A stretch of 64,000 bases of DNA from Flavobacteriaceae bacterium (GTDB lineage: Bacteria > Bacteroidota > Bacteroidia > Flavobacteriales > Flavobacteriaceae), in the NCBI GenBank assembly GCA_030683815.1, contig JAUXPJ010000018.1:55410-119409 (forward strand), written 5' to 3'. The position numbers and the translations under genes are program-made. The number at the start of each line of letters is the position of its first letter. Position 1 is the first letter of the stretch. The notes beneath the pieces are model-generated. The model was not told where the DNA came from. It saw only the letters and a list, made by a program, of their open reading frames with translations, and made no database searches. Below are positions 1-64,000 of this stretch, in pieces.

Positions 1-462
1 AATGAAAATTATTGGAGTGCCTTAGCCATTGTTCCCATTGTTTTGTTGGCTAATTTATTTTTAGGGATGTATCATAACCTTTCAGTTTGGTATAAATTAA
101 CCGATAAAACCCGTTTTGCGATGTATTTTTCATTGTTGGCAGCTTTTGTAACCATTGTGATTAATTTAATTTTTATCCCGATGATTGGTTATATGGCTTC
201 GGCTTGGGCAACACTTTTAGCATATGCAAGCATGGTGATTGCTTCTTATTTTATCGGAAAAAAATATTATCCTGTTCCGTATGAAATCAAAAAAATATTG
301 AATTACATTCTTATTTCGGTAGGTTTATCAACACTTTCTTTTCTCTATTTCAGAGAACAATTGTTTATTTCTACTTTGATGATTTTATCTTTTGGTGGAT
401 TTATATATTGGAATGAACAAGCGCAACTTAAATTAATATTTCGAAAAATCAATAAAAAATGA
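1..462 (+). CDS. C-terminal part of a polysaccharide/lipid-linked oligosaccharide flippase (MOP/Wzx-MurJ-like membrane protein); 5' end outside window
   Basis: Frame 1 is open from base 1 ([14 protein letters not shown]...). The product is all hydrophobic TM helices, as in the C-terminus of Wzx/MurJ-type exporters. The stop overlaps the dut start (ATGA). Confidence 0.45.
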
Positions 463-890
463 AAGTTCAAATAGTCAATAAATCTAAACACACTTTACCC
501 TGTTATGAAACTTTGGCATCTGCCGGAATGGATATACGCGCCCATATTGAGCAACCCATCATTTTAAAACCATTGGAGCGCGTGGTGGTAAAAACCGGTT
601 TGTTTATTGCTTTGCCCGTTGGTTATGAAGCACAAGTGCGTCCGCGTAGCGGACTCGCGGCAAAATTTGGAATTGGCGTATTGAACAGTCCGGGTACTAT
701 TGATGCGGATTATCGGGGTGAAATTGGCGTAATTTTAGTGAATTTATCCAAGGATGATTTTACGATCAATGATGGCGATAGAATTGCGCAAATGGTCGTC
801 GCTAAACACGAACGAGTTGAGTGGTTAAAAGTGGAAGTTTTAGATGAAACTTCTCGTGGAAGTGGCGGATTTGGAAGTACGGGAAAATAA
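459..890 (+). CDS. dut: dUTP diphosphatase
   Basis: 143 aa with dUTPase motifs [23 protein letters not shown] and C-terminal [11 protein letters not shown]. Confidence 0.95.
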
Positions 891-916
891 AAAAGGGAGT
901 TTAAAACTCCCTTTTT
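891..916. terminator. Bidirectional intrinsic terminator between convergent dut and recA
   Basis: AAAA-GGGAGT-TTAAA-ACTCCC-TTTTT hairpin flanked by an A-run and a T-run. Confidence 0.75.
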
Positions 917-920
917 GGTA

Positions 921-1925
921 TTAATTATTTTTGATATGTTCAAAAATTTTGGTTTCTAATTCTTTGGCTAAATCCGGATTATCTTTTAATAGTCCTTTTA
1001 CAGCATCTCGTCCTTGTCCTAATTTGGTATCGCCGTAAGAAAACCAGGAACCGCTTTTCTTAATAATTTCAAATTCAACTCCTAAATCAACTATTTCACC
1101 CAATTTAGAAATTCCTTCACCGTACATGATATCAAATTCTGCGGTCATAAATGGTGGCGCCACTTTGTTTTTAACCACTTTTACTTTTGTTCCGGTTCCA
1201 ATTACTTTTTCACCATCTTTAATTTGCGATTTTTTACGGATATCTAATCGAACAGAAGCATAGAATTTCAATGCATTTCCACCGGTTGTGGTTTCCGGAT
1301 TTCCAAACATCACCCCAATTTTTTCACGTAATTGATTGATAAATATTACCGTACAATTCGTTTTGCTAATTGTTGCTGTTAATTTTCTCAACGCTTGTGA
1401 CATTAAACGGGCATGTAATCCCATTTTAGAATCGCCCATTTCACCTTCAATTTCACTTTTCGGAGTTAAAGCTGCAACCGAGTCAATCACTACGATATCG
1501 ATGGCTCCAGACCGAATTAAATTTTCAGTTATTTCGAGTGCTTGTTCACCATTATCAGGTTGAGAAATGATTAAATTATCAACATCAATTCCTAATTTTT
1601 GCGCATAAAAACGATCAAAAGCATGTTCTGCATCAATAAAAGCGGCAATTCCGCCGGCTTTTTGCGCTTCTGCAATGGCATGTAATGTTAAGGTTGTTTT
1701 ACCTGATGATTCCGGTCCGTAAATTTCAATCACTCTTCCTCTTGGATATCCACCAACACCTAAGGCAATATCTAATCCTAAGGAACCTGATGAAATAGCT
1801 TCAACTTCAACAATTGCTGAATCACCTAATCTCATCACAGCGCCTTTTCCGTAGGTTTTATCTAACTTATCCAAGGTGAGTTGAAGTGCTTTTAATTTCG
1901 ATTCTTTTTCTTTGTCTATGGCCAT
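921..1925 (-). CDS. recA: Recombinase RecA
   Basis: 334 aa, Walker [10 protein letters not shown], full-length RecA-like sequence including [22 protein letters not shown]. Confidence 0.98.
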
Positions 1926-1993
1926 AATTCTGAGTATAAATAATTAAATGATTCGCTAAAGTACGTATTTTTTTGTTCTGTTAATTTGAAATA

Positions 1994-2440
1994 TTACTTT
2001 CTTAACATATGAATATGCGGAATTCCATCTTCAATATATTCATCGTCAATTTGCTTAAAATCATGTGTTTCATAAAAATCTTTTAAATACAATTGTGCGC
2101 CAATTTTGATGGGTTTTGTATGAAAATTTTTATCAATTTCTTCGATTGCCTTTTTCATCAATTGATGACCCAATCCTTCACTTCTAAATTCTTTTTTTAT
2201 GGCAACTCTTCCAATTGATGCTTGAAAATAATAATCGCCCGGTTGAAATAAGCGAGCGTAAGCAATTATTTTTTGGGTTTTAGAATCATTTAAAAAAAGA
2301 TGGAGTGCGCAAAAATCTTTTTCATCGATATCTTGAAAAACGCAATTTTGTTCTACCACAAAAATTTCTGATCGAAAGCGAAGTATTTCATATAATTCTT
2401 CTCGCATAAGCGAGTCAAAATTTTTAAGAATCCAGTTCAT
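1994..2440 (-). CDS. GNAT family N-acetyltransferase (ElaA-like)
   Basis: 148 aa; acetyl-CoA binding core RVAIKKEFRSEGLGHQLMKKAI. Confidence 0.8.
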   Translation of the reverse strand: MNWILKNFDSLMREELYEILRFRSEIFVVEQNCVFQDIDEKDFCALHLFLNDSKTQKIIAYARLFQPGDYYFQASIGRVAIKKEFRSEGLGHQLMKKAIEEIDKNFHTKPIKIGAQLYLKDFYETHDFKQIDDEYIEDGIPHIHMLRK

Positions 2441-2443
2441 GTA

Positions 2444-3349
2444 TTAATCTTGAATTATTAACTCTTTTAAATCTTCTCTGATGTATTCCGGTTGTAAATT
2501 ACAGTGATAAATTCCGAATTTATCTTTTAAAATAATTTCAATTTGTTTACAAATTGCGTCAAAATCTGATAATTTAATATCCTGTTTAAATTCTATATGT
2601 GCTTCAAAATAAGCTTCTTTATCATTCAATTGCCAAATATGAACATGATGAATATTTCTAATAGTTTCTATTTTACACAACTCATCTACTACTTTTTCTA
2701 CTACAATGTGTTTGGGGGCAAATAACATGAGAATTTGTAAAGAATCAATAAAAATTTTCCAACTCATTTTGATTAAATAGATAGAAATGATGAGTGTTAA
2801 AACGGAGTCTATCCAATATATCTGATAAAATTTCATCAATAAACCACCAATTAAAACTGCTACAGAAGTTAACATATCGGCCAATAAATGGATGTATGCC
2901 GATTTCATATTCAGATTGTGTTCTGCATCTTTTTTAAGGAGTAAAACACTGAATCCGTTTACTAAAATTCCTAAAATAGCAAGGATAATAACTAAATTAG
3001 ATTCGATTTCAACGGGAGTGAAAAATCTTTCAATTGCCTCGTATCCCAAAATAATTGCAATCACAATTAAGGATGTTGCATTAAAAAATGCGGCAATAAT
3101 TTCTGCTCTTTTATAGCCAAATGTTTTGCGAATCGTCTGCTTTTTCTGTAGTGCTAAAATATTAGCTATATAGCTAATAATTAATGTGATAACATCAGAA
3201 AAATTATGAATTGCATCTGATATTAATGCTAAACTTCCTGATATAAAACCCCCAATGAGTTGGGCAATAGTGATGATAAGATTTAATATGATGGAAAAAA
3301 GTAAATTTTTTCCCGAAATGACCGGTTTCTGCTGGTGATTTACTCTCAT
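2444..3349 (-). CDS. Cation diffusion facilitator (CDF) family metal efflux transporter
   Basis: 301 aa, six TM helices, metal-site motifs AIHNFSD and HLLADMLTS, C-terminal cytoplasmic domain. Confidence 0.85.
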   Translation of the reverse strand: MRVNHQQKPVISGKNLLFSIILNLIITIAQLIGGFISGSLALISDAIHNFSDVITLIISYIANILALQKKQTIRKTFGYKRAEIIAAFFNATSLIVIAIILGYEAIERFFTPVEIESNLVIILAILGILVNGFSVLLLKKDAEHNLNMKSAYIHLLADMLTSVAVLIGGLLMKFYQIYWIDSVLTLIISIYLIKMSWKIFIDSLQILMLFAPKHIVVEKVVDELCKIETIRNIHHVHIWQLNDKEAYFEAHIEFKQDIKLSDFDAICKQIEIILKDKFGIYHCNLQPEYIREDLKELIIQD

Positions 3350-3356
3350 TCTGAAA

Positions 3357-3788
3357 TTATTTTACAGGAATTTTTTCTATTCTATTTTGATGTCTTCCAC
3401 CTTCAAAATTGGTAGATAAAAATATTTGAACAAATTTTAATGCCTGTTCTAAAGTAACAAATCTAGCGGGAATACTTAAAATATTAGCATCGTTGTGTTG
3501 GCGGGCCAATGAAACAATTTCTTCATTCCAACATAAGGCAGCTCTAATTTTTTGGTGATGATTTGCGGTCATATTAGCACCATTTCCTGTACCACATAAA
3601 ATAATTCCAAAATCAGTTTCTTTAGATTCAACTGAATTGGCAACTAAATGGATCGTATCCGGATAATCCATACTTTCATTATCATCAGTTCCAAAATTCA
3701 GCACTTGATATCCGTTAAATTCTAAATACTTTTTGATTTCAAACTTATAGCCGGTTCCGGCATGGTCATTACCTATCGCTATTTTCAT
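3357..3788 (-). CDS. rpiB: Ribose-5-phosphate isomerase B
   Basis: MKIAIGNDHAG N-terminus and CGTGNG motif of the RpiB/LacAB family. Start placed at ATG 3788 rather than the maximal ORF start 3815. Confidence 0.9.
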   Translation of the reverse strand: MKIAIGNDHAGTGYKFEIKKYLEFNGYQVLNFGTDDNESMDYPDTIHLVANSVESKETDFGIILCGTGNGANMTANHHQKIRAALCWNEEIVSLARQHNDANILSIPARFVTLEQALKFVQIFLSTNFEGGRHQNRIEKIPVK

Positions 3789-3815
3789 CATATAAATTAA
3801 AAATATAGTTAACAA

Positions 3816-4327
3816 AGGTACATAAACGTATTATTAACAAAAAAATAATGGGTTGTTAATTGCTTTTTTACAATACATTGATTATTAGCGTTATTATAAA
3901 ATAGTTGAAATGTTAATAAAATATCAATAATAAAACATAAGTTTTTTTGCTTTATTGAAATTATTTTCATAATCATAAGATGAATTTAATAAAGCAAGTT
4001 TTTTTATTAATTTTTACGCTCATTTTTTTAACAGATATTGAATAGTTTATTAACATTTTCATTTCTTAATCTTATTAAAAATTTAACTTTTGGCATACTT
4101 TTTATTTTTTGTTAATAAGTGCTTTTTTAAGCTGATTTTAAAACTTTTAACAGTTTAATAACTTTATAAAAATTGTTAATATTAATTGATAAATCATATT
4201 TTTATACCAATAATAAAATTACTTATTCAACATATTAACATTTTATCATCACCATCATATTTTTTATAAATTTTTAAATAAATATTTTAATATTATTATA
4301 GATGTTGATAAGTATTAAAAATGAAAA
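3816..4327. other. 512-bp coding-free, extremely AT-rich spacer with repeated TTATTAACA/TGTTAATAA 9-mers
   Basis: No ORF of 60 aa or more on either strand. Exact 9-mers at 3831-3839 and 4047-4055 (+) and at 3911-3919 and 4110-4118 (reverse complement), plus one-mismatch copies. Confidence 0.6.
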
Positions 4328-5248
4328 TTAATTTTTGGGAACAATGTAAGTTACCGCTTGCGGAATTAATTCAATTTTAAATCCACCTTTACCTATAATT
4401 TCTCCATCTGCTTGAACAAATGATTCTGTATTATCTTCAATTTCAATTTTAAGTTTATCGGTTTTGTAATTAGAAATTAATCTATGATTTACAATTTTAC
4501 CGTTAAATAAATTAAAAATATTGCCGATAATAGTTGGTTTATTAATGTGTTTAGCAATGGTAACATCAAACAATCCGTCCAATGAATTTGAATTTTTAGT
4601 AAGTTGCATTCCACCACCTGAATATTTTAAATTTCCAACAACTGTTAACAATGATTTTGTGGTAAAAACTTCATCATTGATATGAATTTTTAGCGTGTTT
4701 AATTTATGTCCGGCTAAACTTAACAATGTTCCTAAAGCAAAAGCAAAAGGACCAACTCTCTTTATTTTGGTAGTTTTATGAACTACATGACCCACAAAAC
4801 CAGAACCGGCTAAAATATTAAAATAAGCTGATTTATTTTCGTTGAGTAATTCAATATATCCAACATCTTGTTGAACAGTTTTTCCTTCTTTTATAATTTG
4901 AATGGCTTTTTCATAATGTCTCGGAATTTTATGAGAACGAACCCAATCATTTCCTGTTCCAATCGGAATTACCCCAATAGCAATATCTAACGGATTGATA
5001 AATTCTTGCGTCATCACCCCATTTAAAATATTAAATAATGTGCCATCTCCTCCAATACTGATAATTTTTCGATATCCTCTTCTAATTGCTTCTTTAACTA
5101 ATACAGTTTCGTGTTTACTGTATTCACTAAATTGAAATTCAAAATCTAATTCATATTGATGCAGTAATCTGTTTATTTTTTTCCAATTGCGTTTTGCCCT
5201 TCCCATTCCAGAAGTTGGATTTACTATAATATACCAAGTGTGAATCAT
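4328..5248 (-). CDS. Diacylglycerol/lipid kinase family protein (YegS/BmrU-like)
   Basis: DAGK catalytic-domain motifs IISIGGDGT and GVIPIGTGND. Start placed at ATG 5248 (MIHTWYIIVNP). Confidence 0.85.
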   Translation of the reverse strand: MIHTWYIIVNPTSGMGRAKRNWKKINRLLHQYELDFEFQFSEYSKHETVLVKEAIRRGYRKIISIGGDGTLFNILNGVMTQEFINPLDIAIGVIPIGTGNDWVRSHKIPRHYEKAIQIIKEGKTVQQDVGYIELLNENKSAYFNILAGSGFVGHVVHKTTKIKRVGPFAFALGTLLSLAGHKLNTLKIHINDEVFTTKSLLTVVGNLKYSGGGMQLTKNSNSLDGLFDVTIAKHINKPTIIGNIFNLFNGKIVNHRLISNYKTDKLKIEIEDNTESFVQADGEIIGKGGFKIELIPQAVTYIVPKN

Positions 5249-5397
5249 ATGTTTAGTTTTAATACCCATACAAGAATACAAATTGTATTTGATATTTATA
5301 AAATACATCAACATAATATATTAACAGTTTTATAATAGTCAATTTTTAAGAGAGTCAATATTTCTTTGTACTTTTAAAAATTGAAATAAATCAACAT

Positions 5398-7578
5398 ATG
5401 CCTTGTAAAAAGAAAGATATTTTCAAAAAGAAAGGAAATATTATCAAAGATTTAACAAAAGAAATTCTATCAATTCTTTCTAAAAATCCAACGCAAGAGT
5501 TTAATTATAAACAAATTGCAGCTAAGATTGGTGTTACTGACCCCGCTTCTAAAAATCAAATTATACAAAAGTTGGTAGAATTAAGCGGTAAAAAGAGAAT
5601 TGATGAAACTGTTAGAGGAAAGTTTAAAATTCATTTATTTTCTAATTATTATGTTGGTAAATTAGAAGTAACCTCTAACGGAAATGCTTATTTAGTTTCT
5701 GAAGATTTAGAGGATGATATTTTTATTTCAGCCAATCATTTAAATAAAGGATTAAATTCTGATATCGTAAAAGTTTATGTTTTTAATAAAAAAAGAAGTA
5801 AAAAACAAGAAGGTGAAGTAGTAGAAATTATCAAAAGATATAAAACAGAATTTGTGGGTGTTTTACAACTCAATAATAATTTCGGATTTGTAATTGCTGA
5901 TGATTATAAAATGTATGCCGACATTTTTATTGGTAAAAAGGATTTAAACGAGGCTAAAAATGGTGAAAAAGTGGTTGCTGAACTGATAGAATGGCCTGAA
6001 AATTCTAAAAATCCGTTTGGAAAAATTACCAAAATTATCGGAAAACCAGGAGAGCATGAAACTGAAATTCACTCTATTTTATATGAATATGGTTTGCCTT
6101 ATGAATTTCCCTATGAAGTACAAAATGAAGCCAATCAATTAAGTACTGAAATTACATCAAGTGAAATTTTCCAAAGAAAAGATATCAGAAGAATTACTAC
6201 TTTTACCATTGACCCGGCCGATGCTAAAGATTTTGATGATGCACTTTCCTATAAAGTTTTGGAAAATGGAAATATTGAAGTGGGTGTTCATATTGCCGAC
6301 GTAACCCATTATTTAACCGAAAATACTGTTTTAGATGACGAAGCTTATAAAAGAGCTACTTCAGTTTATTTGGTTGACAGAGTGGTACCAATGTTACCCG
6401 AAATTTTATCAAATGAAGTTTGTTCTTTAAAACCAAATGAAGATAAATTAACCTTTTCTGCCATTTTTGAAATTAATGACAAGGCAAAAATTATCCATCA
6501 ATGGTTTGGAAAAACGGTCATGCATTCTGATAAAAGGTTCACTTACGAGCAAGCTCAGCAAATTATTGAAAACGGAATCGATAAAAATACTGTAGAAAAT
6601 AATGAACCAAAATCAGTAGAAATTTCTGAGGCAATTTTAAAATTAAATGACTTGGCTAAAATTCTTCGAAATGAAAGAATTTCAAAAGGAGCCATCACTT
6701 TTGATAAAATAGAAGTTAAATTTCATTTAGATGAAAAAGCCAATCCGACCGGCGTTTATTTTAAAGAATCAAAAGATTCCAATAAATTGATTGAAGAATT
6801 TATGTTGTTGGCTAATAAAAAAGTAGCTGAGTATATTGGAAAAACTAAAGAAAATACACCAGAAAAAACCTTTGTATATCGCATACATGATGAGCCCAAT
6901 ATCGATAAATTATATGCTTTAAATAATTTAATTACCAAGTTTGGTTATAAAATTAAAATGACTTCGCAACGCGATATTTCTGAATCTTTAAATATGCTGT
7001 TGAAAAATGTTCAAGGCAGAGCAGAAGAAAATATGATTGAAACCTTAGCAATCAGAACGATGAGTAAAGCTGTTTATTCTACCGAAAATATTGGTCATTA
7101 TGGATTGTCATTTTCACATTATTCACATTTTACTTCCCCTATTAGAAGATATCCGGATGTGATGGTGCATCGTTTGTTGTTTCATTATCTCAACAATGGC
7201 AAATCACCCAATCCACTCAAATATGAGGAAATGAGTGAACATTGTTCTGATCGTGAAATGATGGCTTCTTCAGCCGAAAGAGATTCTATCAAATACATGC
7301 AGGTAAAATATATGCTTGACCATCAAAATGAAGTATTTGAAGGAGTCATTTCCGGAGTTACAGAATGGGGAATTTATGTCGAAATTATCGAAAATAAATG
7401 CGAAGGAATGGTTCGTACACGTGATATAAAAGATGATTTTTATATCTTTGATGATAAGCAATATGCTTTAGTTGGACAATCAACCAAAAATATTTTACAA
7501 CTCGGATCTAAAGTTAAAGTAATTGTCAAAAAAATAGATTTAGAAAAAAAATATTTAGATTTTAATTTAGTGAAGTAG
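5398..7578 (+). CDS. rnr: Ribonuclease R
   Basis: 726 aa; N-terminal HTH/cold-shock-like region, RNB catalytic domain (TIDPADAKDFDDA, FTSPIRRYPD) and C-terminal S1 domain. Confidence 0.95.
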   Translation: MPCKKKDIFKKKGNIIKDLTKEILSILSKNPTQEFNYKQIAAKIGVTDPASKNQIIQKLVELSGKKRIDETVRGKFKIHLFSNYYVGKLEVTSNGNAYLVSEDLEDDIFISANHLNKGLNSDIVKVYVFNKKRSKKQEGEVVEIIKRYKTEFVGVLQLNNNFGFVIADDYKMYADIFIGKKDLNEAKNGEKVVAELIEWPENSKNPFGKITKIIGKPGEHETEIHSILYEYGLPYEFPYEVQNEANQLSTEITSSEIFQRKDIRRITTFTIDPADAKDFDDALSYKVLENGNIEVGVHIADVTHYLTENTVLDDEAYKRATSVYLVDRVVPMLPEILSNEVCSLKPNEDKLTFSAIFEINDKAKIIHQWFGKTVMHSDKRFTYEQAQQIIENGIDKNTVENNEPKSVEISEAILKLNDLAKILRNERISKGAITFDKIEVKFHLDEKANPTGVYFKESKDSNKLIEEFMLLANKKVAEYIGKTKENTPEKTFVYRIHDEPNIDKLYALNNLITKFGYKIKMTSQRDISESLNMLLKNVQGRAEENMIETLAIRTMSKAVYSTENIGHYGLSFSHYSHFTSPIRRYPDVMVHRLLFHYLNNGKSPNPLKYEEMSEHCSDREMMASSAERDSIKYMQVKYMLDHQNEVFEGVISGVTEWGIYVEIIENKCEGMVRTRDIKDDFYIFDDKQYALVGQSTKNILQLGSKVKVIVKKIDLEKKYLDFNLVK

Positions 7579-7633
7579 TCAATCATATTAACAAAAAGGC
7601 ATCATATTTGTATATCAATAAAAAAAAGCACAG

Positions 7634-8314
7634 ATGAAAAAAACAGTTAAATTGTTTCTATTTTTAGTACCGTTTTTTGTTTTCTCACAACAAACAGTAA
7701 CTGCTAATTTTGGTGATTTTAATATCATTAAATCCTATAACGGATTAAAAATGGAGTTATTTAAAAGTCATGAATCTAAGGTTGAAATAACCGCTAAAAA
7801 ACCGCAAGATATTGTTATTAAGAATGTTAACGGAACTTTAAAAATCACCTTGAAATTACAAGAAACTTTCAAAGGTGAGGTCTATACCATCAAAGTTTTT
7901 TACAGCAATAACATTGATATTATTGATGCCAATGAAGGAAGTGAAATTAGCGCATCACATATTATTAATCAGCCAGATTTAGAGATTAAAACACAAGAAG
8001 GAGCTAAGATTAATTTATTGGTTGATGTAAAATATTTAACCGTTAAATCAGTTTCTGCCGGGGTAATTCAGTTAAAAGGAAAAGTCAAAAATCAACAAGT
8101 AGAAACCAATACCGGAGGAATTTACAAAGGTTTTAATTTGGTTTCTGAAGAAGCTTATGTGGTTGCTGCCACAGCCGGTATAGCCGAAATTTCTGCCACC
8201 GATTTATTGGATGCAAAAGTAACTTTTGGCGGTGAAATCTATTATAAAGGAAATCCAGAAGTCCTCAATACCAAAAAAATAGTGGGTGGAACTATTGAAC
8301 CCAAAAAATATTAA
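7634..8314 (+). CDS. Secreted DUF2807/head-GIN-like beta-helix protein
   Basis: 226 aa, signal peptide, repetitive beta-strand pattern, C-terminal GGEIYYKGNP motif remembered from DUF2807 proteins. Confidence 0.5.
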   Translation: MKKTVKLFLFLVPFFVFSQQTVTANFGDFNIIKSYNGLKMELFKSHESKVEITAKKPQDIVIKNVNGTLKITLKLQETFKGEVYTIKVFYSNNIDIIDANEGSEISASHIINQPDLEIKTQEGAKINLLVDVKYLTVKSVSAGVIQLKGKVKNQQVETNTGGIYKGFNLVSEEAYVVAATAGIAEISATDLLDAKVTFGGEIYYKGNPEVLNTKKIVGGTIEPKKY

Positions 8315-8387
8315 AAATTAAAAAAATTGATTATTAAATAATTAATGTTTAAAAATTAGTATTTTTGTTCTATTAAAACTTATTATT

Positions 8388-8588
8388 ATGTTGACAAATA
8401 GTATATTCTTAGGTGTTATAGGTGTTCCTCAGGGAATCTTGATTTTAGTAATTGTATTGTTGTTATTTGGTGGTAAGAAAATCCCTGAATTAATGAAAGG
8501 TATTGGCTCTGGAATTAAAGAGTTTAAAAAAGCTGCTAAAGAGGAGGATGAGCCAAAAAATTCCGCATCTGAAGAAGAAAAAAAATAA
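8388..8588 (+). CDS. tatA: Twin-arginine translocase subunit TatA/E
   Basis: 66 aa; single TM then amphipathic helix, [26 protein letters not shown]. Confidence 0.9.
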
Positions 8589-8593
8589 GCGAT

Positions 8594-8624
8594 AAAAAAA
8601 TCCTGAAGAAATTCAGGATTTTTT
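8594..8624. terminator. Bidirectional intrinsic terminator between tatA and the SPFH gene
   Basis: A7-TCCTGAA-GAAA-TTCAGGA-T6 hairpin. Confidence 0.75.
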
Positions 8625-8638
8625 ATGCCATAAAATTG

Positions 8639-9550
8639 CTATTTATTCTTAATATCAGTTGGAATAGTACCCATTTGATTGGCTGCTATTAAAGAAGCTG
8701 TCATATCATTTAACATATTACTGGCCGCCGATGGCGTGTTGGGCAACATAATTAAATTGCTGTTATTGCGCTCACCAACCGCTTGTAAGGTGTCGTAATG
8801 TTGCGTGATAATAATTAAAGCAGAAGCCTCTTGCGAATTGATTCCCGCTCTATTTAATACATCAACAGATTCTACCAAACCGCGTGCAATTTCTCTCCGT
8901 TGATCTGCAATACCTTGTCCTTGTAATTTTTTACTTTCAGCTTCTGCTTTTGCACGTTCAACAATTAAAATACGTTGCGCGTCTCCTTCATATTGAGCTG
9001 CCACTTTTTCACGTTCTGCTGCATTAATTCTGTTCATGGCATTTTTTACTTGCGCATCCGGATCAATATCAGTTACTAAAGCTTTTACAATATCGTAACC
9101 ATAACCCAACATAGCTTCTTTTAATTCTCGTTGAATGGCATGGGCAATATCATCTTTCTTTTCAAAAACATCATCTAATTTCATTTTGGGAACTTCAGCG
9201 CGAACAACATCAAAAATATAGGCCGTTAATTGATCGTGTGGATATTGTAATCTGTAAAATGCGTCGTAAACGTTTTCAACTAAAATTTGAAATTGAACCG
9301 ATATTTTAAGATGGACAAAAACATCATCTTTGGTTTTAGTTTCAACAATTACATCCAGTTGTTGAATTTTTAAATTAATGCGACCTGCAATTACATCAAT
9401 AAATGGAATTTTAAATTGCAGACCTGCTTGTCTAATTGCCACAAATTTACCAAAACGCTCAACAATGGCGTTGGTTTGTTGTTTTACGGTGAAAAGTGCG
9501 AGAAATACTATCAATAGTATTACCACTAAAAAAATAGGAAAAACAGTCAT
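8639..9550 (-). CDS. SPFH/band 7 (stomatin/HflC-like) membrane protein
   Basis: 303 aa; N-terminal TM, SPFH core, C-terminal coiled coil (AAEREKVAAQYEGDAQRILIVERAKAEAE). Confidence 0.85.
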   Translation of the reverse strand: MTVFPIFLVVILLIVFLALFTVKQQTNAIVERFGKFVAIRQAGLQFKIPFIDVIAGRINLKIQQLDVIVETKTKDDVFVHLKISVQFQILVENVYDAFYRLQYPHDQLTAYIFDVVRAEVPKMKLDDVFEKKDDIAHAIQRELKEAMLGYGYDIVKALVTDIDPDAQVKNAMNRINAAEREKVAAQYEGDAQRILIVERAKAEAESKKLQGQGIADQRREIARGLVESVDVLNRAGINSQEASALIIITQHYDTLQAVGERNNSNLIMLPNTPSAASNMLNDMTASLIAANQMGTIPTDIKNK

Positions 9551-9582
9551 AGAAGTTTATATTTTAATTTCAATAAAGATAC

Positions 9583-11112
9583 TCAATTATTTTTGGTTTT
9601 GGCAACCTCAATAAACTTCAAAATACGTTTAATTGTTTCTTCTCTTCCTATAAATTCAATGATATCAAAAAGATGTGGACCTTTTAAAGATCCTACTAAA
9701 CTCAACCGTAAAGGTTGCATTACTTTTCCAAAACTGATTTCTTCTGAAGTAATCCAATCTTTTATGTTAGTTTCAATTTCGATGGATGTAAAATTAGTGA
9801 CGGATTTTACGATTTCAATCGCCGAATTTAAGATAGATTCGGTACCCTCTTTCCATTGTTTTTGTGACGTTTTTTCATCGTAAACTGTTGGACTAACGAA
9901 AAAGAAATCGCTTAATTCCCAAAAGTCAGCAGCAAAAGTGGCGCGTTCTTTTATGAAAGAAATAACTTTTGTGATGCGCTCTAACGGCTCATTAATATTT
10001 TTTTCAACTAAAATAGGCTGAAATAATTCGGCTAAACTTTCATTTGATTGACGAATTAAATACTGATGCTGAAACCATTTTGTTTTTTCAGGATCAAATT
10101 TGGAACCTGATTTTCCTACTTTTTCCAGGTCAAATAAATTGATTAATTCATCTAAAGATAAAATTTCTTGTTCCGTTCCAGGATTCCAACCCAATAAAGC
10201 CAACATATTGATAAAGCCCTCTGGTAAATAACCTTCTTCTTTGTAACCTTTTACCGTTTCACCGGTTGATTCATTTACAAATGCCAATGGAAAAACCGGA
10301 ATGCCTAATTGTTCGCCATCGCGTTTGCTCAATTTTCCTTTTCCAATCGGTTTTAAAATCAGTGGTAAATGAGCAAAAAGAGGAGGGGTCCAATCAAAAG
10401 CGCGGTATAAAAGTATGTGTAAAGCCATAGATGGCAACCATTCTTCACCTCGAATAACATGTGAAATTTCCATTAAATGATCATCTACAATATTAGCTAG
10501 ATGATAAGTTGGCATTCCGTCGCTTTTGAATAAAACTTTGTCATCCAAGGTATTTGTATCAATTTTTATTTCACCTCTAATAATATCATTTAAAATTAAA
10601 ATTTCATTTTCCGGTGTTTTAAAACGGATTACAAAAGGAGCTCCAGTTTTTAGTTTTTCAGTAACTTCATTTGCCGAAAGTCGTAAAGAAGTATTTAACT
10701 CTTTCCTATTATGCTGATTGTAAATAAAGGTTTTTCCTTCTTTTTCATAAGATTCGCGCAGTTGATTTAATTCTTCATTAGTATCAAAAGCATAATATCC
10801 CCAACCATTTTCAATTAATTCATTTGCATATTTTTTATAAATGGAAGCTCTTTCACTTTGTCTATAAGGACCAAACTTTTCATTTTTACCGACCCCTTCA
10901 TCAAAAGGAATTCCACACCAATTTAAACTATCAACAATATATTGCTCAGCCGTAGGGACAAAACGAGTTCTGTCAGTATCTTCTATTCTAAGGATAAAAG
11001 TACCTTGATGTTTTTTAGCAAATAAATAATTAAAAAGCGCTGTTCTCACTCCGCCAATATGCAAAGGTCCGGTTGGACTGGGAGCGAAGCGAACTCGTAC
11101 ATTAGATTCCAT
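9583..11112 (-). CDS. gltX: Glutamate--tRNA ligase
   Basis: Class I signatures PLHIGGVRTA (HIGH) and KLSKR (KMSKS). Start placed at ATG 11112 (MESNVRVRFAPSPTG). Confidence 0.95.
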   Translation of the reverse strand: MESNVRVRFAPSPTGPLHIGGVRTALFNYLFAKKHQGTFILRIEDTDRTRFVPTAEQYIVDSLNWCGIPFDEGVGKNEKFGPYRQSERASIYKKYANELIENGWGYYAFDTNEELNQLRESYEKEGKTFIYNQHNRKELNTSLRLSANEVTEKLKTGAPFVIRFKTPENEILILNDIIRGEIKIDTNTLDDKVLFKSDGMPTYHLANIVDDHLMEISHVIRGEEWLPSMALHILLYRAFDWTPPLFAHLPLILKPIGKGKLSKRDGEQLGIPVFPLAFVNESTGETVKGYKEEGYLPEGFINMLALLGWNPGTEQEILSLDELINLFDLEKVGKSGSKFDPEKTKWFQHQYLIRQSNESLAELFQPILVEKNINEPLERITKVISFIKERATFAADFWELSDFFFVSPTVYDEKTSQKQWKEGTESILNSAIEIVKSVTNFTSIEIETNIKDWITSEEISFGKVMQPLRLSLVGSLKGPHLFDIIEFIGREETIKRILKFIEVAKTKNN

Positions 11113-11238
11113 AAATAGGCGTTTAAAAAGCAAAGATATAACTATCTTCATTTCCTTACAATCTATTTAACGAATCTATTTTTTACTGAATAACTCAATT
11201 CAAAAGAGTTTGCTTAATTTTGCACCAAAATATCAACT

Positions 11239-11655
11239 ATGATCGATTTTAATTTTGAAACGGATTTTGTTTTAGAAACTCCAAAAACGTATCAATTTTG
11301 GATAGAAAATATCATTATTGATTATGGTTTTAGGGTAGGTGATATTTCTTATATTTTTTGTGATGATGAATATTTGCTGCAAATAAATCAACAATATCTG
11401 AATCATGATGATTTAACTGATATCATCAGTTTTGATTATTCGGAAAATAAAGTCATCAGTGGTGATATATTTATTTCAATAGAAAGAGTAAAAGAAAATG
11501 CAAATCAATTTAAAGTAGATTTTCATCAGGAATTACTGCGGGTAATGTGTCATGGAATCTTGCATTTTTTGGGATTTAGAGATAAAAATGAAGAAGATAA
11601 AAAAGAAATGCGTAAAAATGAAGAAATTTGCATTAAAAAATATGTAAATAACTAA
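11239..11655 (+). CDS. ybeY: rRNA maturation endoribonuclease YbeY
   Basis: 138 aa with zinc motif HGILHFLGF. Confidence 0.9.
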   Translation: MIDFNFETDFVLETPKTYQFWIENIIIDYGFRVGDISYIFCDDEYLLQINQQYLNHDDLTDIISFDYSENKVISGDIFISIERVKENANQFKVDFHQELLRVMCHGILHFLGFRDKNEEDKKEMRKNEEICIKKYVNN

Positions 11656-11683
11656 GAATCAATAAGTAAACAATATTTAAACT

Positions 11684-11699
11684 TGTTCCACGTGGAACA
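11684..11699. promoter_or_regulatory. parS-like ParB binding site (TGTTCCACGTGGAACA)
   Basis: Perfect 16-bp palindrome, one nucleotide from the classical parS TGTTCCACGTGAAACA; lies just upstream of mnmG. Confidence 0.7.
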
Positions 11700-11714
11700 A
11701 AAACAGCTGAGAAA

Positions 11715-13586
11715 ATGAATAAAATGGAGTATGATGTAATTGTGATTGGAGCAGGGCACGCCGGTTGTGAAGCCGCTGCCGCCGCCGCCAATTTGGGTGC
11801 TAAAATCTTATTGATTACCATGAATTTACAAACAATTGCTCAAATGAGTTGCAATCCGGCAGTTGGCGGTATTGCTAAAGGGCAAATTGTTCGTGAAATT
11901 GATGCGTTAGGCGGATATATGGGTATCATTACTGATAAAACAGCTATCCAATTTAAGATGTTAAATCAGTCAAAAGGACCTGCCATGTGGAGTCCGAGAG
12001 TTCAAAGTGATCGTATGCGATTTGCTGAAGAGTGGAGATTGGTATTAGAATCACTTCCTAATTTAGATATGTATCAGGAAATGGTTGTGAGTTTGATTGT
12101 TGAAGACAATAAGATAAAAGGTGTTAGAACCCAGTTGGGAGTTGAGTATTTTGCTAAATCAGTTATCTTAACTAACGGCACTTTTTTAAATGGATTAATT
12201 CATATTGGCGATAAATCATTTGGAGGTGGAAGAGTTGGTGAAGCTTCATCAAAAGGAATTACTGAGGATTTAATAAAATTAGGATTTGAATCAGGGCGCA
12301 TGAAAACAGGAACTCCGCCGCGGGTTGATGGCCGTTCCTTGGATTATTCTAAAATGACCGAACAACCTGGAGATGTGAATCCTCAAAAATTTTCTTTTAC
12401 AGATCAAACAAAATCTTTAACGGAGCAACGTTCTTGTTATATGACTTATACTTCGCAAGAAGTGCATGATTTATTGCGACTTGGTTTTAGTCGTTCACCC
12501 ATGTTTACCGGAACCATAAAAGGAGTGGGTCCCAGATATTGCCCATCCATAGAAGATAAAATTGATCGATTTGCTGCCAAAGAAAGACATTTATTATTTG
12601 TAGAACCCGAAGGTTGGAATACGGTTGAAGTTTATGTAAATGGTTTTTCAACATCATTGCCATATGAAATCCAAGAGAAAGCTTTGAGACTAGTTCCCGG
12701 ATTTGAAAATGTAAAGTTTTTTAGATTTGGCTACGCAATAGAATATGATTATTTCCCACCAACGCAACTTACATCAACTTTAGAAACAAAATTGGTGGAG
12801 AATTTATATTTTGCCGGTCAAATAAATGGAACTACCGGTTATGAAGAAGCGGCTGCACAGGGAATGATGGCTGGAATTAATGCAGCGCTGAAAGTACAAA
12901 ATAAAGAGCCCTTTGTATTAAAAAGAGATGAAGCGTATATCGGTGTTTTAATAGATGATTTAATTACCAAAGGAACCGAAGAACCGTACAGAATGTTTAC
13001 TTCCAGAGCTGAATATAGAACATTGTTGCGACAAGATAATGCAGATTTAAGATTGACACCCAAATCAAATGCTATAGGTTTAGCATCCGATGATAGGCTA
13101 GAAAGAGTAGTAGAAAAATATTTGAAAGTTGAAAAATTCATCGAATTTTTTAAAGAAACAAGCATTACGCCAGAAATTGCCAATCCTATTTTAATCGATA
13201 AAAATTCTTCGCCCATCACACAATCGATGAAAATGTTTAAAGTAGCAACACGTCCGCAATTAAATTTTGAAGACATTAAAACTTTTCCAGGTGTTTTAGA
13301 TTTCATCAAAGATCATGAAATTGATCAAGAAATGATTGATCAGGTTGATATTTATTTCAAATATTCTGGGTATATTGATAAAGAAAGAAACAATGCCGAT
13401 AAGTTAAACAGATTAGAAAATATTAAAATTCCCAGAAATTTTGATTACAATAAAGTAAAAAATATTTCGATAGAAGCACGCCAAAAATTGATAAAAATAC
13501 AACCGGAAACCATTTCGCAAGCCAGTAGAATAAGCGGAGTGTCGCCAAGCGATATTTCAGTTTTACTGGTTTATATGGGTAGATAA
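11715..13586 (+). CDS. mnmG: tRNA uridine 5-carboxymethylaminomethyl modification enzyme MnmG (GidA)
   Basis: 623 aa, FAD motif DVIVIGAGHAGCEAA, full-length GidA-like sequence. Confidence 0.97.
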   Translation: MNKMEYDVIVIGAGHAGCEAAAAAANLGAKILLITMNLQTIAQMSCNPAVGGIAKGQIVREIDALGGYMGIITDKTAIQFKMLNQSKGPAMWSPRVQSDRMRFAEEWRLVLESLPNLDMYQEMVVSLIVEDNKIKGVRTQLGVEYFAKSVILTNGTFLNGLIHIGDKSFGGGRVGEASSKGITEDLIKLGFESGRMKTGTPPRVDGRSLDYSKMTEQPGDVNPQKFSFTDQTKSLTEQRSCYMTYTSQEVHDLLRLGFSRSPMFTGTIKGVGPRYCPSIEDKIDRFAAKERHLLFVEPEGWNTVEVYVNGFSTSLPYEIQEKALRLVPGFENVKFFRFGYAIEYDYFPPTQLTSTLETKLVENLYFAGQINGTTGYEEAAAQGMMAGINAALKVQNKEPFVLKRDEAYIGVLIDDLITKGTEEPYRMFTSRAEYRTLLRQDNADLRLTPKSNAIGLASDDRLERVVEKYLKVEKFIEFFKETSITPEIANPILIDKNSSPITQSMKMFKVATRPQLNFEDIKTFPGVLDFIKDHEIDQEMIDQVDIYFKYSGYIDKERNNADKLNRLENIKIPRNFDYNKVKNISIEARQKLIKIQPETISQASRISGVSPSDISVLLVYMGR

Positions 13587-13593
13587 TTTTAAA

Positions 13594-13609
13594 AGTTCCA
13601 CGTGGAACT
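13594..13609. promoter_or_regulatory. Second parS-like palindrome (AGTTCCACGTGGAACT), possibly doubling as the mnmG terminator
   Basis: Same 14-bp core GTTCCACGTGGAAC as 11685-11698, flanked by AAAA and TTTTT, 9 nt after the mnmG stop. Confidence 0.65.
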
Positions 13610-13634
13610 TTTTCTCTTTAAAAAATAAATTAGG

Positions 13635-14558
13635 ATGACTGATATTGATAAAGAACTATTACAGCACTATATTTCATTAAAAGATTATTCTCTAACGCAA
13701 GAGAATTTTGAGTTATATCATAACAGAGAATTAGATATGTTGGTAACAATTCCTAAACCCACCAATGAGGAGTTAGGTCGTTTTTATGAAAATTCTGAAT
13801 ATTTACCACATACTGATTCTCATAAATCACTCTTTGATAAATTGTATCAATTTGTTAAAAAGAATGCAATAGCCCATAAAGTCAATTTATTAAATTCTCT
13901 TAAACCCAAATCAAAAACGGTTCTTGATATCGGAACCGGAACAGGTGATTTTCTATTGGCTTGTAAAATAAATGGATGGAAAACAACCGGAATTGAACCC
14001 AATAAAAATGCTCGTTTTTTAACCCAAGAAAAGTTTCAGCAGCTTTCAAGTAAAGATTCATCAAATCAGTTTTACGATAGTTTAAAAAGTTTACAAGAAT
14101 CATATTTTGAAAATCCTGTTCAATTTGATGTTATTACCATGTGGCATGTTTTAGAACACGTGCCTGATGTTGAAAATTATATCAAGCAAATTAAATCTTT
14201 ATTAAACCCGAATGGAACCATCATAGTTGCTGTTCCAAATTTTAAAAGCTATGATGCTTTTTACTATGGAAAGTTTTGGGCCGCTTTTGATGTGCCCCGA
14301 CATCTTTCTCATTTTTCTAAAAAATCTATAGCTGTACTTTTTGGAAATGAAAATATGGAGGTGATAAAAATATTTCCTATGAAAATGGATTCGTTTTATG
14401 TTTCGCTTTTAAGTGAAAAATATAAAACAGGAAAAATGAATTATTTCAAAGGATTTTTAATCGGATTACAATCTAATATCAAAGCTTTAATTTCTAACGA
14501 ATATTCATCCCATATTTACATCATCAAAAACAAAAAAATCGATTTAAATCGATTTTAA
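13635..14558 (+). CDS. Class I SAM-dependent methyltransferase
   Basis: 307 aa; motif I VLDIGTGTGDF, later ITMWHVLEHV and NPNGTIIVAVPN. Confidence 0.75.
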   Translation: MTDIDKELLQHYISLKDYSLTQENFELYHNRELDMLVTIPKPTNEELGRFYENSEYLPHTDSHKSLFDKLYQFVKKNAIAHKVNLLNSLKPKSKTVLDIGTGTGDFLLACKINGWKTTGIEPNKNARFLTQEKFQQLSSKDSSNQFYDSLKSLQESYFENPVQFDVITMWHVLEHVPDVENYIKQIKSLLNPNGTIIVAVPNFKSYDAFYYGKFWAAFDVPRHLSHFSKKSIAVLFGNENMEVIKIFPMKMDSFYVSLLSEKYKTGKMNYFKGFLIGLQSNIKALISNEYSSHIYIIKNKKIDLNRF

Positions 14559-14770
14559 GCTCATTTTATGGGATTAAAAGCCGTGAACACTTAAATATTT
14601 AAATAAATCGTTTAAATCGATTCTTTTCAGGTTAAAAATCAATAGTAAATATTGATTATTTCTACAATATCACATAATAAATATTTATAATTCATATTTT
14701 CTATAAAAAAATGAAATCAGCACCAATTTTTAATATATTCGCACAATAATAATTAAACACTAATTTTAAG

Positions 14771-15283
14771 ATGAAAAAAATTCTATTACTACTTACGGTA
14801 ATTTTTTCTTTAGCTTCATGTACACAAAAAATTGCTTATGTTGATGTTGAAGCGTTAATGAAAGGTTATGATGAAACTAAAACGATGGAAATTGATTTAA
14901 AAGCAAAACAAGATAAATTAAAATTTAGTTTAGATAGTTTAGCGTTAGGATTTCAGCAAAGAGTGCAAGATTATCAGAAAAGAAAGGGCAGTATGTCGCC
15001 ACAAAGTCTCCAGCAATTAGAGCAAAAATTGACACAAGAACAACAACAAATTCAAGGTCAACAACAGCAAGCTTCACAAATGTTGCAGCAACTTTCACAA
15101 GAAAGTTTTGAAGCATTATCCAAAAAAATTGATAGTTTTGTTGCAGATTACGCTAAAGATAAAGGTTACAAAATAATTATAGGAACTAACGGAAAAGGAA
15201 CTGTTATGTATGGCGATGAGAAATTGAATGTAACTGAACAAGTTTTAGAAAAACTTAACGCGGCATTTAAAACCAAAAAATAA
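14771..15283 (+). CDS. OmpH/Skp family periplasmic chaperone (lipoprotein form)
   Basis: 170 aa; lipobox LASC, long Gln/Glu-rich coiled coil typical of OmpH/Skp. Confidence 0.8.
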   Translation: MKKILLLLTVIFSLASCTQKIAYVDVEALMKGYDETKTMEIDLKAKQDKLKFSLDSLALGFQQRVQDYQKRKGSMSPQSLQQLEQKLTQEQQQIQGQQQQASQMLQQLSQESFEALSKKIDSFVADYAKDKGYKIIIGTNGKGTVMYGDEKLNVTEQVLEKLNAAFKTKK

Positions 15284-15300
15284 GATAAATTGTCATAAAA

Positions 15301-15333
15301 AAGAGGCTGTCTAAAAAGGCAGCTTCTTTTTTT
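15301..15333 (+). terminator. Intrinsic terminator of the ompH-like gene
   Basis: AAGAGGCTGTC-TAAAAA-GGCAGCTTCTT imperfect hairpin followed by a T-run. Confidence 0.7.
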
Positions 15334-15512
15334 ACAATCCGATTTTTCATTTCATTGGCGGCTTTATTGGTAAAAGTGATGGCTAAAATATGCTGAAACT
15401 GGTTAGGATTATGGTTGCGCAACACAATTTTAAGGTATTCTTTAACCGATGAAAAGGTTTTGCCGCTTCCGGCGGAGGCGTTATAAACTTGAAATGTAGA
15501 GGCGTTTTTCAT
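15334..15512 (-). pseudogene. 5' remnant (about 60 codons) of a UvrD/AddA-type helicase-nuclease gene
   Basis: MKNASTFQVYNASAGSGKTF...ILAITFTNKAANEMKNRIV carries Walker A and motif Ia of superfamily-1 helicases. Similarity ends at the ompH terminator and the rest of the roughly 1000-aa gene is missing. Confidence 0.7.
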
Positions 15513-15594
15513 TGCAGCTATTTTCCACTTTTCGTCCAATCTTTATTTCGGCAAAAAGCATCAAAAAAGGATTTCCAATGCAATCGGGACTAGG

Positions 15595-15858
15595 TTATCC
15601 GAGTTCTAAATAATCATTTATTATTTCGTTAACTTCTAAATCATCTTCTTTCATAACAATTCTTGAAGTCAATTTATTAATCCAATTTTCAATTTCAGAA
15701 TTTGAATCAAAATCTTTTAGAAAACTTAAAAGCGGATTTTCTGCATTAAATTCATCAAAGAAAAATAATAATTCTGTTCTAAAACTATCAGCATAATTTT
15801 CTTCTGTTTTATTTAAACTGTTTACTAAACAGGATATTTTTTCATCAAAACTCAACAT
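15595..15858 (-). CDS. Small, very acidic hypothetical protein (87 aa); last gene of the vsr-like operon
   Basis: 20 Asp/Glu against 7 Lys/Arg. Its ATG overlaps the stop of the upstream gene (7-nt overlap). No recognisable domain. Confidence 0.5.
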   Translation of the reverse strand: MLSFDEKISCLVNSLNKTEENYADSFRTELLFFFDEFNAENPLLSFLKDFDSNSEIENWINKLTSRIVMKEDDLEVNEIINDYLELG

Positions 15859-16625
15859 ATATCTCTTGTTAAATGATATTCTTTAGTTCTTTTTGATTTT
15901 ATTATTCTTTCTTCAAATTTCAAATTATTGATTGGATTTTCAATAGTTAAAAATGTAGGTAAATCATTCATATTCAAAACCAAAGTAATTATGTAATCAT
16001 TTTTATATTCGGAAGCCATTTTAAATTCTTTTTCTGTCAATCTAAATCTTCCTTTCTTTTCTCTAATCCCCTTTACTTCTGCTAAATAAGAGCTTTCATT
16101 TACATTAATTTGAAAATCATAACCATCACCATATAATCTTGCGTCTTCTAAAATTCCATTTTCAAATGCAGTAATAGAATTGTAATTATTTATAAAATAT
16201 AATTCAGCTTCTAACCCTGTTTCTTGAAGTTTTTTAAATCTTGATTTTACAATTGGTTGAACCTCTACAAAAATTTCTTTAATCTTATAAGTTTCTTTCA
16301 AATATAATTTTACAATATCAGAATATCTTTTTACATTTTCATTTCCAAATAAACTGTCAATTAAATATTTTCTATGAATGTAAGCATCTCCTTTTTGCCA
16401 CCAACCTTTTCTTCCATTATTTGGAAAAAAAGGATCAAATAAATCCATTCTATTTTTAACAACACTTCCTGTTTCTACTATTCCAATTTCAACAAAGTAG
16501 TTAAAAAATTTCGTTTTTGTTGTAAAACCGAATTCCTTTATAAAAGTATTGTCAAATTTAGATAATCCATAACCCAACAAATTTAGAATTTCATAATTTT
16601 CGTGTTTGTTGCTTTTCTTTTCCAT
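15852..16625 (-). CDS. Putative PD-(D/E)XK nuclease with C-terminal DUF3883-like domain
   Basis: 257 aa. The C-terminal half has the pattern GLEAELYF...GDGYDFQI...YLAEVKG...FRLTEKEFKMA...YIITLV, matching the remembered DUF3883/restriction-endonuclease-like core (G..E, GYD, EVK, nE). The N-terminal half is unrecognised. Confidence 0.5.
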   Translation of the reverse strand: MEKKSNKHENYEILNLLGYGLSKFDNTFIKEFGFTTKTKFFNYFVEIGIVETGSVVKNRMDLFDPFFPNNGRKGWWQKGDAYIHRKYLIDSLFGNENVKRYSDIVKLYLKETYKIKEIFVEVQPIVKSRFKKLQETGLEAELYFINNYNSITAFENGILEDARLYGDGYDFQINVNESSYLAEVKGIREKKGRFRLTEKEFKMASEYKNDYIITLVLNMNDLPTFLTIENPINNLKFEERIIKSKRTKEYHLTRDIC

Positions 16626-16628
16626 AAA

Positions 16629-17120
16629 TTAAGTAACAAGTTTATAGAGATTGTCAGCTTGTTTTCCTTTTATTTCTTCAAGCGATATTTTTTCTTTTAA
16701 ATTCATTTTTGCGTTATTAATTACGTTTTCAATTTGCAGTACGCAATTTAGTAAATCTTTTTTGATGTCGTTTCCCCAAAACCTTAAAGTTATCCACCCA
16801 TTTTCTGACAATTTCCGGTTAACTTCTTTATCCCGATTTATGTTTCTTTCGATTTTGTTATACCAGAATTCTTGATTGCTTTTGAGATTGCTTTTACGGT
16901 TTTCCCAATCTTTTCCATGCCAAAATTCCCCATCAACAAATATAGCAAACTTTAGTTTTTTAAAAGTCAAATCTGGTTTTCCGAAAACAGTTTTGTCATT
17001 TTTTCTGTAGCGATGACCACGGGCAAAAAGCATTTTGGCTAAAGCAGTTTCAATTTTTGAACCTGTTGCTTTAATGGCTTGCATATTTTTTCTGCGTTGT
17101 TCTTTAGATAATTTGTCCAC
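16629..17120 (-). CDS. vsr: Very-short-patch-repair (Vsr)-like endonuclease, cysteine-poor variant
   Basis: 163 aa; N-terminal SKEQRRKNMQAIKATGSKIE, then FGKPDLTF and FVDGEFWHG as in the Vsr family; only one Cys in the protein. Confidence 0.8.
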   Translation of the reverse strand: MDKLSKEQRRKNMQAIKATGSKIETALAKMLFARGHRYRKNDKTVFGKPDLTFKKLKFAIFVDGEFWHGKDWENRKSNLKSNQEFWYNKIERNINRDKEVNRKLSENGWITLRFWGNDIKKDLLNCVLQIENVINNAKMNLKEKISLEEIKGKQADNLYKLVT

Positions 17121-17138
17121 AAAACAAAGTTAATTCAT

Positions 17139-20100
17139 TTGGTTGAATTTTTGCTAAAAGTGGTGGTTTTACAAGATTATCGGTCGCGGTCGCACAACTC
17201 TTTCAGAAATACTATCTTTGTCGAAAATTTTCTTTTGAGCATCGCTAAAATTCAACATCATTTTGAACAAGCTGCGCAATTAAATGCGTTGCAAAATTGG
17301 ATCATAAGCAATCAAAACAATCTGATTATAAACGGTTTAACGGGTTCTGCCTTGTCATTTGTATTGGCTGAGATTTATAAAAAATCCAGTTATTCTATCC
17401 TTTTAATCTTGGAAGAAAAAGAAGAAGCGGCTTATATTTTTAATGATTTAGAAGCACTAATTCCCGATAAGCCCTTGATGTTTTATCCGGCTTCGTACAA
17501 AAGGCCTTATCAAATTGAAGAAACCGATAATGCCAATATTTTGTTGCGATCTGAGGTTTTAAATAAAATTAATTCGACCAGAAAACCACTTTTTACGGTA
17601 ACTTATCCCGATGCTTTATTTGAAAAAGTAGTTACCAAAAGCACCCTTAAAAAAAACACCTTAACTGTTCATGTTGGCGATTCTATTTCGCTTGATTTTG
17701 TCAATGAAATATTGTTTGAATACCAATTTCAACGGGTTGATTTTGTTTCGAGTCCGGGTGAATTTTCTGTTCGTGGCGGAATTGTAGATGTTTTTTCTTT
17801 CTCCAATGATAAACCTTATCGATTAGAATTTTTTGGCGATGAGGTTGAAAGTATCCGAACTTTTGATATTGAAACCCAACTTTCTTTGCAAAAACTGAGT
17901 AAAATTCAGTTGCTGCCAAATATTGAAAATAAAGCGATGTTAGAAAATCGGGAATCATTTTTAAATTATATTCCCAATAATACGATTGTCATTCATAAAA
18001 ATAAAGAACTAATTTTTAATCAGTTAGACAGATTGTTTGAAAAATCGGAATTGGCATTTCAAAATTCATCCGCTTTACTGCAAAATAGCGCTCCAATCAA
18101 TTTATTTACCAACGGAAGTGAATTCAGCCAATTGCTGGTTAATTTTAAAACCATTCAGCTAGGCACTTTTGAAACTGCCGATTTAAGCGAAGATACCATC
18201 GTTTTCAACACCAAACCACAACCATCATTCAACAAACATTTTGAATTGCTGTTTGAAAATCTTCAACAAAATACGGAGGATGGTTTTACCAATTATCTGT
18301 GTTGTGCCAACGATAAACAAGCGCAGCGTTTTCACGATATTTTTGAAGATATTGACCGAAAAATTGCTTACAAAACCTTGATTCTGCCTCTTTATCAGGG
18401 TTTTATTGACGTTGATAATCAACTGGTTTGTTATACCGATCATCAAATTTTTGAGCGATATCATAAATTTCGATTAAAAGAGGGGTTTGCCAAGAATCAA
18501 ACCATCTCTTTAAAAGAATTGACCAACTTAGAAATTGGCGATTATGTTACACATATTGACCACGGAATCGGGAAATTTGGCGGACTTCAAAAAATTGAGA
18601 TTGAAGGCAAGCAACAAGAAAGCATCAAACTGATTTATGGCGATCGCGATTTGCTGTACATCAGCATACATTCGCTTCATAAAATATCAAAATATAACAG
18701 TCGCGACGGATCAGCTCCAAAACTGTACAAATTGGGTTCCGGTGCTTGGCAAAAAGTAAAGCAAAAAACCAAACAACGGGTTAAGGAAATTGCTTTTGAT
18801 TTAATTCAGTTATACGCTAAACGGAAACTGCAAAAAGGTTTTGCTTTTAGACCCGACAGTTATATGCAACACGAGTTGGAATCGAGCTTTATGTATGAAG
18901 ATACGCCCGATCAATACCAGGCAACGCAAACGGTAAAAGCTGATATGGAAAATGAGGCGCCCATGGACCGATTGGTTTGCGGCGATGTTGGTTTTGGAAA
19001 AACGGAAGTCGCTATCAGAGCTGCCTTTAAAGCTGTTGATAACTGCAAACAAGTGGCTGTTTTGGTTCCGACTACCATTTTGGCTTTTCAACATTATCAA
19101 ACTTTTAAAGATCGATTGTCAGAATTTCCATTAAGAGTTGATTATTTAAATCGGTTCCGATCGGCAAAAGATAAAAATGCGATTTATAAAAGTATTGCCA
19201 ATGGTGAAATTGATATCATCATCGGCACCCATCAACTCACCAATAAAGAACTGCATTTCAAAGATTTAGGATTGCTGGTGATTGATGAAGAGCAAAAATT
19301 TGGCGTTGCCGTTAAAGATAAACTGAAAACCATCAAAGAAAATGTAGATACCTTAACGCTTACAGCTACACCAATTCCGAGAACACTTCAGTTTTCATTG
19401 ATGGCTGCCCGTGATTTATCGGTCATTAATACGCCGCCACCCAACAGGCATCCGATAGAAACGAATGTAATCCGACTCAATGAAGAAGTGATTCGAGATG
19501 CCATTATGTACGAAATTTCGCGTGGCGGACAGGTATTTTTTATCCATAACCGAATTGAAAACATCAAAGAAGTAGCCGGAATGTTGCAACGATTGATTCC
19601 AGATGCTAAAATTGGCGTTGGTCACGGACAATTAGATGGTAAAAAATTAGAGCAATTGATGTTCGAATTTGTCAACAATGATTTTGATGTGTTGGTTTCT
19701 ACTACGATTGTTGAAAGTGGTTTGGATGTACCCAATGCCAATACTGTTTTTATCAATAATGCCAATAATTTCGGCTTGTCAGATTTACATCAAATGCGCG
19801 GAAGAGTGGGTCGTTCTAACAAAAAAGCATTTTGTTACCTCATCACACCACCCTATCATATGATGACCGATGAAGCCAGAAAACGAATTACTGCCATCGA
19901 AACTTTTACTGATTTGGGCAGCGGAATTCACATCGCCTTAAAAGATTTGGAAATTAGAGGAGCGGGTGATTTACTGGGTGGTGAACAAAGCGGATTTATC
20001 AACGATATCGGTTTTGAAACCTATCAAAAAATATTGAATGAAGCCATTGAGGAGTTGAAAGAAAATGAGTTTAAAGAACTTTATCAAGATTCAGCCACTA

Positions 20101-20582
20101 AAAAAGAAAAATTTGTCAAAGATTTCCAACTCGATGCCGATTTTGAATTGCTGATACCCGATACTTATGTCAATATCGTTACCGAACGGATGAATCTGTA
20201 CAAAGAATTGGCTGATATAGAAACTGAAGACTTATTGCTGCAATTTGAAAATAGATTGGTGGATAGATTTGGAACTTTGCCTAATCCGGTGATTGATTTA
20301 TTAAACAGTGTTCGGTTAAAATGGATGGCTAAAAAATTGGGGATGGAACATTTAGTGCTTAAAAATAATAAAATGATTGGCTATTTTATTGCCGATCAAA
20401 AATCGGCTTTTTATCAATCGGATGGTTTTACCAAAATGTTGCAATTGGTACAGCAAAATCCGACGATTGGAAAATTAAAAGAAAAAGAAACCAAAAACGG
20501 ACTGCGATTATTGCTTAGCTTTGACGGCGTTTCTAACATCAACAAAGCATTGGAATTACTTGCAAAATTTAAAGCCAATTAA
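17139..20582 (+). CDS. mfd: Transcription-repair coupling factor Mfd
   Basis: UvrB-homology N-terminus, CarD-like domain, SF2 helicase motifs GDVGFGKTEVA and DEEQKFG. The maximal ORF starts at TTG 17139; an in-frame TTG at 17235 (LSIAKIQHHF) gives a more typical N-terminus. Confidence 0.95.
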   Translation: MVEFLLKVVVLQDYRSRSHNSFRNTIFVENFLLSIAKIQHHFEQAAQLNALQNWIISNQNNLIINGLTGSALSFVLAEIYKKSSYSILLILEEKEEAAYIFNDLEALIPDKPLMFYPASYKRPYQIEETDNANILLRSEVLNKINSTRKPLFTVTYPDALFEKVVTKSTLKKNTLTVHVGDSISLDFVNEILFEYQFQRVDFVSSPGEFSVRGGIVDVFSFSNDKPYRLEFFGDEVESIRTFDIETQLSLQKLSKIQLLPNIENKAMLENRESFLNYIPNNTIVIHKNKELIFNQLDRLFEKSELAFQNSSALLQNSAPINLFTNGSEFSQLLVNFKTIQLGTFETADLSEDTIVFNTKPQPSFNKHFELLFENLQQNTEDGFTNYLCCANDKQAQRFHDIFEDIDRKIAYKTLILPLYQGFIDVDNQLVCYTDHQIFERYHKFRLKEGFAKNQTISLKELTNLEIGDYVTHIDHGIGKFGGLQKIEIEGKQQESIKLIYGDRDLLYISIHSLHKISKYNSRDGSAPKLYKLGSGAWQKVKQKTKQRVKEIAFDLIQLYAKRKLQKGFAFRPDSYMQHELESSFMYEDTPDQYQATQTVKADMENEAPMDRLVCGDVGFGKTEVAIRAAFKAVDNCKQVAVLVPTTILAFQHYQTFKDRLSEFPLRVDYLNRFRSAKDKNAIYKSIANGEIDIIIGTHQLTNKELHFKDLGLLVIDEEQKFGVAVKDKLKTIKENVDTLTLTATPIPRTLQFSLMAARDLSVINTPPPNRHPIETNVIRLNEEVIRDAIMYEISRGGQVFFIHNRIENIKEVAGMLQRLIPDAKIGVGHGQLDGKKLEQLMFEFVNNDFDVLVSTTIVESGLDVPNANTVFINNANNFGLSDLHQMRGRVGRSNKKAFCYLITPPYHMMTDEARKRITAIETFTDLGSGIHIALKDLEIRGAGDLLGGEQSGFINDIGFETYQKILNEAIEELKENEFKELYQDSATKKEKFVKDFQLDADFELLIPDTYVNIVTERMNLYKELADIETEDLLLQFENRLVDRFGTLPNPVIDLLNSVRLKWMAKKLGMEHLVLKNNKMIGYFIADQKSAFYQSDGFTKMLQLVQQNPTIGKLKEKETKNGLRLLLSFDGVSNINKALELLAKFKAN

Positions 20583-20585
20583 ATA

Positions 20586-21455
20586 ATGGAAAAAAACAGT
20601 TTCCTACGACATATCATTGAGCTCAACATTGCACTCATATTAATCAGTACTTCGGGAGTTTTAGGTAGATATATCAATTTAGCACCGCCGGTTACTATTT
20701 GGTTTCGCTGTGTGTTGGCTGCTGTATTTCTTGGATTATACTGTTGGAAAATAGGAATTACGCTAAAATTTGATATCAGAAAAAACGGTTTTAGTTTTCT
20801 GTTAGGAAGCATTTTTTTAGGAATTCACTGGATTACTTATTTCTATTCATTAAAACTATCTAATGTAGCAATTGCGATGTTGTCACTTTTTACTTTTCCG
20901 GTAATTACTGCTTTATTAGAACCTTTGTTTTTTAAAATCAAATTAGACCCTTGGCAAATTTTCTTGGGAATTATTGTCTTAATTGGTGTATATTTTTTAA
21001 TGCCCGATTTTGATTTCAGCAATGATTACACTAAAGGCGTTTTGATTGGCGTTGTTTCAGCCTTTTTTTATGCACTTCGAAATATTGTTTTAAAAAAACA
21101 GTTGGTTATTTATCAGCCAACCATGTTGATGTTTTATCAATTGCTTTTTATTTCATCTTTATTGTGGCCGGTCCTTTTTATGTTTGATACCTCTAATGTA
21201 ATGGTTCAATTACCTGCAATTTTGACATTGGCACTTGTTACAACAGCAATAGGTCACACACTTTTTGTAATGAGTTTAAAAAGCTTTACCGCTTCAACCG
21301 TAGGAATATTCAGCAGTATTCAACCAGTTTACGGAATTGTACTTGCCTATTTTATATTGGATGAATTACCATCAGCTAACATTTTAATTGGCGGATTTTT
21401 AATTTTATCAACGGTTGGATTGGAGAGTTTTAAAACTTATAGAAAGGATTATTAA
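20586..21455 (+). CDS. EamA/DMT family transporter
   Basis: 289 aa, about ten TM helices in two EamA-like halves. Confidence 0.85.
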   Translation: MEKNSFLRHIIELNIALILISTSGVLGRYINLAPPVTIWFRCVLAAVFLGLYCWKIGITLKFDIRKNGFSFLLGSIFLGIHWITYFYSLKLSNVAIAMLSLFTFPVITALLEPLFFKIKLDPWQIFLGIIVLIGVYFLMPDFDFSNDYTKGVLIGVVSAFFYALRNIVLKKQLVIYQPTMLMFYQLLFISSLLWPVLFMFDTSNVMVQLPAILTLALVTTAIGHTLFVMSLKSFTASTVGIFSSIQPVYGIVLAYFILDELPSANILIGGFLILSTVGLESFKTYRKDY

Positions 21456-21590
21456 GCCAGTTGGGCGCAATTAGTTTTTGAGAGTAATTTAGCTTCGCTT
21501 GTGCGAGCGTTACGCTTGTGTAAATTATAAAAAATTTTGAAAAGCATAAGCAAGATGGTCGCGCCAGCGTAGCGTATTAATTTTTTTTAA
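21382..21590 (+). repeat. Copy 1 of duplicated junction segment (eamA 3' end plus downstream spacer)
   Basis: About 75 nt of the eamA 3' coding end (21382-21459) recur nearly identically at 24822-24900. The spacer block at 21529-21585 recurs at 24977-25029. Confidence 0.8.
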
Positions 21591-21597
21591 TATTTAA

Positions 21598-22482
21598 TTA
21601 GTTAGAAAGTAAGTTAAGAACTAAACCAAGATTAAAATTATTTTTAGAATTAATGTGAAAAACATTCAAATTTTTTTCTAATAAATTCCAATCTCCATTT
21701 GAGTAAAATATATTTTTATAAAATGTTTGATTAGCTTCTTTGCTCTCAATAAATTTTATGGCAATCATTTCGTGTTTTTTGGTTGTTATAAAACTATTTT
21801 GATTATCAACATACCCTATCATTTCAATTCCAAAAAACAAACCTTCGGTCGGAAAGCATATGTCTTCTTCCAATTTTATAGGTTTGATGTTTTTTATATT
21901 TTCTTCAACGGTTACTTTTATGATTTGAGAATAAATCTTATTTTTATGATTGTCGTAAATATTCAGCTGTAATACCCCATAAATTATTTCTTTTACACTT
22001 GATGAAATGCTTGGTTTACTAATTTTTAAAGGAATTTCCAGGGACTCAATAATTGGATTTATAAATGATTTAGATGATTTTATAAAAACTATAAACTCTG
22101 TTTTTGGTAAAAAAACTACAGATAAGACAGATTTCGATTTATAATATCCAACACGTAAGTTTTTTGAATAGCTATTTTTATTGATTACAATTTCTTTTAA
22201 AACAATAGGTTTTGAGTTTAATTTAATAGTATCAGGTAAATTAAATATTTTTGTTTCAAAAGTTTCATATGATAAGTGAGTTACTTTTATTTTTTTAATT
22301 TGTTCTATATCGGCTAAAAAAAAACCACTTTCATCAGAAAATGTACCATCATTATTTAAGAAATCTACCGCACAAAACGGGATTGGTTTATTAGTTTGTT
22401 GATCAATAATAATAAAAGGTTTATATTGAGAGTAACTAATTTGAGAGGTTAAAAAAAGAAAAATACTAATTATATATTTCAT
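21598..22482 (-). CDS. Secreted hypothetical protein with carboxypeptidase-regulatory-like N-terminal domain
   Basis: Signal peptide MKYIISIFLFLTSQISYSQ, then FCAVDFLNNDGTFSDESGFF as in CarboxypepD_reg-type beta-sandwiches. Start placed at ATG 22482. Confidence 0.4.
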   Translation of the reverse strand: MKYIISIFLFLTSQISYSQYKPFIIIDQQTNKPIPFCAVDFLNNDGTFSDESGFFLADIEQIKKIKVTHLSYETFETKIFNLPDTIKLNSKPIVLKEIVINKNSYSKNLRVGYYKSKSVLSVVFLPKTEFIVFIKSSKSFINPIIESLEIPLKISKPSISSSVKEIIYGVLQLNIYDNHKNKIYSQIIKVTVEENIKNIKPIKLEEDICFPTEGLFFGIEMIGYVDNQNSFITTKKHEMIAIKFIESKEANQTFYKNIFYSNGDWNLLEKNLNVFHINSKNNFNLGLVLNLLSN

Positions 22483-22552
22483 AATATGAATTACATAAAG
22501 CATCACTTTTTAGTAAAAAGTGATGCTTTGTAAAAAATTAATTTGGAATTAA

Positions 22553-22798
22553 TCAGCAGGCAACCACGTCGGGGATGGATTCATAAACTTCAATCCAAAA
22601 CACATAATATCTGGTTACACAAGTTCTATAACAACTACCCGGTTCAATAGAATAGGTTGGGCCACAGGATTCTTCTGAGCCAAAAAATTTACTTTCCGAT
22701 ACAGATATATAATTTTCTTCCTTACTGTTAAATGCAGTAGTAATTACAAAACCAACAAACAAGATAATTAAAATGATTTTTTGTTTTAATTTTTTCAT
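22553..22798 (-). CDS. Small secreted cysteine-containing protein (about 81 aa precursor)
   Basis: MKKLKQKIILIILFVGFVITTAFN signal/anchor followed by a 55-aa region with 4 Cys. Start placed at ATG 22798. Confidence 0.4.
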   Translation of the reverse strand: MKKLKQKIILIILFVGFVITTAFNSKEENYISVSESKFFGSEESCGPTYSIEPGSCYRTCVTRYYVFWIEVYESIPDVVAC

Positions 22799-23051
22799 AA
22801 TTTTTAATTTTTTTGTCAGAAAATTTTCCAATGGTTAAACAATTTTTTAATAAGATGAACATCTGACAGCTAAACAAAAAAAAAAAAAACGACATGCGCA
22901 AGTTTTTGACAATTTATTTTTATATTATTTATTGTTTTGTAATTTTTACTGCTGATAGTTTAAACTAAGATAGAGTTTTTATCATAAATTTATAAAAACA
23001 AATCAAAAAGAGCGAAGCCGAAATGGAGCCGAGGGGTAAATCTCGTTAAAA

Positions 23052-23282
23052 TTAAATAACTTCAAACATTTTTCCGGGCAGCGGTTTTACAATTCCTTTC
23101 ATTTCTAAATTGAATAAAATAGCGGCTGTTTGCTGAATGTTTAATTGATTGTTTAACGAGACTAAATCGAGTTGTTGTTTGCCGTTTAATTGCAAAAAAG
23201 TAACGACTAATTGTTCTGTTTCAGATAGTTCAACAAATAATTGAGGTTGTATCGCTTGTTTTTTTGCTGATGATTTTCCCAT
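23052..23282 (-). pseudogene. Duplicated 3' fragment of dprA (C-terminal about 73 codons)
   Basis: Translation SSAKKQAIQPQLFVELSETEQLVVTFLQLNGKQQLDL...KPLPGKMFEVI is near-identical to the C-terminus of the full dprA at 25118-25336. Confidence 0.85.
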
Positions 23283-23479
23283 CCCATTTTTTGATTCAGT
23301 AAAAGTTAAATCAAAAAAGTATGTACTTTAAAATGTGTGAATTATGTAAAGTTTTCTTATAATTATATAATACATTCCCAACTGAGGTATTTAACTTTGT
23401 ACAGTATCAAAATAAAGAGAAGTCCAAATAAAAAATGTACTTTTTAATTCCTTAATTAATTAACCATAAAATCATAAAA

Positions 23480-24742
23480 ATGAAAAAAATTATTTTTAGC
23501 TTATTTTTATTAGGCGTTATTACAGTAACTGCACAAGAAAAGAACTATAACCAATGGTCTATAGAGGCAGAAGCGGGAGTTCATAAAGTTATCACTGTTT
23601 TCAGTCCTGGTTACTATACCGCAACCCCAAGCTTATGGCAAGGTGGTCTTGGTGTACGTTATATGATCAATGAGAAATTTGGTTTTAAATTGGATGCTGG
23701 CTATAACAATATCACGAATAGCGATGGAAGTCAAGAATTTGAATCAAAATATTACAGAACCAGTTTACAAGGCGTAGTAAATTTGGGCAATGTGCTTGAT
23801 TTTAGAAACTGGACCAATACTTTTAATGTGTTATTACACGGGGGTGCTGGATATTCTGTAAATAAACCTAAATTTCCAAACGATTTTGACAAAGGAGATC
23901 AAATGTTGAATTTTATCGTAGGTATTACTCCTCAAATAAAATTGAGTGACCGCTTGGCACTGACAGGTGATTTGAGTATGATAAATCACGTACGACAATC
24001 TGTTACTTGGGATGGGACACAGTCTTTAAGTGCTGTAGTTTCTAACAACCAATCAAGAGGTTTTAACGGTGTAATCGTTAATGCTAATGTTGGTCTAACC
24101 TTTTACTTAGGTAAAAAAGCTATTCATGCTGACTGGTATTCAGAAGAAAATGTAATTATGAGTAAATTAGATTCTTTGGATCAACGCCTTTCAAAAGTAG
24201 AAACTGATATGGCTGACAATGATAATGATGGAATTGCAAACTATTTAGACCAAGAATCTAATACTGTTGCAGGTGCTGCAGTAGACTCAAAAGGTCGTGC
24301 TGTAGATTTAAACAACGATGGTATTCCAGATGCAATGTTAACACCTTTAGATGCCCGTTATGCTAGTAAACAAACTGTTGCTGAAGAAGATGATACCATC
24401 AAAGAATTGATTGACAAAGGTTATGTAAACGTATATTTCCGTTTCAATAGTACGACTCCTGAAGATTATTCTTTACAATCCGTAAACTACCTGATTATCT
24501 ATATGAATGAAAATCCAAGCTCAAAAGCAGCACTTATTGGTTATGCAGATGAACTAGGAGCCGTATCGTATAATCAAAAGCTTTCAGAAAAAAGAGCAGT
24601 AAAAGTACAAGAATTATTGGTTGCCGCAGGAATTGATGCAAGCCGTTTAACCGTTCGCGGTGGTGGTGAAGATACTTCTGTAGACAAAAATTCTAAAGGC
24701 GCACGTCAACTGGTTCGTCGAGTAACATTTAAATTGAAATAA
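23480..24742 (+). CDS. OmpA family outer-membrane protein with TSP3-type repeats
   Basis: Signal peptide, N-terminal beta-barrel-like region, calcium-binding repeats DNDNDGIANYLD and DLNNDGIPD, C-terminal OmpA peptidoglycan-binding domain. Confidence 0.9.
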   Translation: MKKIIFSLFLLGVITVTAQEKNYNQWSIEAEAGVHKVITVFSPGYYTATPSLWQGGLGVRYMINEKFGFKLDAGYNNITNSDGSQEFESKYYRTSLQGVVNLGNVLDFRNWTNTFNVLLHGGAGYSVNKPKFPNDFDKGDQMLNFIVGITPQIKLSDRLALTGDLSMINHVRQSVTWDGTQSLSAVVSNNQSRGFNGVIVNANVGLTFYLGKKAIHADWYSEENVIMSKLDSLDQRLSKVETDMADNDNDGIANYLDQESNTVAGAAVDSKGRAVDLNNDGIPDAMLTPLDARYASKQTVAEEDDTIKELIDKGYVNVYFRFNSTTPEDYSLQSVNYLIIYMNENPSSKAALIGYADELGAVSYNQKLSEKRAVKVQELLVAAGIDASRLTVRGGGEDTSVDKNSKGARQLVRRVTFKLK

Positions 24743-24768
24743 TAGTTTAACTACTTGGATTAATAAAG

Positions 24769-24799
24769 AATTCCCCGATGTTCAGAACATCGGGGAATT
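24769..24799 (+). terminator. Strong hairpin downstream of the ompA-family gene
   Basis: AATTCCCCGATG-TTCAGAA-CATCGGGGAATT, a 12-bp perfect stem; no clear T-run follows, so terminator function is inferred. Confidence 0.55.
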
Positions 24800-24821
24800 A
24801 CCTTCAACCAGCTTTTTAATT

Positions 24822-25035
24822 GACAGGTTTTTAATTTTATCAACGGTTGGATTGGTGCGTTTTAAAACTTATAGAAAAGATTATTAAGCCGGGTTCGATT
24901 AAAAGCACTGATTTGTTAACTTTCGTCTCTTCGAGTTGTTTTTCAGAGAAAAACAGTATCGAGAAGTCACTTTTCTAAAATTTTTGAAATGCGCGAGCAA
25001 GATACTCTTACCAGCGTAGGTTTAATTTTCACTGA
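24822..25035 (+). repeat. Copy 2 of duplicated junction segment (eamA 3' remnant plus spacer)
   Basis: TTTTAATTGACAGGTTTTTAATTTTATCAACGGTTGGATTGGTGCGTTTTAAAACTTATAGAAAAGATTATTAAGCC matches the end of eamA, including its stop, but has no gene body upstream. Confidence 0.8.
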
Positions 25036-25117
25036 AAACTGCGACTGAAAACTGCTTACTTCCAAATGGATCTAAACTAATTTTATCTTTTATCTAATTT
25101 CTTTTATCTAAATAAAA

Positions 25118-26221
25118 TTAAATAACCTCAAACATTTTTCCGGGCAGCGGTTTTACAATTCCTTTCATTTCTAAATTAAATAAAACAGAAGCAGTTTGTT
25201 GAATGCTTAATTGATTGTTTAACGATATTAAATCGAGTTGTTGCTTTCCGTTTAATTGCAAAAAAGTAACGACTAATTGTTCTGTTTCAGATAGTTCAAC
25301 AAATAATTGAGGTTGGATTAGCTGTTTTTTTGCTGATGATTGTTCCCAACTCAATTCACTAATTAAATCTTTGACCGTATTTAACATAACAGCTTTATTT
25401 TGTTTGATGAGCTGATTGCATCCTTTACTGAATTTATCAGATGTTCTTCCCGGAACAGCAAAAACATCTCGGTTATATGAGTCGGCAATATCTGCCGTAA
25501 CCAATGAGCCCCCTTTTTCTGCAGATTCTATAACAATTGTAGCTTCTGATAAGCCGGCAATAATTCTGTTGCGTTGCAAAAAATGTTCTCTAAGTGGTTG
25601 GTCATGATACCAGAACTCGGTTAAAAAACTACCATTTTCCAACAATTCCTTTTCATATTTTTTATGAGATTTTGGATACAAACCGGCAAATCCTTGCGCT
25701 AAAACAGCCACGGTTTCTAAACCATTTTTGATGGCTGCACGATGCGCACAAATATCTACTCCGTAAGCGAAACCACTAACAATAATTGGATTATATATTT
25801 TTAAATCGGCAATAATTTGTTCACAGCAATCTCTTCCATAAGAGGTTATTTTTCGCGTTCCAACAATGCTAATAACTTTCCGATTTTCAAATGAAGTAAT
25901 TCCTTTTTGAAAAAGTAAAATTGGTCCGTCAATACAATATTTTAATCGGTTTGGATAATCATCATCTAAAAAATACAGCGTTTTAATTCCATTTTTAATG
26001 ATGAATTCAACTTCTTTCTCTGCTTCTTTTAAAGGAGTTTTATCTTTTAAATTAGCAATCGTAATAGAGCCAATTCCATTTAATTTCTGAATATTTCGAT
26101 GTTTTTCTTGATAAACAGCCGAAGCGCTTCCCAGCGTTGTAATCAATTTTTTGGCAATAATATCGCCTATACCTTTTGTTTTTTGCAATGCCAAAGCATA
26201 CAATAATTCTTCTTTTTTCAT
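25118..26221 (-). CDS. dprA: DNA-processing protein DprA (Smf)
   Basis: Rossmann-like DprA core (GFAYGVDICAHRAA, EKGGSLVTA) and C-terminal winged helix. Start placed at ATG 26221 (MKKEELLYALAL). Confidence 0.93.
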   Translation of the reverse strand: MKKEELLYALALQKTKGIGDIIAKKLITTLGSASAVYQEKHRNIQKLNGIGSITIANLKDKTPLKEAEKEVEFIIKNGIKTLYFLDDDYPNRLKYCIDGPILLFQKGITSFENRKVISIVGTRKITSYGRDCCEQIIADLKIYNPIIVSGFAYGVDICAHRAAIKNGLETVAVLAQGFAGLYPKSHKKYEKELLENGSFLTEFWYHDQPLREHFLQRNRIIAGLSEATIVIESAEKGGSLVTADIADSYNRDVFAVPGRTSDKFSKGCNQLIKQNKAVMLNTVKDLISELSWEQSSAKKQLIQPQLFVELSETEQLVVTFLQLNGKQQLDLISLNNQLSIQQTASVLFNLEMKGIVKPLPGKMFEVI

Positions 26222-26475
26222 CAACAATAATTTGGTTATCAATATACAAAACATTCTAAATTTTTATTTCAATTATGGTGTTTTTTTATACAAAAGGATT
26301 GTTATATTTGTTGTCATGAAATGAGCATAAGGGTAAGGTGATACAAACACCGATGAAGATATATGCGAATTCCGTAACCTGTCCCGGTTTATCGGGGCGA
26401 TTTTTAAAATTTATAGTGAGCGCCTGTGCTGAGCGAAGTCGAAGCGAAGCCGAACAAAACAATAGATATCTGCAT

Positions 26476-27486
26476 ATGAAACTTGAAAACTACATAAGCG
26501 ATTTACTTTACCGATACGAATGTGTTATTGTTCCTGATTTTGGGGGATTTATCACTTCAGAATTTGGATCAAAGATTAATTATAACAACCATCATTTTTA
26601 TCCGCCTTACAAAAAATTAGCTTTCAATGCTTATTTAAAAAATAATGACGGATTATTGGTTAATTATATCGCCTCAGTAGATCAAATTTCATTTGAAGAA
26701 GCCGCTGCTTGGTTAAAAGAAACTGTATTATTTTGGAATGAAAAAATGGAAAGGGGTGAATTGTTGCTGTCTAAAATAGGAACTTTTCAACGCAATGCAG
26801 AAAGAAAATTACAGTTTGAGCCGGACTTAGTTGAAAATTATCTCACTTCTTCCTTTGGTTTGTCTTCGGTAATTTCTGAAGCTATTGGCCGAGAAGTGCT
26901 AAAAGTTGTTCAGAAAAAAGTTCTTGTAAAACCTATGGTTGTTGTGGAGAAAGAAGTTGAAATTACACCATCAATTGCGGCAATTACAAAACCTGAAACT
27001 GCTGCAATTCAGCTTCCTGAAAAACCGAATCCAATCCTTAGAACTTTGCCGGTTATTACAAAATATGCAGCGATGGCAACTATTGCAGTTACTTTATTTG
27101 GACTTGGCAACAAATATTATCAGCAAAAATTACAAGAAGAATTTATTGTAGCCACACAGCAGCATCAGCAACAAACAGAGCAACATATACAAGAAGCTAC
27201 TTTTGTCATTAGCAACCCGCTTCCGATGATTACTTTACATATAGAAAAAGAAGCTAAAAATTTCCATGTGATTGCCGGTGCTTTTAGAAATATTGAAAAT
27301 GCTGAGAGAAAAGTAAGTCAGCTTAAGCAAATGGGATATGATGCGCACATCATCAGCACTAATAAATGGAATTTGACTCAAGTGGCCTATGAAAGTTTTT
27401 CATCGATGGAAGATGCAACGAAAGCGTTGACTCAAATTTTGAATAAAGTAGATGAAGAAGCTTGGGTTTTAGTAACCAAAAATTAA
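26476..27486 (+). CDS. SPOR domain protein with N-terminal HU-like (HU-CCDC81-type) domain
   Basis: N-terminus LENYISDLLYRYECVIVPDFGGF, central TM, C-terminal SPOR-like FHVIAGAFRNIENAERKVSQLKQMGYDAHII. Start placed at ATG 26476. Confidence 0.7.
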   Translation: MKLENYISDLLYRYECVIVPDFGGFITSEFGSKINYNNHHFYPPYKKLAFNAYLKNNDGLLVNYIASVDQISFEEAAAWLKETVLFWNEKMERGELLLSKIGTFQRNAERKLQFEPDLVENYLTSSFGLSSVISEAIGREVLKVVQKKVLVKPMVVVEKEVEITPSIAAITKPETAAIQLPEKPNPILRTLPVITKYAAMATIAVTLFGLGNKYYQQKLQEEFIVATQQHQQQTEQHIQEATFVISNPLPMITLHIEKEAKNFHVIAGAFRNIENAERKVSQLKQMGYDAHIISTNKWNLTQVAYESFSSMEDATKALTQILNKVDEEAWVLVTKN

Positions 27487-27563
27487 TCACTTAACTTTAT
27501 AATTGATAAATCGTTTCCTTCATATTTTATGGAGATTCTATAATTACAGCTAAATCCAAAAAA

Positions 27564-28073
27564 ATGACTTCAAAAACACCTCAGAAATCTTTAACCATTT
27601 TAACCGATATCGTTTTACCGGGAGAAACCAATCCGTTAAACAATCTTTTTGGTGGAGATATTTTAGCGCGGATGGATCGTGCATCGAGTATAGCTGCACG
27701 CAGACATTGCAGTGAAATTGTGGTTACAGCATCCGTAAATCACGTAGCTTTTAACAAAGCCATTCCGGTAGGAAGTGTTTATACAATTGAAGCCAAGGTT
27801 TCCAGATCATTTTCATCATCCATGGAAATAATTGCTGATGTTTGGGTAGAAGATCGCAAAACCAACGACCGTATTAAAGCCATTGAAGGAATTTATACTT
27901 TTGTAGCGGTTGATGCCAATGGAAAACCTACCCGAGTTCCTGAAATTACTCCAAAAACAGAGCTCGAAAAACAACGTTTTAACAGTGCGTTAAGAAGAAA
28001 ACAACTCAGTTTAGTTTTATCCGGAAAAATGAAAGCAGTTGATGCCACTGAGTTAAAAGCGTTGTTTGAATAA
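27564..28073 (+). CDS. Acyl-CoA thioesterase (hotdog fold, YciA-like)
   Basis: 169 aa; VLPGETNPLNNLFGGDILARMDRASSIAA motif. Confidence 0.85.
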   Translation: MTSKTPQKSLTILTDIVLPGETNPLNNLFGGDILARMDRASSIAARRHCSEIVVTASVNHVAFNKAIPVGSVYTIEAKVSRSFSSSMEIIADVWVEDRKTNDRIKAIEGIYTFVAVDANGKPTRVPEITPKTELEKQRFNSALRRKQLSLVLSGKMKAVDATELKALFE

Positions 28074-28243
28074 AGCAATAAGCAATAGGCAAAAGCGAAT
28101 AGGAAATAGCGAAAAGCCATTAGCCAAGAGCCAAAAGCAGTTAACCGAGAACCTAGAAATTTAACCAATTAAGCCATTTTCAAATTGGCACATTTCCAAA
28201 TTAATGAATTTCCAAATTAAAAACTTTCAACATTCAAACTCCC
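28074..28243 (-). repeat. Mosaic intergenic repeat, copy R1
   Basis: Shares ordered modules with 35056-35170 and 38958-39058: AACTTTCAAC (28222-28231), CCATTTTCAAATT (28174-28186), TTAGCCAAGAGCCAAAAGC (28120-28138). Confidence 0.7.
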
Positions 28244-29473
28244 TTACATATTATAAATCCAGCTGGTCGGATTTTCACGATTGGTATCTCTCCACATTTG
28301 GAATTTCAAAATGGTTTTGTCAGTCACTCGGTCGGTGTGAATTAAACCAATTTCTTGTTTGGTTCCAACTTTATCACCTTTTTTAACATACACTTGTTCC
28401 AGATTATTGTAGATAGAAATATAGTTACCATGTTGTATGTAAACCGCAAATTGACCGCTCACCGATTGAATAGCCAAAACAGTTCCTTCAAAAACAGAAC
28501 GTGCCTTAGAACCCTCTTCAGTAGCGATATAAATTCCGTTACTTTCTACGGTAATTCCCGGCAAAGTTGGATGCGGTTGTGTTCCATATCCTCTAACAAC
28601 TAATCCTTTTACAACAGGCCAAGGAAGTTTCCCTCTATTTTCAGTAAATTTAGAGGCCAGCGCTTTGGCTTCTGTGGTTAATATAAATCCGGCACTTGCT
28701 TTAGTTTCGGTGGTTGTAACACCGGCTTTTTTATTAGATTTTGCTATTTCATCTCTAATTAATCGCTCTATTTGAGCATCTATTTTTCTTTCCTGCGCTT
28801 CTTTGGCTCTGATTTGAGCAATATATTGTTTTTCTTTTTTCTTAACCTGAGTCACTAATTTCTCTTGAGATTTTTTCTCTTGTTCAATTTTTTCTTGTTC
28901 GGTTTTCTTTTCATTTAACAAGATGATTTTATCTGCTTTCTTTACTTTTAAAGTATCGGTTAAGCCCAATAATTTATTTGTTTTGCGCTCTATTTCTTCA
29001 CCTTGTTTTTTGCGATAGCCGGTATATTGTTTCATATACTGAAATCGTCTGTACGCTTGATTGAAATTTTCGGATGATAAGACAAACATCAAACGGCTGT
29101 GTTTTGATTTACTTTTGTACGATCGGTAAATCATATCGGCATAATCTCTTTTGAGGATGGCCAACTCAAATTCTAAATCTTTGATTTGCCGTTCATTTCT
29201 TCTGATTTCATTCTGAATAATATTGGCCTCTTCGTTAATGGTGGTAATTAATTTAGTTCGGATTTTAATTTTTTGATTTAAATCACTTATTTGAGATACG
29301 AGGTTTTTTTCTTCTTTTTTGGTTTTAAAAAGTAAATTATTGATGGTTTTTATCTCATTTTGAAGTTGGATGCGCTGCTCTTCTAATTTCTTGCGATCAG
29401 TTTGTGCGGAAACGTTTCCTATCAAAAAAAGGACTAAAATAAAAGTGATATGTTTCGGTTTAAGTGGCATCAA
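28244..29473 (-). CDS. Murein hydrolase activator/peptidase M23 family protein (EnvC-like)
   Basis: Signal peptide, about 250 aa of coiled coil, C-terminal LytM/M23 domain (VYIQHGNYISIYNNL...GDKV). Confidence 0.85.
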   Translation of the reverse strand: MMPLKPKHITFILVLFLIGNVSAQTDRKKLEEQRIQLQNEIKTINNLLFKTKKEEKNLVSQISDLNQKIKIRTKLITTINEEANIIQNEIRRNERQIKDLEFELAILKRDYADMIYRSYKSKSKHSRLMFVLSSENFNQAYRRFQYMKQYTGYRKKQGEEIERKTNKLLGLTDTLKVKKADKIILLNEKKTEQEKIEQEKKSQEKLVTQVKKKEKQYIAQIRAKEAQERKIDAQIERLIRDEIAKSNKKAGVTTTETKASAGFILTTEAKALASKFTENRGKLPWPVVKGLVVRGYGTQPHPTLPGITVESNGIYIATEEGSKARSVFEGTVLAIQSVSGQFAVYIQHGNYISIYNNLEQVYVKKGDKVGTKQEIGLIHTDRVTDKTILKFQMWRDTNRENPTSWIYNM

Positions 29474-30249
29474 TTTAATTGTATCAATTTATATCCATTC
29501 GGAATTTCAAAAGGAAAAGTTAAGGGCTCATTAAACTCAACTAATTTAAAATCTAATTTTATTTTGGTTAAATGGTCAGATTCAACGGCTTCAATAATCA
29601 TTTTGTTTGGAAAATATTCTTTATTGATGAAGTAATAATTTTTATAAACCACACTTAAATATTTATTTTTATAAGGCTGAATGATTAATTGTTTATCCAA
29701 TTTAAAATGCTGCGGATTGATCCAAAATAAAAACGAAATCAATTGCTGATTCGTATGATGTTTTAATAAATGTGCATTTTCATCAATAGAAACTTCATAA
29801 TTTTTATTATCAAGAGAAGAAATAGCCTGTCCTAACAACAAATTTTGGATTTTATCAAAATCTAATTCTACACCAAGCCAATCAGAAAGAACGGTGAAAT
29901 CTCCTTCAAAATAAGTTTCATTAATTTTTTCGTAATAGCTCACTTTTTCGGGAGTAATCAACGCCTTAACCAATGGAATTCCCAACACTGTTCCGGTAAT
30001 CCAGATAGTTTTATCTTTTTCCATTCGAAGATTGGCTACAAAACTTTGCGCTGTTTTTGTATCTTGATAATCAACATTAATTTTGGCTTTAATGGTATTT
30101 TGATCAAAATTATTTTGCTGATAGTTTTTTACCACATTTTCTACCGATAAGGGTTTTGCTGTAAAATTCTCTGCAATGACCTTTTTGCTCCTACATGAAG
30201 TTGCTGTTAACACTAAAAATGCCCATAAAACTATAAAAACTATCCGCAT
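29470..30249 (-). CDS. DUF4292-like (LolB-fold) lipoprotein
   Basis: 259 aa, lipobox LTATSC; 4-nt overlap with the downstream M23 gene; family assignment is from memory of this conserved gene pair. Confidence 0.55.
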   Translation of the reverse strand: MRIVFIVLWAFLVLTATSCRSKKVIAENFTAKPLSVENVVKNYQQNNFDQNTIKAKINVDYQDTKTAQSFVANLRMEKDKTIWITGTVLGIPLVKALITPEKVSYYEKINETYFEGDFTVLSDWLGVELDFDKIQNLLLGQAISSLDNKNYEVSIDENAHLLKHHTNQQLISFLFWINPQHFKLDKQLIIQPYKNKYLSVVYKNYYFINKEYFPNKMIIEAVESDHLTKIKLDFKLVEFNEPLTFPFEIPNGYKLIQLN

Positions 30250-30296
30250 TCAAAAATTGATTTAAATTGTTTAAACAACAATCTTGCCAAGTATTT

Positions 30297-31313
30297 TTAG
30301 GTTAATTCTGAATAATCACCGATACTTACCGAGCTAAATTTACCGTTAAAAATGGCGTTGCTGCCAATCATTGCATTAGATAAGTTGGCGTATTTTATCT
30401 GAGTATTTTGCTGAATGAGTGAATTTTCTATCACCGAATTTTCTACCACACAAGCATCGCCTAAAGAAACATACGGGCCAATTTTGGCATTGATCAATTT
30501 TACTCCGGCACCGATATAACAGGGCTGAATAATTGTTGCGTTTTCTAAAACAATATCTTTTGATACTAAATTTTCTCCTTCTAAATGCGAAAATTCCAAC
30601 ACTTTTTTATTGGTTAAAACCGTTACATCTTTGTTGCCGCAATCCATCCATTCGGCTACTTGTCCGGATACAAAAGTCAAGCCATTCACTTTCATATTTT
30701 CCAGCGCGTTGGTCAGTTGATATTCTCCTTTTTCGGTGATGTTGTTATCAATTAAATATTGAATTTCGCTCTTAAGGATTTCACCTTTTTTGAAATAATA
30801 GATACCGATAATCGCTAAATCAGATACAAATTCTTGCGGTTTTTCTACAAACTCTGTAATTCTTCCGTCTTGAATTTTAATCACTCCAAATGCTTTCGGA
30901 TTTTCTACTTGCTTAACCCAAATAACACCATCGGCTTTATCGTCCAATTTAAAATCGGCTTTGAATAGCGTATCAGCAAAAGCCACCACACAAGGTCCAT
31001 CTAAAACCGAAGCTGCCTGATGTATGGCATGCGCCGTTCCCAAAGCTTCTTCTTGGATAAACACGGAACCTTTGGCTCCTAAATTTTGAGCAATTTTTAA
31101 TAATTGTTTTTCAGTATCAGCAGGAAATCCCTTCGCAACCGGACCGATGATAAAAGCAATTTCATCTATTTTCTGATTGACAACCTTGGTGATATCTTCT
31201 ACCAATCGTTGAACAATTGGTTTTCCTGCAATTAAAGTTAGTGGTTTTGGAACCGTGAGCGTGTGTGGTCTTAGTCTGGAACCAATGCCCGCCATGGGTA
31301 CTATTATTTTCAT
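30297..31313 (-). CDS. Sugar-phosphate nucleotidyltransferase with C-terminal hexapeptide-repeat domain
   Basis: N-terminal PMAGIGSRLRPHTLTVPKPL NTP-transferase motif and a left-handed beta-helix-like C-terminus. Confidence 0.8.
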   Translation of the reverse strand: MKIIVPMAGIGSRLRPHTLTVPKPLTLIAGKPIVQRLVEDITKVVNQKIDEIAFIIGPVAKGFPADTEKQLLKIAQNLGAKGSVFIQEEALGTAHAIHQAASVLDGPCVVAFADTLFKADFKLDDKADGVIWVKQVENPKAFGVIKIQDGRITEFVEKPQEFVSDLAIIGIYYFKKGEILKSEIQYLIDNNITEKGEYQLTNALENMKVNGLTFVSGQVAEWMDCGNKDVTVLTNKKVLEFSHLEGENLVSKDIVLENATIIQPCYIGAGVKLINAKIGPYVSLGDACVVENSVIENSLIQQNTQIKYANLSNAMIGSNAIFNGKFSSVSIGDYSELT

Positions 31314-31470
31314 GTGTATATAATTGTTTGTTTTTTAATGGTCACATGAATATCCATAAAATTAATAGGTATTTACCTCAAAATTTGTCATGGCTATTTC
31401 ATGTGTAAATTTTATTAAAATGGTTTGCAATATACAACATCTGTTGTAAATTTAGAAGGTTGATAATGGC

Positions 31471-33150
31471 TTAAATTCCTTTAGGAATGGCGTTGATCAG
31501 TTTTTGGGTATATTCATTTTGCGGATGCCTGTAAAGCATATCTGCCTCTCCTTTTTCTACTATTTTTCCTTGATGCATCACCACCATTTGGTCTGCCATG
31601 TATTTTACAACCGCTAAATCATGCGATATAAATAAATAGGTAAATTGAAATTCTTCTTTTAGTTGATTCAACAAATTCAAAACCTGTGCCTGAACAGAAA
31701 CATCCAATGCCGAAACAGATTCATCGCAGATAATTAATTTAGGATGCAGTGCAATGGCGCGCGCAATGCCGATGCGTTGTCGTTGACCACCCGAAAACTC
31801 ATGCGGATAGCGCGAATAATGGGTTTCATTTAATCCGACTTTTTCTAAAAGCGATATCACCGCTGCTTTTCTTTCTTTGTTAGATAATAGAATTTTATGC
31901 ACTTTCATCGGTTCTAAAATAGCATCGCCAATCGTAATTCTCGGATTCAAAGAAGCGTACGGATCTTGAAAAATAATTTGAATTTCCTTTCTCAAAACAA
32001 TCCAATCTTTCGGTTTTAATTGGGTAATATCAATTCCTTTATAAAATATTTTTCCAGATGTTGGTTGTTCTAAATTTAGAATGGTTCTGCCCAAAGTTGT
32101 TTTTCCGCAACCCGATTCTCCTGCCAATCCTACCGTTTCTCCTTCGTAAATATCCAAGGAAACGGCGTCAACCGCTTTTATCAAATCCGCTTTTTGAAAC
32201 CATCCTTTATCAATGGTAAAGTATTTTTTTAAATTTTTAACTTGCAGCAAAGGAGGTTGAGCATATAATAACTCATGTCTCTTTTTTCGATTTTCTTTGG
32301 TAAGGGTTTCTGCTAAAAAATCATTATTCAGAAAATTTTGAACGGTCGGTAATATTTTTAAACGCTCATTCAGTTTGGGTTTAGAATTAATCAGCGCTTG
32401 GGTGTACGGATGTTTCGGATTTTTAAACACCTCAGCAACGGTTCCTTGTTCCACAATTTCACCGTCTTTCATCACCAAAACTCTTTGGGCAATTTCAGAA
32501 ATGAGGGTTAAATCGTGCGAAATAAACAAAATACTCATGCCGTTTTGCGCTTGCAATTCTTTTAACAATTCAATAATTGTTTGCTGAACGGTCACATCCA
32601 AAGCGGTGGTTGGTTCATCGGCAATTAACAATTTCGGATTGTTGGCAATCGCCATCGCAATCATAACGCGCTGTTTTTGACCGCCAGAAATTTGATGCGG
32701 ATATTGGTTGTAAAGAGTTGAAACTCTTGGAAGTTTTACCTGTTCAAACAATTCTAGAACTCTTTTTTTAGCTTCAGAATCTGATAAATTCTGATGTTGT
32801 AAAATCATTTCTTTTACTTGGAAACCGCAGGTTAAACTCGGATTTAAAGAACTCATCGGCTCTTGGAAAATCATCGCCATTTGCTTGCCCCGAATTTTTC
32901 TCCACGTTTTTTCTGATTTGTTTTTAAGCGATTCATCACCCAAAAATAATTCACCATTTACAAGCGCATTTGGTGGCAATAATCCCATTAAAGCCAAAGA
33001 AGTAATCGATTTTCCACTGCCCGATTCGCCTACAATTCCGACAATTTCATGGGCAAATACTTCAAAAGAAATAGCGTTAACCGCCATCGTTTTCTGATGG
33101 TCTGTTTCAAAAGAAACACTTAATTTATTGGTGCTGATAACAGGTTTCAT
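31471..33150 (-). CDS. Duplicated ABC transporter ATP-binding protein (DppD/DppF-type fusion)
   Basis: Two cassettes: Walker A GESGSGKS and GESGCGKTT, signatures ISGGQKQR and FSGGQRQR; no permease adjacent. Confidence 0.9.
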   Translation of the reverse strand: MKPVISTNKLSVSFETDHQKTMAVNAISFEVFAHEIVGIVGESGSGKSITSLALMGLLPPNALVNGELFLGDESLKNKSEKTWRKIRGKQMAMIFQEPMSSLNPSLTCGFQVKEMILQHQNLSDSEAKKRVLELFEQVKLPRVSTLYNQYPHQISGGQKQRVMIAMAIANNPKLLIADEPTTALDVTVQQTIIELLKELQAQNGMSILFISHDLTLISEIAQRVLVMKDGEIVEQGTVAEVFKNPKHPYTQALINSKPKLNERLKILPTVQNFLNNDFLAETLTKENRKKRHELLYAQPPLLQVKNLKKYFTIDKGWFQKADLIKAVDAVSLDIYEGETVGLAGESGCGKTTLGRTILNLEQPTSGKIFYKGIDITQLKPKDWIVLRKEIQIIFQDPYASLNPRITIGDAILEPMKVHKILLSNKERKAAVISLLEKVGLNETHYSRYPHEFSGGQRQRIGIARAIALHPKLIICDESVSALDVSVQAQVLNLLNQLKEEFQFTYLFISHDLAVVKYMADQMVVMHQGKIVEKGEADMLYRHPQNEYTQKLINAIPKGI

Positions 33151-33220
33151 TTCGATTTCTAAATTACTGTATTTTACTTAGGTTACGAAAATTAGTGCTT
33201 ACTTTGTAAAAATTTTCTGC

Positions 33221-35068
33221 ATGAATTATTTGTCGGTTGAAAACATTTCAAAATCTTATGGCGCTCTAACACTTTTTGAGGATATTTCTTTTGGCATCAA
33301 TCAAGGTCAAAAAATCGGATTTATCGCTAAAAACGGAAGCGGAAAAACCTCTTTACTCAATATTATTGCGGGTAGAGATGTGCCCGATAGCGGACAAGTC
33401 ATCAGCCGAAAAGGATTAAAAATCGCCTATTTATCGCAAGATGATTTTTTTGAGGATGCACTTACCATCAGTGAAGCTATTTTTAGCGCCGATAATCCGT
33501 TGCTCAAAATTATTGAACAATACGAAAATGCTTTGTTGAATCCTGATGATGCTGAGGGCTATCAAAAAGCATTTGAATTGATGGAACAACATCAAGCTTG
33601 GGATTTGGAAAATCAGTTTAAGCAAATCTTATCGATGTTGAAATTAGAGCAGTTAGACCAAAAAGTTGGAACGCTTTCTGGTGGACAAAAAAAACGCTTG
33701 TCTCTAGCCATTGCTTTGCTTCAAAAACCCGATTTATTACTGTTAGATGAGCCCACCAATCATCTAGATTTAGACATGATAGAATGGCTGGAAAAGTTTT
33801 TCGCCAAAGAAAATTTTACGATTTTAATGGTCACACACGACCGTTATTTTCTGGAAAATGCCTGTAATGAAATCATCGAATTGGACAACGGAATCATTTA
33901 TCGCTATAAAGGAAATTACGCTTATTTTTTAGAAAAAAGAGCTGAGCGGATTGCACAGGAACAATCGGAAGTTGATAAGGCAAAAAATTTATTTTCTACC
34001 GAATTGGAATGGATGCGCCGCCAGCCGAAAGCGAGAACAACCAAATCCAAATCGCGCCAAGATGATTTTTACATCTTAAAAGAGCAAGCTCATAAACGCA
34101 GAAATGAACACAAAGTTCAGCTCGAAATCAATATGGAACGCTTGGGAAGTAAAATTGTTGAATTGCATCACGTTTCCAAAAAATACGGTGATAAGACCAT
34201 CATCAATAAGTTTGATTATGTGTTCAAAAAAGGTGAACGCATCGGAATTATCGGAAAAAACGGTACCGGAAAAACTACTTTTTTAAAACTAATTACTGAA
34301 CAGATACAACCAACTGCCGGAAAAGTAATTATAGGTGAAACTGTTAAAATGGGCTATTATACGCAAGATGGTATTGTGGTAAAACCCGGACAACGCGTGA
34401 TTGAAGTAATTAAAGAATTTGGCGACTATATTCCGCTGACCAAAGGAAGGCACATCAGCGCCGCACAATTACTAGAAAGATTCTTATTTACGCATAAAAA
34501 ACAACATGATTATGTAGAGAAACTTTCGGGTGGTGAGCAAAAAAGATTGTATTTATGTACGGTTTTGATACAAAATCCTAATTTTTTAATACTGGATGAG
34601 CCCACCAACGACCTCGATATTTTAACGCTGAATGTTTTAGAAAACTTTTTACTCGATTTCCCCGGAAATATTATGGTGGTATCGCACGATCGATATTTTA
34701 TGGATAAAATCGTCGATGAATTATTTGTTTTCCAAGGCGATGGCGTTATTGATGTTTTTCCTGGAAACTATACCGATTATCGTGTTTATGAGCAATCACA
34801 ACCCAAAGAAGAATCAACTAAAAAAGGGGATACGCGCGTAAAAACAACGACCAAAAAACTGACTTATAAAGAACAGCAAGAGTTTCAACAATTGGAAAAA
34901 GATTTGGCAAAACTCGAACTTCAGAAAAAAACATGGGAACAAGAATTAGTGGAGGGTAAAATTTCCAATGAAAAGCTGTATTTGCACACCAAAAACCTAC
35001 AAGAACTTATTCAATTAATTGAGATCAAAGAAGAGCATTGGTTGGAGTTATCGATGTTAGAAAGTTGA
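33221..35068 (+). CDS. ABC-F family ATPase (Uup/EttA-like)
   Basis: Two cassettes (GKNGSGKTS, GKNGTGKTT; LSGGQKKR, LSGGEQKR), inter-domain linker, C-terminal coiled coil, no TM partner. Confidence 0.9.
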   Translation: MNYLSVENISKSYGALTLFEDISFGINQGQKIGFIAKNGSGKTSLLNIIAGRDVPDSGQVISRKGLKIAYLSQDDFFEDALTISEAIFSADNPLLKIIEQYENALLNPDDAEGYQKAFELMEQHQAWDLENQFKQILSMLKLEQLDQKVGTLSGGQKKRLSLAIALLQKPDLLLLDEPTNHLDLDMIEWLEKFFAKENFTILMVTHDRYFLENACNEIIELDNGIIYRYKGNYAYFLEKRAERIAQEQSEVDKAKNLFSTELEWMRRQPKARTTKSKSRQDDFYILKEQAHKRRNEHKVQLEINMERLGSKIVELHHVSKKYGDKTIINKFDYVFKKGERIGIIGKNGTGKTTFLKLITEQIQPTAGKVIIGETVKMGYYTQDGIVVKPGQRVIEVIKEFGDYIPLTKGRHISAAQLLERFLFTHKKQHDYVEKLSGGEQKRLYLCTVLIQNPNFLILDEPTNDLDILTLNVLENFLLDFPGNIMVVSHDRYFMDKIVDELFVFQGDGVIDVFPGNYTDYRVYEQSQPKEESTKKGDTRVKTTTKKLTYKEQQEFQQLEKDLAKLELQKKTWEQELVEGKISNEKLYLHTKNLQELIQLIEIKEEHWLELSMLES

Positions 35069-35170
35069 AAGTTGGCTAATTAGATAATTAGATAATTTGA
35101 AAATGGTTTTTTTCTAATCGCTTTTGGCTTATGGCTAAATTCTAAATACTAAATACCAGATACTAAAAAT
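35056..35170 (+). repeat. Mosaic intergenic repeat, copy R3
   Basis: GTTGAAAGTT (35064-35073), AATTTGAAAATGG (35094-35106), GCTTTTGGCTTATGGCTAA (35120-35138), in the same order as the reverse complement of R1 and R2. Confidence 0.7.
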
Positions 35171-35215
35171 CCCCATGTTTTACGTACATTTATCGTTTAT
35201 TAACGGTATTCTAAC

Positions 35216-35920
35216 ATGAATAACAGCTCACTTAAAATACTTTTGGTTGATGATGAACCCGATATTTTAGAAATTGTTGGGTATAACTTAACCCAAGAAA
35301 GATATACTATTTTTAAAGCCAGCAATGGTAAAGAGGCTATTTCAATGGCACAAAAACATCAACCTCATTTAATTTTATTAGATGTTATGATGCCTGAAAT
35401 GAACGGCTTAGAAGCATGTGTAATGCTTAGAACCTTATCTGGTTTAGAAAACGTATTGATTGCTTTTTTTACCGCTCGCAATGAAGAATATTCGCAACTT
35501 ACCGGTTTTGATGCCGGCGCCGATGATTATATTACCAAACCCATCAAACCAAAAATATTGGTGAGTAAAGTAAAGGCGTTGTTGCGCAGAGTATCATCAG
35601 CAAACAATAAAAACACACTTTCTTTTGGTCATTTAATCATCAATAAAGAACGTTATCAAGTAAGTGTTCATGGCACTTTAATCGATTTTCCCAAAAAAGA
35701 ATTTGAGTTGCTCGCGCTTTTAGCATCCGATTCTGAAAGAATTTTTACCCGCCATGAAATATTAGAAACTGTTTGGGGAAATGAAGTAATAGTTGGCGAA
35801 CGAACTATTGATGTACACATCAGAAAAATTAGAGAAAAAATTGGCGATAATTTTGTGGCAACCATTAAGGGCGTGGGATATCGTTTTATAACTCCAAATC
35901 AACACAAAGATGAAGTTTAA
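35216..35920 (+). CDS. OmpR/PhoB-type response regulator
   Basis: Receiver domain (LVDDEPD...LLDVMMP) plus winged helix (TIDVHIRKIREKI...GVGYRF). Confidence 0.9.
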   Translation: MNNSSLKILLVDDEPDILEIVGYNLTQERYTIFKASNGKEAISMAQKHQPHLILLDVMMPEMNGLEACVMLRTLSGLENVLIAFFTARNEEYSQLTGFDAGADDYITKPIKPKILVSKVKALLRRVSSANNKNTLSFGHLIINKERYQVSVHGTLIDFPKKEFELLALLASDSERIFTRHEILETVWGNEVIVGERTIDVHIRKIREKIGDNFVATIKGVGYRFITPNQHKDEV

Positions 35921-36941
35921 AAAATCGTATGGGTTTTCTTTCGGATCCGCTTTAATGCTGACATTTTTTACCACCATTGTGTTAATGATATTGATGTATT
36001 TTTTTTATGATACTATCATTGTTAATTTTGTATTAGAATTTGCATTGCTCATTTTTTTATCTTCGTTTATCATCATCCAATACCGCGTAGAAAAATTGAT
36101 TTTTAAACGGATTGGACGTATTTTTGAACGCGCTGGAGATCCTCATTTATCAGAAATTAAAAAAGAACAAGGTCCGTCGGATATGGAATCCCTCTCTCGC
36201 GAGGTTCAGAAGTTTGCCGATGAAAAAAGACAAGAAGTTGATGTTTTGAATGAAAGAGAACATTACAGACGGGAGTTTTTAGGCAATATTTCGCACGAAT
36301 TAAAAACACCGTTGTTTACTGTTCAAGGATATATTTTAACTTTATTGGATGGCGCTATTAAAGATAAAGAAGTTCGAACCAAATATTTGGAACGCGCCGG
36401 AAAAGGCGTTGAACGATTGATTTATATTACCAAAGATTTAGAATTGATTGCCGGTTTAGAATCTGAAGAACTCAAGCTGAATTATACTCATTTCGATATT
36501 GTAAATTTAGTTCAAAATGTGTTTGATTTGCTGGAGATGAAAGCTAAAAAACGGAATATCAGACTTCAATTTGACCGCGATTTTGAGTTTCCTGTTTGGG
36601 TAAAAGCAGATCAAGAACGCATAGAACAAGTACTGATTAATTTGTTGGTCAACACCATTAAATACGGCAAACAAGATGGTTGGGCGATGGTCTCAATTCT
36701 AATCGATGAAAAAAAGGTAAAAATTGCTGTTAGAGACAACGGCGAAGGTATAAAACCAGAACATTTGCCGCGTATTTTTGAACGATTTTACCGTGTAGAT
36801 CAAAGTCGCTCCAGAGAACAAGGAGGTTCCGGATTGGGCTTATCTATTGTAAAACATATTATGGAAGCGCATCACGAAACCGTTGTGGCACAAAGTGTTT
36901 TTGGCGAAGGAAGTACTTTTATATTTACACTTGAGTATTGA
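35910..36941 (+). CDS. Sensor histidine kinase (PhoR-like architecture)
   Basis: Two TM helices, H-box ISHELKTPL, HATPase boxes NLLVNTIKY, DNGEGI, GGSGLGLSIV; overlaps the regulator gene by 11 nt. Confidence 0.9.
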   Translation: MKFKKSYGFSFGSALMLTFFTTIVLMILMYFFYDTIIVNFVLEFALLIFLSSFIIIQYRVEKLIFKRIGRIFERAGDPHLSEIKKEQGPSDMESLSREVQKFADEKRQEVDVLNEREHYRREFLGNISHELKTPLFTVQGYILTLLDGAIKDKEVRTKYLERAGKGVERLIYITKDLELIAGLESEELKLNYTHFDIVNLVQNVFDLLEMKAKKRNIRLQFDRDFEFPVWVKADQERIEQVLINLLVNTIKYGKQDGWAMVSILIDEKKVKIAVRDNGEGIKPEHLPRIFERFYRVDQSRSREQGGSGLGLSIVKHIMEAHHETVVAQSVFGEGSTFIFTLEY

Positions 36942-37021
36942 GAAATGAGAATTAAAAGTTAAAATGTTTAAAGTAGACTCTTAAACTTCCCGCTTTTCAC
37001 TAATTTTTAAATACTTGATAA

Positions 37022-38074
37022 TCAATTAAAAACCTCAAACAACTCAGGATTTAAAGCATTTTCTTGAATAGTAAATCCGGTAAAGTTTTTGATTTCTTCC
37101 AACTTTTGAAAAGTGAATTCTGATTGCCCGCAAAACGGTGCCCTTTTTTGCTGATGTAAATGATTTGCCAAATATTCTTGTTCTGTTTGTCCGGGTGTTG
37201 GAATAAAAAAGGCTTTTTTTCCTAATACAGATAAATCTAAAATGGTAGAATAGCCAGATCGAGCAATAATTAAATCGCTTTGATTGAGCACTTTATTTAA
37301 ATCGGCAGTAGTTAAATAATTATAGAAAGTAAACGGAAGCTCGTTTTTAAAATCTTCAGTATTGGAAACCACTCCGCGAATAAAACAAATGGTTCCGTTA
37401 AATTGGTTTAATTCCTTTAAAAGAATCTTTTCTAAAATAGTTCTTTGAGGTTCAGTACCTGATAATAAAACGCTTATATCATATTTTTTGGGGAATGATT
37501 GATGTTTCAATCGGCTTATTGCTCCAATATGTTTTGTCGGGATTTTAAGTCCGTTATTAGATGCCAATTTCCCGGCTAAATTTTGTGAAATGGAATCAGG
37601 AATCCAACATTCATCAAATTGATTGGTTATTTTACGATGTAAAAATGTGGATAAAAAAGTTGTAATTCCTGATAAAACTGTTAACTGATGTGTGATATAA
37701 ACTGATGGAATTCCTTTGCTGCAAATGCCAAATCGGTTATCGGAAATAATGCCATAAATATTTTCTATTTGGATGATTTCTTGCACTAAACGATGCTCTG
37801 TTCTCATCGTTTTTATAATACGCGGAATTTGTTTAAATAAATGCCATTGAAGATTCCCTTTTTTAGAATATCTAATATGATACGATGGCAATAAAATAGT
37901 TTTCAATTGCGGAAATTCATATTGCAGCAATGCCAATGCAGCTCCATCAGAAGCTAAAATGGGTTCCCATCCCCTTTCTAAAAAAGCGTTAATAATAGGG
38001 ATACAGCGCGTGGCATGGCCTAATCCCCAATTTAAGGGCGCAATCAGTATTTTTTTGGATGGATGAATACTCAA
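37022..38074 (-). CDS. Glycosyltransferase (GT-B fold, MurG/GT28-like)
   Basis: N-terminal PLNWGLGHATRCIPII and C-terminal ARSGYSTILDL resemble the MurG-type donor and acceptor motifs. Confidence 0.65.
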   Translation of the reverse strand: MSIHPSKKILIAPLNWGLGHATRCIPIINAFLERGWEPILASDGAALALLQYEFPQLKTILLPSYHIRYSKKGNLQWHLFKQIPRIIKTMRTEHRLVQEIIQIENIYGIISDNRFGICSKGIPSVYITHQLTVLSGITTFLSTFLHRKITNQFDECWIPDSISQNLAGKLASNNGLKIPTKHIGAISRLKHQSFPKKYDISVLLSGTEPQRTILEKILLKELNQFNGTICFIRGVVSNTEDFKNELPFTFYNYLTTADLNKVLNQSDLIIARSGYSTILDLSVLGKKAFFIPTPGQTEQEYLANHLHQQKRAPFCGQSEFTFQKLEEIKNFTGFTIQENALNPELFEVFN

Positions 38075-38239
38075 CTTTTTTTAAACGGAAAGATACGAGA
38101 TATTGTTTAAAAAGGTATCTAGTATTTGGTATCTAGTATCAAGAAATTAGTTATAAATGAAAAGTCAATAGAAAACTTTTAAACATTTTAACTTGATTAC
38201 ATTCAACTTAATTAAGTATCTTTAATCAAAAGAAAATTT

Positions 38240-38971
38240 ATGTTATCAAAAATTGCATTAGAAAACATCCTGTTTTTGGATATTGAAACTGTACCAGAAG
38301 TTTCTTCCTACGAAAAACTAAGTCCTGTTATGCAAGAATTATATGCCGCTAAAACCCAGTACCAACGCGGTGAGGAAGTAATGGCTGAAGATTTTTATTA
38401 CAAAGCGGGTATTTGGGCGGAATTTGGAAAAATTATCTGTATTTCTGTTGGTTATTTTTACAAAACAGAAACAGTTACTTTTAGGTTAAAATCATTTTAT
38501 GGGGAAGAGGTTGAATTATTGACGGCTTTTAAACTTATGTTAGAAACTCATTTTAGAGAACCTCATCATATTTTATGCGCCCATAATGGCAAAGAATTTG
38601 ATTTTCCATACATCGCGCGCAGAATGATTATCCATCAAATTTCATTGCCGGAAAAATTACAATTATTTGGGAAAAAACCATGGGAAATTGCTCATTTAGA
38701 CACGATGGAGCTATGGAAATTTGGTGATTATAAACACTATACTTCGTTGAAATTGTTAACAACGCTTTTGGGAATTCCATCTCCAAAAGAAGATATTGAC
38801 GGAAGCCAAGTAGCTCAAGTCTATTACAAAGAACAGGATCTTATGAGAATTGTGCGCTATTGTGAGGCAGATGTAATTGCTATTGCTCAATTATTATTGC
38901 GATTTCAAAACAAACCGATCTTAGCATCCTCTTCCATCATCTCTGTAACTGAAATGGGGAATAGGAATTAG
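38240..38971 (+). CDS. DEDD-type 3'-5' exonuclease (RNase H-like fold, PolB-exo-like)
   Basis: Exo I LDIET, Exo II HNGKEFDFPY, Exo III YCEADV. Confidence 0.7.
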   Translation: MLSKIALENILFLDIETVPEVSSYEKLSPVMQELYAAKTQYQRGEEVMAEDFYYKAGIWAEFGKIICISVGYFYKTETVTFRLKSFYGEEVELLTAFKLMLETHFREPHHILCAHNGKEFDFPYIARRMIIHQISLPEKLQLFGKKPWEIAHLDTMELWKFGDYKHYTSLKLLTTLLGIPSPKEDIDGSQVAQVYYKEQDLMRIVRYCEADVIAIAQLLLRFQNKPILASSSIISVTEMGNRN

Positions 38972-39058
38972 GAATTAGCGAAAAGTTCAAAGTCAAATTC
39001 ATTTTCAAATTTCCAAATGAGCCAATTAACCAACTTTCAACTTTCTAACATTCAACAT
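38958..39058 (-). repeat. Mosaic intergenic repeat, copy R2
   Basis: ATTAGCGAAAAG (38975-38986), TCATTTTCAAATT (38999-39011), AACTTTCAAC (39032-39041), in the same module order as R1. Confidence 0.7.
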
Positions 39059-40336
39059 TTATACATTTAAATCAAATCCGATATCGGTTCGGTAATACAT
39101 TCCTTCAAATTGTATTTTTGAAATATTTTGGTAAGATATTTTTAACGCTTCTTCCATATCAGTTCCGTAAGAAGTTACGGCTAAAACACGTCCGCCATTT
39201 GATACTATTTTTTCATTTTGAATTTTGGTTCCAGCATGAAAAACCATTGAATCAGTTACCTTTTCTAATCCAAAAATTTCTTTTCCATTTTGATAAGATT
39301 CAGGATATCCGCCAGAAACTAACATTACAGTTGCCACAGAACGATTATCAATCTCGATAGAATATTGATCTAAATTTTGTTGAGAAGTCGCAATCAGCAA
39401 CTCTAGAAAATCAGATTTAATTCGAGGTATCACCACTTCGGTTTCCGGGTCACCCATTCGCACATTATATTCAATTACAAATGGATTTCCTTCAACATTG
39501 ATCAATCCGAAGAAAATAAATCCGACAAAAGTAATATTATCCTGTTTTAAACCTTGTATAGTACGTTTTATAATGCGTTCTTCTACTTTTTGAAGGAATG
39601 CATCATCTGCAAAAGAAACGGGCGATACAGCTCCCATTCCGCCGGTATTTAATCCGGTATCACTTTCTCCGATTCGCTTATAATCTTTGGCGTTTGGAAG
39701 CGTAATATAATTTTTTCCGTCAGTCAAAACAAAACAACTCATTTCAATGCCATTCAGAAACTCTTCAACAACTACCTTTTTGCTTGCATCTCCAAATTTT
39801 TGGTCTTTCAGCATGGCAATCAACTCATCTTTAGCTTCTTGTAAATCTTCTAAAATTACTACTCCTTTACCGGCGGCCAAACCATCTGCTTTCAGTACAT
39901 AAGGAGGTAAAAGCGTTTCTAAGAAATTAAATCCATCTTCCAAGGTTTCAGCTGTAAAACTTTGATAAGCTGCGGTTGGAATTTGATGTCGATACATGAA
40001 TTCTTTGGCGAATTCTTTACTGCCTTCTAATTTGGCTGCATATTGTTGCGGACCAATAACAGAAACGTGTTTTATTTCATTATCGGATAAAAAATAATCG
40101 TGAATACCGGCTACCAAAGGAATTTCAGGACCGACTAACACTAAATTGATTTTATACTGAAGCACCACTTTTTTAATCGATTCAAAATTGAGGGTATCGA
40201 TTTCTAAATTCGTTGCAATTGTCGCTGTTCCGGCATTTCCAGGGGCAACAAATAAATTACCAATTTTAGAACTTTGTGCTAATTTCCATGCAAAAGCGTG
40301 TTCTCTTCCTCCAGATCCGATGATTAAAATGTTCAT
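39059..40336 (-). CDS. purD: Phosphoribosylamine--glycine ligase
   Basis: 425 aa; MNILIIGSGGREHAFAWKL N-terminus and ATP-grasp core. Confidence 0.97.
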   Translation of the reverse strand: MNILIIGSGGREHAFAWKLAQSSKIGNLFVAPGNAGTATIATNLEIDTLNFESIKKVVLQYKINLVLVGPEIPLVAGIHDYFLSDNEIKHVSVIGPQQYAAKLEGSKEFAKEFMYRHQIPTAAYQSFTAETLEDGFNFLETLLPPYVLKADGLAAGKGVVILEDLQEAKDELIAMLKDQKFGDASKKVVVEEFLNGIEMSCFVLTDGKNYITLPNAKDYKRIGESDTGLNTGGMGAVSPVSFADDAFLQKVEERIIKRTIQGLKQDNITFVGFIFFGLINVEGNPFVIEYNVRMGDPETEVVIPRIKSDFLELLIATSQQNLDQYSIEIDNRSVATVMLVSGGYPESYQNGKEIFGLEKVTDSMVFHAGTKIQNEKIVSNGGRVLAVTSYGTDMEEALKISYQNISKIQFEGMYYRTDIGFDLNV

Positions 40337-40444
40337 TTTTTTGTAGTTGTAAAGTAGAAAATTAAAATGTTTAAAGTTTCTTTTGTATAAGGCAACAGCA
40401 ATATAATTTTTAATTTTTCATTGTTAATTGTCCATTGTCAACAA

Positions 40445-41044
40445 CTACTTTCCCTTTCCGCTTAACACGACCCAAATAGTTGCAAAAATAATTTTACAAT
40501 CAGTCCGGAAATTTAAATTATTGAGATATTTAAGGTCATAACGGGCTCTTCTCAACATTTCTTCTAACGAATCTGCATAGCCAAATCTGATTTGACCTAA
40601 AGAAGTAATTCCGGGCTTTAATTCTTGTAATTCTTGGTATTTTGGTAAATATTGAATGATTTGTGTTAAAAATTGTTGACGTTCAGGCCTCGGGCCTACC
40701 AAACTCATTTCGCCTTTTAATACATTAAAAAATTGAGGGAATTCATCAATTCTATATTTCCGAATAAAATATCCTAATCTTGTAATTCTATCCCTTTCTT
40801 CACTGGAAAGTAAAGGGTCGTTGGTTGGAGGAACACCTTTCATACTTCTAAATTTGATAATTTTAAATGATTTGCCGTTAGCTCCAACCCGTTTTTGATA
40901 ATAAAAAACAAATTCATTAGAATCAATATATACTATTATAGCTATAAGAGGAGATAACCATGATAAAACAAAAACCAGTATGAAAAGAGAAAACATTAAA
41001 TCAAAAATACGTTTTCCATATTTTAAATACAGTGTTTTATTCAT
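40445..41044 (-). CDS. Undecaprenyl-phosphate sugar phosphotransferase (bacterial sugar transferase family)
   Basis: One N-terminal TM helix plus DEFPQFFNVLKGEMSLVGPRP motif. Confidence 0.9.
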   Translation of the reverse strand: MNKTLYLKYGKRIFDLMFSLFILVFVLSWLSPLIAIIVYIDSNEFVFYYQKRVGANGKSFKIIKFRSMKGVPPTNDPLLSSEERDRITRLGYFIRKYRIDEFPQFFNVLKGEMSLVGPRPERQQFLTQIIQYLPKYQELQELKPGITSLGQIRFGYADSLEEMLRRARYDLKYLNNLNFRTDCKIIFATIWVVLSGKGK

Positions 41045-41067
41045 TTGATTCGGAGGAATTGATATTA

Positions 41068-42750
41068 TTATTCAAAAATCTGTTCCAATATTTTTTCTGT
41101 GATGATATAAGTTGGCTTTACACCGGTAGTTCCTAATCCGCCAGAAGCTAGTGTGCTACCTGTTTCCAACGGATTATCAGAAGCATAATACGCATAGCGC
41201 ACTTTTACTTTTTGCGAAATATTACCTCTGATTTTGGATGCAGATTGAATTGCTTTTTGGTAATGTGCGCCCTCCATTTCAATACCTATTACATTCCAAG
41301 TTGAAAGGTGGAAGAACTTTAAAATATCTTTATTTTGTAGTGAAGTTCCTAAAACTGAAACCATTGGTCCTTCAAAAACTTCCAATCCGTGACCTTGAAG
41401 ATGTTTCTTTTTTAGCTGGTTTTTAAATGGATAATTATCCGCAGTTCCTTCAAAAATATGGGCTGTTGGAATCATAATATCGCCTTTTCCACCTTCTAAA
41501 ATTCCGGCTTTTCCCATAATAGAAATTGATTCTACATTGAGATATTGTGTTTTTTTATCATCGGTATAATATGGCTTTAAGAGCTCATCCATGGTTTCAA
41601 AAGCTTGTTCACCGAAAGCATAATCCATCACAATAATTACGGGTTTTTCTTTTTCAATATCCGAAGAACTGAATGTAAATTTTGTTTTAGAAAAATCGAT
41701 TTTAGCGGTATCAATTAGCTGCACATCAATTTGAGTACCCGAGGGTTCTTTAATAAATATCAATCCGTTTTGAGCGGCAAATTTTTGTATATTTTTACGC
41801 ATTGCTTCATTTTCTGAGGCACTGAGTTTTAAAAATAAATCCATTCTATTGCTTTCATTAAAATCATCTTTTAAAGCCATTGGCGCATAAATAGAATTCA
41901 TAACGCTGTGCATATTAGCGCTGATGATGTGAATTGGTCTGTGTAATAATTGATGCTCAGCTAACATTTTTTTGATGTTATTAGCCCAAATTTCGCCATA
42001 AATGTGATGTCCGATTTCTTCTCTTAAAATAGTACTGAAATTAATCGATCGTTTTTCATTGTGATATACTTCTCTCATGGCTAAATATCCCAACCAATAG
42101 ATGATGTGAAAAAACCGGTCCGGATATGTTGTCGTATGAAATGCATTATAAGCAGCCAGGGTTTCGTCATAAGTGCGTCCTAGAATACTGCCAATATGTG
42201 CTATTGTTATTTCGCGTTCTTCTTGAGAAAGTTTTTTATTATTGATTACAATATCTTCTAGAGATTTCCATTCTCTAATACTTTCTTTGCCTTCATTTGA
42301 AGTTACTTTTTGCATTATTTTATGGGATTCTATAAACAAAAAAGTGAGGTGTGTTAAAATATCATAGATATCAGACCGGCCACGCGTAATTTCAATATTC
42401 ATTTGATTTTTATCGATGCGGTAACAATTTCTTCTGCGTTTTGGAGGAATCATCACCTTAAAATTTGATTTTGAAAAACCTTCGTCGGCAGTTAAATTAA
42501 CAAATTGACATTCTTCTATCCCATCTGGCAGCCGTTCTAATACATAGATTAGTCCATTCAATTCTACCTTTTCTTCTGCGATTGAACCATATATTTCTGG
42601 GCGAAGTAATAATAATGACTCTCGCAATGAATCTCCGGAAATTCCCATGGGTTTATAAAATCCGCGCGAAAATAAATGGCGCATGGTGATATACATTTTT
42701 TCAATGGCTGCCGAGGATTCTTGTGCTCTTGATCTTCCTTTATTCTTCAT
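41068..42750 (-). CDS. Conserved hypothetical 560-aa protein with nucleoside-phosphorylase-like C-terminal region
   Basis: No TM or signal peptide. The C-terminal NVIGIEMEGAHY resembles the (V/I)EME(S/A) motif of PNP/MTAN/AMP-nucleosidase folds. The N-terminal roughly 350 aa are unrecognised. Confidence 0.4.
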   Translation of the reverse strand: MKNKGRSRAQESSAAIEKMYITMRHLFSRGFYKPMGISGDSLRESLLLLRPEIYGSIAEEKVELNGLIYVLERLPDGIEECQFVNLTADEGFSKSNFKVMIPPKRRRNCYRIDKNQMNIEITRGRSDIYDILTHLTFLFIESHKIMQKVTSNEGKESIREWKSLEDIVINNKKLSQEEREITIAHIGSILGRTYDETLAAYNAFHTTTYPDRFFHIIYWLGYLAMREVYHNEKRSINFSTILREEIGHHIYGEIWANNIKKMLAEHQLLHRPIHIISANMHSVMNSIYAPMALKDDFNESNRMDLFLKLSASENEAMRKNIQKFAAQNGLIFIKEPSGTQIDVQLIDTAKIDFSKTKFTFSSSDIEKEKPVIIVMDYAFGEQAFETMDELLKPYYTDDKKTQYLNVESISIMGKAGILEGGKGDIMIPTAHIFEGTADNYPFKNQLKKKHLQGHGLEVFEGPMVSVLGTSLQNKDILKFFHLSTWNVIGIEMEGAHYQKAIQSASKIRGNISQKVKVRYAYYASDNPLETGSTLASGGLGTTGVKPTYIITEKILEQIFE

Positions 42751-42794
42751 TTGTTATTTTTTTTATTGCTTACTAAAATACAGGATTTTGTTCT

Positions 42795-43190
42795 TTAATT
42801 TAAAAGATGTTGATGGTTTTCATGAATCGTTTGGATAAACTTTTCTAATAGCGTTTTCATTTTCACTTCAAGTTCTGTTGATTTCCACTCTTTGTTATCC
42901 ATAAAAGTAATGATAAAAACATAATTCTCCGACAATTCATCATATACCGCTTGTTTGTTTTTTCGATATGCTTCGCGCATTTGACGTTTAATTCTATTGC
43001 GATGAACGGCTTTTTTGATCAAGCGTTTTGGTACGGCTAAAGCCACTTGAGCAGGATATCTGGTGTCAAGTTCTGTTTTTAAATACAACAATCGGAATGG
43101 AAATATTTTGAGTTGTTTTCCTTCAGAAAATAATTGTTCGAACAAATTTTTACCGATAAGTCGCTCTTCCTTTGTAAACGTTTGTGACAT
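42795..43190 (-). CDS. rnpA: Ribonuclease P protein component
   Basis: 131-aa basic protein; KEERL start and the RNR motif region HRNRIKRQMREAYR. Confidence 0.9.
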   Translation of the reverse strand: MSQTFTKEERLIGKNLFEQLFSEGKQLKIFPFRLLYLKTELDTRYPAQVALAVPKRLIKKAVHRNRIKRQMREAYRKNKQAVYDELSENYVFIITFMDNKEWKSTELEVKMKTLLEKFIQTIHENHQHLLN

Positions 43191-43245
43191 ATTACATGCA
43201 AAACTACACTTTTTTTAAATAACTTTTGATGAAGATTTTAGTTTG

Positions 43246-43980
43246 TTATTTCTTAAGGGTTCTCATAAAATGAACAATCAACCAAATATCTTCATCTGAT
43301 AATTTTTTAGTAAATGAAGGCATATCGGCTCTACCGACTTTGGTTTTGTAAAATAATTCGCCATCCGTTTGAGATTGAAAAACAACGGAAGAAAAATCGC
43401 CTAAATCACCTTTCATGCTTTTAGCTTTTGCCCCATCACCTAAACCTTTAGAGCCATGGCAAGCTTTACAATGTAATGAATAGAGTTCTTTTCCAATTGC
43501 AATATTTTCTTTGTTATCAGCTGTTGGATTCTTTAGGTTTTTGTCCTTTGTAGGAACAACCCAATTGGAAGTGTTGACAATGGTTTTAGTTTCTTCTACA
43601 ACTACTGCTGCTTCTTTTTTAGTTTCTACAGCTTTTTCTACAATTTTCTCAACTACAACTTCTTTTTTAACAAGCTCTTCCGTTTTGATTTCAGGTTTTT
43701 TCTCTGTTGTGGTTTTTATAACTTCTTTTTCAATACTTTTAGTTACAACAGGGGATTTTGTTACAGGTTTAGCAATTTCTTCTTTCTGAACTTGTTTAAC
43801 TTCTTCTTTAATGTTTTCCAGCTCGTCTTTTTCTGTGAGAATAGCTGTAGTATCAACTCCATTTGATTTTACTATTACACTATCAATAGTGGTTGATGAT
43901 TCTTCTTGTTTTTCCTTTGAACCACAGCTTTGAATGACCATTACAAAAAAGATAAGTCCAAAAATTAGTACTTTGTTCAT
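43246..43980 (-). CDS. Monohaem class I c-type cytochrome lipoprotein with long Lys/Glu/Val/Thr-rich tether
   Basis: Lipobox VIQSC, about 110 aa of low-complexity linker, C-terminal domain with CKACHG and distal MPSF Met; paralogue of 44096-44491. Confidence 0.85.
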   Translation of the reverse strand: MNKVLIFGLIFFVMVIQSCGSKEKQEESSTTIDSVIVKSNGVDTTAILTEKDELENIKEEVKQVQKEEIAKPVTKSPVVTKSIEKEVIKTTTEKKPEIKTEELVKKEVVVEKIVEKAVETKKEAAVVVEETKTIVNTSNWVVPTKDKNLKNPTADNKENIAIGKELYSLHCKACHGSKGLGDGAKAKSMKGDLGDFSSVVFQSQTDGELFYKTKVGRADMPSFTKKLSDEDIWLIVHFMRTLKK

Positions 43981-44050
43981 GATTTTTTTGATTGAAAGAT
44001 TGTTTTCTAAGGTACAGAATTTTGATAACTATGTATTGAATTAAATTCAT

Positions 44051-44077
44051 AAAAAAACCGAAGAATCCTCCGGTTTT
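44051..44077 (-). terminator. Intrinsic terminator after the 131-aa cytochrome gene
   Basis: The minus strand reads AAAACCGGAGGATTCTTCGGTTTTTTT. Confidence 0.7.
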
Positions 44078-44095
44078 AATCAAACTTAAAATGTG

Positions 44096-44491
44096 CTATT
44101 TTTTTAAACTTCTCATGTAGTGGACGGTGAGCCAAATCTCTTCATCGTTTAATTTTTTAGCAAATGAAGGCATATCGGCTCTGCCTACTTTTGTTTTGTA
44201 GAATAATTCACCATCTGTTTGGGTGTGAAAATCTGCAGAAGAGAAATCACCTAAATCACCTTTCATACTTTTTGCTTTAGTACCATCGCCTAAACCTTTT
44301 GCTCCGTGGCAAGATTTACAATGTAGGTTGTAAAGTGTTTTTGCTTCATTCAGATTTTCTTTAGAGGCTTCTACAGGGTTTTTAGCTTTTTTATCTTTTT
44401 CAGGCACAACCCATTTGTCTTGGTTAACTGTAAAAGAAACCAATGTTATTGTAAAAACTGCTGCCATCAAAATAATTCCAAATTGTTTCAT
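44096..44491 (-). CDS. Monohaem class I c-type cytochrome (signal-anchored or periplasmic)
   Basis: 131 aa; N-terminal hydrophobic segment, CKSCHG haem motif, conserved GELFYKTKVGRADMPSF. Confidence 0.85.
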   Translation of the reverse strand: MKQFGIILMAAVFTITLVSFTVNQDKWVVPEKDKKAKNPVEASKENLNEAKTLYNLHCKSCHGAKGLGDGTKAKSMKGDLGDFSSADFHTQTDGELFYKTKVGRADMPSFAKKLNDEEIWLTVHYMRSLKK

Positions 44492-44516
44492 ATGTTTATA
44501 TTTATTGATTATTAAT

Positions 44517-44542
44517 TGGCGTCCGTCAGCTGACGGACGCCA
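44517..44542. promoter_or_regulatory. 26-nt perfect GC-rich palindrome TGGCGTCCGTCAGCTGACGGACGCCA
   Basis: Perfect self-complement, 25 nt upstream of the start codon of the 131-aa cytochrome gene and downstream of the 281-aa gene. Confidence 0.6.
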
Positions 44543-44657
44543 GTTTGATTTAAATTTCTTTATTATTGATTACTCCACTAAATTTTATTTGTTTTTGTGT
44601 TCAGTGATTGCTTCGCAATTGTATTTTGCAAACATAGCTATTTCATAATTTTCTTTT

Positions 44658-45503
44658 TTAAGATTTACTGATTTTCTTTAAATTTATTATTAAATATAAA
44701 AAAATTCCCAGAATTCCCAATAAAATTAAGTTAGGAAATATCAGAAAGAATTTTGGTGTTTTATTAACTGGAGACCACATGGTGCGTTTGTCAAAAGTTG
44801 ATAAGTCAGTCCCTTTTATTCCAAAATCTGCGTTCATCAATGCTCTTACTGTTCCATATTCATCATGTTCTTCTAACACTACTTCAAAGATTAAATTACC
44901 ATCAAAACTGTGAAAATCTTCTTCAATCGGAACACTAATTTCGCCAGCTTCATCCGTATAATATGTGCCGTCACCCACACCCAATCCCTTAATCAATCGT
45001 CTAACCTGAACTTTTAATCCTTCTTCAGCAATTGGGTTACCTTGGTTGTCTTTTAAAAGAGCAGTAATTAGTTTACCGTCATCATTTAGAGTTAATTCAG
45101 CGAAAAGATTTACATCTTTAAAATAGAGAGACTCTGTTGTATCTTCAAATTTTAAATGATTGGTTGTTCTGAGTTCAATGGTGTTTTCAGCTTCTATAAT
45201 TCCTTTAGGAAAAATATATATTGCTACTCCATGCATATCAGTCATACCTTTACCAAGAAGCGTCTCTACATCTCCAATTTTATAAATTTCAAAAGGGATA
45301 TTTTTAGCTTCTTCCCATCCATCTTTACCTTTAAAACTGGTAATTATTTTGATAAAAGAATCTCCGTCAACAATCTTATTATATGTTAAAGAAATACTTA
45401 AACTTTGTTTTTCTTCTTGAGCATTGCTGTTAAATGCGCTAAGAACAAAAGTCATCACCAATAAGATGGATACAAACGATTTTATTTTCTGTATTGTTTT
45501 CAT
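44658..45503 (-). CDS. Exported hypothetical protein with two beta-sandwich-like repeats and a C-terminal TM anchor
   Basis: Signal peptide ending SNAQ, two similar segments (GKGMTDMHGVAIYIFPKG and YYTDEAGEISVPIEED), C-terminal FFLIFPNLILLGILGIFLYLII helix; 6 nt downstream of the NrfD-like gene. Confidence 0.5.
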   Translation of the reverse strand: MKTIQKIKSFVSILLVMTFVLSAFNSNAQEEKQSLSISLTYNKIVDGDSFIKIITSFKGKDGWEEAKNIPFEIYKIGDVETLLGKGMTDMHGVAIYIFPKGIIEAENTIELRTTNHLKFEDTTESLYFKDVNLFAELTLNDDGKLITALLKDNQGNPIAEEGLKVQVRRLIKGLGVGDGTYYTDEAGEISVPIEEDFHSFDGNLIFEVVLEEHDEYGTVRALMNADFGIKGTDLSTFDKRTMWSPVNKTPKFFLIFPNLILLGILGIFLYLIINLKKISKS

Positions 45504-45509
45504 AATCTT

Positions 45510-46820
45510 TTAGTTTTGATCGTTTGCTGATTCAGTAATACCTCTTTCATCTAAGGTGCGTTGTATTGGAATTACCGGAATAAAACGCATTAAAAAAGTG
45601 ATAATTAAAAGTGCCATAGCTAAAGTAGCTCCTGTTATTAACCATTCATGGATTGATGGAACGTAATGATGCCAACTTTCTGGAACTCCTTGCATAGGGA
45701 GAAAAGGATGTAACATTGAAGGCGTAACTATTACATAACGTTTTGCCCAAGAAGTTACCACTACTAATACTGCGATGATAAACATCGGTAATGGTTTTCT
45801 CATTTTCCTGAACATCAGCAAAGTAGATGGTATAATTAATCCACCAACAGTTACAAACCAAAACATCCAAGAAAAGTGTCCAAAGAACATTTCCATAAGG
45901 TGATCTGCTTCTAATTGTGTTGTTTTAAACGCAGGAATTAGGTATTCATTGATATTAAAATACAGGTAAACTAAACAAGAGAATACCAATAATCGACCCA
46001 TTTTATCGAAGTGTTTTTCGGTGATATAATCGTGCATATTGTAAAATTTTCTAACTATATAAACCGTTGCTATCAAAGCACCGGTACCTGCAACAAATGC
46101 TCCTGCAATAAAGTACGGACCAAAATTAGAACTGTCCCAACCAATGCGATAGGTGGTTGAAAATAACCAAGCATCAATGGTCTGTAATTGTAAAGCCAAA
46201 GGTATCATTGTAATCGCTAAAACCTGAATTGATTTTTGGTGAATCTTAATTTGTTGTTCAGTTCCTTTCCAATTAATGGCTAAAATTCCGTACAGTTTTC
46301 TTAAAAATGGTTTATCGTGATTTAACTTTTTAAGGATAGCAAAATCTGGAATACTTGGAATATAAAGTAATAAAACACTAAAAGTTAAATAAATCATTAT
46401 TATCAATACATCCCACGTAATAGGTGATTGTAATCTTGGATGTAAAAATAAGTTAGGGATTCTATCTGGCCTTCCCATATCTAAAATAATGGTAACACCA
46501 GCCATTGCTATAGAAGCTACCGCTACTATTTCAGCAATTCTAACAAGCGATGTACGCCATTTTTTTTTGGTCAATCTTAGTATAGAAGCTGTAAGGGCTC
46601 CCACAAAACTAGTAGCCACAAAAAATACGAAGTTAGAAATATAAACACCCCACAATGCATAATCGCGTAGGTTAGTTACTTCCATACCTCTCATAATTTG
46701 ATCTATATAAGCTATGATACCCGCAACGGTTACCATACACAATATTGCTATCCAAATAATTCCAATTCTACTGAATTGTTTTGGAGTTAAATCATTGACT
46801 ATTTTGTTATATGTACTCAT
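45510..46820 (-). CDS. NrfD/PsrC-family polytopic membrane protein (quinone-interacting subunit)
   Basis: 436 aa with about 10 TM helices, size and topology of polysulfide reductase NrfD-type subunits; starts 2 nt after the FeS gene stop. Confidence 0.8.
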   Translation of the reverse strand: MSTYNKIVNDLTPKQFSRIGIIWIAILCMVTVAGIIAYIDQIMRGMEVTNLRDYALWGVYISNFVFFVATSFVGALTASILRLTKKKWRTSLVRIAEIVAVASIAMAGVTIILDMGRPDRIPNLFLHPRLQSPITWDVLIIMIYLTFSVLLLYIPSIPDFAILKKLNHDKPFLRKLYGILAINWKGTEQQIKIHQKSIQVLAITMIPLALQLQTIDAWLFSTTYRIGWDSSNFGPYFIAGAFVAGTGALIATVYIVRKFYNMHDYITEKHFDKMGRLLVFSCLVYLYFNINEYLIPAFKTTQLEADHLMEMFFGHFSWMFWFVTVGGLIIPSTLLMFRKMRKPLPMFIIAVLVVVTSWAKRYVIVTPSMLHPFLPMQGVPESWHHYVPSIHEWLITGATLAMALLIITFLMRFIPVIPIQRTLDERGITESANDQN

Positions 46821-46822
46821 AA

Positions 46823-47773
46823 TTATTTAGTTTCAGTATTAGATGATGAAGTGTATTTTACTTGATCATAACTAAAGTCGGCTTCATCAAAATCAACCAA
46901 ACGATCTACAGGAGGTAAATAATACACACTGGGTGATGTTCCTAAACCTTCTAACAATCTATAGCCAGCTTTATCTTTAATCAGTTTACTAAATTTCACA
47001 GTTTCATCTCCATTTGTTACGGTGTCTTCATAAATGTCTCCAAAATAGAAAACTCCTTGAGGACAAGCAGTAACGCAATGTGGTAATTCACCTTTTGCGG
47101 TTGCATGAGGACAAAAATCACACTTATCTACCGTTCCAACTTGGCTTGGTAAACCGCCAAAGTCTGGGGTGTATTCATATCCTTCTTCTAGTTGAGGTTG
47201 TTTAGGATCGCCCCAATTAAATACGCGAACTGAATATGGACAAGCAGCCATACAGAAACGACATCCTATACAACGTTCATTGTCAATTAAAACGATACCA
47301 TCACGACGCTTAAAAGTAGCATCAACCGGACAAACCGTCACACATGGAGGCTTATCACAATGTTGACAAAGTACTGGCTGCCAATATGGTGAAGTTTGGT
47401 TTGTATTCTGCATTTTATATACTTTCAACCAAGCGTTAGGTGTGGTAATATGATGTTCTTTATTACAAGAGTCAACACACTTTAATGCATTTTTACATTT
47501 CGCCAAGTCAATTACCATTACAAATTTTCGACCTGGAAAACCTTCACGAACCTTATATTCAGCAGAATGACTTGCGTGATTTACTTTTTGAATAGCATTT
47601 GAATCAACTTCAACTACTTTTCCGTCTTGCGTTAAAACTTTAACTTTTTCTCCTTCTTGAGCTGTAGCATCTGCCAATTTAACCGCAATAGCTCCGCCTA
47701 CTACGCCCATTAAGCCAAGTTTTAAGCTTTTATCAAGAAAACTTCTTCTTGAATTTACCTCTTTTTTATCCAT
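46823..47773 (-). CDS. Tat-exported 4Fe-4S ferredoxin-type subunit (NrfC/PsrB/HybA-like)
   Basis: Twin-arginine signal SRRSFLDKSLKLGLMGVVGG and four Cys clusters (CKNALKCVDSC, CQHCDKPPCVTVCP, CIGCRFCMAACP, CDFCPH...CVTACP). Confidence 0.9.
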   Translation of the reverse strand: MDKKEVNSRRSFLDKSLKLGLMGVVGGAIAVKLADATAQEGEKVKVLTQDGKVVEVDSNAIQKVNHASHSAEYKVREGFPGRKFVMVIDLAKCKNALKCVDSCNKEHHITTPNAWLKVYKMQNTNQTSPYWQPVLCQHCDKPPCVTVCPVDATFKRRDGIVLIDNERCIGCRFCMAACPYSVRVFNWGDPKQPQLEEGYEYTPDFGGLPSQVGTVDKCDFCPHATAKGELPHCVTACPQGVFYFGDIYEDTVTNGDETVKFSKLIKDKAGYRLLEGLGTSPSVYYLPPVDRLVDFDEADFSYDQVKYTSSSNTETK

Positions 47774-47882
47774 ATCAGTTATGTTTTAAACCTTTTGTGG
47801 CGGTTGTTTTAAAATTAAAGTAGCATACCAATTCTACGAATCTTCACAGAATAGATATGCTACCAATTGTATTAATGAACTA

Positions 47883-48734
47883 TTAGAAATTATATCTACG
47901 CGTGATGGTAAACCCTAACATAAAATCACCTTTAAAGAAATCATTTTGGTTACTGAATTGACTTCTTTGATTTAAGATTCCTTTATAATTAGTGAAATAT
48001 AGTTGAAATGCGTGTGCACTGGTTGCAAACTCCACTCCTAAACTTACACCCGGTTTCGGAGTTCCCTGTTCAAACTCGGTAATCGGTTGTGTGTAATCAA
48101 ACAAGACGGCTGTTTGCGGGCTGATTTTGTAACGGCCCCCGGCAGATACTGCAATCAAATCATTTTCTTGTGTTGGCAAAACCAGATTGTAATGCGCTGC
48201 ACTTGGAGCTACTTGCAGGGATAAATTGGCGTTCACCCTTCTTGAAATAATCAATTGATTAAAATAAGAATAACGATCTTGTACATTTCTGAAATTGTCT
48301 TTGGTTCTGGCATCAACAGCAATGTTTCCATAATAAGAAACATTTACCGGAATGGATCCTGAACGGGTTTGTTTCAATAATGCCACTTTAGCGCTGAAAT
48401 CCTGCATACGGCTGTCTTTGGTGGTTGCTGCCCCTAAAGTGATGTTATCCGTAAAGCTATAGGCCAATCCTATGCGAATGTTGGTTGGCGCCCATAATCC
48501 TAAAAGGTCGTTGGTGCCTCCATCTACCAATCCGAAACGGTGCTGCATGATTACTTCCAAGGTTCCTTTGACAAAGGTAACGTTGGTGTTGTTATCAATA
48601 ATCTGTGAGCTCTCGTAAGCCGCGCGCTCCGGTTTGTCTTTTGGTTTTTCGGTGGTGGTTACTTCATCTTCTTGCGCAAAGGCAAAAACCGGAAGAAAAA
48701 CAAACACCCAAAAAAGTATTTTAATATTTTTCAT
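47883..48734 (-). CDS. Outer-membrane beta-barrel protein (possibly DUF5777-like)
   Basis: Signal peptide MKNIKILFWVFVFLPVFAFAQ, alternating beta-strand pattern, C-terminal aromatic residue (TITRRYNF). Start placed at ATG 48734. Confidence 0.6.
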   Translation of the reverse strand: MKNIKILFWVFVFLPVFAFAQEDEVTTTEKPKDKPERAAYESSQIIDNNTNVTFVKGTLEVIMQHRFGLVDGGTNDLLGLWAPTNIRIGLAYSFTDNITLGAATTKDSRMQDFSAKVALLKQTRSGSIPVNVSYYGNIAVDARTKDNFRNVQDRYSYFNQLIISRRVNANLSLQVAPSAAHYNLVLPTQENDLIAVSAGGRYKISPQTAVLFDYTQPITEFEQGTPKPGVSLGVEFATSAHAFQLYFTNYKGILNQRSQFSNQNDFFKGDFMLGFTITRRYNF

Positions 48735-48753
48735 AATTTTCTGTTTTTTAGTG

Positions 48754-49143
48754 CTATTCGTATTTGGCGTCTGTTTCAATCCATAATTTCATCGTGGCAA
48801 GTTCAGTAGCATTCAGCGTAAATCCCACATTCATGTGACCGCTGGTAGCGCTTCCCGGAGCGAATGTATATAATTTACTGCCTGAAGGATTGTTTTTCAC
48901 TACGTAATTACCAATTAAACCATTGTAGGCTGTTTGCGTATTTCTCATATCAGGAGAGGTGGAACCTCCGTGACAAGTTGTGCAACGCGATAACATCGGA
49001 GCGATATTCGCCTTAAAGGTTACCACCGTTCCCGGAGGAAGCTCTACCGGCTCTTCGAAAACCGGTATTGCTTCGTCATAGTAGCACGAGCGTAAAGACA
49101 ACCCAATGATACCGACGATGAATATTTGAAATATTTTTTTCAT
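48754..49143 (-). CDS. Small haem-binding lipoprotein (single CxxCH, PSCyt1-like context)
   Basis: 129 aa; Cys20 after a hydrophobic leader; FKANIAPMLSRCTTCHGG and C-terminal LATMKLWIETDA resemble the Planctomycete-cytochrome-C-type domain. Confidence 0.6.
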   Translation of the reverse strand: MKKIFQIFIVGIIGLSLRSCYYDEAIPVFEEPVELPPGTVVTFKANIAPMLSRCTTCHGGSTSPDMRNTQTAYNGLIGNYVVKNNPSGSKLYTFAPGSATSGHMNVGFTLNATELATMKLWIETDAKYE

Positions 49144-49179
49144 TTTCTTATCTGGTTTTAAGTTAGTTATGCGTTTTAT

Positions 49180-49220
49180 AAAAAACGTCCGGATTCAGTG
49201 AATAAAACTGAACGTTTTTT
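49180..49220 (-). terminator. Terminator-like hairpin between the hexahaem gene and the rest of the cluster
   Basis: AAAAAACG-TCCGGA-TTCAGT-GAATAAA-ACTGAA-CGTTTTTT: an 8-bp outer and a 6-bp inner stem, U-run on either strand. Confidence 0.5.
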
Positions 49221-49235
49221 AACCTAAAACATTAA

Positions 49236-50426
49236 TTATGGTAGTAATTTAAGATCTGCAACGGTGTTTTTCATCAACGCCTCGGTATATTTTGGGTTGT
49301 GTAAACCGTAAGAATGATCTTGATACACAAATCTCCAGTTCCAATATCCTTTAGTTATTCTAACATCAGCAGCAATTGTAGAATCGTATTGTCTGGTTGC
49401 TATAACCGTTAACTGATTGGCAGAAAAAGCAGCATCCGTAAATACATTAGGTGCCGTGAATGGTTTTGTACCTGTATAGTTAGCAATTCTGAAATCAGCA
49501 GGACGAAGTCTTACCATTTCTTCTGCTAATTCTAACATTAAGTTTTTAATTTTGGTTTGTCCGCCATTAATGTTATAGTTTACAACACCGGCTCCGGTAT
49601 GGCAGGTTTTGCAATTGTCTAAAACAGGAACAAACGTATGATTTCCTTTACCGTCTTTTGCTTTACCCATATGGCATTGAACACAAGAAGCACCTGTTCT
49701 ATGAACGGCAGTTCCTTTAGCTGGATAAGCAACAGTACCGGCAACCTCTGATGCGAAAATACCTTCTAACATGGCAGACTGAACGCCATAGTGAGGTCCG
49801 GTAGATGAAGACAATGCGATTTTACCAATATTAGTTCCCGAAGTAGCCGGAGCTAAACCGGTTACATCCGTTCTTCTTGGTTGATGACAATGTACACAAG
49901 CGTTGCTATTGTCTTTGTAATCAATAATTACATCAGCACCAGCTGCAGTTTTTTGATTTAATTTGTAGAAACCAGCACTTCTTAAGGCCGCATCTTTTCC
50001 GCTGATAGCCAACGCTGCGGAAGCATGTCCACCGGAGTGGCAAGTTGTACAATTGAAAATCGTTTGTGTAGTTGCCGTAGTGGTAAAAGTGGTGGTAATA
50101 TCTCCCGTTGCATAGGATGCTTTATACCCTTCATCTGAGTGGCAATTCAAACAAGAATTGTTACGACCAGGAAGTGCTGCACCTAAGGCGTGATCAGAAA
50201 CTGCATAAGTAGCAGGTTGTACTACTTTGAAATCTACATTGTGGCAAGATAAACATACGTTACCGCCATCAATACCATTAGTACCATTGGTACCATTGAT
50301 ACCATTTACGCCTGTTGCTCCTTGTGCTCCGGCAGGTCCGGGAATTGGATCATCACTAGTACATTGTACAAGGGTTAAACTTATCGCTATCACAAATAAG
50401 CCCTTCAAAAAATTCAATTTTTCCAT
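49236..50426 (-). CDS. Hexahaem c-type cytochrome lipoprotein with collagen-like Gly-X-Y N-terminal stalk
   Basis: Six CxxCH motifs (CLSCH, CLNCH, CTTCH, CVHCH, CVQCH, CKTCH); leader ending LVQC; GPAGAQGATGVNGINGTNGTNGIDG directly after the Cys. Confidence 0.85.
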   Translation of the reverse strand: MEKLNFLKGLFVIAISLTLVQCTSDDPIPGPAGAQGATGVNGINGTNGTNGIDGGNVCLSCHNVDFKVVQPATYAVSDHALGAALPGRNNSCLNCHSDEGYKASYATGDITTTFTTTATTQTIFNCTTCHSGGHASAALAISGKDAALRSAGFYKLNQKTAAGADVIIDYKDNSNACVHCHQPRRTDVTGLAPATSGTNIGKIALSSSTGPHYGVQSAMLEGIFASEVAGTVAYPAKGTAVHRTGASCVQCHMGKAKDGKGNHTFVPVLDNCKTCHTGAGVVNYNINGGQTKIKNLMLELAEEMVRLRPADFRIANYTGTKPFTAPNVFTDAAFSANQLTVIATRQYDSTIAADVRITKGYWNWRFVYQDHSYGLHNPKYTEALMKNTVADLKLLP

Positions 50427-50997
50427 AATTAATAGGTATTAGGTTTCTTTTTTTAATGTTTTTAATAAACTTATGCTAAATTTAAGCATTATTTAATCAT
50501 TTAAAATATGACAAAAATCATCTTTTTAAAAAATTTTACTTGTTGTTTATCAGGTATTTAGCTTTTTTTTAGTACTTAATTAAATTGATTCTAAATACTA
50601 CAATGTCAATTTTGTTACATAAGCGCATTTTTTTGCAATAATTGTTACTTATTTGGGCGACTATAATGTTGGAATATTGGAATGTTTAAAGTTTTCTCAC
50701 GTTTTGTTCTCAGTTGTCATACTGTTTTCGACTTATCGGGAGAAATATTTCTACATACAAGATGCGGTTCCTCTCTATGTCCGGAAATCGACGATTCGAC
50801 GAAGTTAATGACAAAACAATTGAAAATGAAAAGTTTCTTTTTAAAAGTTCTCGACACTTGATACGGGATACATAATACCCGCTTATGGAGAATTCCTCAA
50901 TGAACTTCTAACTACTCAATTCTAAATTCAAAATTTTTCATTATCAATTATCAATTATCAATTGATTAGTTCTTATTTTTGACAAAAAAAACAACTC

Positions 50998-52176
50998 ATG
51001 GCACAAGATTTATTTCAAGCACCGGATTATTATTTCTTAGATGATTTATTATCCGAAGAACATAAACTAGTAAGAGAAGCAACTCGCGAATGGGTAAAAA
51101 GATCTGTAACTCCAATTATTGAAGAAGCTGCGCAAAAAGCAGAATTTCCTACTTCTATTATTAATGGTCTAGCCGAAATTGGCGCTTTCGGACCTTATAT
51201 TCCTGAAGAATATGGAGGAGCCGGATTAGACCAAATTAGCTACGGACTCATTATGCAAGAAATTGAACGAGGTGATTCTGGCGTACGTTCTACGGCATCA
51301 GTACAATCATCCTTAGTAATGTATCCTATTTACAAATTTGGTTCAGAAGAACAAAAAAGAAAATACTTACCTAAATTAGCTAGTGGTGAATTGATGGGAT
51401 GTTTTGGATTGACAGAACCCAACCATGGATCCAATCCGGGCGGAATGGAAACCAAAATAAAAGATATAGGCGACCATTATTTATTGAATGGTGCTAAAAT
51501 GTGGATTTCTAATGCACCTTTTGCTGATATCTCCATAGTTTGGGCAAAAAATGAAGAAGGAAGAATTAAAGGATTGATTGTAGAACGCGGTATGGAAGGA
51601 TTTACCACTCCGGAAACCCACAATAAATGGTCTTTACGCGCATCATCAACCGGAGAATTAATTTTTGACAATGTAAAAATTCCAAAAGATTATATTTTAC
51701 CCAATAAAGACGGGCTGGGAGCTCCGTTACAATGTCTGGATTCTGCTCGTTACGGTATAGCTTGGGGCGCTATTGGCGCTGCGATGGATTGTTACGATAC
51801 TGCGTTGCGTTATTCAAAAGAACGAATTCAGTTTGGAAAACCTATTGCATCGTTTCAATTGCAACAAAAGAAATTAGCCGAAATGATTACTGAAATTACC
51901 AAAGCGCAGTTTTTAACCTTCAGATTGGGGCAATTACGCAATGAAGGTCGCGCAACCTCAGCGCATATTTCTATGGCAAAACGCAATAATGTTGATATGG
52001 CTTTAAACATTGCCCGAGAAGCACGTCAAGTTTTAGGAGCTATGGGAATTACCGGCGAATACTCTATTATGCGACATATGATGAATTTAGAAAGTGTGAT
52101 TACGTATGAAGGAACACACGATATTCATTTGCTGATAACTGGCTTTGATATAACCGGAATACCCGCTTTTCAATAA
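50998..52176 (+). CDS. Acyl-CoA dehydrogenase (glutaryl-CoA dehydrogenase-like)
   Basis: 392 aa; ACAD N/M/C domain pattern, GCFGLTEPNHGSNP and YEGTHDIH motifs. Confidence 0.9.
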   Translation: MAQDLFQAPDYYFLDDLLSEEHKLVREATREWVKRSVTPIIEEAAQKAEFPTSIINGLAEIGAFGPYIPEEYGGAGLDQISYGLIMQEIERGDSGVRSTASVQSSLVMYPIYKFGSEEQKRKYLPKLASGELMGCFGLTEPNHGSNPGGMETKIKDIGDHYLLNGAKMWISNAPFADISIVWAKNEEGRIKGLIVERGMEGFTTPETHNKWSLRASSTGELIFDNVKIPKDYILPNKDGLGAPLQCLDSARYGIAWGAIGAAMDCYDTALRYSKERIQFGKPIASFQLQQKKLAEMITEITKAQFLTFRLGQLRNEGRATSAHISMAKRNNVDMALNIAREARQVLGAMGITGEYSIMRHMMNLESVITYEGTHDIHLLITGFDITGIPAFQ

Positions 52177-52196
52177 ATCTTCTTTTAATATTGAAT

Positions 52197-52225
52197 AAAA
52201 AATGAAGCTTTGGCTTCATTTTTTA
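52197..52225. terminator. Bidirectional intrinsic terminator between the acyl-CoA dehydrogenase and TonB-dependent receptor genes
   Basis: AAAA-AATGAAGC-TTTG-GCTTCATT-TTTTT. Confidence 0.75.
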
Positions 52226-52235
52226 TTTTATAAAT

Positions 52236-54689
52236 TTATGGACAGATAAGTATGCTAACCACATAATTTCGTCCAGGAGAACTGATAGAAGATGCAAACT
52301 CTCTGTAGTGTATATCAAATATATTATCAATTCGGAATGACATTGAAAACTTGTCAGAAAACTGATAATTCGTGTTTAAATTTAACGTGCTCCATTTTGG
52401 AGTTCCGAAATAATTACCGGTTTCAGCAACAATAGGAGTTTGTTCTATATTGTCAATTCCTTCTTCTAAATTATAATCGCTTAATTTTTTGGCAGCGTTA
52501 AATCGGTAATTTAATCCGGTTTGAAATTTGTCGTGACTGTAGTTTACTTCCAAATTACCAAATAGCGGTGGAATGGATGATAAAGGTAATTTTTTGTCAT
52601 AACTTTTTCCTTTGGTATAAGTTAAAGATCCTTTTGTTTTAATTTTTTTTAATAATATTCCATAAAAATTAAAAGTTCCGCCTGTTACATAAGCGTTTTT
52701 ATAGTTGATATTAGCCATCGTTGTAGCTGTTACACCATCATACACTAGAGTGTTTTGACCATTTATTTCAAAAGCACCACGCGCGATATAATTATGAAGA
52801 AGTGTATAGTACGTATTGACGCTTATCAAAAACTTTTTTTCGTTGAGATAGTGCATTATTCCCAGTTCAGAATTATATGCATATTCTGGTTTTAAGTAGA
52901 TGTTCGGAACGGTAACTTGTCCGCTTTTATAGCGAATTTTACCGATATCATCAATGTTAGGAGAACGGAAACCCGATGAAACCAAGGTATTAATTTGCCA
53001 TTTAGCGGATGGTTTATAAATATAGCCAACAGTTGCTGTTACCGCATTATTATCGGTATAAATATTCATATCCGGTAGGGTAATAAATGTATTATCTATC
53101 CAAAGTGCCTTTAAAAAAGTGGAGGTAAATCGGATCCCGGTGTTAAGCGTTGATTTACTGTTAAGATCTTGACGATAATTGGTATATAAAGCGACACTTG
53201 AATAATCACTTCCTCCATCAGGATAACGAGATTGAATCGTAAAATCACTGGTAAATCCGGTTATTTCATTTCCGTTAACAGCTATTTTCCTGCCGATTGC
53301 ATTCGAACTTACTTCATTGTGCGTTAATTCAAATCCGTAAGAAAGATTTCTGTTTTTTGATTTGTTTAACGGAACGGAAAAATCGCCGTTTAAACTGTAA
53401 ACATCTACATTTTCATAACGATAAAATCGATTTAAACTATTCATTCTTCGTTCAATGCGCGATTCTTCAATTTGTTGAAAAGCAAAAATCAAATTACCTT
53501 TTTCCAGCCAATAATAATCCGGATTGAACTGTAAATTGGAAGATGCCAAAAATCGATTTTGTGGTCCATAATATGCTTCTGCATATCGAAGTTTTCCGTT
53601 AGCAGCCTCGGCTAAATTGTCAAAATTTGGAATATCAGATGAAGTTGAATATTGAATATTAAAAGTAACATCCACAGTTTTATTAATCGGAATATAAAAT
53701 TTTTGAAACAGATCTAATTGGTTGTATCCCGTATTTTTTTGCAAATTCGGATTCGGATTTAGCACTCCAACCGGATTGTAAAATGAATTTGTATTATCAG
53801 AATATTGAAACACTTTTCCCCAATTTTCGAAAGTGTGATTTCGTTTTTTACCCATTTTTAAATCACCAAAATCGGAATAAGAAACGGCGGTAAAAGATGC
53901 CCATTTATTAAAGCTGAATTCTAAATCAACATGATTTGTTTTTTCATCATTTACAGAACTGTAACGTGATAAAAAAGTGGTATTTATTGTATTTTTTTTA
54001 TTTATTTCAGGAGTTTTAGTGAAATAATTGATAACACCGCCTAAAGCATCGGATCCGTAGATTACAGAAGAAGGACCATAAATAATTTCGGTGCGCTCCA
54101 AAACCGTAGGAGAAACGGTGATTGAATTTTGCAGATGTCCGGTTCTGTAAATTGCATTATTCATCCGAACTCCATCAACTACTAAAAGAACTCGGTTTGC
54201 CTCCATTCCTCTAATAACGGGACTTCCGCCACCTAATTGTGTTTTTTGAACGCGAATTCCGGGAATTACCGCTAATAAATCGGCACTTGTTTGTGGTGAT
54301 AGTTGATTGATGTTTGAAGAAGTTACAACAGAAACCTGTTCTGCAATGCGTGTTTTCATCTCCGCTCTGCGCGAAACGGATAGAACTACTTCTTCTAATT
54401 GCAATGGTTTTTTATAAAGTTTTACTATATAGTCAATTGATTTTAAGTCCTTTTTAAGTATTTCCAATTCTACAAATCCGATATGATTAAAAGATAAAAT
54501 ATCTGTTTCTTGATATTCAGCAAGATTTGCTTTTCCTTCTTTATTGGTGTGGTTGATAATGGTTCTGTTTTCGTTATAAATCATCACATTTTCAACAGGA
54601 ATTTCAGTGTCAAAATCAACAACTTTAATAATTTGCGAGAAGCTTTTGGCATTAAAAATTATCAGAAGTAAAAATAAAATTTGTTTCAT
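52236..54689 (-). CDS. TonB-dependent receptor with N-terminal carboxypeptidase-regulatory-like domain
   Basis: 817 aa; signal peptide, CarboxypepD_reg-like domain, plug (IRGMEANRVLLVVDGVRMNN) and a large beta-barrel. Confidence 0.9.
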   Translation of the reverse strand: MKQILFLLLIIFNAKSFSQIIKVVDFDTEIPVENVMIYNENRTIINHTNKEGKANLAEYQETDILSFNHIGFVELEILKKDLKSIDYIVKLYKKPLQLEEVVLSVSRRAEMKTRIAEQVSVVTSSNINQLSPQTSADLLAVIPGIRVQKTQLGGGSPVIRGMEANRVLLVVDGVRMNNAIYRTGHLQNSITVSPTVLERTEIIYGPSSVIYGSDALGGVINYFTKTPEINKKNTINTTFLSRYSSVNDEKTNHVDLEFSFNKWASFTAVSYSDFGDLKMGKKRNHTFENWGKVFQYSDNTNSFYNPVGVLNPNPNLQKNTGYNQLDLFQKFYIPINKTVDVTFNIQYSTSSDIPNFDNLAEAANGKLRYAEAYYGPQNRFLASSNLQFNPDYYWLEKGNLIFAFQQIEESRIERRMNSLNRFYRYENVDVYSLNGDFSVPLNKSKNRNLSYGFELTHNEVSSNAIGRKIAVNGNEITGFTSDFTIQSRYPDGGSDYSSVALYTNYRQDLNSKSTLNTGIRFTSTFLKALWIDNTFITLPDMNIYTDNNAVTATVGYIYKPSAKWQINTLVSSGFRSPNIDDIGKIRYKSGQVTVPNIYLKPEYAYNSELGIMHYLNEKKFLISVNTYYTLLHNYIARGAFEINGQNTLVYDGVTATTMANINYKNAYVTGGTFNFYGILLKKIKTKGSLTYTKGKSYDKKLPLSSIPPLFGNLEVNYSHDKFQTGLNYRFNAAKKLSDYNLEEGIDNIEQTPIVAETGNYFGTPKWSTLNLNTNYQFSDKFSMSFRIDNIFDIHYREFASSISSPGRNYVVSILICP

Positions 54690-54692
54690 ATA

Positions 54693-55409
54693 CTATTCAA
54701 AAATTGATTTTAATATGGGAATTGATTTTGGTTTTTTAAATCCGCTTATGTGTAATTCGTAATATTGAATCAAAATGGTTAATAATTGTTGTCTTTTTTG
54801 ACCATTTAATTTCAACTGTTCAATACTATCAAAATTTGTGCCTAATAAATTTTTAAACAACGTTAATTCTTCTTTATTTAACGCTTTCCCAACCGTTAAT
54901 TGGTTTGAAAATTTACCTTCGGATAAATCAAAAAATGGAGCGTCATTTAATTTTGTTTCAGGATAAAATCCTAAATATTTTGTCAAATTTAAAAGAAATA
55001 ATAAATGGAAGTTTGAGGTTTTATCATGCGTATCTAGCCAAGTTAAAGCTGTATTGAGATAATCAAATAATGATTCGTGACTACCCTCCTCTATCAATGC
55101 AACATTTAAAATTTCGGTTAAAAACATCAATATTGTTTGTTTAACAATATTGGTTGGTATAGTTTGATAATGGTAATGAACCCGGACTTCTTTTAATGAG
55201 TTCAAAGTGCCTTTATTGTTGTGATTCGCTTCAATTTCCAACAAGGTCAAAGGTTGAAAAAAAGCAACTTTAAATTTACTTTTACGGCTAAAAGCGCCTT
55301 TAATTAAATACGATTTTATCCCATCTGTTTGGGTGTAAAGTTTTACAATTAAACTTGTATCGCTATACTTTAGGGTGTGAATTACAACTGCTTTGGTTGA
55401 TACAATCAT
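54693..55409 (-). CDS. recO: DNA repair protein RecO
   Basis: 238 aa; N-terminal OB-fold start TKAVVIHTLKYSDTSLIVKLYT, typical of RecO. Confidence 0.88.
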   Translation of the reverse strand: MIVSTKAVVIHTLKYSDTSLIVKLYTQTDGIKSYLIKGAFSRKSKFKVAFFQPLTLLEIEANHNNKGTLNSLKEVRVHYHYQTIPTNIVKQTILMFLTEILNVALIEEGSHESLFDYLNTALTWLDTHDKTSNFHLLFLLNLTKYLGFYPETKLNDAPFFDLSEGKFSNQLTVGKALNKEELTLFKNLLGTNFDSIEQLKLNGQKRQQLLTILIQYYELHISGFKKPKSIPILKSIFE

Positions 55410-57716
55410 TTAATTGATAATTGCAATTTTAACTGATGATGTTTCGGAAGTATCTTCATTGTAAAGTAAAACGATATAAACGCCGGAAGCTACTTTTTTG
55501 CCGTTTAAATTAGTTTTATTCCACACTATTTTTCCACCTTTTAATTCCTGACCCTCAACAACATTGGTTTCATACACTAAATTTCCGGCAGCATCGACAA
55601 TTTTCACATTAGTTCCTTTTGGAATATGAGTTCCGTTTCTGCCGTCAATCGTAACAAATTCATGTTGATTTAAAACAGGATTTGGAAAAGCATAAACTTC
55701 TGTCAATGATTCTCCAAAAGGAACAACACCGCTTTTAAAAGCGACTATTCCCTTATCCGTAGCAAAATATACCTTGCCGGTAACTTTATCAACTTTTATT
55801 TTTAGGATTTTATTGGATGGCAATGGAGAATTGTCTTTGTTAAATAATTGAAGTGTTTTCTTTCCATTTGGATTTGTTTGTATAGCTCCGCCGTTTTCAG
55901 CTCCAAACCATTTATTATCAGCACCATCAATAGAGATAGAATTGATGGTTTGTTCGCCCATTAATCGTTTAGGAATCCCTTCATCATCAATGATAATGGG
56001 TTCCGCGTCATAAATTGCAGCATCAAAAAAACCGGAAGCATTATTATAAACAACCAAACCTTTTAGCGTTCCTAACCAAATGCGGTTGTTGTTATCAACG
56101 GCAACCGTTCTTACGTTTAAATCTGGTAAAGAACCTTTAGTTTGCTCGGTTGTAAGCGATTTTTTTTTGTTTCCATTTTCATTAAAAGCGAGCACTCCGT
56201 TTCTCCGAGTTCCAATCCAAACGGTATTATTTTTATCAATCACTAATTCATTTAATCCCAAAGCTGGATTTTGTATCAGTGAACTTAAATCAAAGCTGCT
56301 CCAAACACCCTTAGAACTGTATTTTTTCAATCGTTTATCAACCCAGGCATTTGCAATCCATAAATTGCCTTGTTTATCAAATGCAGAACCATTGATACGG
56401 ATACTGATATAATTGGGGTCTGACGGAAAATCTAATTTCTCTAATCCGCTATTTAAATGATTCCAATGGGTTTTTACAATATCGTCTTCTACTATCAACA
56501 TTCCATCATGCCAAGAACTTAAAAATGCTTTATTTTCATTATTGGGATCAAGTGTTACATGCACTAAATTACGAGCTGGATAAGTAACATTATAAGGGAT
56601 ATTTTTCCAACGGCTGCCATTAAAATGACTAAATCCAAATTGATTTAAAAAAGGTGTGTACGAAGTGTCATAACCTCCATAAACCACATAAAGATGATTA
56701 TTTCTGGCTTCTATCGAAAAAACTTGATTGGAGTTTGGACCATCGGGATGAATTTCCGTAAAATTTTGCGGTAATTGTATTTGAGATTCTAGAATACCGA
56801 ATTCTTTGGTTCCGAGATAAATGTTATTGTCTGAAACAAAAGCTGTATTTAAATCAAAATAAAAATTACTATTTGAAACAGCTAAAGGAGCTGCAACTTG
56901 CGTTAAACCGGTGTTGTAAACAAATGCCTGTCTTTGTGTAGAAACTGTTATAAATGCATCATTTGCCTGTATTTGTCTTATATTTGTTGATAAGATTTTA
57001 GCAGTTACAAATGTATTAGATGGAGTAATTTTAGATAAAACATTGCTGTTCGAAGTGAACATTTCATTGTTAAATTGCTTAATTGCTACATAATTTCCGG
57101 TTCCAAAACGAGTCCATTGCGTAAAATCAATCAGATTTGGATTGTTAACAGCCGCTTTATAAATACCGTTTTCTGTTGCTGCATAAATCATATTTTGAAA
57201 TATTTCAATCTGATTTACTTTCGTCATTGAAGCGTTGTTGGCGATGAAAAAAGTTTCGCCAAACTCCAATTTTTGCAAATCAAAAACTACAATGGCAAAT
57301 GAAGTACTTATATATAATTTTCCTTGAAATTCTGTAATATGGTTTATCCTTTTATCTGCCGCCAAACCAAAGCTGATGATATTATTTGCAATCGTTATTT
57401 TTTTATTTTCATCCACAATTTCCAGTCCGCCATTATCATAACCAATAATTAATTTTTTAACGATTGGGCTGTAATAAATAGCCGATGTTGTGGTACCCGA
57501 TAAACCATTTATCGATGATAGTTTTGATATTTCTTTTAAATTAGTATCATAAATAAAAACGGCATTATCACATAAAGCATATATTTTTTGGTCAACTTTG
57601 ACAATGTCTTTAACATTATTATACGAATAAAAATCTTCCCAAGTTGCGCTATAATCAACTTGAGAATACAAAAACTGTACTCCGATTAAACACAATAAAA
57701 CTAAAATATTTTTCAT
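55410..57716 (-). CDS. Double beta-propeller protein with T9SS C-terminal sorting domain (PorZ-like)
   Basis: Signal peptide; Reg_prop-type repeats (NNTVWIGTRRNGVLAF, NNRIWLGTLKGLVVY, GKVYFATDKGIVAF); C-terminal VYAFPNPV...GVYIVLLYNEDTSETSSVKIAIIN T9SS CTD; size matches PorZ. Confidence 0.55.
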   Translation of the reverse strand: MKNILVLLCLIGVQFLYSQVDYSATWEDFYSYNNVKDIVKVDQKIYALCDNAVFIYDTNLKEISKLSSINGLSGTTTSAIYYSPIVKKLIIGYDNGGLEIVDENKKITIANNIISFGLAADKRINHITEFQGKLYISTSFAIVVFDLQKLEFGETFFIANNASMTKVNQIEIFQNMIYAATENGIYKAAVNNPNLIDFTQWTRFGTGNYVAIKQFNNEMFTSNSNVLSKITPSNTFVTAKILSTNIRQIQANDAFITVSTQRQAFVYNTGLTQVAAPLAVSNSNFYFDLNTAFVSDNNIYLGTKEFGILESQIQLPQNFTEIHPDGPNSNQVFSIEARNNHLYVVYGGYDTSYTPFLNQFGFSHFNGSRWKNIPYNVTYPARNLVHVTLDPNNENKAFLSSWHDGMLIVEDDIVKTHWNHLNSGLEKLDFPSDPNYISIRINGSAFDKQGNLWIANAWVDKRLKKYSSKGVWSSFDLSSLIQNPALGLNELVIDKNNTVWIGTRRNGVLAFNENGNKKKSLTTEQTKGSLPDLNVRTVAVDNNNRIWLGTLKGLVVYNNASGFFDAAIYDAEPIIIDDEGIPKRLMGEQTINSISIDGADNKWFGAENGGAIQTNPNGKKTLQLFNKDNSPLPSNKILKIKVDKVTGKVYFATDKGIVAFKSGVVPFGESLTEVYAFPNPVLNQHEFVTIDGRNGTHIPKGTNVKIVDAAGNLVYETNVVEGQELKGGKIVWNKTNLNGKKVASGVYIVLLYNEDTSETSSVKIAIIN

Positions 57717-57799
57717 CTATAATGCACTTTGTAACCTTCAAATATATCCAATATTATTGTAATAAGAAAAATGCTACCTTCGCATTAAATAATCTTCCA

Positions 57800-58273
57800 A
57801 TGCTTCAGGAAATTGAACGAAAATTTTTAGTGATCAATTCCTCTTTCAAAGAGGATTTTTTCAAAAAAACATACATCAAACAAGGGTTTTTAAATTCTGA
57901 TAAAAATAGGACTGTTCGTGTTAGAATTACTGATAATCACGGATTTATAACCGTAAAGGGCGTTTCTGACCAAAATGGAACAACGCGATTTGAATGGGAA
58001 AAAGAAATCGATTTAAAAGAAGCTTCTCAGCTTTTTTCTTTGTGTGAAGATGGAATTATTGAAAAGGATCGATTTTATATCAATGTTGGAAATCATATTT
58101 TTGAAGTTGATGTGTTTTTAGGTGATAATCTCGGATTGGTAATTGCTGAAATTGAGCTTAAAAACGAAAATGATTTCTTTGAGAAACCAAATTGGATTGG
58201 AGAAGAAGTTACAGGGGATGTGAAATATTACAATTCAGTTCTTAGCAAGAATCCTTATAAAAATTGGAAATAA
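57800..58273 (+). CDS. CYTH domain protein (CyaB/ThTPase-like triphosphate tunnel enzyme)
   Basis: Starts MLQEIERKFLV (the EXEXK signature of CYTH). Start placed at ATG 57800, not the maximal ORF, which would overlap the porZ-like gene. Confidence 0.85.
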   Translation: MLQEIERKFLVINSSFKEDFFKKTYIKQGFLNSDKNRTVRVRITDNHGFITVKGVSDQNGTTRFEWEKEIDLKEASQLFSLCEDGIIEKDRFYINVGNHIFEVDVFLGDNLGLVIAEIELKNENDFFEKPNWIGEEVTGDVKYYNSVLSKNPYKNWK

Positions 58274-59617
58274 TCAGTTCATTTTAACAATTGGAAACAT
58301 CAAGGTAACTTTGGTTCCTGTGACATTTTTGGTTGAAATATCTTCAATATTGATAAAAGTATCTTTATCTTTAAAAAGCGTTCGAATTCTAACATCAGTT
58401 GCTTTTGTGGCAAAACCAACTCTTTCATCTCTTTTAATTTCAGCTTGTTCTTTAGTTCTATCATAGCCAATTCCATTATCAATAATTTCAAATTTTATTA
58501 ATTCATTACTCTTTGAAATCAACAAATCAATTTTTTTATCACCTTCAATATGGGTTAATCCGTGCCAAATGGCATTTTCTACATAAGGTTGTAAAAACAA
58601 TGGCGGAACTTTAATTATCTCTGGATTTATAGAGGAATCTATTTCTACATTATACGCAAAACCTCCATCAATTCTGATGTTTTCCAATAAAACATAAATT
58701 TTTAAATTACTCAATTCTTCGGCAAGTGAAATGGTATTTTTAGATGAATTTTTTAAAATTTCTCTAATTAATTTAGAAAATTTAGTAATATAATCGGAAG
58801 CTTTTTCCACTTGACTTTTAATGATAAAATTGTTGATTGAATTTAATGAATTGAATAAAAAGTGAGGATTCATTTGGCTTTGAAGCGCCGTCATTTTAAG
58901 TTCAGAGGTTTCTGCTATTTGTTTGGATAACTCCATTTCTGAAATAATTCTGTTTTCTTCTAATTCTTTAATTCTAAATCCGATGATTGCAGCAATCATA
59001 ACTATTTTCAGTACTCCACCCACAAAAAAGAAAACCATTGGGTCAATTTTAATGCTCTCTAAGAACTGTTTAAAACCCGATATGAAAAACCCTGCATAGG
59101 TAATAATTAACAAACTGTAAAATATTGTTGAGAAACCTATAAATAACCTAACGTGAGATCCTTTTATTTTAAAGAATTTTATATACGATATGAAATTAAA
59201 AGCGAATAAAAATGGTAAAGAATAATAATAAATTGCTTGTTGTGTTTTAAAATCAATGACTAAATTAATAACGACAAAAGTTAAACTTAAAACCAATAAA
59301 ACTTTAATTGCAAGACTCAACCATTTGTCCCATTTAACTAAAAATACATTTGTTTGTAGTAACTCTCTTGAAAAAACGATATAAGTTGCAAACGTTACGT
59401 ATTGTAGCGGATAATTTAAATAACTAAATACTCCTGTTGAAATATCATCTACAAGTAAACTTCTTAAGAAGAATATAAAAAGCAATAAAGAATAAAGACT
59501 GAAATATAAATATAGTTTGCGTCTGTTTTGAAAATAAATGATAATATGATAAAGAAAAACAACAAGCAGCGCTCCTCTAATTGCAGAGTATAGTTCAGAA
59601 TCAAATTGGGTAAACAT
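58274..59617 (-). CDS. LytS/YehU-type sensor histidine kinase with 7TM (7TMR-DISM-like) input, paralogue 1
   Basis: Seven N-terminal TM helices, His_kinase motif QMNPHFLFNSLNSINNFI, HATPase_c (IIDNGIGY...GTKVTLMFP). Confidence 0.85.
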   Translation of the reverse strand: MFTQFDSELYSAIRGALLVVFLYHIIIYFQNRRKLYLYFSLYSLLLFIFFLRSLLVDDISTGVFSYLNYPLQYVTFATYIVFSRELLQTNVFLVKWDKWLSLAIKVLLVLSLTFVVINLVIDFKTQQAIYYYSLPFLFAFNFISYIKFFKIKGSHVRLFIGFSTIFYSLLIITYAGFFISGFKQFLESIKIDPMVFFFVGGVLKIVMIAAIIGFRIKELEENRIISEMELSKQIAETSELKMTALQSQMNPHFLFNSLNSINNFIIKSQVEKASDYITKFSKLIREILKNSSKNTISLAEELSNLKIYVLLENIRIDGGFAYNVEIDSSINPEIIKVPPLFLQPYVENAIWHGLTHIEGDKKIDLLISKSNELIKFEIIDNGIGYDRTKEQAEIKRDERVGFATKATDVRIRTLFKDKDTFINIEDISTKNVTGTKVTLMFPIVKMN

Positions 59618-59623
59618 AAAAGG

Positions 59624-60382
59624 TTAGTCTAAATATAATTTCTGGAATAACTCTGCTTTTTTACTTCTACTAATACTAGCAGTTTTGCCATTACTCATAA
59701 TTAATTCGCCACCCAACCCTTTGAGATATTCTTTTACGTGGTCTAAATTGATTAGATAAGAATTATGGACACGGTAAAATCGCGGAAATTGGAAACTTTT
59801 TTCTACTTCCTTTAAGGTTTTTGAAACAACTATTTCTTGACCATTGTTAAGATAAATGGTTGTATAACTTTTATCTGCCTCCATCATTACCACTTCTTCT
59901 TTCTCTAACAAATAAACTTTTCCGTCTGCCGAAATATGAATTTTCTCTGTATTAGCGCCTCCTGTACTTAAATTATTGAGCAACATTTGAAGCTTGTTTT
60001 CTAATATATTTTCTTCTTTTGGCACTTCAGTTGTTAATTTTACTTTTTCTACGGCGGCAATCAATTCATCTTTATCAACAGGTTTTAGCAAATAATCAAC
60101 GGCAGATACTTTGAAAGCTTTTATAGCAAACTCATTGTGGGCAGTGGTAAAAATAAGATTGAAATTTCTATGAGACAATTTATCTAAAAAAGTAAAACCA
60201 TCCATTTCTGGCATATGAATGTCTAAAAATACAATGTCTGGTTTAATTTCATTGATAAGTGTTAAAGCTTTTATAGGAGAATTACACAAAGTAACATCTA
60301 CCTCCTTGATGTACGTTTTTAGTTTCCATTCTAGCGCTTCAAGAGCATCTTTTTCGTCGTCAATTATTAAAACTTTATACAT
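59624..60382 (-). CDS. LytTR family response regulator
   Basis: Receiver (IIDDEKD...FLDIHMPEMDG...YLLKP) plus C-terminal LytTR domain (FYRVHNSYLINLDHV). Confidence 0.9.
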   Translation of the reverse strand: MYKVLIIDDEKDALEALEWKLKTYIKEVDVTLCNSPIKALTLINEIKPDIVFLDIHMPEMDGFTFLDKLSHRNFNLIFTTAHNEFAIKAFKVSAVDYLLKPVDKDELIAAVEKVKLTTEVPKEENILENKLQMLLNNLSTGGANTEKIHISADGKVYLLEKEEVVMMEADKSYTTIYLNNGQEIVVSKTLKEVEKSFQFPRFYRVHNSYLINLDHVKEYLKGLGGELIMSNGKTASISRSKKAELFQKLYLD

Positions 60383-60689
60383 TTTTTATGGGTAATTTAA
60401 TGTTCTTCCTTTCAAATTTATAAATTTTCTTTAGATTTCCATATCAATCTGTTGATGATAATTAAATATTTTAAATATGTTTTGTCTATATATTTGATTA
60501 ATAGTTCTTTATATTTAATTGAAAAGAGGAATTATTACTAAAATATTTGCTAAAATATACTATTTTATATCAAAAACTACTTTTTATTGAAATCAATTGA
60601 GGTAAAAATAATCAGAAAATTTAATTTAATTTATAAATTAATGAATAGAAATTAAATGTGAATGGTAAATTTTTAGGAATAATTGGTAA

Positions 60690-62021
60690 TCATCCTTCAA
60701 TCGGAAATTTAAAAGTCACTTTAGTTCCAGTTGTTGTTTCGTTGGTTAAGTCTTCAATAACAACATCAGTTATTTTATTTTTATATAAACTTTGCAAACG
60801 ATTTTTTACAATTTGCACTGCAATGCCTGAACTTTTAACCAATCTTTTTTGAGCCATTTCTATTCCTTTTTGATAACCAATACCATTATCAATAACTTCT
60901 AACAAATAAAATTCAGCGTCTTTTCTTAATTTTAAAGTCAACTTTTTTTCGCCTTTATGATGTGCTAAACCGTGCCAAATAGCATTTTCTATAAAAGGCT
61001 GTAAAAACATGGGCGGAATTTGTATAAAATTTGGACTAATATTATCTTCTATAATTACTTCATACGTAAATCCGCCATCTACTCTGGCTTGTTCTAAAAT
61101 GACATAGAGCTTTATAATATTGAACTCATCAGCCAAAGACATTTGGGTTTTTCTTGAACTGTTGAGAATTTCTCTAATAAATCTGGAAAATTTAGTGATA
61201 TAATCGGAAGCATTTTCAATTTCATTTTTTATAATCAAACTGTTAATGCTATTTAACATATTGAATATAAAATGTGGATTCATTTGGCTCTTCAACATTT
61301 CCATTCTAAGCTCTTCTGTTTCCGCTACTTGTCTTACTAATTTGAGGTTTATGGCTACTTCTTCATTTTCCATAGAGGTAATTCTAAATCCTAACATAAC
61401 AGCAAATACAAACATCTCAATAGTTGCACCAAAATAAATGAAAGTTTGCTCGTGAATTCCTTGAGATTGAAAATAGTATTTCAATTCTGATGAGGCCGCA
61501 AAAATGGAAAAAGCAGATAAAATAAGAAGTGTGACGGTTCCTAAAACGAATAGTGTTGATAAAACAAATTTAGACTTTTTAATTTTTTGATGTGTTGCTA
61601 ATACACCATAAATTACCGCTAATAATAATATTAAATTGAGTACAAGGAAACTGTTTTTACTGATAAAAAACTGACTTATATAAGTTAACAGCGATAAAAT
61701 AAATAAATATTTTGCCGTTTTTTTGAGCGTTTTGTCCCAATTAGGGATTACTTTTTTAAGGCTGAGTACTTCTCTGGAGAAATGAAAATAAATACAAATA
61801 ACAACGTAAAGTTGGGGTAATGAAATTAGTAAAATGGTGTTTTCATTCGAAAATCTACTATTCAAGAAAATTAGATTAGTAACAAAAAGCAACGCATAAA
61901 TACTATAGTATAAAAAAAGCTTTTGCCTATTATTTATATATAATAAAGTATGAAATACAAAGAGCACCATCAGCGCACCACGAACCCAGGAAAAAAACTC
62001 TGAATTTAAATCTGAAAACAT
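60690..62021 (-). CDS. LytS/YehU-type 7TM sensor histidine kinase, paralogue 2 (no adjacent regulator)
   Basis: Same architecture as paralogue 1; QMNPHFIFNMLNSINSLI; VIDNGIGY...GTKVTFKFP. Confidence 0.85.
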   Translation of the reverse strand: MFSDLNSEFFSWVRGALMVLFVFHTLLYINNRQKLFLYYSIYALLFVTNLIFLNSRFSNENTILLISLPQLYVVICIYFHFSREVLSLKKVIPNWDKTLKKTAKYLFILSLLTYISQFFISKNSFLVLNLILLLAVIYGVLATHQKIKKSKFVLSTLFVLGTVTLLILSAFSIFAASSELKYYFQSQGIHEQTFIYFGATIEMFVFAVMLGFRITSMENEEVAINLKLVRQVAETEELRMEMLKSQMNPHFIFNMLNSINSLIIKNEIENASDYITKFSRFIREILNSSRKTQMSLADEFNIIKLYVILEQARVDGGFTYEVIIEDNISPNFIQIPPMFLQPFIENAIWHGLAHHKGEKKLTLKLRKDAEFYLLEVIDNGIGYQKGIEMAQKRLVKSSGIAVQIVKNRLQSLYKNKITDVVIEDLTNETTTGTKVTFKFPIEG

Positions 62022-62123
62022 TAAGAGGGTGTTATTAAGCTTTAAATTTATTGATTCAAATGTAACATTCTTTTAGTATATTTTATACCAATCAAAAAAT
62101 ATTTTTTATTTATACGTTATTTT

Positions 62124-62160
62124 AAAAAAGATACCCCGGACTTAAGAAAGTCCGGGGTAT
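62124..62160 (-). terminator. Intrinsic terminator downstream of kinase paralogue 3
   Basis: 12-bp perfect stem ATACCCCGGACT/AGTCCGGGGTAT with a 6-nt loop, followed on the minus strand by CTTTTTT. Confidence 0.75.
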
Positions 62161-62299
62161 AAATAAACCACCCCAAAAGATTTATTTTAATATTAAGATA
62201 ACCCAAATATACGACATAAACTTTTATTTTATTATTTGAAATTCATTCAAAAACTAAAAAATTTGCATTTGGTGAGTTTTAACAAACAAATGGTATCAT

Positions 62300-63649
62300 T
62301 TAATTTATTTTTGGAAATGAAATATAAACTTTAGTGCCAAAAGGGCCTTCATGGGTAATGTCGGTTCTTTCTATGGTAACATTTTTTTCATTAAAAACTC
62401 TATTAATCCTAAATTGAGCTGATTCTGTTGCTGTTCCTACGCTTTTGTATAAGTTTAATTTATCTCGTTCTATAGATTTATTAATCCCGATTCCATTATC
62501 AACAATATTAAAACTTAACCTGTTATTCGCTTCGCTGACTTTTAACCAAATTTTCTTATCTCCTTCGTTTTTAGATATCCCATGCCAAATAGAATTCTCA
62601 ACATAAGGTTGTAAAATTAATGGTGGCACTTTGGTTGTTGTAGAATTGATATTATCTGCAATCTCTTCAATAAATTCAAAACCATTGCTGGTTCTAATTT
62701 TTTCTAATGATATATATATTTTTAAATTAGTCAATTCTTCATCTAATGTTATTGTTGTTTGATTAGAATTATTCAGAACATTTCTTACAAATCGGGCAAA
62801 TTTTGTGATAAAATCTGACGCTTCTTCTACGTTATTTTTTAAAATAAAATTATTGATGGAGTTGAGTGTATTGAATAAAAAATGAGGATTTAGCTGACTT
62901 TTAAGCGTCATCATTTTTAATTCTGAAGATTCAATTTTATTTTTAGAAATCGCTAAATCAATTCTTATTTTTTCTTCAATCAGCTCTCTATATCTGTAGC
63001 TAATTAAAATAGCAAATACGATAAATTTAATAAAAGCGCCGGTATATAAAAAAAACATCCGATGAAAACCTAGATTATTAAAATAATCATCTAAACCAAA
63101 AACAAATATAAAAAGTGTAAAGAATAACAAAAATAAAAAAGCTAATGAGCCAAATACATATAATTTAACGTGGTATTTATCAATTTTACAAAGTTTTATT
63201 AAAGTTATTAATGATATAAAATTTGTACTAAAAATAATAACCAAAAACAAACGTATTTGAGTGTCTTTACTAAAAAATATAGTGATGAAAATTAATAAAA
63301 TTGATAAAACCCATAAAGTTGGAATTGTTTTTAACAACACTTTGTCCCACTTAGGAATATGCTCTTCCGTTTGAACAATTTCACGCGTAAACATGAAATA
63401 AAATGAAACTGCAATTAACTGAAAAGTTCTATCTGTATAATAATAAAAAGCTTGATTGTCAAAAATGTGAACATGACTAAAGAAAAATATGCAAAGAAAA
63501 AGTGAATACAATGAATAGTATAAATAAACTTTATTTTTGTTTAGAACGTAAATAATGATATGATAGAAAAAGAAGAAGAACAGGGCTCCACGTATCATCG
63601 AATAAAATTCCGAAGACAGATCCGTGAGATTATAAATTTCAGGACTCAT
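62300..63649 (-). CDS. LytS/YehU-type 7TM sensor histidine kinase, paralogue 3
   Basis: Same architecture; QLNPHFLFNTLNSINNFI; IVDNGIGI...GTKVYISFP. Confidence 0.85.
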   Translation of the reverse strand: MSPEIYNLTDLSSEFYSMIRGALFFFFFYHIIIYVLNKNKVYLYYSLYSLFLCIFFFSHVHIFDNQAFYYYTDRTFQLIAVSFYFMFTREIVQTEEHIPKWDKVLLKTIPTLWVLSILLIFITIFFSKDTQIRLFLVIIFSTNFISLITLIKLCKIDKYHVKLYVFGSLAFLFLLFFTLFIFVFGLDDYFNNLGFHRMFFLYTGAFIKFIVFAILISYRYRELIEEKIRIDLAISKNKIESSELKMMTLKSQLNPHFLFNTLNSINNFILKNNVEEASDFITKFARFVRNVLNNSNQTTITLDEELTNLKIYISLEKIRTSNGFEFIEEIADNINSTTTKVPPLILQPYVENSIWHGISKNEGDKKIWLKVSEANNRLSFNIVDNGIGINKSIERDKLNLYKSVGTATESAQFRINRVFNEKNVTIERTDITHEGPFGTKVYISFPKIN

Positions 63650-63700
63650 AATACAATAATAAATTTTGGGGTGGGTAATTTTGTACGGTGGTTTATCTCA

Positions 63701-64000
63701 TCATAAAGTATAATCCATTAAATGTTGTTTTAATAAATCTATTTTTGATACTAAATATCCTTGCTCTCCTTTTGCCTTTGCTTTTTCAAGAACCTCTAAT
63801 AAATCATCTTTATCAACCGGTTTTAGGATATAAAATATATCGGTCAATCTAGAAACTCGCATGGCCATTTCGTCATAAGCAGTAGTAAAAATGAGGTTAA
63901 ATTTCAGGTAATTTAAATGGGTGAGAAATTCAAAGCCATTCATTTCCGGCATATGAATATCCAAAAAAAGGATATCGGGTTGAAAAGATTCAACTACTGA
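63701..64000 (-). CDS. Receiver-only response regulator (LytTR domain absent); 5' end outside window
   Basis: DIHMPEMNGFEFL...YILKPVDKDDL is homologous to the receiver of 59624-60382, but the frame stops about 35 residues after the receiver, 51 nt before the kinase start. Confidence 0.75.
   Translation of the reverse strand, partial: SVVESFQPDILFLDIHMPEMNGFEFLTHLNYLKFNLIFTTAYDEMAMRVSRLTDIFYILKPVDKDDLLEVLEKAKAKGEQGYLVSKIDLLKQHLMDYTL

Follow-up and report, generated by a model that had tools for sequence, protein, structure and literature searches.

Gene layout of the locus

The window, a 64,000-nucleotide stretch of Flavobacteriaceae DNA, contains eight co-directional minus-strand genes between positions 43246 and 50426. 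The initial annotation had described these genes with their sizes, gaps and motifs, and in our check the ORFs were all found in place, together with the lipoboxes, the CxxCH counts and the SRRSFL motif. The features are listed below, with the basis of each assignment in brackets.

50427..50997, no strand: upstream intergenic region of 571 nt, presumed promoter/regulatory (common to the HEX operon and the divergent acyl-CoA dehydrogenase gene)
49236..50426, minus: HEX, hexahaem c-type lipoprotein, 396 aa (ORF and motif check)
50268..50339, minus: Gly-X-Y (collagen-like) linker of HEX (sequence read directly)
48754..49143, minus: SML, monohaem lipoprotein, 129 aa (ORF and motif check)
47883..48734, minus: BAR, DUF5777 outer-membrane beta-barrel, 283 aa (Pfam PF19089, AF2)
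46823..47773, minus: FES, Tat-exported iron-sulfur protein, 316 aa (Fer4_11)
45510..46820, minus: NRFD, ActC-like NrfD-family integral membrane subunit that interacts with quinone/quinol, 436 aa (PF03916, PDB profile matches)
44658..45503, minus: P281, exported Ig-like/transthyretin-like beta-sandwich protein with a C-terminal TM anchor (homologue family)
44096..44491, minus: CYC1, class-I monohaem cytochrome c, 131 aa (Pfam Cytochrom_C/Cytochrome_CBB3)
43246..43980, minus: CYC2, lipoprotein paralogue of CYC1, 244 aa (ORF and Pfam check)

The gaps are 19 nt between SML and BAR, 2 nt between FES and NRFD, and 6 nt between NRFD and P281. For BAR, the ATG at 48734 gives a 283-aa product that has a signal peptide and ends in Phe, and the mechanical ORF list holds a TTG-extended ORF of 298 aa that reaches 48779 and overlaps SML; we preferred the ATG start because it fits the orthologues, whose median SML-barrel gap is 18 nt. 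No intrinsic terminator was predicted on the minus strand across 42700-51100, and no FNR-type box was found in the upstream region of the operon.

Conservation and modularity of the gene set

Of the 58 species-level genomes whose flanking DNA was long enough, 56 share the order HEX-SML-BAR-FES-NRFD-P281-CYC1, which persists at HEX identities down to about 31%. Such an arrangement is far beyond chance, and the operon is real and strongly conserved in marine Flavobacteriaceae. The genes thus behave as one co-conserved unit, as had been proposed, but the boundaries of the proposed six-gene set need to be redrawn: CYC1 also belongs to it, HEX is dispensable, and only SML and BAR form the invariant core. 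Two cytochrome genes had been left outside the unit, of which CYC1 turned out to be a conserved seventh gene, following P281 in 56/58 loci, whereas CYC2 is a lineage-specific paralogue; on the Tara scaffold L090, CYC1 is likewise followed by a second cytochrome, of 265 aa, and most other loci lack one.

SML lies directly upstream of BAR at 145 of 146 barrels, at a median distance of 18 nt, and judging from gene neighbourhoods the core of the system is this pair, joined to interchangeable quinol modules. In Flavobacteriaceae and Cyclobacteriaceae the partner is the FeS/NrfD/ActE-like module. Among Bacteroidia, SML-BAR, with or without HEX, is joined to cytochrome-b/multihaem modules, which include a 7-haem/cytochrome-b pair, NapC/NirT-like and c554-like cytochromes, and a fusion of a cytochrome-b561 domain with a 19-haem cytochrome. 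The Bacteroidia modules are quinol-linked periplasmic wires, and their pairing with the outer-membrane genes bears out the suggestion that the locus follows an envelope-conduit-like logic. Tandem duplications are seen both of the HEX-SML-BAR triad and of the FES/NRFD/P281/CYC1 quartet. Cyclobacteriaceae clusters without HEX also occur, surrounded by metal-efflux genes (CusA/CusB and a P-type ATPase) and a Cys-rich AraC regulator, and HEX is an optional add-on to the SML-BAR core.

The absence of the catalytic partners of known systems was confirmed, as a survey of the window and of some 80 related loci with their flanks found no molybdopterin subunit, NrfA, MccA or ActB1. These flanks recurrently carry hemA, hemN and ccsBA, and an EB_dh haem lipoprotein is among the accessory proteins at related loci. 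Our search found no literature on the operon, which is apparently undescribed.

Predicted properties of the encoded proteins

In HEX, a lipobox at Cys22 and a Gly-X-Y stalk are combined with six CxxCH motifs and a three-helix region at the C-terminus. The stalk, residues 30-53, joins the lipid anchor to the haem domain through eight perfect Gly-X-Y triplets; across the family, 122 of 129 members have a longest run of 6-9 triplets, and the linker reached a sub-threshold 15 bits against Pfam Collagen. Exactly six non-motif His, one per haem, are at least 97% conserved in the 129 family members, and CxxCK is found in none of them (0/129). Only the C-terminal part matches Pfam Cytochrom_C552 (PF02335; 45 bits, above the gathering score), Mtrc-MtrF_II-IV scored 28.6 against a cutoff of 30, and the NrfA equivalog models of NCBIfam gave 22.9 against 595 and 15 against 692. 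The AF2 model is of good confidence at residues 150-396 and unreliable in the N-terminal half, and its best Foldseek matches, all weak, were OcwA (6i5b; E 0.012, not significant), NrfA and the S-layer cytochrome OmhA. OcwA has the NrfA fold and acts as a terminal reductase in extracellular electron transfer (PMC6703420). The lack of CxxCK, the equivalog scores and the six extra His agree with the earlier view that HEX is not from a characterised enzyme family, while the claim that the parts are unrelated to known systems had to be given up, as HEX falls in the NrfA/OcwA/MtrC-domain multihaem superfamily. Its database name, "nitrite reductase", was rejected as a misnomer, with CxxCK absent and the NrfA equivalog models failing widely.

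SML has a lipobox at Cys20, a C-x-Y-D that is nearly invariant in the family after the lipid Cys, one CxxCH, and His103/Met104 at the distal-ligand position; its family comprises 317 representative clusters. The PSCyt1-like context assigned to it is borderline, since an orthologue scored 21.7 against a cutoff of 22 and the window protein gave no match. The SML profile matched the iron oxidase FoxE (5mab) weakly but across the whole domain (2.9e-5), a match to PccH was also weak, and in the HEX-less Cyclobacteriaceae clusters SML is of the His/Met type ('NNMPP'). CTSDD and CYYDE, the N-termini of the window lipoproteins, are compatible with the export signal of Bacteroidota, although two acidic residues at +4/+5 occur in only 10/82 HEX and 33/75 SML orthologues.

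BAR matches Pfam DUF5777 (PF19089) with 262 bits, and its AF2 model (pLDDT 82.5) has 12 strands, consistent with the small barrel described at the outset; a barrel of this size is too small for sheathing a cytochrome domain. The best Foldseek matches were NanC, FapF, autotransporter barrels and the COG4313 channel, with VhGalP also close. Conserved Gly/Ala/Ser/Thr and invariant charged residues line the lumen, which a conserved N-terminal segment may plug, and no cofactor-bearing element was predicted inside the barrel.

FES carries the SRRSFL Tat motif and is a Fer4_11 protein of DsrO/TtrB/NrfC-like type (191.7 on the DsrO model, cutoff 200), with PDB matches to ArrB, PsrB and ActB. It is of the four-cluster type, as had been described, but has 15 rather than 16 Cys: group I lacks its second Cys (C-x5-C-x3-C) in 79/79 orthologues, group III is intact, and ActB differs from FES in which Cys group is incomplete. 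NRFD scored 114 bits against PF03916, and over residues 22-424 it matched the ActC chains 6lod_C, 8k9e_C, 6f0k_C and 6btm_C with E values of 2e-47 to 4e-40. For FES and NRFD the top-scoring models are those of DsrO/DsrP and Qrc.

P281, whose family of 340 homologues extends to Cyclobacteriaceae, always follows NRFD. It has a C-terminal TM anchor with a conserved juxtamembrane motif, and it is presumed to be structural because it contains no conserved Cys, His or Met. The two-repeat beta-sandwich once assigned to it is weakly supported, the halves aligning in hhalign at E 1e-3 (probability 19%), with sub-threshold Big_1 matches in 13/26 orthologues and transthyretin-like PDB matches at E 0.05. 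CYC1 is a His/Met class-I monohaem cytochrome with an N-terminal hydrophobic anchor, and it matched ActE in the PDB (6btm_E, 2.8e-9; 6f0k_E, 8e-6). With NRFD ActC-like and CYC1 ActE-like (E 3e-9), the pair called an orphan NrfCD is better seen as a set derived from alternative complex III (ACIII), in an operon without ActA, ActD, ActF or the B1 domain. In CYC2, a low-complexity stretch of about 120 residues, rich in K/E/T/V, serves as the tether.

A possible electron route and its alternatives

No enzyme subunit is recognisable, and the most likely role of the operon is therefore electron exchange, in one direction or the other, with something on the cell surface. Our best explanation, to which we give about an even chance, is a respiratory chain linking the menaquinone pool and an outer-membrane redox site with no dedicated catalytic subunit. 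The ActC-like NRFD would exchange electrons with menaquinol/menaquinone on the periplasmic face, FES would pass them to the membrane-anchored, ActE-like CYC1 with P281 as a structural, spacer-like subunit, and the long-tethered CYC2 and/or the stalked HEX would ferry them through the periplasm. SML at BAR would form the outer-membrane redox site, a two-gene analogue (a split Cyc2) of the fused cytochrome-porin Cyc2, a monohaem cytochrome plus small barrel acting as an outer-membrane iron oxidase (PMC8406198), whose two parts are separate genes here. Outer-sphere exchange at SML could involve a metal ion, a metal chelate, a mineral surface or a small redox shuttle reaching the haem through or at BAR, and the all-bis-His HEX might prolong the site as an antenna or wire. 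The preferred direction would be outward disposal onto Fe(III), Mn(IV) or humics at low oxygen in these heterotrophs; CYC1, being His/Met, is probably of high potential and a poor fit upstream of low-potential bis-His haems if the flow is outward.

We counted for the chain the conservation of the unit, the SML-BAR pairing, the modularity, the NRFD/ActC and CYC1/ActE matches, the Tat signal of FES, the missing catalytic partner, the haem-related genes recurring in the flanks, the six distal His of HEX with its lack of CxxCK and its weak structural neighbours such as OcwA, the duplications, the Cyc2 precedent and the HEX-less metal-efflux loci. Counted against it were a 12-strand BAR that cannot sheath a cytochrome, has no predicted cofactor-bearing element and whose small-residue-lined lumen is perhaps plugged, the poor fit of CYC1, the acidic pair in few lipoprotein orthologues, and the non-significant structural matches of HEX.

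The same architecture could run inward, with SML and BAR (and HEX where present) oxidising Fe(II), Cu(I) or reduced humics, external or periplasm-entering, and electrons passing through the ActE-like cytochrome to a terminal oxidase, or to menaquinone via FeS/NrfD as in Qrc/Nhc, for metal detoxification or supplementary energy. The Cyclobacteriaceae HEX-less clusters would suit this, their 'NNMPP' SML lying between CusA/CusB RND genes and the P-type ATPase by the Cys-rich AraC regulator, as would the ActE-like CYC1, since ActE passes electrons to the oxidase in ACIII. The whole-domain FoxE match, the scores on DsrO/DsrP and Qrc models (quinone-reducing or bidirectional complexes) and the role of Cyc2 as an iron oxidase, possibly for detoxification (PMC8406198; PMC8446621), point the same way. 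We nevertheless consider it rather unlikely: lithotrophy is not known in the carriers, which are organotrophic Flavobacteriaceae, metal-efflux neighbours occur only in Cyclobacteriaceae-type loci (L086-L088) and in neither the window nor 80 Flavobacteriaceae loci, the FoxE and PccH matches are weak, and menaquinone could not be reduced with electrons from Cu(I) or other high-potential donors, so that nothing would be left for the FeS/NrfD pair to do. Reduction of a small N, S, Se or Te oxyanion in the periplasm, with BAR as a specific channel and HEX or SML as the enzyme fed by quinol via FeS/NrfD, is in our view unlikely. It needs no outer-membrane electron transfer, and BAR is structurally nearest to solute channels (NanC, VhGalP, COG4313), the C-terminal part of HEX passes the Cytochrom_C552 gathering score, OcwA-type proteins slowly reduce nitrite and hydroxylamine, and Bacteroidia neighbours very weakly match selenite/tellurite Ext proteins. 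Yet without CxxCK and with exactly six conserved distal His for six haems, HEX offers no evident free coordination site. It falls far short of the NrfA equivalog cutoffs, and many clusters do without it, whereas SML-BAR is always there; the accessory proteins are all electron carriers (EB_dh haem lipoprotein, 19-haem wire, c554-like cytochromes), and outer-membrane anchoring and periplasm-spanning wires would be needless for a soluble periplasmic reaction.

Like Slam, FapF or autotransporter barrels, BAR might instead be a dedicated translocon or anchor rather than a path for electrons or solutes, threading or exporting the lipoprotein cytochromes to the cell surface, with electrons reaching them by another route. 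FapF and autotransporter barrels, with 12 strands and polypeptide-conducting, are among its best structural matches, the conserved small lumen residues are expected when a peptide segment is held, and the nearly invariant C-x-Y-D of SML, the LES-like acidic residues of the window lipoproteins and the tight coupling of the SML and BAR genes are in keeping with it, as is the HEX stalk, collagen-like stalks being typical of surface-displayed proteins. We judge this very unlikely, because it leaves the trans-membrane electron step unexplained, its likeness to Slam/FapF is limited to fold class, and Bacteroidota export surface lipoproteins via a general pathway (PMC5080379), so an operon-specific barrel should be unneeded. 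There is a slim chance that FES/NRFD/P281/CYC1 form a slimmed ACIII, a second quinol:cytochrome c oxidoreductase for aerobic oxidases, next to unrelated outer-membrane genes for haem/iron handling. The ActC- and ActE-like subunits in an order mirroring actB-actC-actD-actE, the independent duplication of quartet and triad, and the haem-biosynthesis neighbours favour it; however, the quartet is linked to SML-BAR at essentially every locus across three orders, another quinol module replaces it beside SML-BAR where it is absent, ActA, ActD, ActF and the B1 domain are lacking, and the incomplete Cys group of FES is not that of ActB. That HEX is a true ammonia-forming NrfA nitrite reductase working with NrfC and NrfD, as the annotation pipeline name, the PF02335 match above the gathering score and the adjoining NrfC/NrfD-type genes would have it, we regard as next to negligible: the PF02335 match is confined to the C-terminal helical region, NrfB and NrfH are absent, and the missing CxxCK in all 129 homologues, the equivalog scores, the six haems and the lipid anchor with collagen-like stalk refute it at the sequence level.

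Gene order and modular variants

All ORFs claimed by the initial annotation, which had proposed an orphan NrfCD-type trans-envelope electron-transfer system, were found on the minus strand by ORF listing and direct inspection. The observation is confirmed, while its interpretation is only partly supported. Eight genes make up the region under study.

Genes of the cluster, in reading order.
49236-50426, minus strand: HEX, hexahaem lipoprotein of 396 aa with lipobox Cys22 and six CxxCH motifs, without CxxCK
48754-49143, minus strand: SML, monohaem lipoprotein of 129 aa with lipobox Cys20 and one CxxCH
ATG at 48734, minus strand: BAR, DUF5777 outer-membrane barrel of 283 aa with a signal peptide and terminal Phe, beginning 19 nt past SML
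46823-47773, minus strand: FES, Tat-exported FeS protein of 316 aa with an SRRSFL Tat motif and 15 Cys
45510-46820, minus strand: NRFD, ActC-like membrane protein, beginning 2 nt past FES
44658-45503, minus strand: P281, Ig-like anchored protein with a signal peptide and a C-terminal TM helix, beginning 6 nt past NRFD
44096-44491, minus strand: CYC1, class-I cytochrome c
43246-43980, minus strand: CYC2, class-I cytochrome c and lipoprotein

A mechanical ORF list extends BAR to a TTG at 48779, overlapping SML. The plus-strand ORF at 43511-43789, which overlaps CYC2, looks like a by-product of a low-complexity region.

Relatives of HEX occur in at least 141 species-level genomes (scan with one genome per species), nearly all from Flavobacteriaceae; the best 80 of these 141 are essentially all Flavobacteriaceae or unclassified Bacteroidota MAGs, with many isolates. 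The co-conservation expected from the initial reading is borne out, as HEX-SML-BAR-FES-NRFD-P281-CYC1 lie in that order on one strand in 56 of the 58 loci for which the DNA reaches far enough, and HEX identity within these seven-gene loci goes down to ~31%. The triad HEX-SML-BAR and the quartet FES-NRFD-P281-CYC1 are each found in tandem duplication. The two exceptions (L055 and L079) are a Lutibacter MAG in which HEX-SML-BAR run directly into housekeeping genes and an unclassified MAG with a lone HEX and 10 kb of unrelated DNA downstream; they could represent a split system or an artefact of assembly or binning.

The proposed lack of a catalytic partner also holds, with no molybdopterin or other catalytic subunit in the flanks of the loci examined. 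Recurrent flanking genes are hemA, hemN and other haem-synthesis genes, or a ccsBA cytochrome-biogenesis fusion. In seven loci (L012, L018, L020, L024, L042, L063 and L090), a haem lipoprotein of ~415 aa from the EB_dh family (ethylbenzene dehydrogenase gamma / DOMON-like) stands between HEX and SML. It has a CTHDD motif following its lipid Cys, and C-T-V-T-C-H (CX3CH) is conserved.

Cyclobacteriaceae, including Belliella baltica, were reached through P281 homologues, and their clusters read SML-BAR-(Tat peptide)-FES-NRFD-P281-CYC1, without the hexahaem protein. The HEX-less clusters L086 (Belliella baltica CP003281), L087 and L088 are located inside metal-resistance loci, preceded by a split CusA and two CusB genes and followed by a gene for a P-type cation ATPase, with MerT/HMA and ArsR genes nearby; DUF3144 and OMP_b-brl_2 genes come after the cluster. 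Their AraC regulator is Cys-rich, its motifs including CTCGCGCEDCHC and an HMA-like CxxC, and the 396-aa ORF upstream of the Belliella cluster, considered as a cytochrome, is actually such a Cys-rich AraC-type regulator. A further ORF of 89-92 aa lies between BAR and FES in L002 and L086-L090 and is absent from the window. It has a Tat-type signal (SRRGIL or SRKKFL) and an 'LLxPDGxxVxV' segment resembling the N-terminal part of FES; it may encode a small subunit or be a leader fragment left by a duplication.

With a Prolixibacteraceae barrel as seed, a metagenome scan returned 80 loci. They contain HEX-SML-BAR, sometimes SML-BAR alone, followed by varied cytochrome genes: a CYC1-like cytochrome, a 7-haem protein with a cytochrome b, a NapC/NirT-like protein, a c554-like cytochrome and, often, a fusion of a 19-haem cytochrome with a membrane domain of the cytochrome b561/FdnI-like type. 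These 19-CxxCH fusions of ~950 aa, in which the b561/FdnI-like domain is C-terminal, stand beside HEX-SML-BAR in L097-L105, L115, L117, L120 and L149 and have the architecture of Geobacter CbcL in a giant version. Of the 146 barrels that could be tested across all loci, 145 have SML immediately 5' of them, the median gap being 18 nt. Since the SML-BAR pairing is kept throughout while the quinol modules and HEX vary, we regard SML and BAR as the invariant core. Judged by gene content, this pair appears wired to one of several quinol modules, with HEX, the EB_dh protein and the giant cytochromes as add-ons.

Components of the cluster

BAR matches the Pfam family DUF5777 over its full length (PF19089; 262 bits vs 23.1, model positions 2-247 of 247). 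Its AF2 model (pLDDT 82.5) has 12 strands, in agreement with the earlier view that the barrel is too small to sheath a cytochrome domain, and the nearest folds by Foldseek are 12-strand barrels, namely NanC, FapF, autotransporter barrels and the COG4313 channel. The loops are short. With the facing of residues taken from conservation and strand alternation, the model suggests a lumen lined with conserved Gly/Ala/Ser/Thr and invariant charged residues, and the N-terminal segment, itself conserved, might act as a plug. BAR is more conserved than HEX (~60% vs ~33% identity to Lutibacter).

The SML family comprises 317 representative clusters, mostly lipoproteins of ~125 aa with the consensus DIQPIFxxxCxxCH around the haem. 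The window SML gives no match to the PSCyt1 profile at E<=0.1; the Belliella orthologue scores 21.7 vs 22 over the whole model, and the SML-related tandem-repeat protein P0364 reaches 138 bits. On these profile scores, we consider the SML family to be related to PSCyt1. The SML profile also weakly matches the iron oxidase FoxE across the whole domain, and PccH around the haem motif. At the sixth-ligand position of the alignment (window residues 96-105), most HEX-bearing clusters have the His type, the HEX-less clusters have the canonical PSCyt1 Met-Pro-Pro ('NNMPP'), and the window SML has His and Met adjacent (G-H-M-N). This ligand switch would therefore give different haem potentials in the two cluster types.

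In the window, the residues after the lipid Cys of HEX (CTSDD) and SML (CYYDE) match the Bacteroidota signal for lipoprotein export to the cell surface (PMC5080379). Acidic residues at both +4 and +5 are present in only 10 of 82 HEX orthologues; at the signal's key positions, most HEX and SML orthologues carry a single acidic residue.

Annotation pipelines name HEX 'ammonia-forming cytochrome c nitrite reductase', a label which arises because the Pfam model Cytochrom_C552 (PF02335; 45 vs a cutoff of 24) matches residues 241-389, and only these. The curated NrfA equivalogs are missed by far (NF008339, 22.9 vs 595; TIGR03152, 15 vs 692.5), and CxxCK occurs in neither the window protein nor any of its 129 homologues, so that the sequence itself rules out the nitrite-reductase annotation. 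In these 129 homologues, exactly six His outside the haem motifs are conserved at >=97% (positions 79, 134, 212, 242, 263 and 376). With ligand pairing derived from conservation, they would suffice for bis-His ligation of all six haems, and we infer that there is no evident open catalytic site. The AF2 model of HEX is reliable for residues 150-396 only; its Foldseek neighbours, all weak (best E 0.012, TM 0.38), are OcwA, then NrfA, and the S-layer cytochrome OmhA. Sequence searches of the PDB gave marginal HAO/NrfA matches only, the MtrC domain II/IV profile was just short of its cutoff (28.6 vs 30), and the DmsE model scored 40 vs 192.

The stretch of HEX that separates the lipid Cys from the first haem motif contains eight perfect Gly-X-Y triplets (residues 30-53; 50268-50339), a feature absent from the initial annotation. 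The longest run is 6-9 triplets in 122 of the 129 homologues, the periodicity being kept while the triplet number varies. This suggests a collagen-like, possibly trimeric, stalk carrying the cytochrome.

In the inner-membrane module, FES is a four-cluster ferredoxin-like protein whose best curated match is DsrO (191.7 bits vs a cutoff of 200), followed by TtrB, QrcC, ArrB and NrfC. It aligns to residues 771-944 of ActB only, the B2 part. The second Cys of group I is absent in 79 of 79 FES orthologues (Ala in 76), and group III is complete (CxxCxxCxxxCP). NRFD belongs to PF03916; among solved structures, four ActC chains come closest to it (E 2e-47 to 4e-40, residues 22-424), and CYC1 matches ActE (6btm_E, E 2.8e-9; 6f0k_E, E 8e-6). 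P281 has no Pfam family and no ActD match; its orthologues show sub-threshold Big_1, MG4 and transthyretin matches, and its two halves align weakly. Since no Cys, His or Met is conserved in P281, we take it to be a structural subunit. The lipoprotein CYC2 has a haem domain that is, by eye, close to that of CYC1, on a K/E/T/V-rich linker of ~120 residues that would be long enough for a tethered periplasmic shuttle.

Relation to known systems and proposed role

Because NRFD is ActC-like and CYC1 is ActE-like, FES-NRFD-P281-CYC1 mirrors actB2-actC-actD-actE of alternative complex III (ACIII; Flavobacterium johnsoniae 6BTM, Rhodothermus marinus 6F0K). The two share an ActC-type NrfD protein, an ActE-type cytochrome, the similarity of FES to the B2 part of ActB, the order FeS-NrfD-x-cytochrome c and a quinol contact at the periplasmic side. 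In contrast to ACIII, the operon lacks the pentahaem ActA, the molybdopterin-like B1 domain, ActD and ActF, the ActD position is filled by P281, and the module is genetically tied to outer-membrane proteins. ActA, ActD and ActF were absent from the window, and no such addition was found in the 80 related loci of the cluster-family scan. The Cys pattern differs as well: ActB reads C-V-G-T in the alignment at group III and lacks the Cys there, whereas in FES it is group I that is incomplete. The sequence signature of the ACIII-type [3Fe-4S] cluster beside the quinol site (group III minus one Cys; cluster content of ACIII and Qrc from PMC8076601) is absent in 79 of 79 FES orthologues. An assignment of FES as ACIII-like in cluster content, made from its 15 Cys, was withdrawn, as the incomplete group is I and not III.

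The Qrc, Nhc, Hmc and DsrJOP complexes of sulfate reducers and sulfur oxidisers, which exchange electrons between periplasmic cytochromes and menaquinone, likewise combine a multihaem cytochrome c with a four-cluster FeS protein and an NrfD-type protein and have no molybdopterin enzyme. However, they have no outer-membrane partners, QrcB is missing here, and HEX is unrelated to QrcA, NhcA and DsrJ. FES and NRFD miss all the equivalog cutoffs for subunits of these complexes (DsrO, 191.7 vs 200; QrcC, 134.7 vs 400; DsrP, 119 vs 350; QrcD, 74.9 vs 570).

On the outer-membrane side, the closest functional precedent is Cyc2, the iron oxidase of neutrophilic and acidophilic Fe oxidisers, a monohaem cytochrome fused to a 16-strand barrel, which oxidises dissolved Fe2+ at the outer membrane, passes the electrons on to periplasmic cytochromes and has the motif AXPXFAR[Q/K][T/Y] 5 residues upstream of CXXCH (PMC8406198). 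Both arrangements have one haem c and a small outer-membrane barrel unable to sheath a cytochrome, then a class-I periplasmic cytochrome c and an ACIII/bc1-type quinone link, here SML, BAR, CYC1 and FES/NRFD. Cyc2 is a fused polypeptide of >=365 aa, whereas SML and BAR are two genes (129 aa and 283 aa) 19 nt apart; BAR has 12 strands rather than 16, the lipoprotein SML has a PSCyt1-like fold, the AXPXFAR[QK][TY] motif is absent from the SML family, and there is no sequence homology. No SML-barrel fusion is evident among the best 150 of the 317 SML-family representatives, and multi-domain members such as P0364 are tandem cytochrome repeats. Since every Cyc2-defining feature checked is absent, SML and BAR are not a Cyc2 homologue; by analogy, they look like a split, smaller counterpart.

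The porin-cytochrome conduits (MtrCAB, PioAB/MtoAB, Geobacter Pcc/Ext) also combine an outer-membrane barrel, multihaem lipoproteins and a quinol-oxidising inner-membrane module. Tandem duplications are common to both, and the cytochrome-b-fused and NapC/NirT-type partners in Bacteroidia are reminiscent of CbcL and ImcH. Their barrels, however, have 20-26 strands around a deca- or multihaem cytochrome, compared with 12 strands in BAR, and the operon holds no MtrA/DmsE-type gene for an insertable cytochrome. HEX itself resembles OcwA, an NrfA-fold terminal reductase for extracellular electron transfer (PMC6703420), and NrfA in its C-terminal three-helix region and haem-motif spacing. It differs from them in having six haems rather than nine or five, a lipid anchor and the Gly-X-Y stalk, and in a conserved candidate distal His for each of its haems, whereas OcwA has two five-coordinate haems and NrfA one CxxCK haem.

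The building blocks thus come from known superfamilies, namely ACIII/NrfD modules, NrfA/OcwA-type multihaem proteins, class-I cytochromes and small outer-membrane barrels, and the overall logic resembles, by analogy, the porin-cytochrome and Cyc2 systems. Neither this particular outer-membrane pair nor any of its combinations belongs to a described system, and a search of open-access text found no description of the cluster, DUF5777 or the gene combination.

By role, the components would be electron carriers, quinone-interacting membrane proteins, scaffolds or the barrel, and the system as a whole would pass electrons from the quinone pool to the outer membrane or back. This wiring is clearest in the Bacteroidia version, with its membrane-anchored 19-haem wire. 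In view of these component roles and the Cyc2 analogy, we favour a quinone-to-outer-membrane chain with outer-sphere exchange with a metal species, a mineral or a shuttle, in which HEX would be a wire or antenna, and we give this reading roughly an even chance. Outward electron flow along such a chain would suit carriers that are heterotrophs and bis-His haems of low potential. Inward flow, from Fe(II) or Cu(I) oxidation or in detoxification, would be in keeping with the His/Met cytochrome, which is ActE-like, and with the metal-efflux genes around the HEX-less variant. Physically, the chain has one main weakness: no encoded part obviously carries electrons through a 12-strand barrel. A periplasmic reductase for which the barrel is the substrate channel is a possible explanation, as are a barrel serving as lipoprotein translocon or anchor and a plain mini-ACIII.

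A more specific form of the favoured chain is put forward tentatively, as somewhat unlikely. Here SML and the 12-strand DUF5777 barrel would be a new, minimal, Bacteroidota-specific outer-membrane electron conduit, served by a quinol module of ACIII-derived or cytochrome-b type and with the stalked HEX as its antenna at the surface. Abundant marine and sediment Flavobacteriaceae and Prolixibacteraceae, which have until now been seen as polymer degraders living aerobically or by fermentation, could use it to respire electrodes, humics or insoluble oxides of Fe and Mn, or to take up electrons.

The cluster is widespread in ecologically important bacteria, with more than 500 barrel-encoding metagenomic stretches, and we infer its function and the trans-membrane step. 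Its carriers are major degraders of organic matter on particles and in coastal sediments, habitats with fluctuating oxygen. If correct, the chain would give them an unrecognised way to shed electrons, gain electrons or handle redox-active metals, would give DUF5777, as well as the large family of small PSCyt1-like lipoprotein cytochromes, a function, and would add a very small barrel-plus-monohaem design to the known solutions for envelope electron transfer. It would also correct a systematic 'nitrite reductase' misannotation. Since several carriers are in culture collections, the question is directly testable; they include Maribacter arenosus CAU 1321, Lutibacter litoralis JCM 13034, L. oceani 325-5, Muriicola jejuensis KCTC 22299 and Mariniflexile aquimaris, with Belliella baltica DSM 15883 representing the HEX-less type.

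Surroundings of the cluster in the window

The window has a low GC content of ~32%. Housekeeping genes flank the cluster, with rnpA, DUF6909, a sugar transferase gene and purD on one side and an acyl-CoA dehydrogenase gene, a TonB-dependent receptor gene, recO and porZ on the other. The DUF6909 protein (560 aa, 41068-42750), between rnpA and the sugar transferase gene, lies outside the conserved cluster.

No minus-strand terminator was predicted across the scanned operon region. An FNR/CRP-type box upstream of HEX was found at 5 of 78 loci compared with 3.8 expected in shuffles, and is not enriched; the window itself has no FNR-type box there. Sites in a sigma-70 promoter scan were no commoner than chance, the sigma-70 consensus being unsuited to Bacteroidota, and a search for the TAnnTTTG motif gave candidates only ahead of the two downstream cytochrome genes. 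In the intergenic region upstream of HEX, beside the divergent acyl-CoA dehydrogenase gene, at ~50935-50960 (minus-strand reading), ATTGATA is repeated three times in tandem (CAATTGATAATTGATAATTGATAATG), which may be a binding site for a regulator.

Follow-up and report, generated by a model that had tools for sequence, protein, structure and literature searches.

The 64,000-nucleotide stretch of Flavobacteriaceae DNA analysed here (the window) encodes a hexahaem lipoprotein cytochrome in which a collagen-like Gly-X-Y run lies between the lipid-anchor cysteine and the first haem. Judged from its homologues, this run is the hallmark of a family: a conserved element of variable length, joined to a haem domain (residues ~56 to 396) that belongs, in pruned form, to the NrfA/ONR/OcwA multihaem superfamily. 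The best explanation for this architecture, to which we give about an even chance, is a stalked, trimeric cytochrome with which an electron-transfer chain linked to quinol ends at the outer membrane. The cycling of iron and manganese, corrosion, and bioelectrochemical systems are all driven by surface multihaem cytochromes; to our knowledge, structural understanding is limited to examples from a few members of the Proteobacteria and Firmicutes.

The lipid anchor and the Gly-X-Y run

The gene occupies positions 49236 to 50426 on the minus strand, as do all features below unless a DNA repeat is meant, and encodes a protein of 396 residues (P0001). Its translation reads MEKLNFLKGLFVIAISLTLVQ-C22-TSDDPIP-(Gly-X-Y)8-G54-GNV-C58LSCH, followed by the remaining haem motifs; the six CxxCH motifs begin at residues 58, 92, 126, 177, 248, and 272. 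A terminator-like hairpin with a U-run lies 3' of the gene (49180 to 49220, minus strand; -15.4 kcal/mol, z = -3.1) and was equalled by none of 200 shuffles in RNA folding. A word-index search gathered 157 homologues, and cluster representatives numbered 693 at E<=1e-3 and 323 at E<=1e-10.

The signal peptide (residues 1 to 21) and the putative lipobox Cys22 (LVQ-C) are encoded at 50361 to 50426. The peptide is hydrophobic, and the lipobox has a noncanonical Gln at -1 in place of Gly, Ala, or Ser. Cys22 is invariant in the broad alignment A1 and conserved to 90% or more in alignment A3, and in distant relatives the aligned Cys ends a canonical lipobox (..SC, ..AC, or ..GC). The residues that follow, T-S-D-D-P at +2 to +6 (Cys being +1; 50346 to 50360), resemble the lipoprotein export signal (LES) of Bacteroidota. 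The optimum of this signal, defined experimentally, is C-X-(K/polar)-(D/E)2, that is, +3 to +5 are a polar residue or Lys followed by an acidic pair, and its consensus in F. johnsoniae is SDDFE (Lauber et al. 2016, PMC5080379). An earlier note on this sequence had read the acidic residues after the Cys as such a signal, and the published pattern agrees with that reading: C-T-S-D-D supplies a polar residue and then an acidic pair at +4/+5. In the same genome, 19 of 137 predicted lipoproteins (14%) have D/E at both positions, and four of these 19 are c-type cytochromes. Across the family, the acidic pair is present in 34 of 227 members (15%) and at least one acidic residue in 218; since the full two-acidic signal occurs in only 15% of members, surface display cannot be family-wide. 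Compared with other LES lipoproteins of Bacteroidota, whose cargo is glycan-binding or hydrolytic, this protein carries haem, has Gln at lipobox position -1, and is exported by prediction.

The run itself (residues 30 to 54; 50265 to 50339) comprises eight uninterrupted triplets, GPA GAQ GAT GVN GIN GTN GTN GID, and a ninth in-phase Gly at residue 54. Both the triplets and the 9-nt near-repeat in the DNA had been described from the sequence, and translation and Tandem Repeats Finder bear them out; the repeat, which encodes GxN triplets, spans 50273 to 50306 with period 9, 3.8 copies, and 92% matches. The relatives argue against incidental low complexity. Of 244 full-length relatives, some with no more than about 28% identity, 242 have a Gly run in phase and without interruption at this same place, which on this comparison puts the conservation of the run far above chance expectation. 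Among the 242, the run has 3 to 16 triplets (mode 7 to 9; 3 to 9 in most members) and fills the whole interval from the lipobox Cys to haem 1: the first Gly follows the Cys within 10 residues, and the last in-phase Gly stands 4 residues before the haem 1 Cys in 147 (61%), as it does here. The order lipobox Cys, (GXY)n, CxxCH was found in all 120 word-indexed homologues examined and in nearly all full-length representatives of the 50% clusters. Codons and X and Y residues differ between relatives while the position is kept, and indels are of whole triplets only. Variation in length by slippage, also suggested in the earlier note, is seldom seen between close relatives: among about 45 full-length members of four 90%-identity clusters, there is one +1-triplet variant, and the repeat number is otherwise stable.

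The segment probably works as a stalk of about 7 nm. It could do so without ever forming a triple helix, as a monomeric extended (polyproline-II-like) or flexible tether of a protein that is a monomer or, like NrfA and OcwA (PMC6703420), a dimer. We consider this somewhat unlikely, though it accounts for several features of the run. The run is short in most members and poor in imino acids (Pro at 21% of X and 5% of Y, with mainly Asp and Asn at Y), and the present copy has a single Pro and mostly Asn, Asp, or Ala at Y; it scores 15.2 bits against Pfam Collagen (PF01391), under the gathering cut-off of 27.2. In the AF2 monomer model, the stalk has low confidence (pLDDT 45 to 56), and some relatives carry an unrelated LRR module in its place. 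Disorder, however, gives no reason for an unbroken Gly at every third position in nearly all relatives or for indels confined to whole triplets, and the run abuts the haem 1 motif without a hinge. The longer members, moreover, are canonical bacterial collagen in character, with stretches such as GPQGPQGEPGEDG and KGE/KGD pairs, and PF01391 is matched by 64 of 124 representatives at E<=0.01 (best E, 5.9e-9).

The layout as a whole, an N-terminal anchor, an uninterrupted Gly-X-Y rod, and a globular C-terminal head, is that of Streptococcus Scl1/Scl2, Bacillus BclA, and the eukaryotic C1q/collectins, and here, too, the head could nucleate trimerisation. The differences lie in the length of the rod (8 to 9 triplets, against 17 to >79 in those proteins), in the anchor, which is a predicted lipidated Cys directly before the rod, in the multihaem head, in the predominance of Asp and Asn at Y, and in a triple helix that is putative here. 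Our literature search found no paper on collagen-like stalks of multihaem cytochromes or on Bacteroidota hexahaem lipoproteins of such architecture.

The haem domain

Haems 2 to 6 and the C-terminal helices correspond to the NrfA pentahaem core, and haem 1 is an added N-terminal haem. Pfam PF02335 matches residues 241 to 389 (E 8.6e-12; 45.2 bits, against a gathering cut-off of 24.1), and a family profile finds OcwA (2.7e-15), ONR (4.5e-11), and NrfA (2.9e-10) among PDB sequences, the OcwA match spanning haems 2-3, haems 5-6, and the helices. Single-sequence phmmer against the PDB sequences gave weak matches only, and hhalign to the same genome's NrfA gave 94.6%. The kinship with NrfA-type reductases at which the earlier note had hinted also emerges from a fold search: with the AF2 model (pLDDT 84.8, pTM 0.81), the best Foldseek matches were OcwA (6i5b; E 1.4e-4, TM 0.44), NrfA (2j7a/1oah), and OmhA (6qvm).

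Along the chain, haem 1 (CLSCH, residues 58 to 62; 50241 to 50255) is extra relative to the NrfA core. In profile alignments to ONR 8rv0 and OcwA 6i5b, haem 2 (CLNCH, residues 92 to 96; 50139 to 50153) falls on the catalytic CxxCK haem of NrfA/ONR (TCIQCK in 8rv0) and on open haem 5 of OcwA (RCLKCHSAEAY in 6i5b). Haem 3 (CTTCH, residues 126 to 130; 50037 to 50051) is followed by the conserved His134, and haem 4 (CVHCH) by Q182-P-R184 (49875 to 49898 with the haem motif), where NrfA and ONR have CHVEY with the catalytic Tyr. The segment GPHYG (residues 210 to 214; 49785 to 49799) precedes haem 5 (CVQCHM) and haem 6 (CKTCH), which flank His263 (49599 to 49685) and match NrfA haems 4 and 5 by Pfam and hhalign. 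The C-terminal helical module (helices 286-307, 352-370, and 378-393; 49248 to 49571; AF2 pLDDT 90 to 99) contains DHSYGLHNPKY (49287 to 49319). This motif had been likened to the NrfA-type helix; in the profile alignment, it indeed coincides exactly with the G-x-H-N-P helix motif of NrfA/ONR/OcwA (GVHN in OcwA, GFHNP in ONR, SFHAP in the same genome's NrfA).

The further hint that the cytochrome is catalytic loses ground on inspection of the residues concerned. CxxCK is absent, all six motifs being CxxCH, whereas the same genome's NrfA, on which we verified the catalytic motifs, has CWTCK. The Arg of RGH is replaced in S-D-H79 (S-x-H in the family), the Tyr of CHVEY in CHQPR184, and the His of QHP in T/V/A-Y234-P, the stretch between residues 213 and 241 being free of His. 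The NCBIfam NrfA models fail (NF008339, 22.9 bits against a cut-off of 595; TIGR03152, 15 against 692.5), and a true NrfA-NrfH pair is encoded elsewhere in the same genome. These replacements, together with the NrfA-NrfH pair encoded elsewhere, rule out a true NrfA. What the protein shares with NrfA (2J7A, 1GU6) and ONR is the haem core, the C-terminal helices with their G-x-H-N-P ligand motif, and PF02335; the bis-His features of NrfA haems 2 to 5 are present, with His79, His242, His263, and His376 conserved. Haem 1, the lipid anchor, and the stalk set it apart from both.

OcwA of Thermincola potens (6I5B) and OmhA of Carboxydothermus ferrireducens (6QVM) are cell-surface multihaem cytochromes of Gram-positive metal reducers. 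The present protein has in common with them the fold, at a TM of only 0.44 to 0.45 in Foldseek, the order of the haem core, an NrfA-like C-terminal haem module with its helices, CxxCH rather than CxxCK at the NrfA catalytic haem position, a His-His/Tyr motif within the same inter-haem segment, and, as we propose, a role at the cell surface. It differs in having six haems, against their nine or eleven, in having one haem N-terminal to the NrfA-like core instead of a cytochrome c554-like module, and in being a diderm lipoprotein with a collagen-like stalk; identity is only about 16%.

The family alignments provide exactly six conserved non-motif His for the six haems (residues 79, 134, 212, 242, 263, and 376). 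His212 of GPHYG is invariant, residue 213 is His in 53% of the family and Tyr in 35%, and the motif lies in the inter-haem segment equivalent to that of OcwA, in which non-ligating His-His motifs stand above open (five-coordinate) haems (PMC6703420). From these alignments, His212 may ligate haem 2 at its sixth position or, alternatively, belong to an OcwA-like distal His-His pocket, and an OcwA-like open haem 2 (GPH[H/Y]G, CHQxR) is possible. A PDB sequence search with fragment P0159 gave alignments that leave out the segment of OcwA HH 380/381 and GPHHG. Q182, R184, and Q216, at positions of NrfA active-site residues, are nearly invariant in the family.

The gene cluster and the proposed surface cytochrome

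The hexahaem gene is the first gene of an operon on the minus strand and probably the most strongly expressed one. Next to it lies a 129-residue monohaem lipoprotein (48754 to 49143; LRSC-YYDE, one CxxCH), as the earlier note had reported, including its C-Y-Y-D-E; wherever a Bacteroidota locus extends far enough, this partner is found beside the hexahaem gene. It is followed by a DUF5777 outer-membrane beta-barrel (47883 to 48779, likely start ATG 48734; Pfam PF19089, E 5e-78), which is single copy in the genome and about which we found nothing in the literature. The AF2 model of the barrel has 12 strands (pLDDT 73.7), and its best Foldseek TM scores are to the 12-stranded barrels of FapF, NanC, and EstA. 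Together, these three genes form a conserved triad. Downstream are an NrfC/DsrO-like 4Fe-4S protein with a Tat-type SRRSFL motif (46823 to 47773) and an NrfD/DsrP-like membrane quinol subunit (45510 to 46820), which recall the genetic association of NrfA with NrfC/NrfD-type proteins. Both are conserved in Flavobacteriaceae and Bacteroidales loci and are replaced by cytochrome b/NapC-type modules in Prolixibacteraceae loci. The cluster ends (43246 to 45503) with a secreted protein of 281 residues, anchored at its C terminus and of no known family, and with two class I cytochromes c, of 131 and 244 residues.

As a separate observation, the anchor-to-haem spacings of the hexahaem and monohaem proteins are often equal in Flavobacteriaceae (35/35, 34/34, 32/32) and unequal in Bacteroidales (15-18 against 31), in a sample of 13 loci that is too small and phylogenetically too dependent for a reading of this pattern.

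A barrel gene beside lipoprotein cytochrome genes and a quinol-oxidising module in the cluster are also features of Shewanella MtrCAB and Geobacter OmaB/OmbB/OmcB. The likeness ends there: sheaths of the MtrCAB type have about 20 to 26 strands (26 in MtrB), whereas this barrel has as many as FapF, NanC, and the autotransporters, the locus has no periplasmic decahaem to thread a barrel, and the cytochrome folds are unrelated. With too few strands, DUF5777 cannot sheath a cytochrome as MtrB does, and it is ruled out in that role. Among the locus products, we identified no electron route across the outer membrane.

How might these parts fit together? Only a 7-residue acidic linker and the (Gly-X-Y)8-9 run separate the predicted lipidated Cys22 from haem 1. 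In the arrangement we favour, the runs of three chains would be wound into a short collagen-type triple helix, a rod of about 7 nm (24 to 25 residues at ~0.29 nm per residue). Eight triplets with one Pro would be far too unstable alone, so that clamping at both ends has to be assumed: by three lipid anchors at one end and by an oligomerising haem domain at the other. Members of the superfamily oligomerise via their C-terminal helices, and HAO and ONR are trimer based (PMC9250108). This would yield a trimer that stands at a constant distance from the membrane and carries its three haem-1 groups on top of the rod. With a rigid stalk of this length, the gap between the membrane and haem 1 would be too wide for tunnelling and would have to be bridged by a partner. 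The hexahaem protein would form the outer-membrane end of a quinol-linked chain, to which the operon of the Flavobacteriaceae clade adds the quinol module of the NrfC/NrfD type and cytochromes c of class I; in this clade, the C-T-S-D-D signal would bring the protein to the cell surface. Such a protein would be the diderm counterpart of the Gram-positive OcwA/OmhA and would pass electrons to or from a partner that is extracellular or bulky.

Alternatively, the protein may be a periplasmic reductase or oxidase of the Nrf type, in which a five-coordinate haem 2 binds substrate, NrfCD feeds electrons via the class I cytochromes, DUF5777 is a substrate channel like NanC/Tsx, and the stalk is a mere tether under the outer or above the inner membrane. 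The gene set does parallel enterobacterial NrfABCD (NrfA-like, NrfC, and NrfD), and small solute channels are among the folds nearest to that of the barrel. The location of haem 2, the resemblance of GPH[H/Y]G to the His-His over the open haems of OcwA, and the near-invariance of Q182, R184, and Q216 would likewise suit an enzyme, and OcwA reduces nitrite and hydroxylamine in vitro (PMC6703420). We nevertheless judge this reading unlikely. Six conserved His for six haems is the pattern of an all-bis-His electron-transfer protein, the four NrfA catalytic features are all replaced, and both the hexahaem and the monohaem lipoprotein carry an LES-type motif. Furthermore, the nearest structural neighbours are surface cytochromes, and in Prolixibacteraceae the triad is joined to modules typical of extracellular electron transfer. 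Finally, that the Gly-X-Y run is functionless low complexity left by replication slippage of its 9-nt tandem near-repeat is scarcely credible and is ruled out by the family-wide conservation of the run at one position despite differing codons and X/Y residues, and by its stable repeat number among close relatives.

The stalked surface cytochrome can be carried further, to a version that we put forward tentatively and with considerable doubt. A collagen helix nucleated by the three lipid anchors would trimerise the surface cytochrome, which, with the tethered monohaem lipoprotein and the barrel, would constitute an outer-membrane conduit unrelated to the MtrCAB and Geobacter type, its working distance set by the length of the stalk (3 to 16 triplets). 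More boldly still, and by analogy with autotransporter linkers and RcsF-OmpA, the thin rod or the Pro-rich tether of the partner might pass through the 12-stranded barrel.

Implications and occurrence of the family

If the proposed picture is true, Bacteroidota possess an outer-membrane electron-transfer module of their own, and a lipid-anchored collagen rod that fixes the oligomeric state and height of a redox protein would be a new design principle. Database names of homologues such as "ammonia-forming cytochrome c nitrite reductase subunit c552" are probably over-annotations, and such misnamed proteins probably matter for nrfA-based surveys of nitrate ammonification. The haem module occurs in 59 of 401 sampled Bacteroidota genomes and in 43 of 180 genera. 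Its carriers include the cultured Mariniflexile aquimaris CCUG 60529, Maribacter arenosus, and Lutibacter sp. HS1-25, and the stalk idea is therefore directly testable.

The proposed stalk between putative lipid anchor and haem domain

The 396-residue hexahaem cytochrome P0001, encoded at 49236-50426 on the minus strand, is in our reading a lipoprotein cytochrome of the NrfA/OcwA superfamily, set on a collagen-type stalk and probably trimeric, and it would stand at the outer-membrane terminus of an electron-transfer chain linked to quinol; we give this reading an even chance. Translation bears out, position by position, the N-terminal layout proposed by an earlier note on this DNA: a hydrophobic signal peptide ending in LVQ-C22, the linker TSDDPIP directly after the cysteine, a Gly-X-Y run (GPA GAQ GAT GVN GIN GTN GTN GID G; residues 30-54, 50265-50339, minus strand) and, in the adjoining 129-residue ORF, C-Y-Y-D-E together with one CxxCH. 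GNV lies between the run and the first of six CxxCH motifs (starts at residues 58, 92, 126, 177, 248, and 272). The 9-nt-period near-repeat claimed at the DNA level was recovered by Tandem Repeats Finder (50273-50306; 3.8 copies, 92% matches).

A word-indexed search returned 157 homologues, and the order lipobox Cys, Gly-X-Y run, first CxxCH is found in 120 of the 120 listed. When 1.84 billion cluster representatives were searched exhaustively with HMMER, 693 relatives passed E ≤ 1e-3, of which 323 passed E ≤ 1e-10. The earlier note had named absence of the run from all orthologues as grounds for refutation; instead, 242 of the 244 full-length members (five to six haems, 320 to 480 residues) carry an uninterrupted in-phase Gly run ahead of haem 1, with 3 to 16 glycines (mode, 7 to 9). 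In 227 full-length members, a Cys lies at most 10 residues upstream of the first Gly, and in 61%, exactly 4 residues separate the last Gly from the first haem Cys; being tight against both, the run spans the entire interval from anchor to haem 1. Differences in stalk length are whole triplets. Among full-length members, position X is chiefly Pro, Thr, Val, Ala, or Ile and position Y chiefly Asp (42%), Asn, or Ala, and longer members of the family resemble canonical bacterial collagen (e.g., GPQGPQGEPGEDG, with KGE/KGD pairs). The Pfam Collagen model matches 64 of 124 representatives at E ≤ 0.01 (best, 5.9e-9); P0001 itself scores 15.2 bits, under the 27.2 cut-off.

Glycine at every third position is unbroken down to about 28% identity, which would not be expected of a disordered tether, and we therefore take the segment to be a structural element. 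Its form, judged from sequence, is most likely a collagen-type triple helix. The collagen triple helix rises about 0.29 nm per residue, and the stalk would then be about 7 nm long. The AlphaFold2 monomer model has low confidence across it. Eight triplets poor in imino acids would need clamping at both ends to be stable; three lipid anchors would clamp one end and an oligomeric haem head the other. In a literature search, no description of a collagen-like stalk on a multihaem cytochrome turned up.

Triplet number varies widely over the family; between close relatives the difference is one triplet or more. Length variation by slippage of the repeat, raised in the earlier note, was not frequent: in four 90%-identity clusters (about 45 full-length sequences), members are equal in length except for one relative, P0309, which has one triplet more than P0104. 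Stalk length is thus stable over short timescales, unlike that of a slippage-driven phase-variable tract.

With even sampling, the haem module is present at E ≤ 1e-25 in 59 of 401 Bacteroidota genomes and 43 of 180 genera. In about half of the matches, the alignment starts near position 50 of the profile and the ORF has 660 to 1081 residues, so these proteins have no stalk; in many Bacteroidota relatives, the hexahaem module is C-terminal in proteins of this size. In the relative P0185, leucine-rich repeats replace the stalk between lipobox and haem module, and relatives from KSB1 and Calditrichaceae (854 to 870 residues, eight to nine CxxCH) are also stalkless. The stalk is therefore one among several interchangeable N-terminal spacers.

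Fold and ligands of the haem domain

Residues 241-389 of P0001 match Pfam Cytochrom_C552 over the gathering score. In its AlphaFold2 model (84-sequence alignment; pLDDT 84.8, pTM 0.81), three long C-terminal helices exceed a pLDDT of 95. The fold search suggested in the earlier note found similarity to multihaem proteins: the best Foldseek match in the PDB was OcwA of Thermincola potens (6I5B; E 1.4e-4, TM 0.44), and others among the best were NrfA, in several structures, and the OmhA structure 6QVM from Carboxydothermus ferrireducens. Against PDB sequences, the family profile matched OcwA (2.7e-15), octahaem nitrite reductase (ONR) 8RV0 (4.5e-11), and NrfA 3UBR (2.9e-10). In profile alignments, the family's 'leDkSkGvHNPkYA' pairs with 'aENSDGFHNPEQA', which bears out the likeness to the C-terminal motif of NrfA and octahaem reductases that the earlier note had pointed out. 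These multihaem proteins belong to a single homologous group, whose evolution went by haem-module addition and pruning (Soares et al. 2022, PMC9250108).

Alignments with ONR and OcwA equate haems 2 to 6 of P0001 with the pentahaem core of NrfA and leave haem 1 as an additional N-terminal haem. Haem 2 (CLNCH) falls at the position of the catalytic CxxCK haem of NrfA and ONR and of the five-coordinate haem 5 of OcwA. There are six conserved non-motif His (79, 134, 212, 242, 263, and 376) for six haems. Four of them map to distal ligands of NrfA, His134 maps to the His after the equivalent haem in OcwA and ONR, and His212 lies in an invariant GPH[H/Y]G without NrfA counterpart. OcwA has a non-ligating His-His motif over its open haems (Costa et al. 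2019, PMC6703420). His212 could equally well be the sixth ligand closing haem 2 or the equivalent of this OcwA motif. The main rival to a stalked outer-membrane cytochrome is a periplasmic enzyme with such an OcwA-like open haem.

The earlier note had hinted, from the C-terminal motif, at a catalytic cytochrome; catalysis of the NrfA type does not hold up. We took as reference the genome's own NrfA, on another contig (C20:106576-108680, minus strand; 498 residues; CWTCK, RGH, CAQCHVEYYF, SQHPDYE, SFHAP). In place of CxxCK, the hexahaem family has CxxCH; for RGH, it has S-x-H79; and for CHVEY, it has CHQ-x-R, in which Q182 and R184 both reach a conservation of 95% or more. The alignments show no His at the QHP position, and NCBIfam NrfA models give P0001 15 to 23 bits against cut-offs of 595 to 692. 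We therefore rejected an NrfA-kind nitrite reductase; the name 'ammonia-forming cytochrome c nitrite reductase subunit c552', given to several homologues, is probably an over-annotation. An NrfH-like tetrahaem protein (200 residues) adjoins the NrfA on C20, so the organism is already equipped with the standard nitrite ammonification enzyme.

Gene cluster, putative export signal, and predicted barrel

The hexahaem gene is the first of a minus-strand cluster. It is followed by genes for the 129-residue monohaem lipoprotein (small cytochrome; 48754-49143), a DUF5777 barrel (47883-48779), a Tat-exported NrfC/DsrO-like FeS protein, an NrfD/DsrP-like membrane protein, a 281-residue protein of unassigned family, and, at the cluster end, two class I cytochromes c (43246-44491). 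The latter are paralogous, and the 244-residue copy has a long N-terminal extension ahead of its haem domain. A terminator-like hairpin with a U-run after the hexahaem stop codon (49165-49240, minus strand; -15.4 kcal/mol, z = -3.1) suggests that the first gene is transcribed in excess over the others.

The triad of hexahaem protein, small cytochrome, and DUF5777 barrel occurs in all Bacteroidota loci long enough to reveal it, including those of Maribacter arenosus, Mariniflexile aquimaris, Lutibacter MAGs, a crustal-fluid Flavobacteriaceae MAG, Bacteroidales, and Prolixibacteraceae. Its inner-membrane partner is NrfCD in Flavobacteriaceae and Bacteroidales and cytochrome b with NapC-type cytochromes in Prolixibacteraceae. 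With the triad constant and this module varied, we regard the triad as the unit of function and the module for quinol coupling as exchangeable.

Lutibacter-type loci have an extra lipoprotein of about 416 residues (C-T-H-D-D-A-P) between the hexahaem and small-cytochrome genes (L012:8263-9513, L013:1707-2957, L016:8112-9350, and L010:3310-4563), with an ethylbenzene-dehydrogenase/DOMON-type haem-b domain (PF09459, E 2.5e-29). In locus L010, the pair of small cytochrome and barrel is also duplicated in tandem. In Flavobacteriaceae loci, the hexahaem protein and small cytochrome often have the same distance between anchor Cys and first haem Cys (35/35, 35/35, 34/34, 32/32); the values are 36/34 in the window and unequal in Bacteroidales loci (15 to 18 against 31). 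Equal distances may reflect co-adjustment of tether height or mere shared ancestry.

The Bacteroidota lipoprotein export signal was defined experimentally as C-X-K-(D/E)2-X, in which a polar residue may stand for Lys, with the consensus SDDFE in F. johnsoniae (Lauber et al., PMC5080379). Both C-T-S-D-D of P0001 and C-Y-Y-D-E of the small cytochrome fit it, as the earlier note had proposed. Among 137 regex-predicted lipoproteins of the genome, 19 (14%) are acidic at both +4 and +5 (lipobox Cys, +1). Four of these are c-type cytochromes: the hexahaem protein and, between them at C3:12927-14120, C5:31712-32563, and C11:113061-113771, an octahaem (C-K-D-D-D-P), a dihaem (starting C-T-S-D-D-P-I, like the hexahaem), and a tetrahaem protein (C-S-P-E-E), none of the three with a Gly-X-Y run. 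This share gives a hint that the genome encodes a group of surface cytochromes. Proteins with 12 haems (C4) and 7 haems (C2) are also encoded. The lipobox of P0001 has Gln at -1; across its family, the full acidic pair is present in only 15% of members and at least one acidic residue at +2 to +6 in 96%.

The DUF5777 protein is modeled by AlphaFold2 (13 sequences, pLDDT 73.7) as a 12-stranded barrel, nearest by TM-score to FapF, NanC, and the EstA autotransporter barrel. MtrB sheaths a cytochrome, whereas the modeled barrel would be much too small to do so, and we rejected an MtrB-like sheath. No paper describing the DUF5777 family was found in a literature search. Across 13 orthologues, H65, H181, and H241 (numbered from the ATG at 48734) and many polar residues are invariant.
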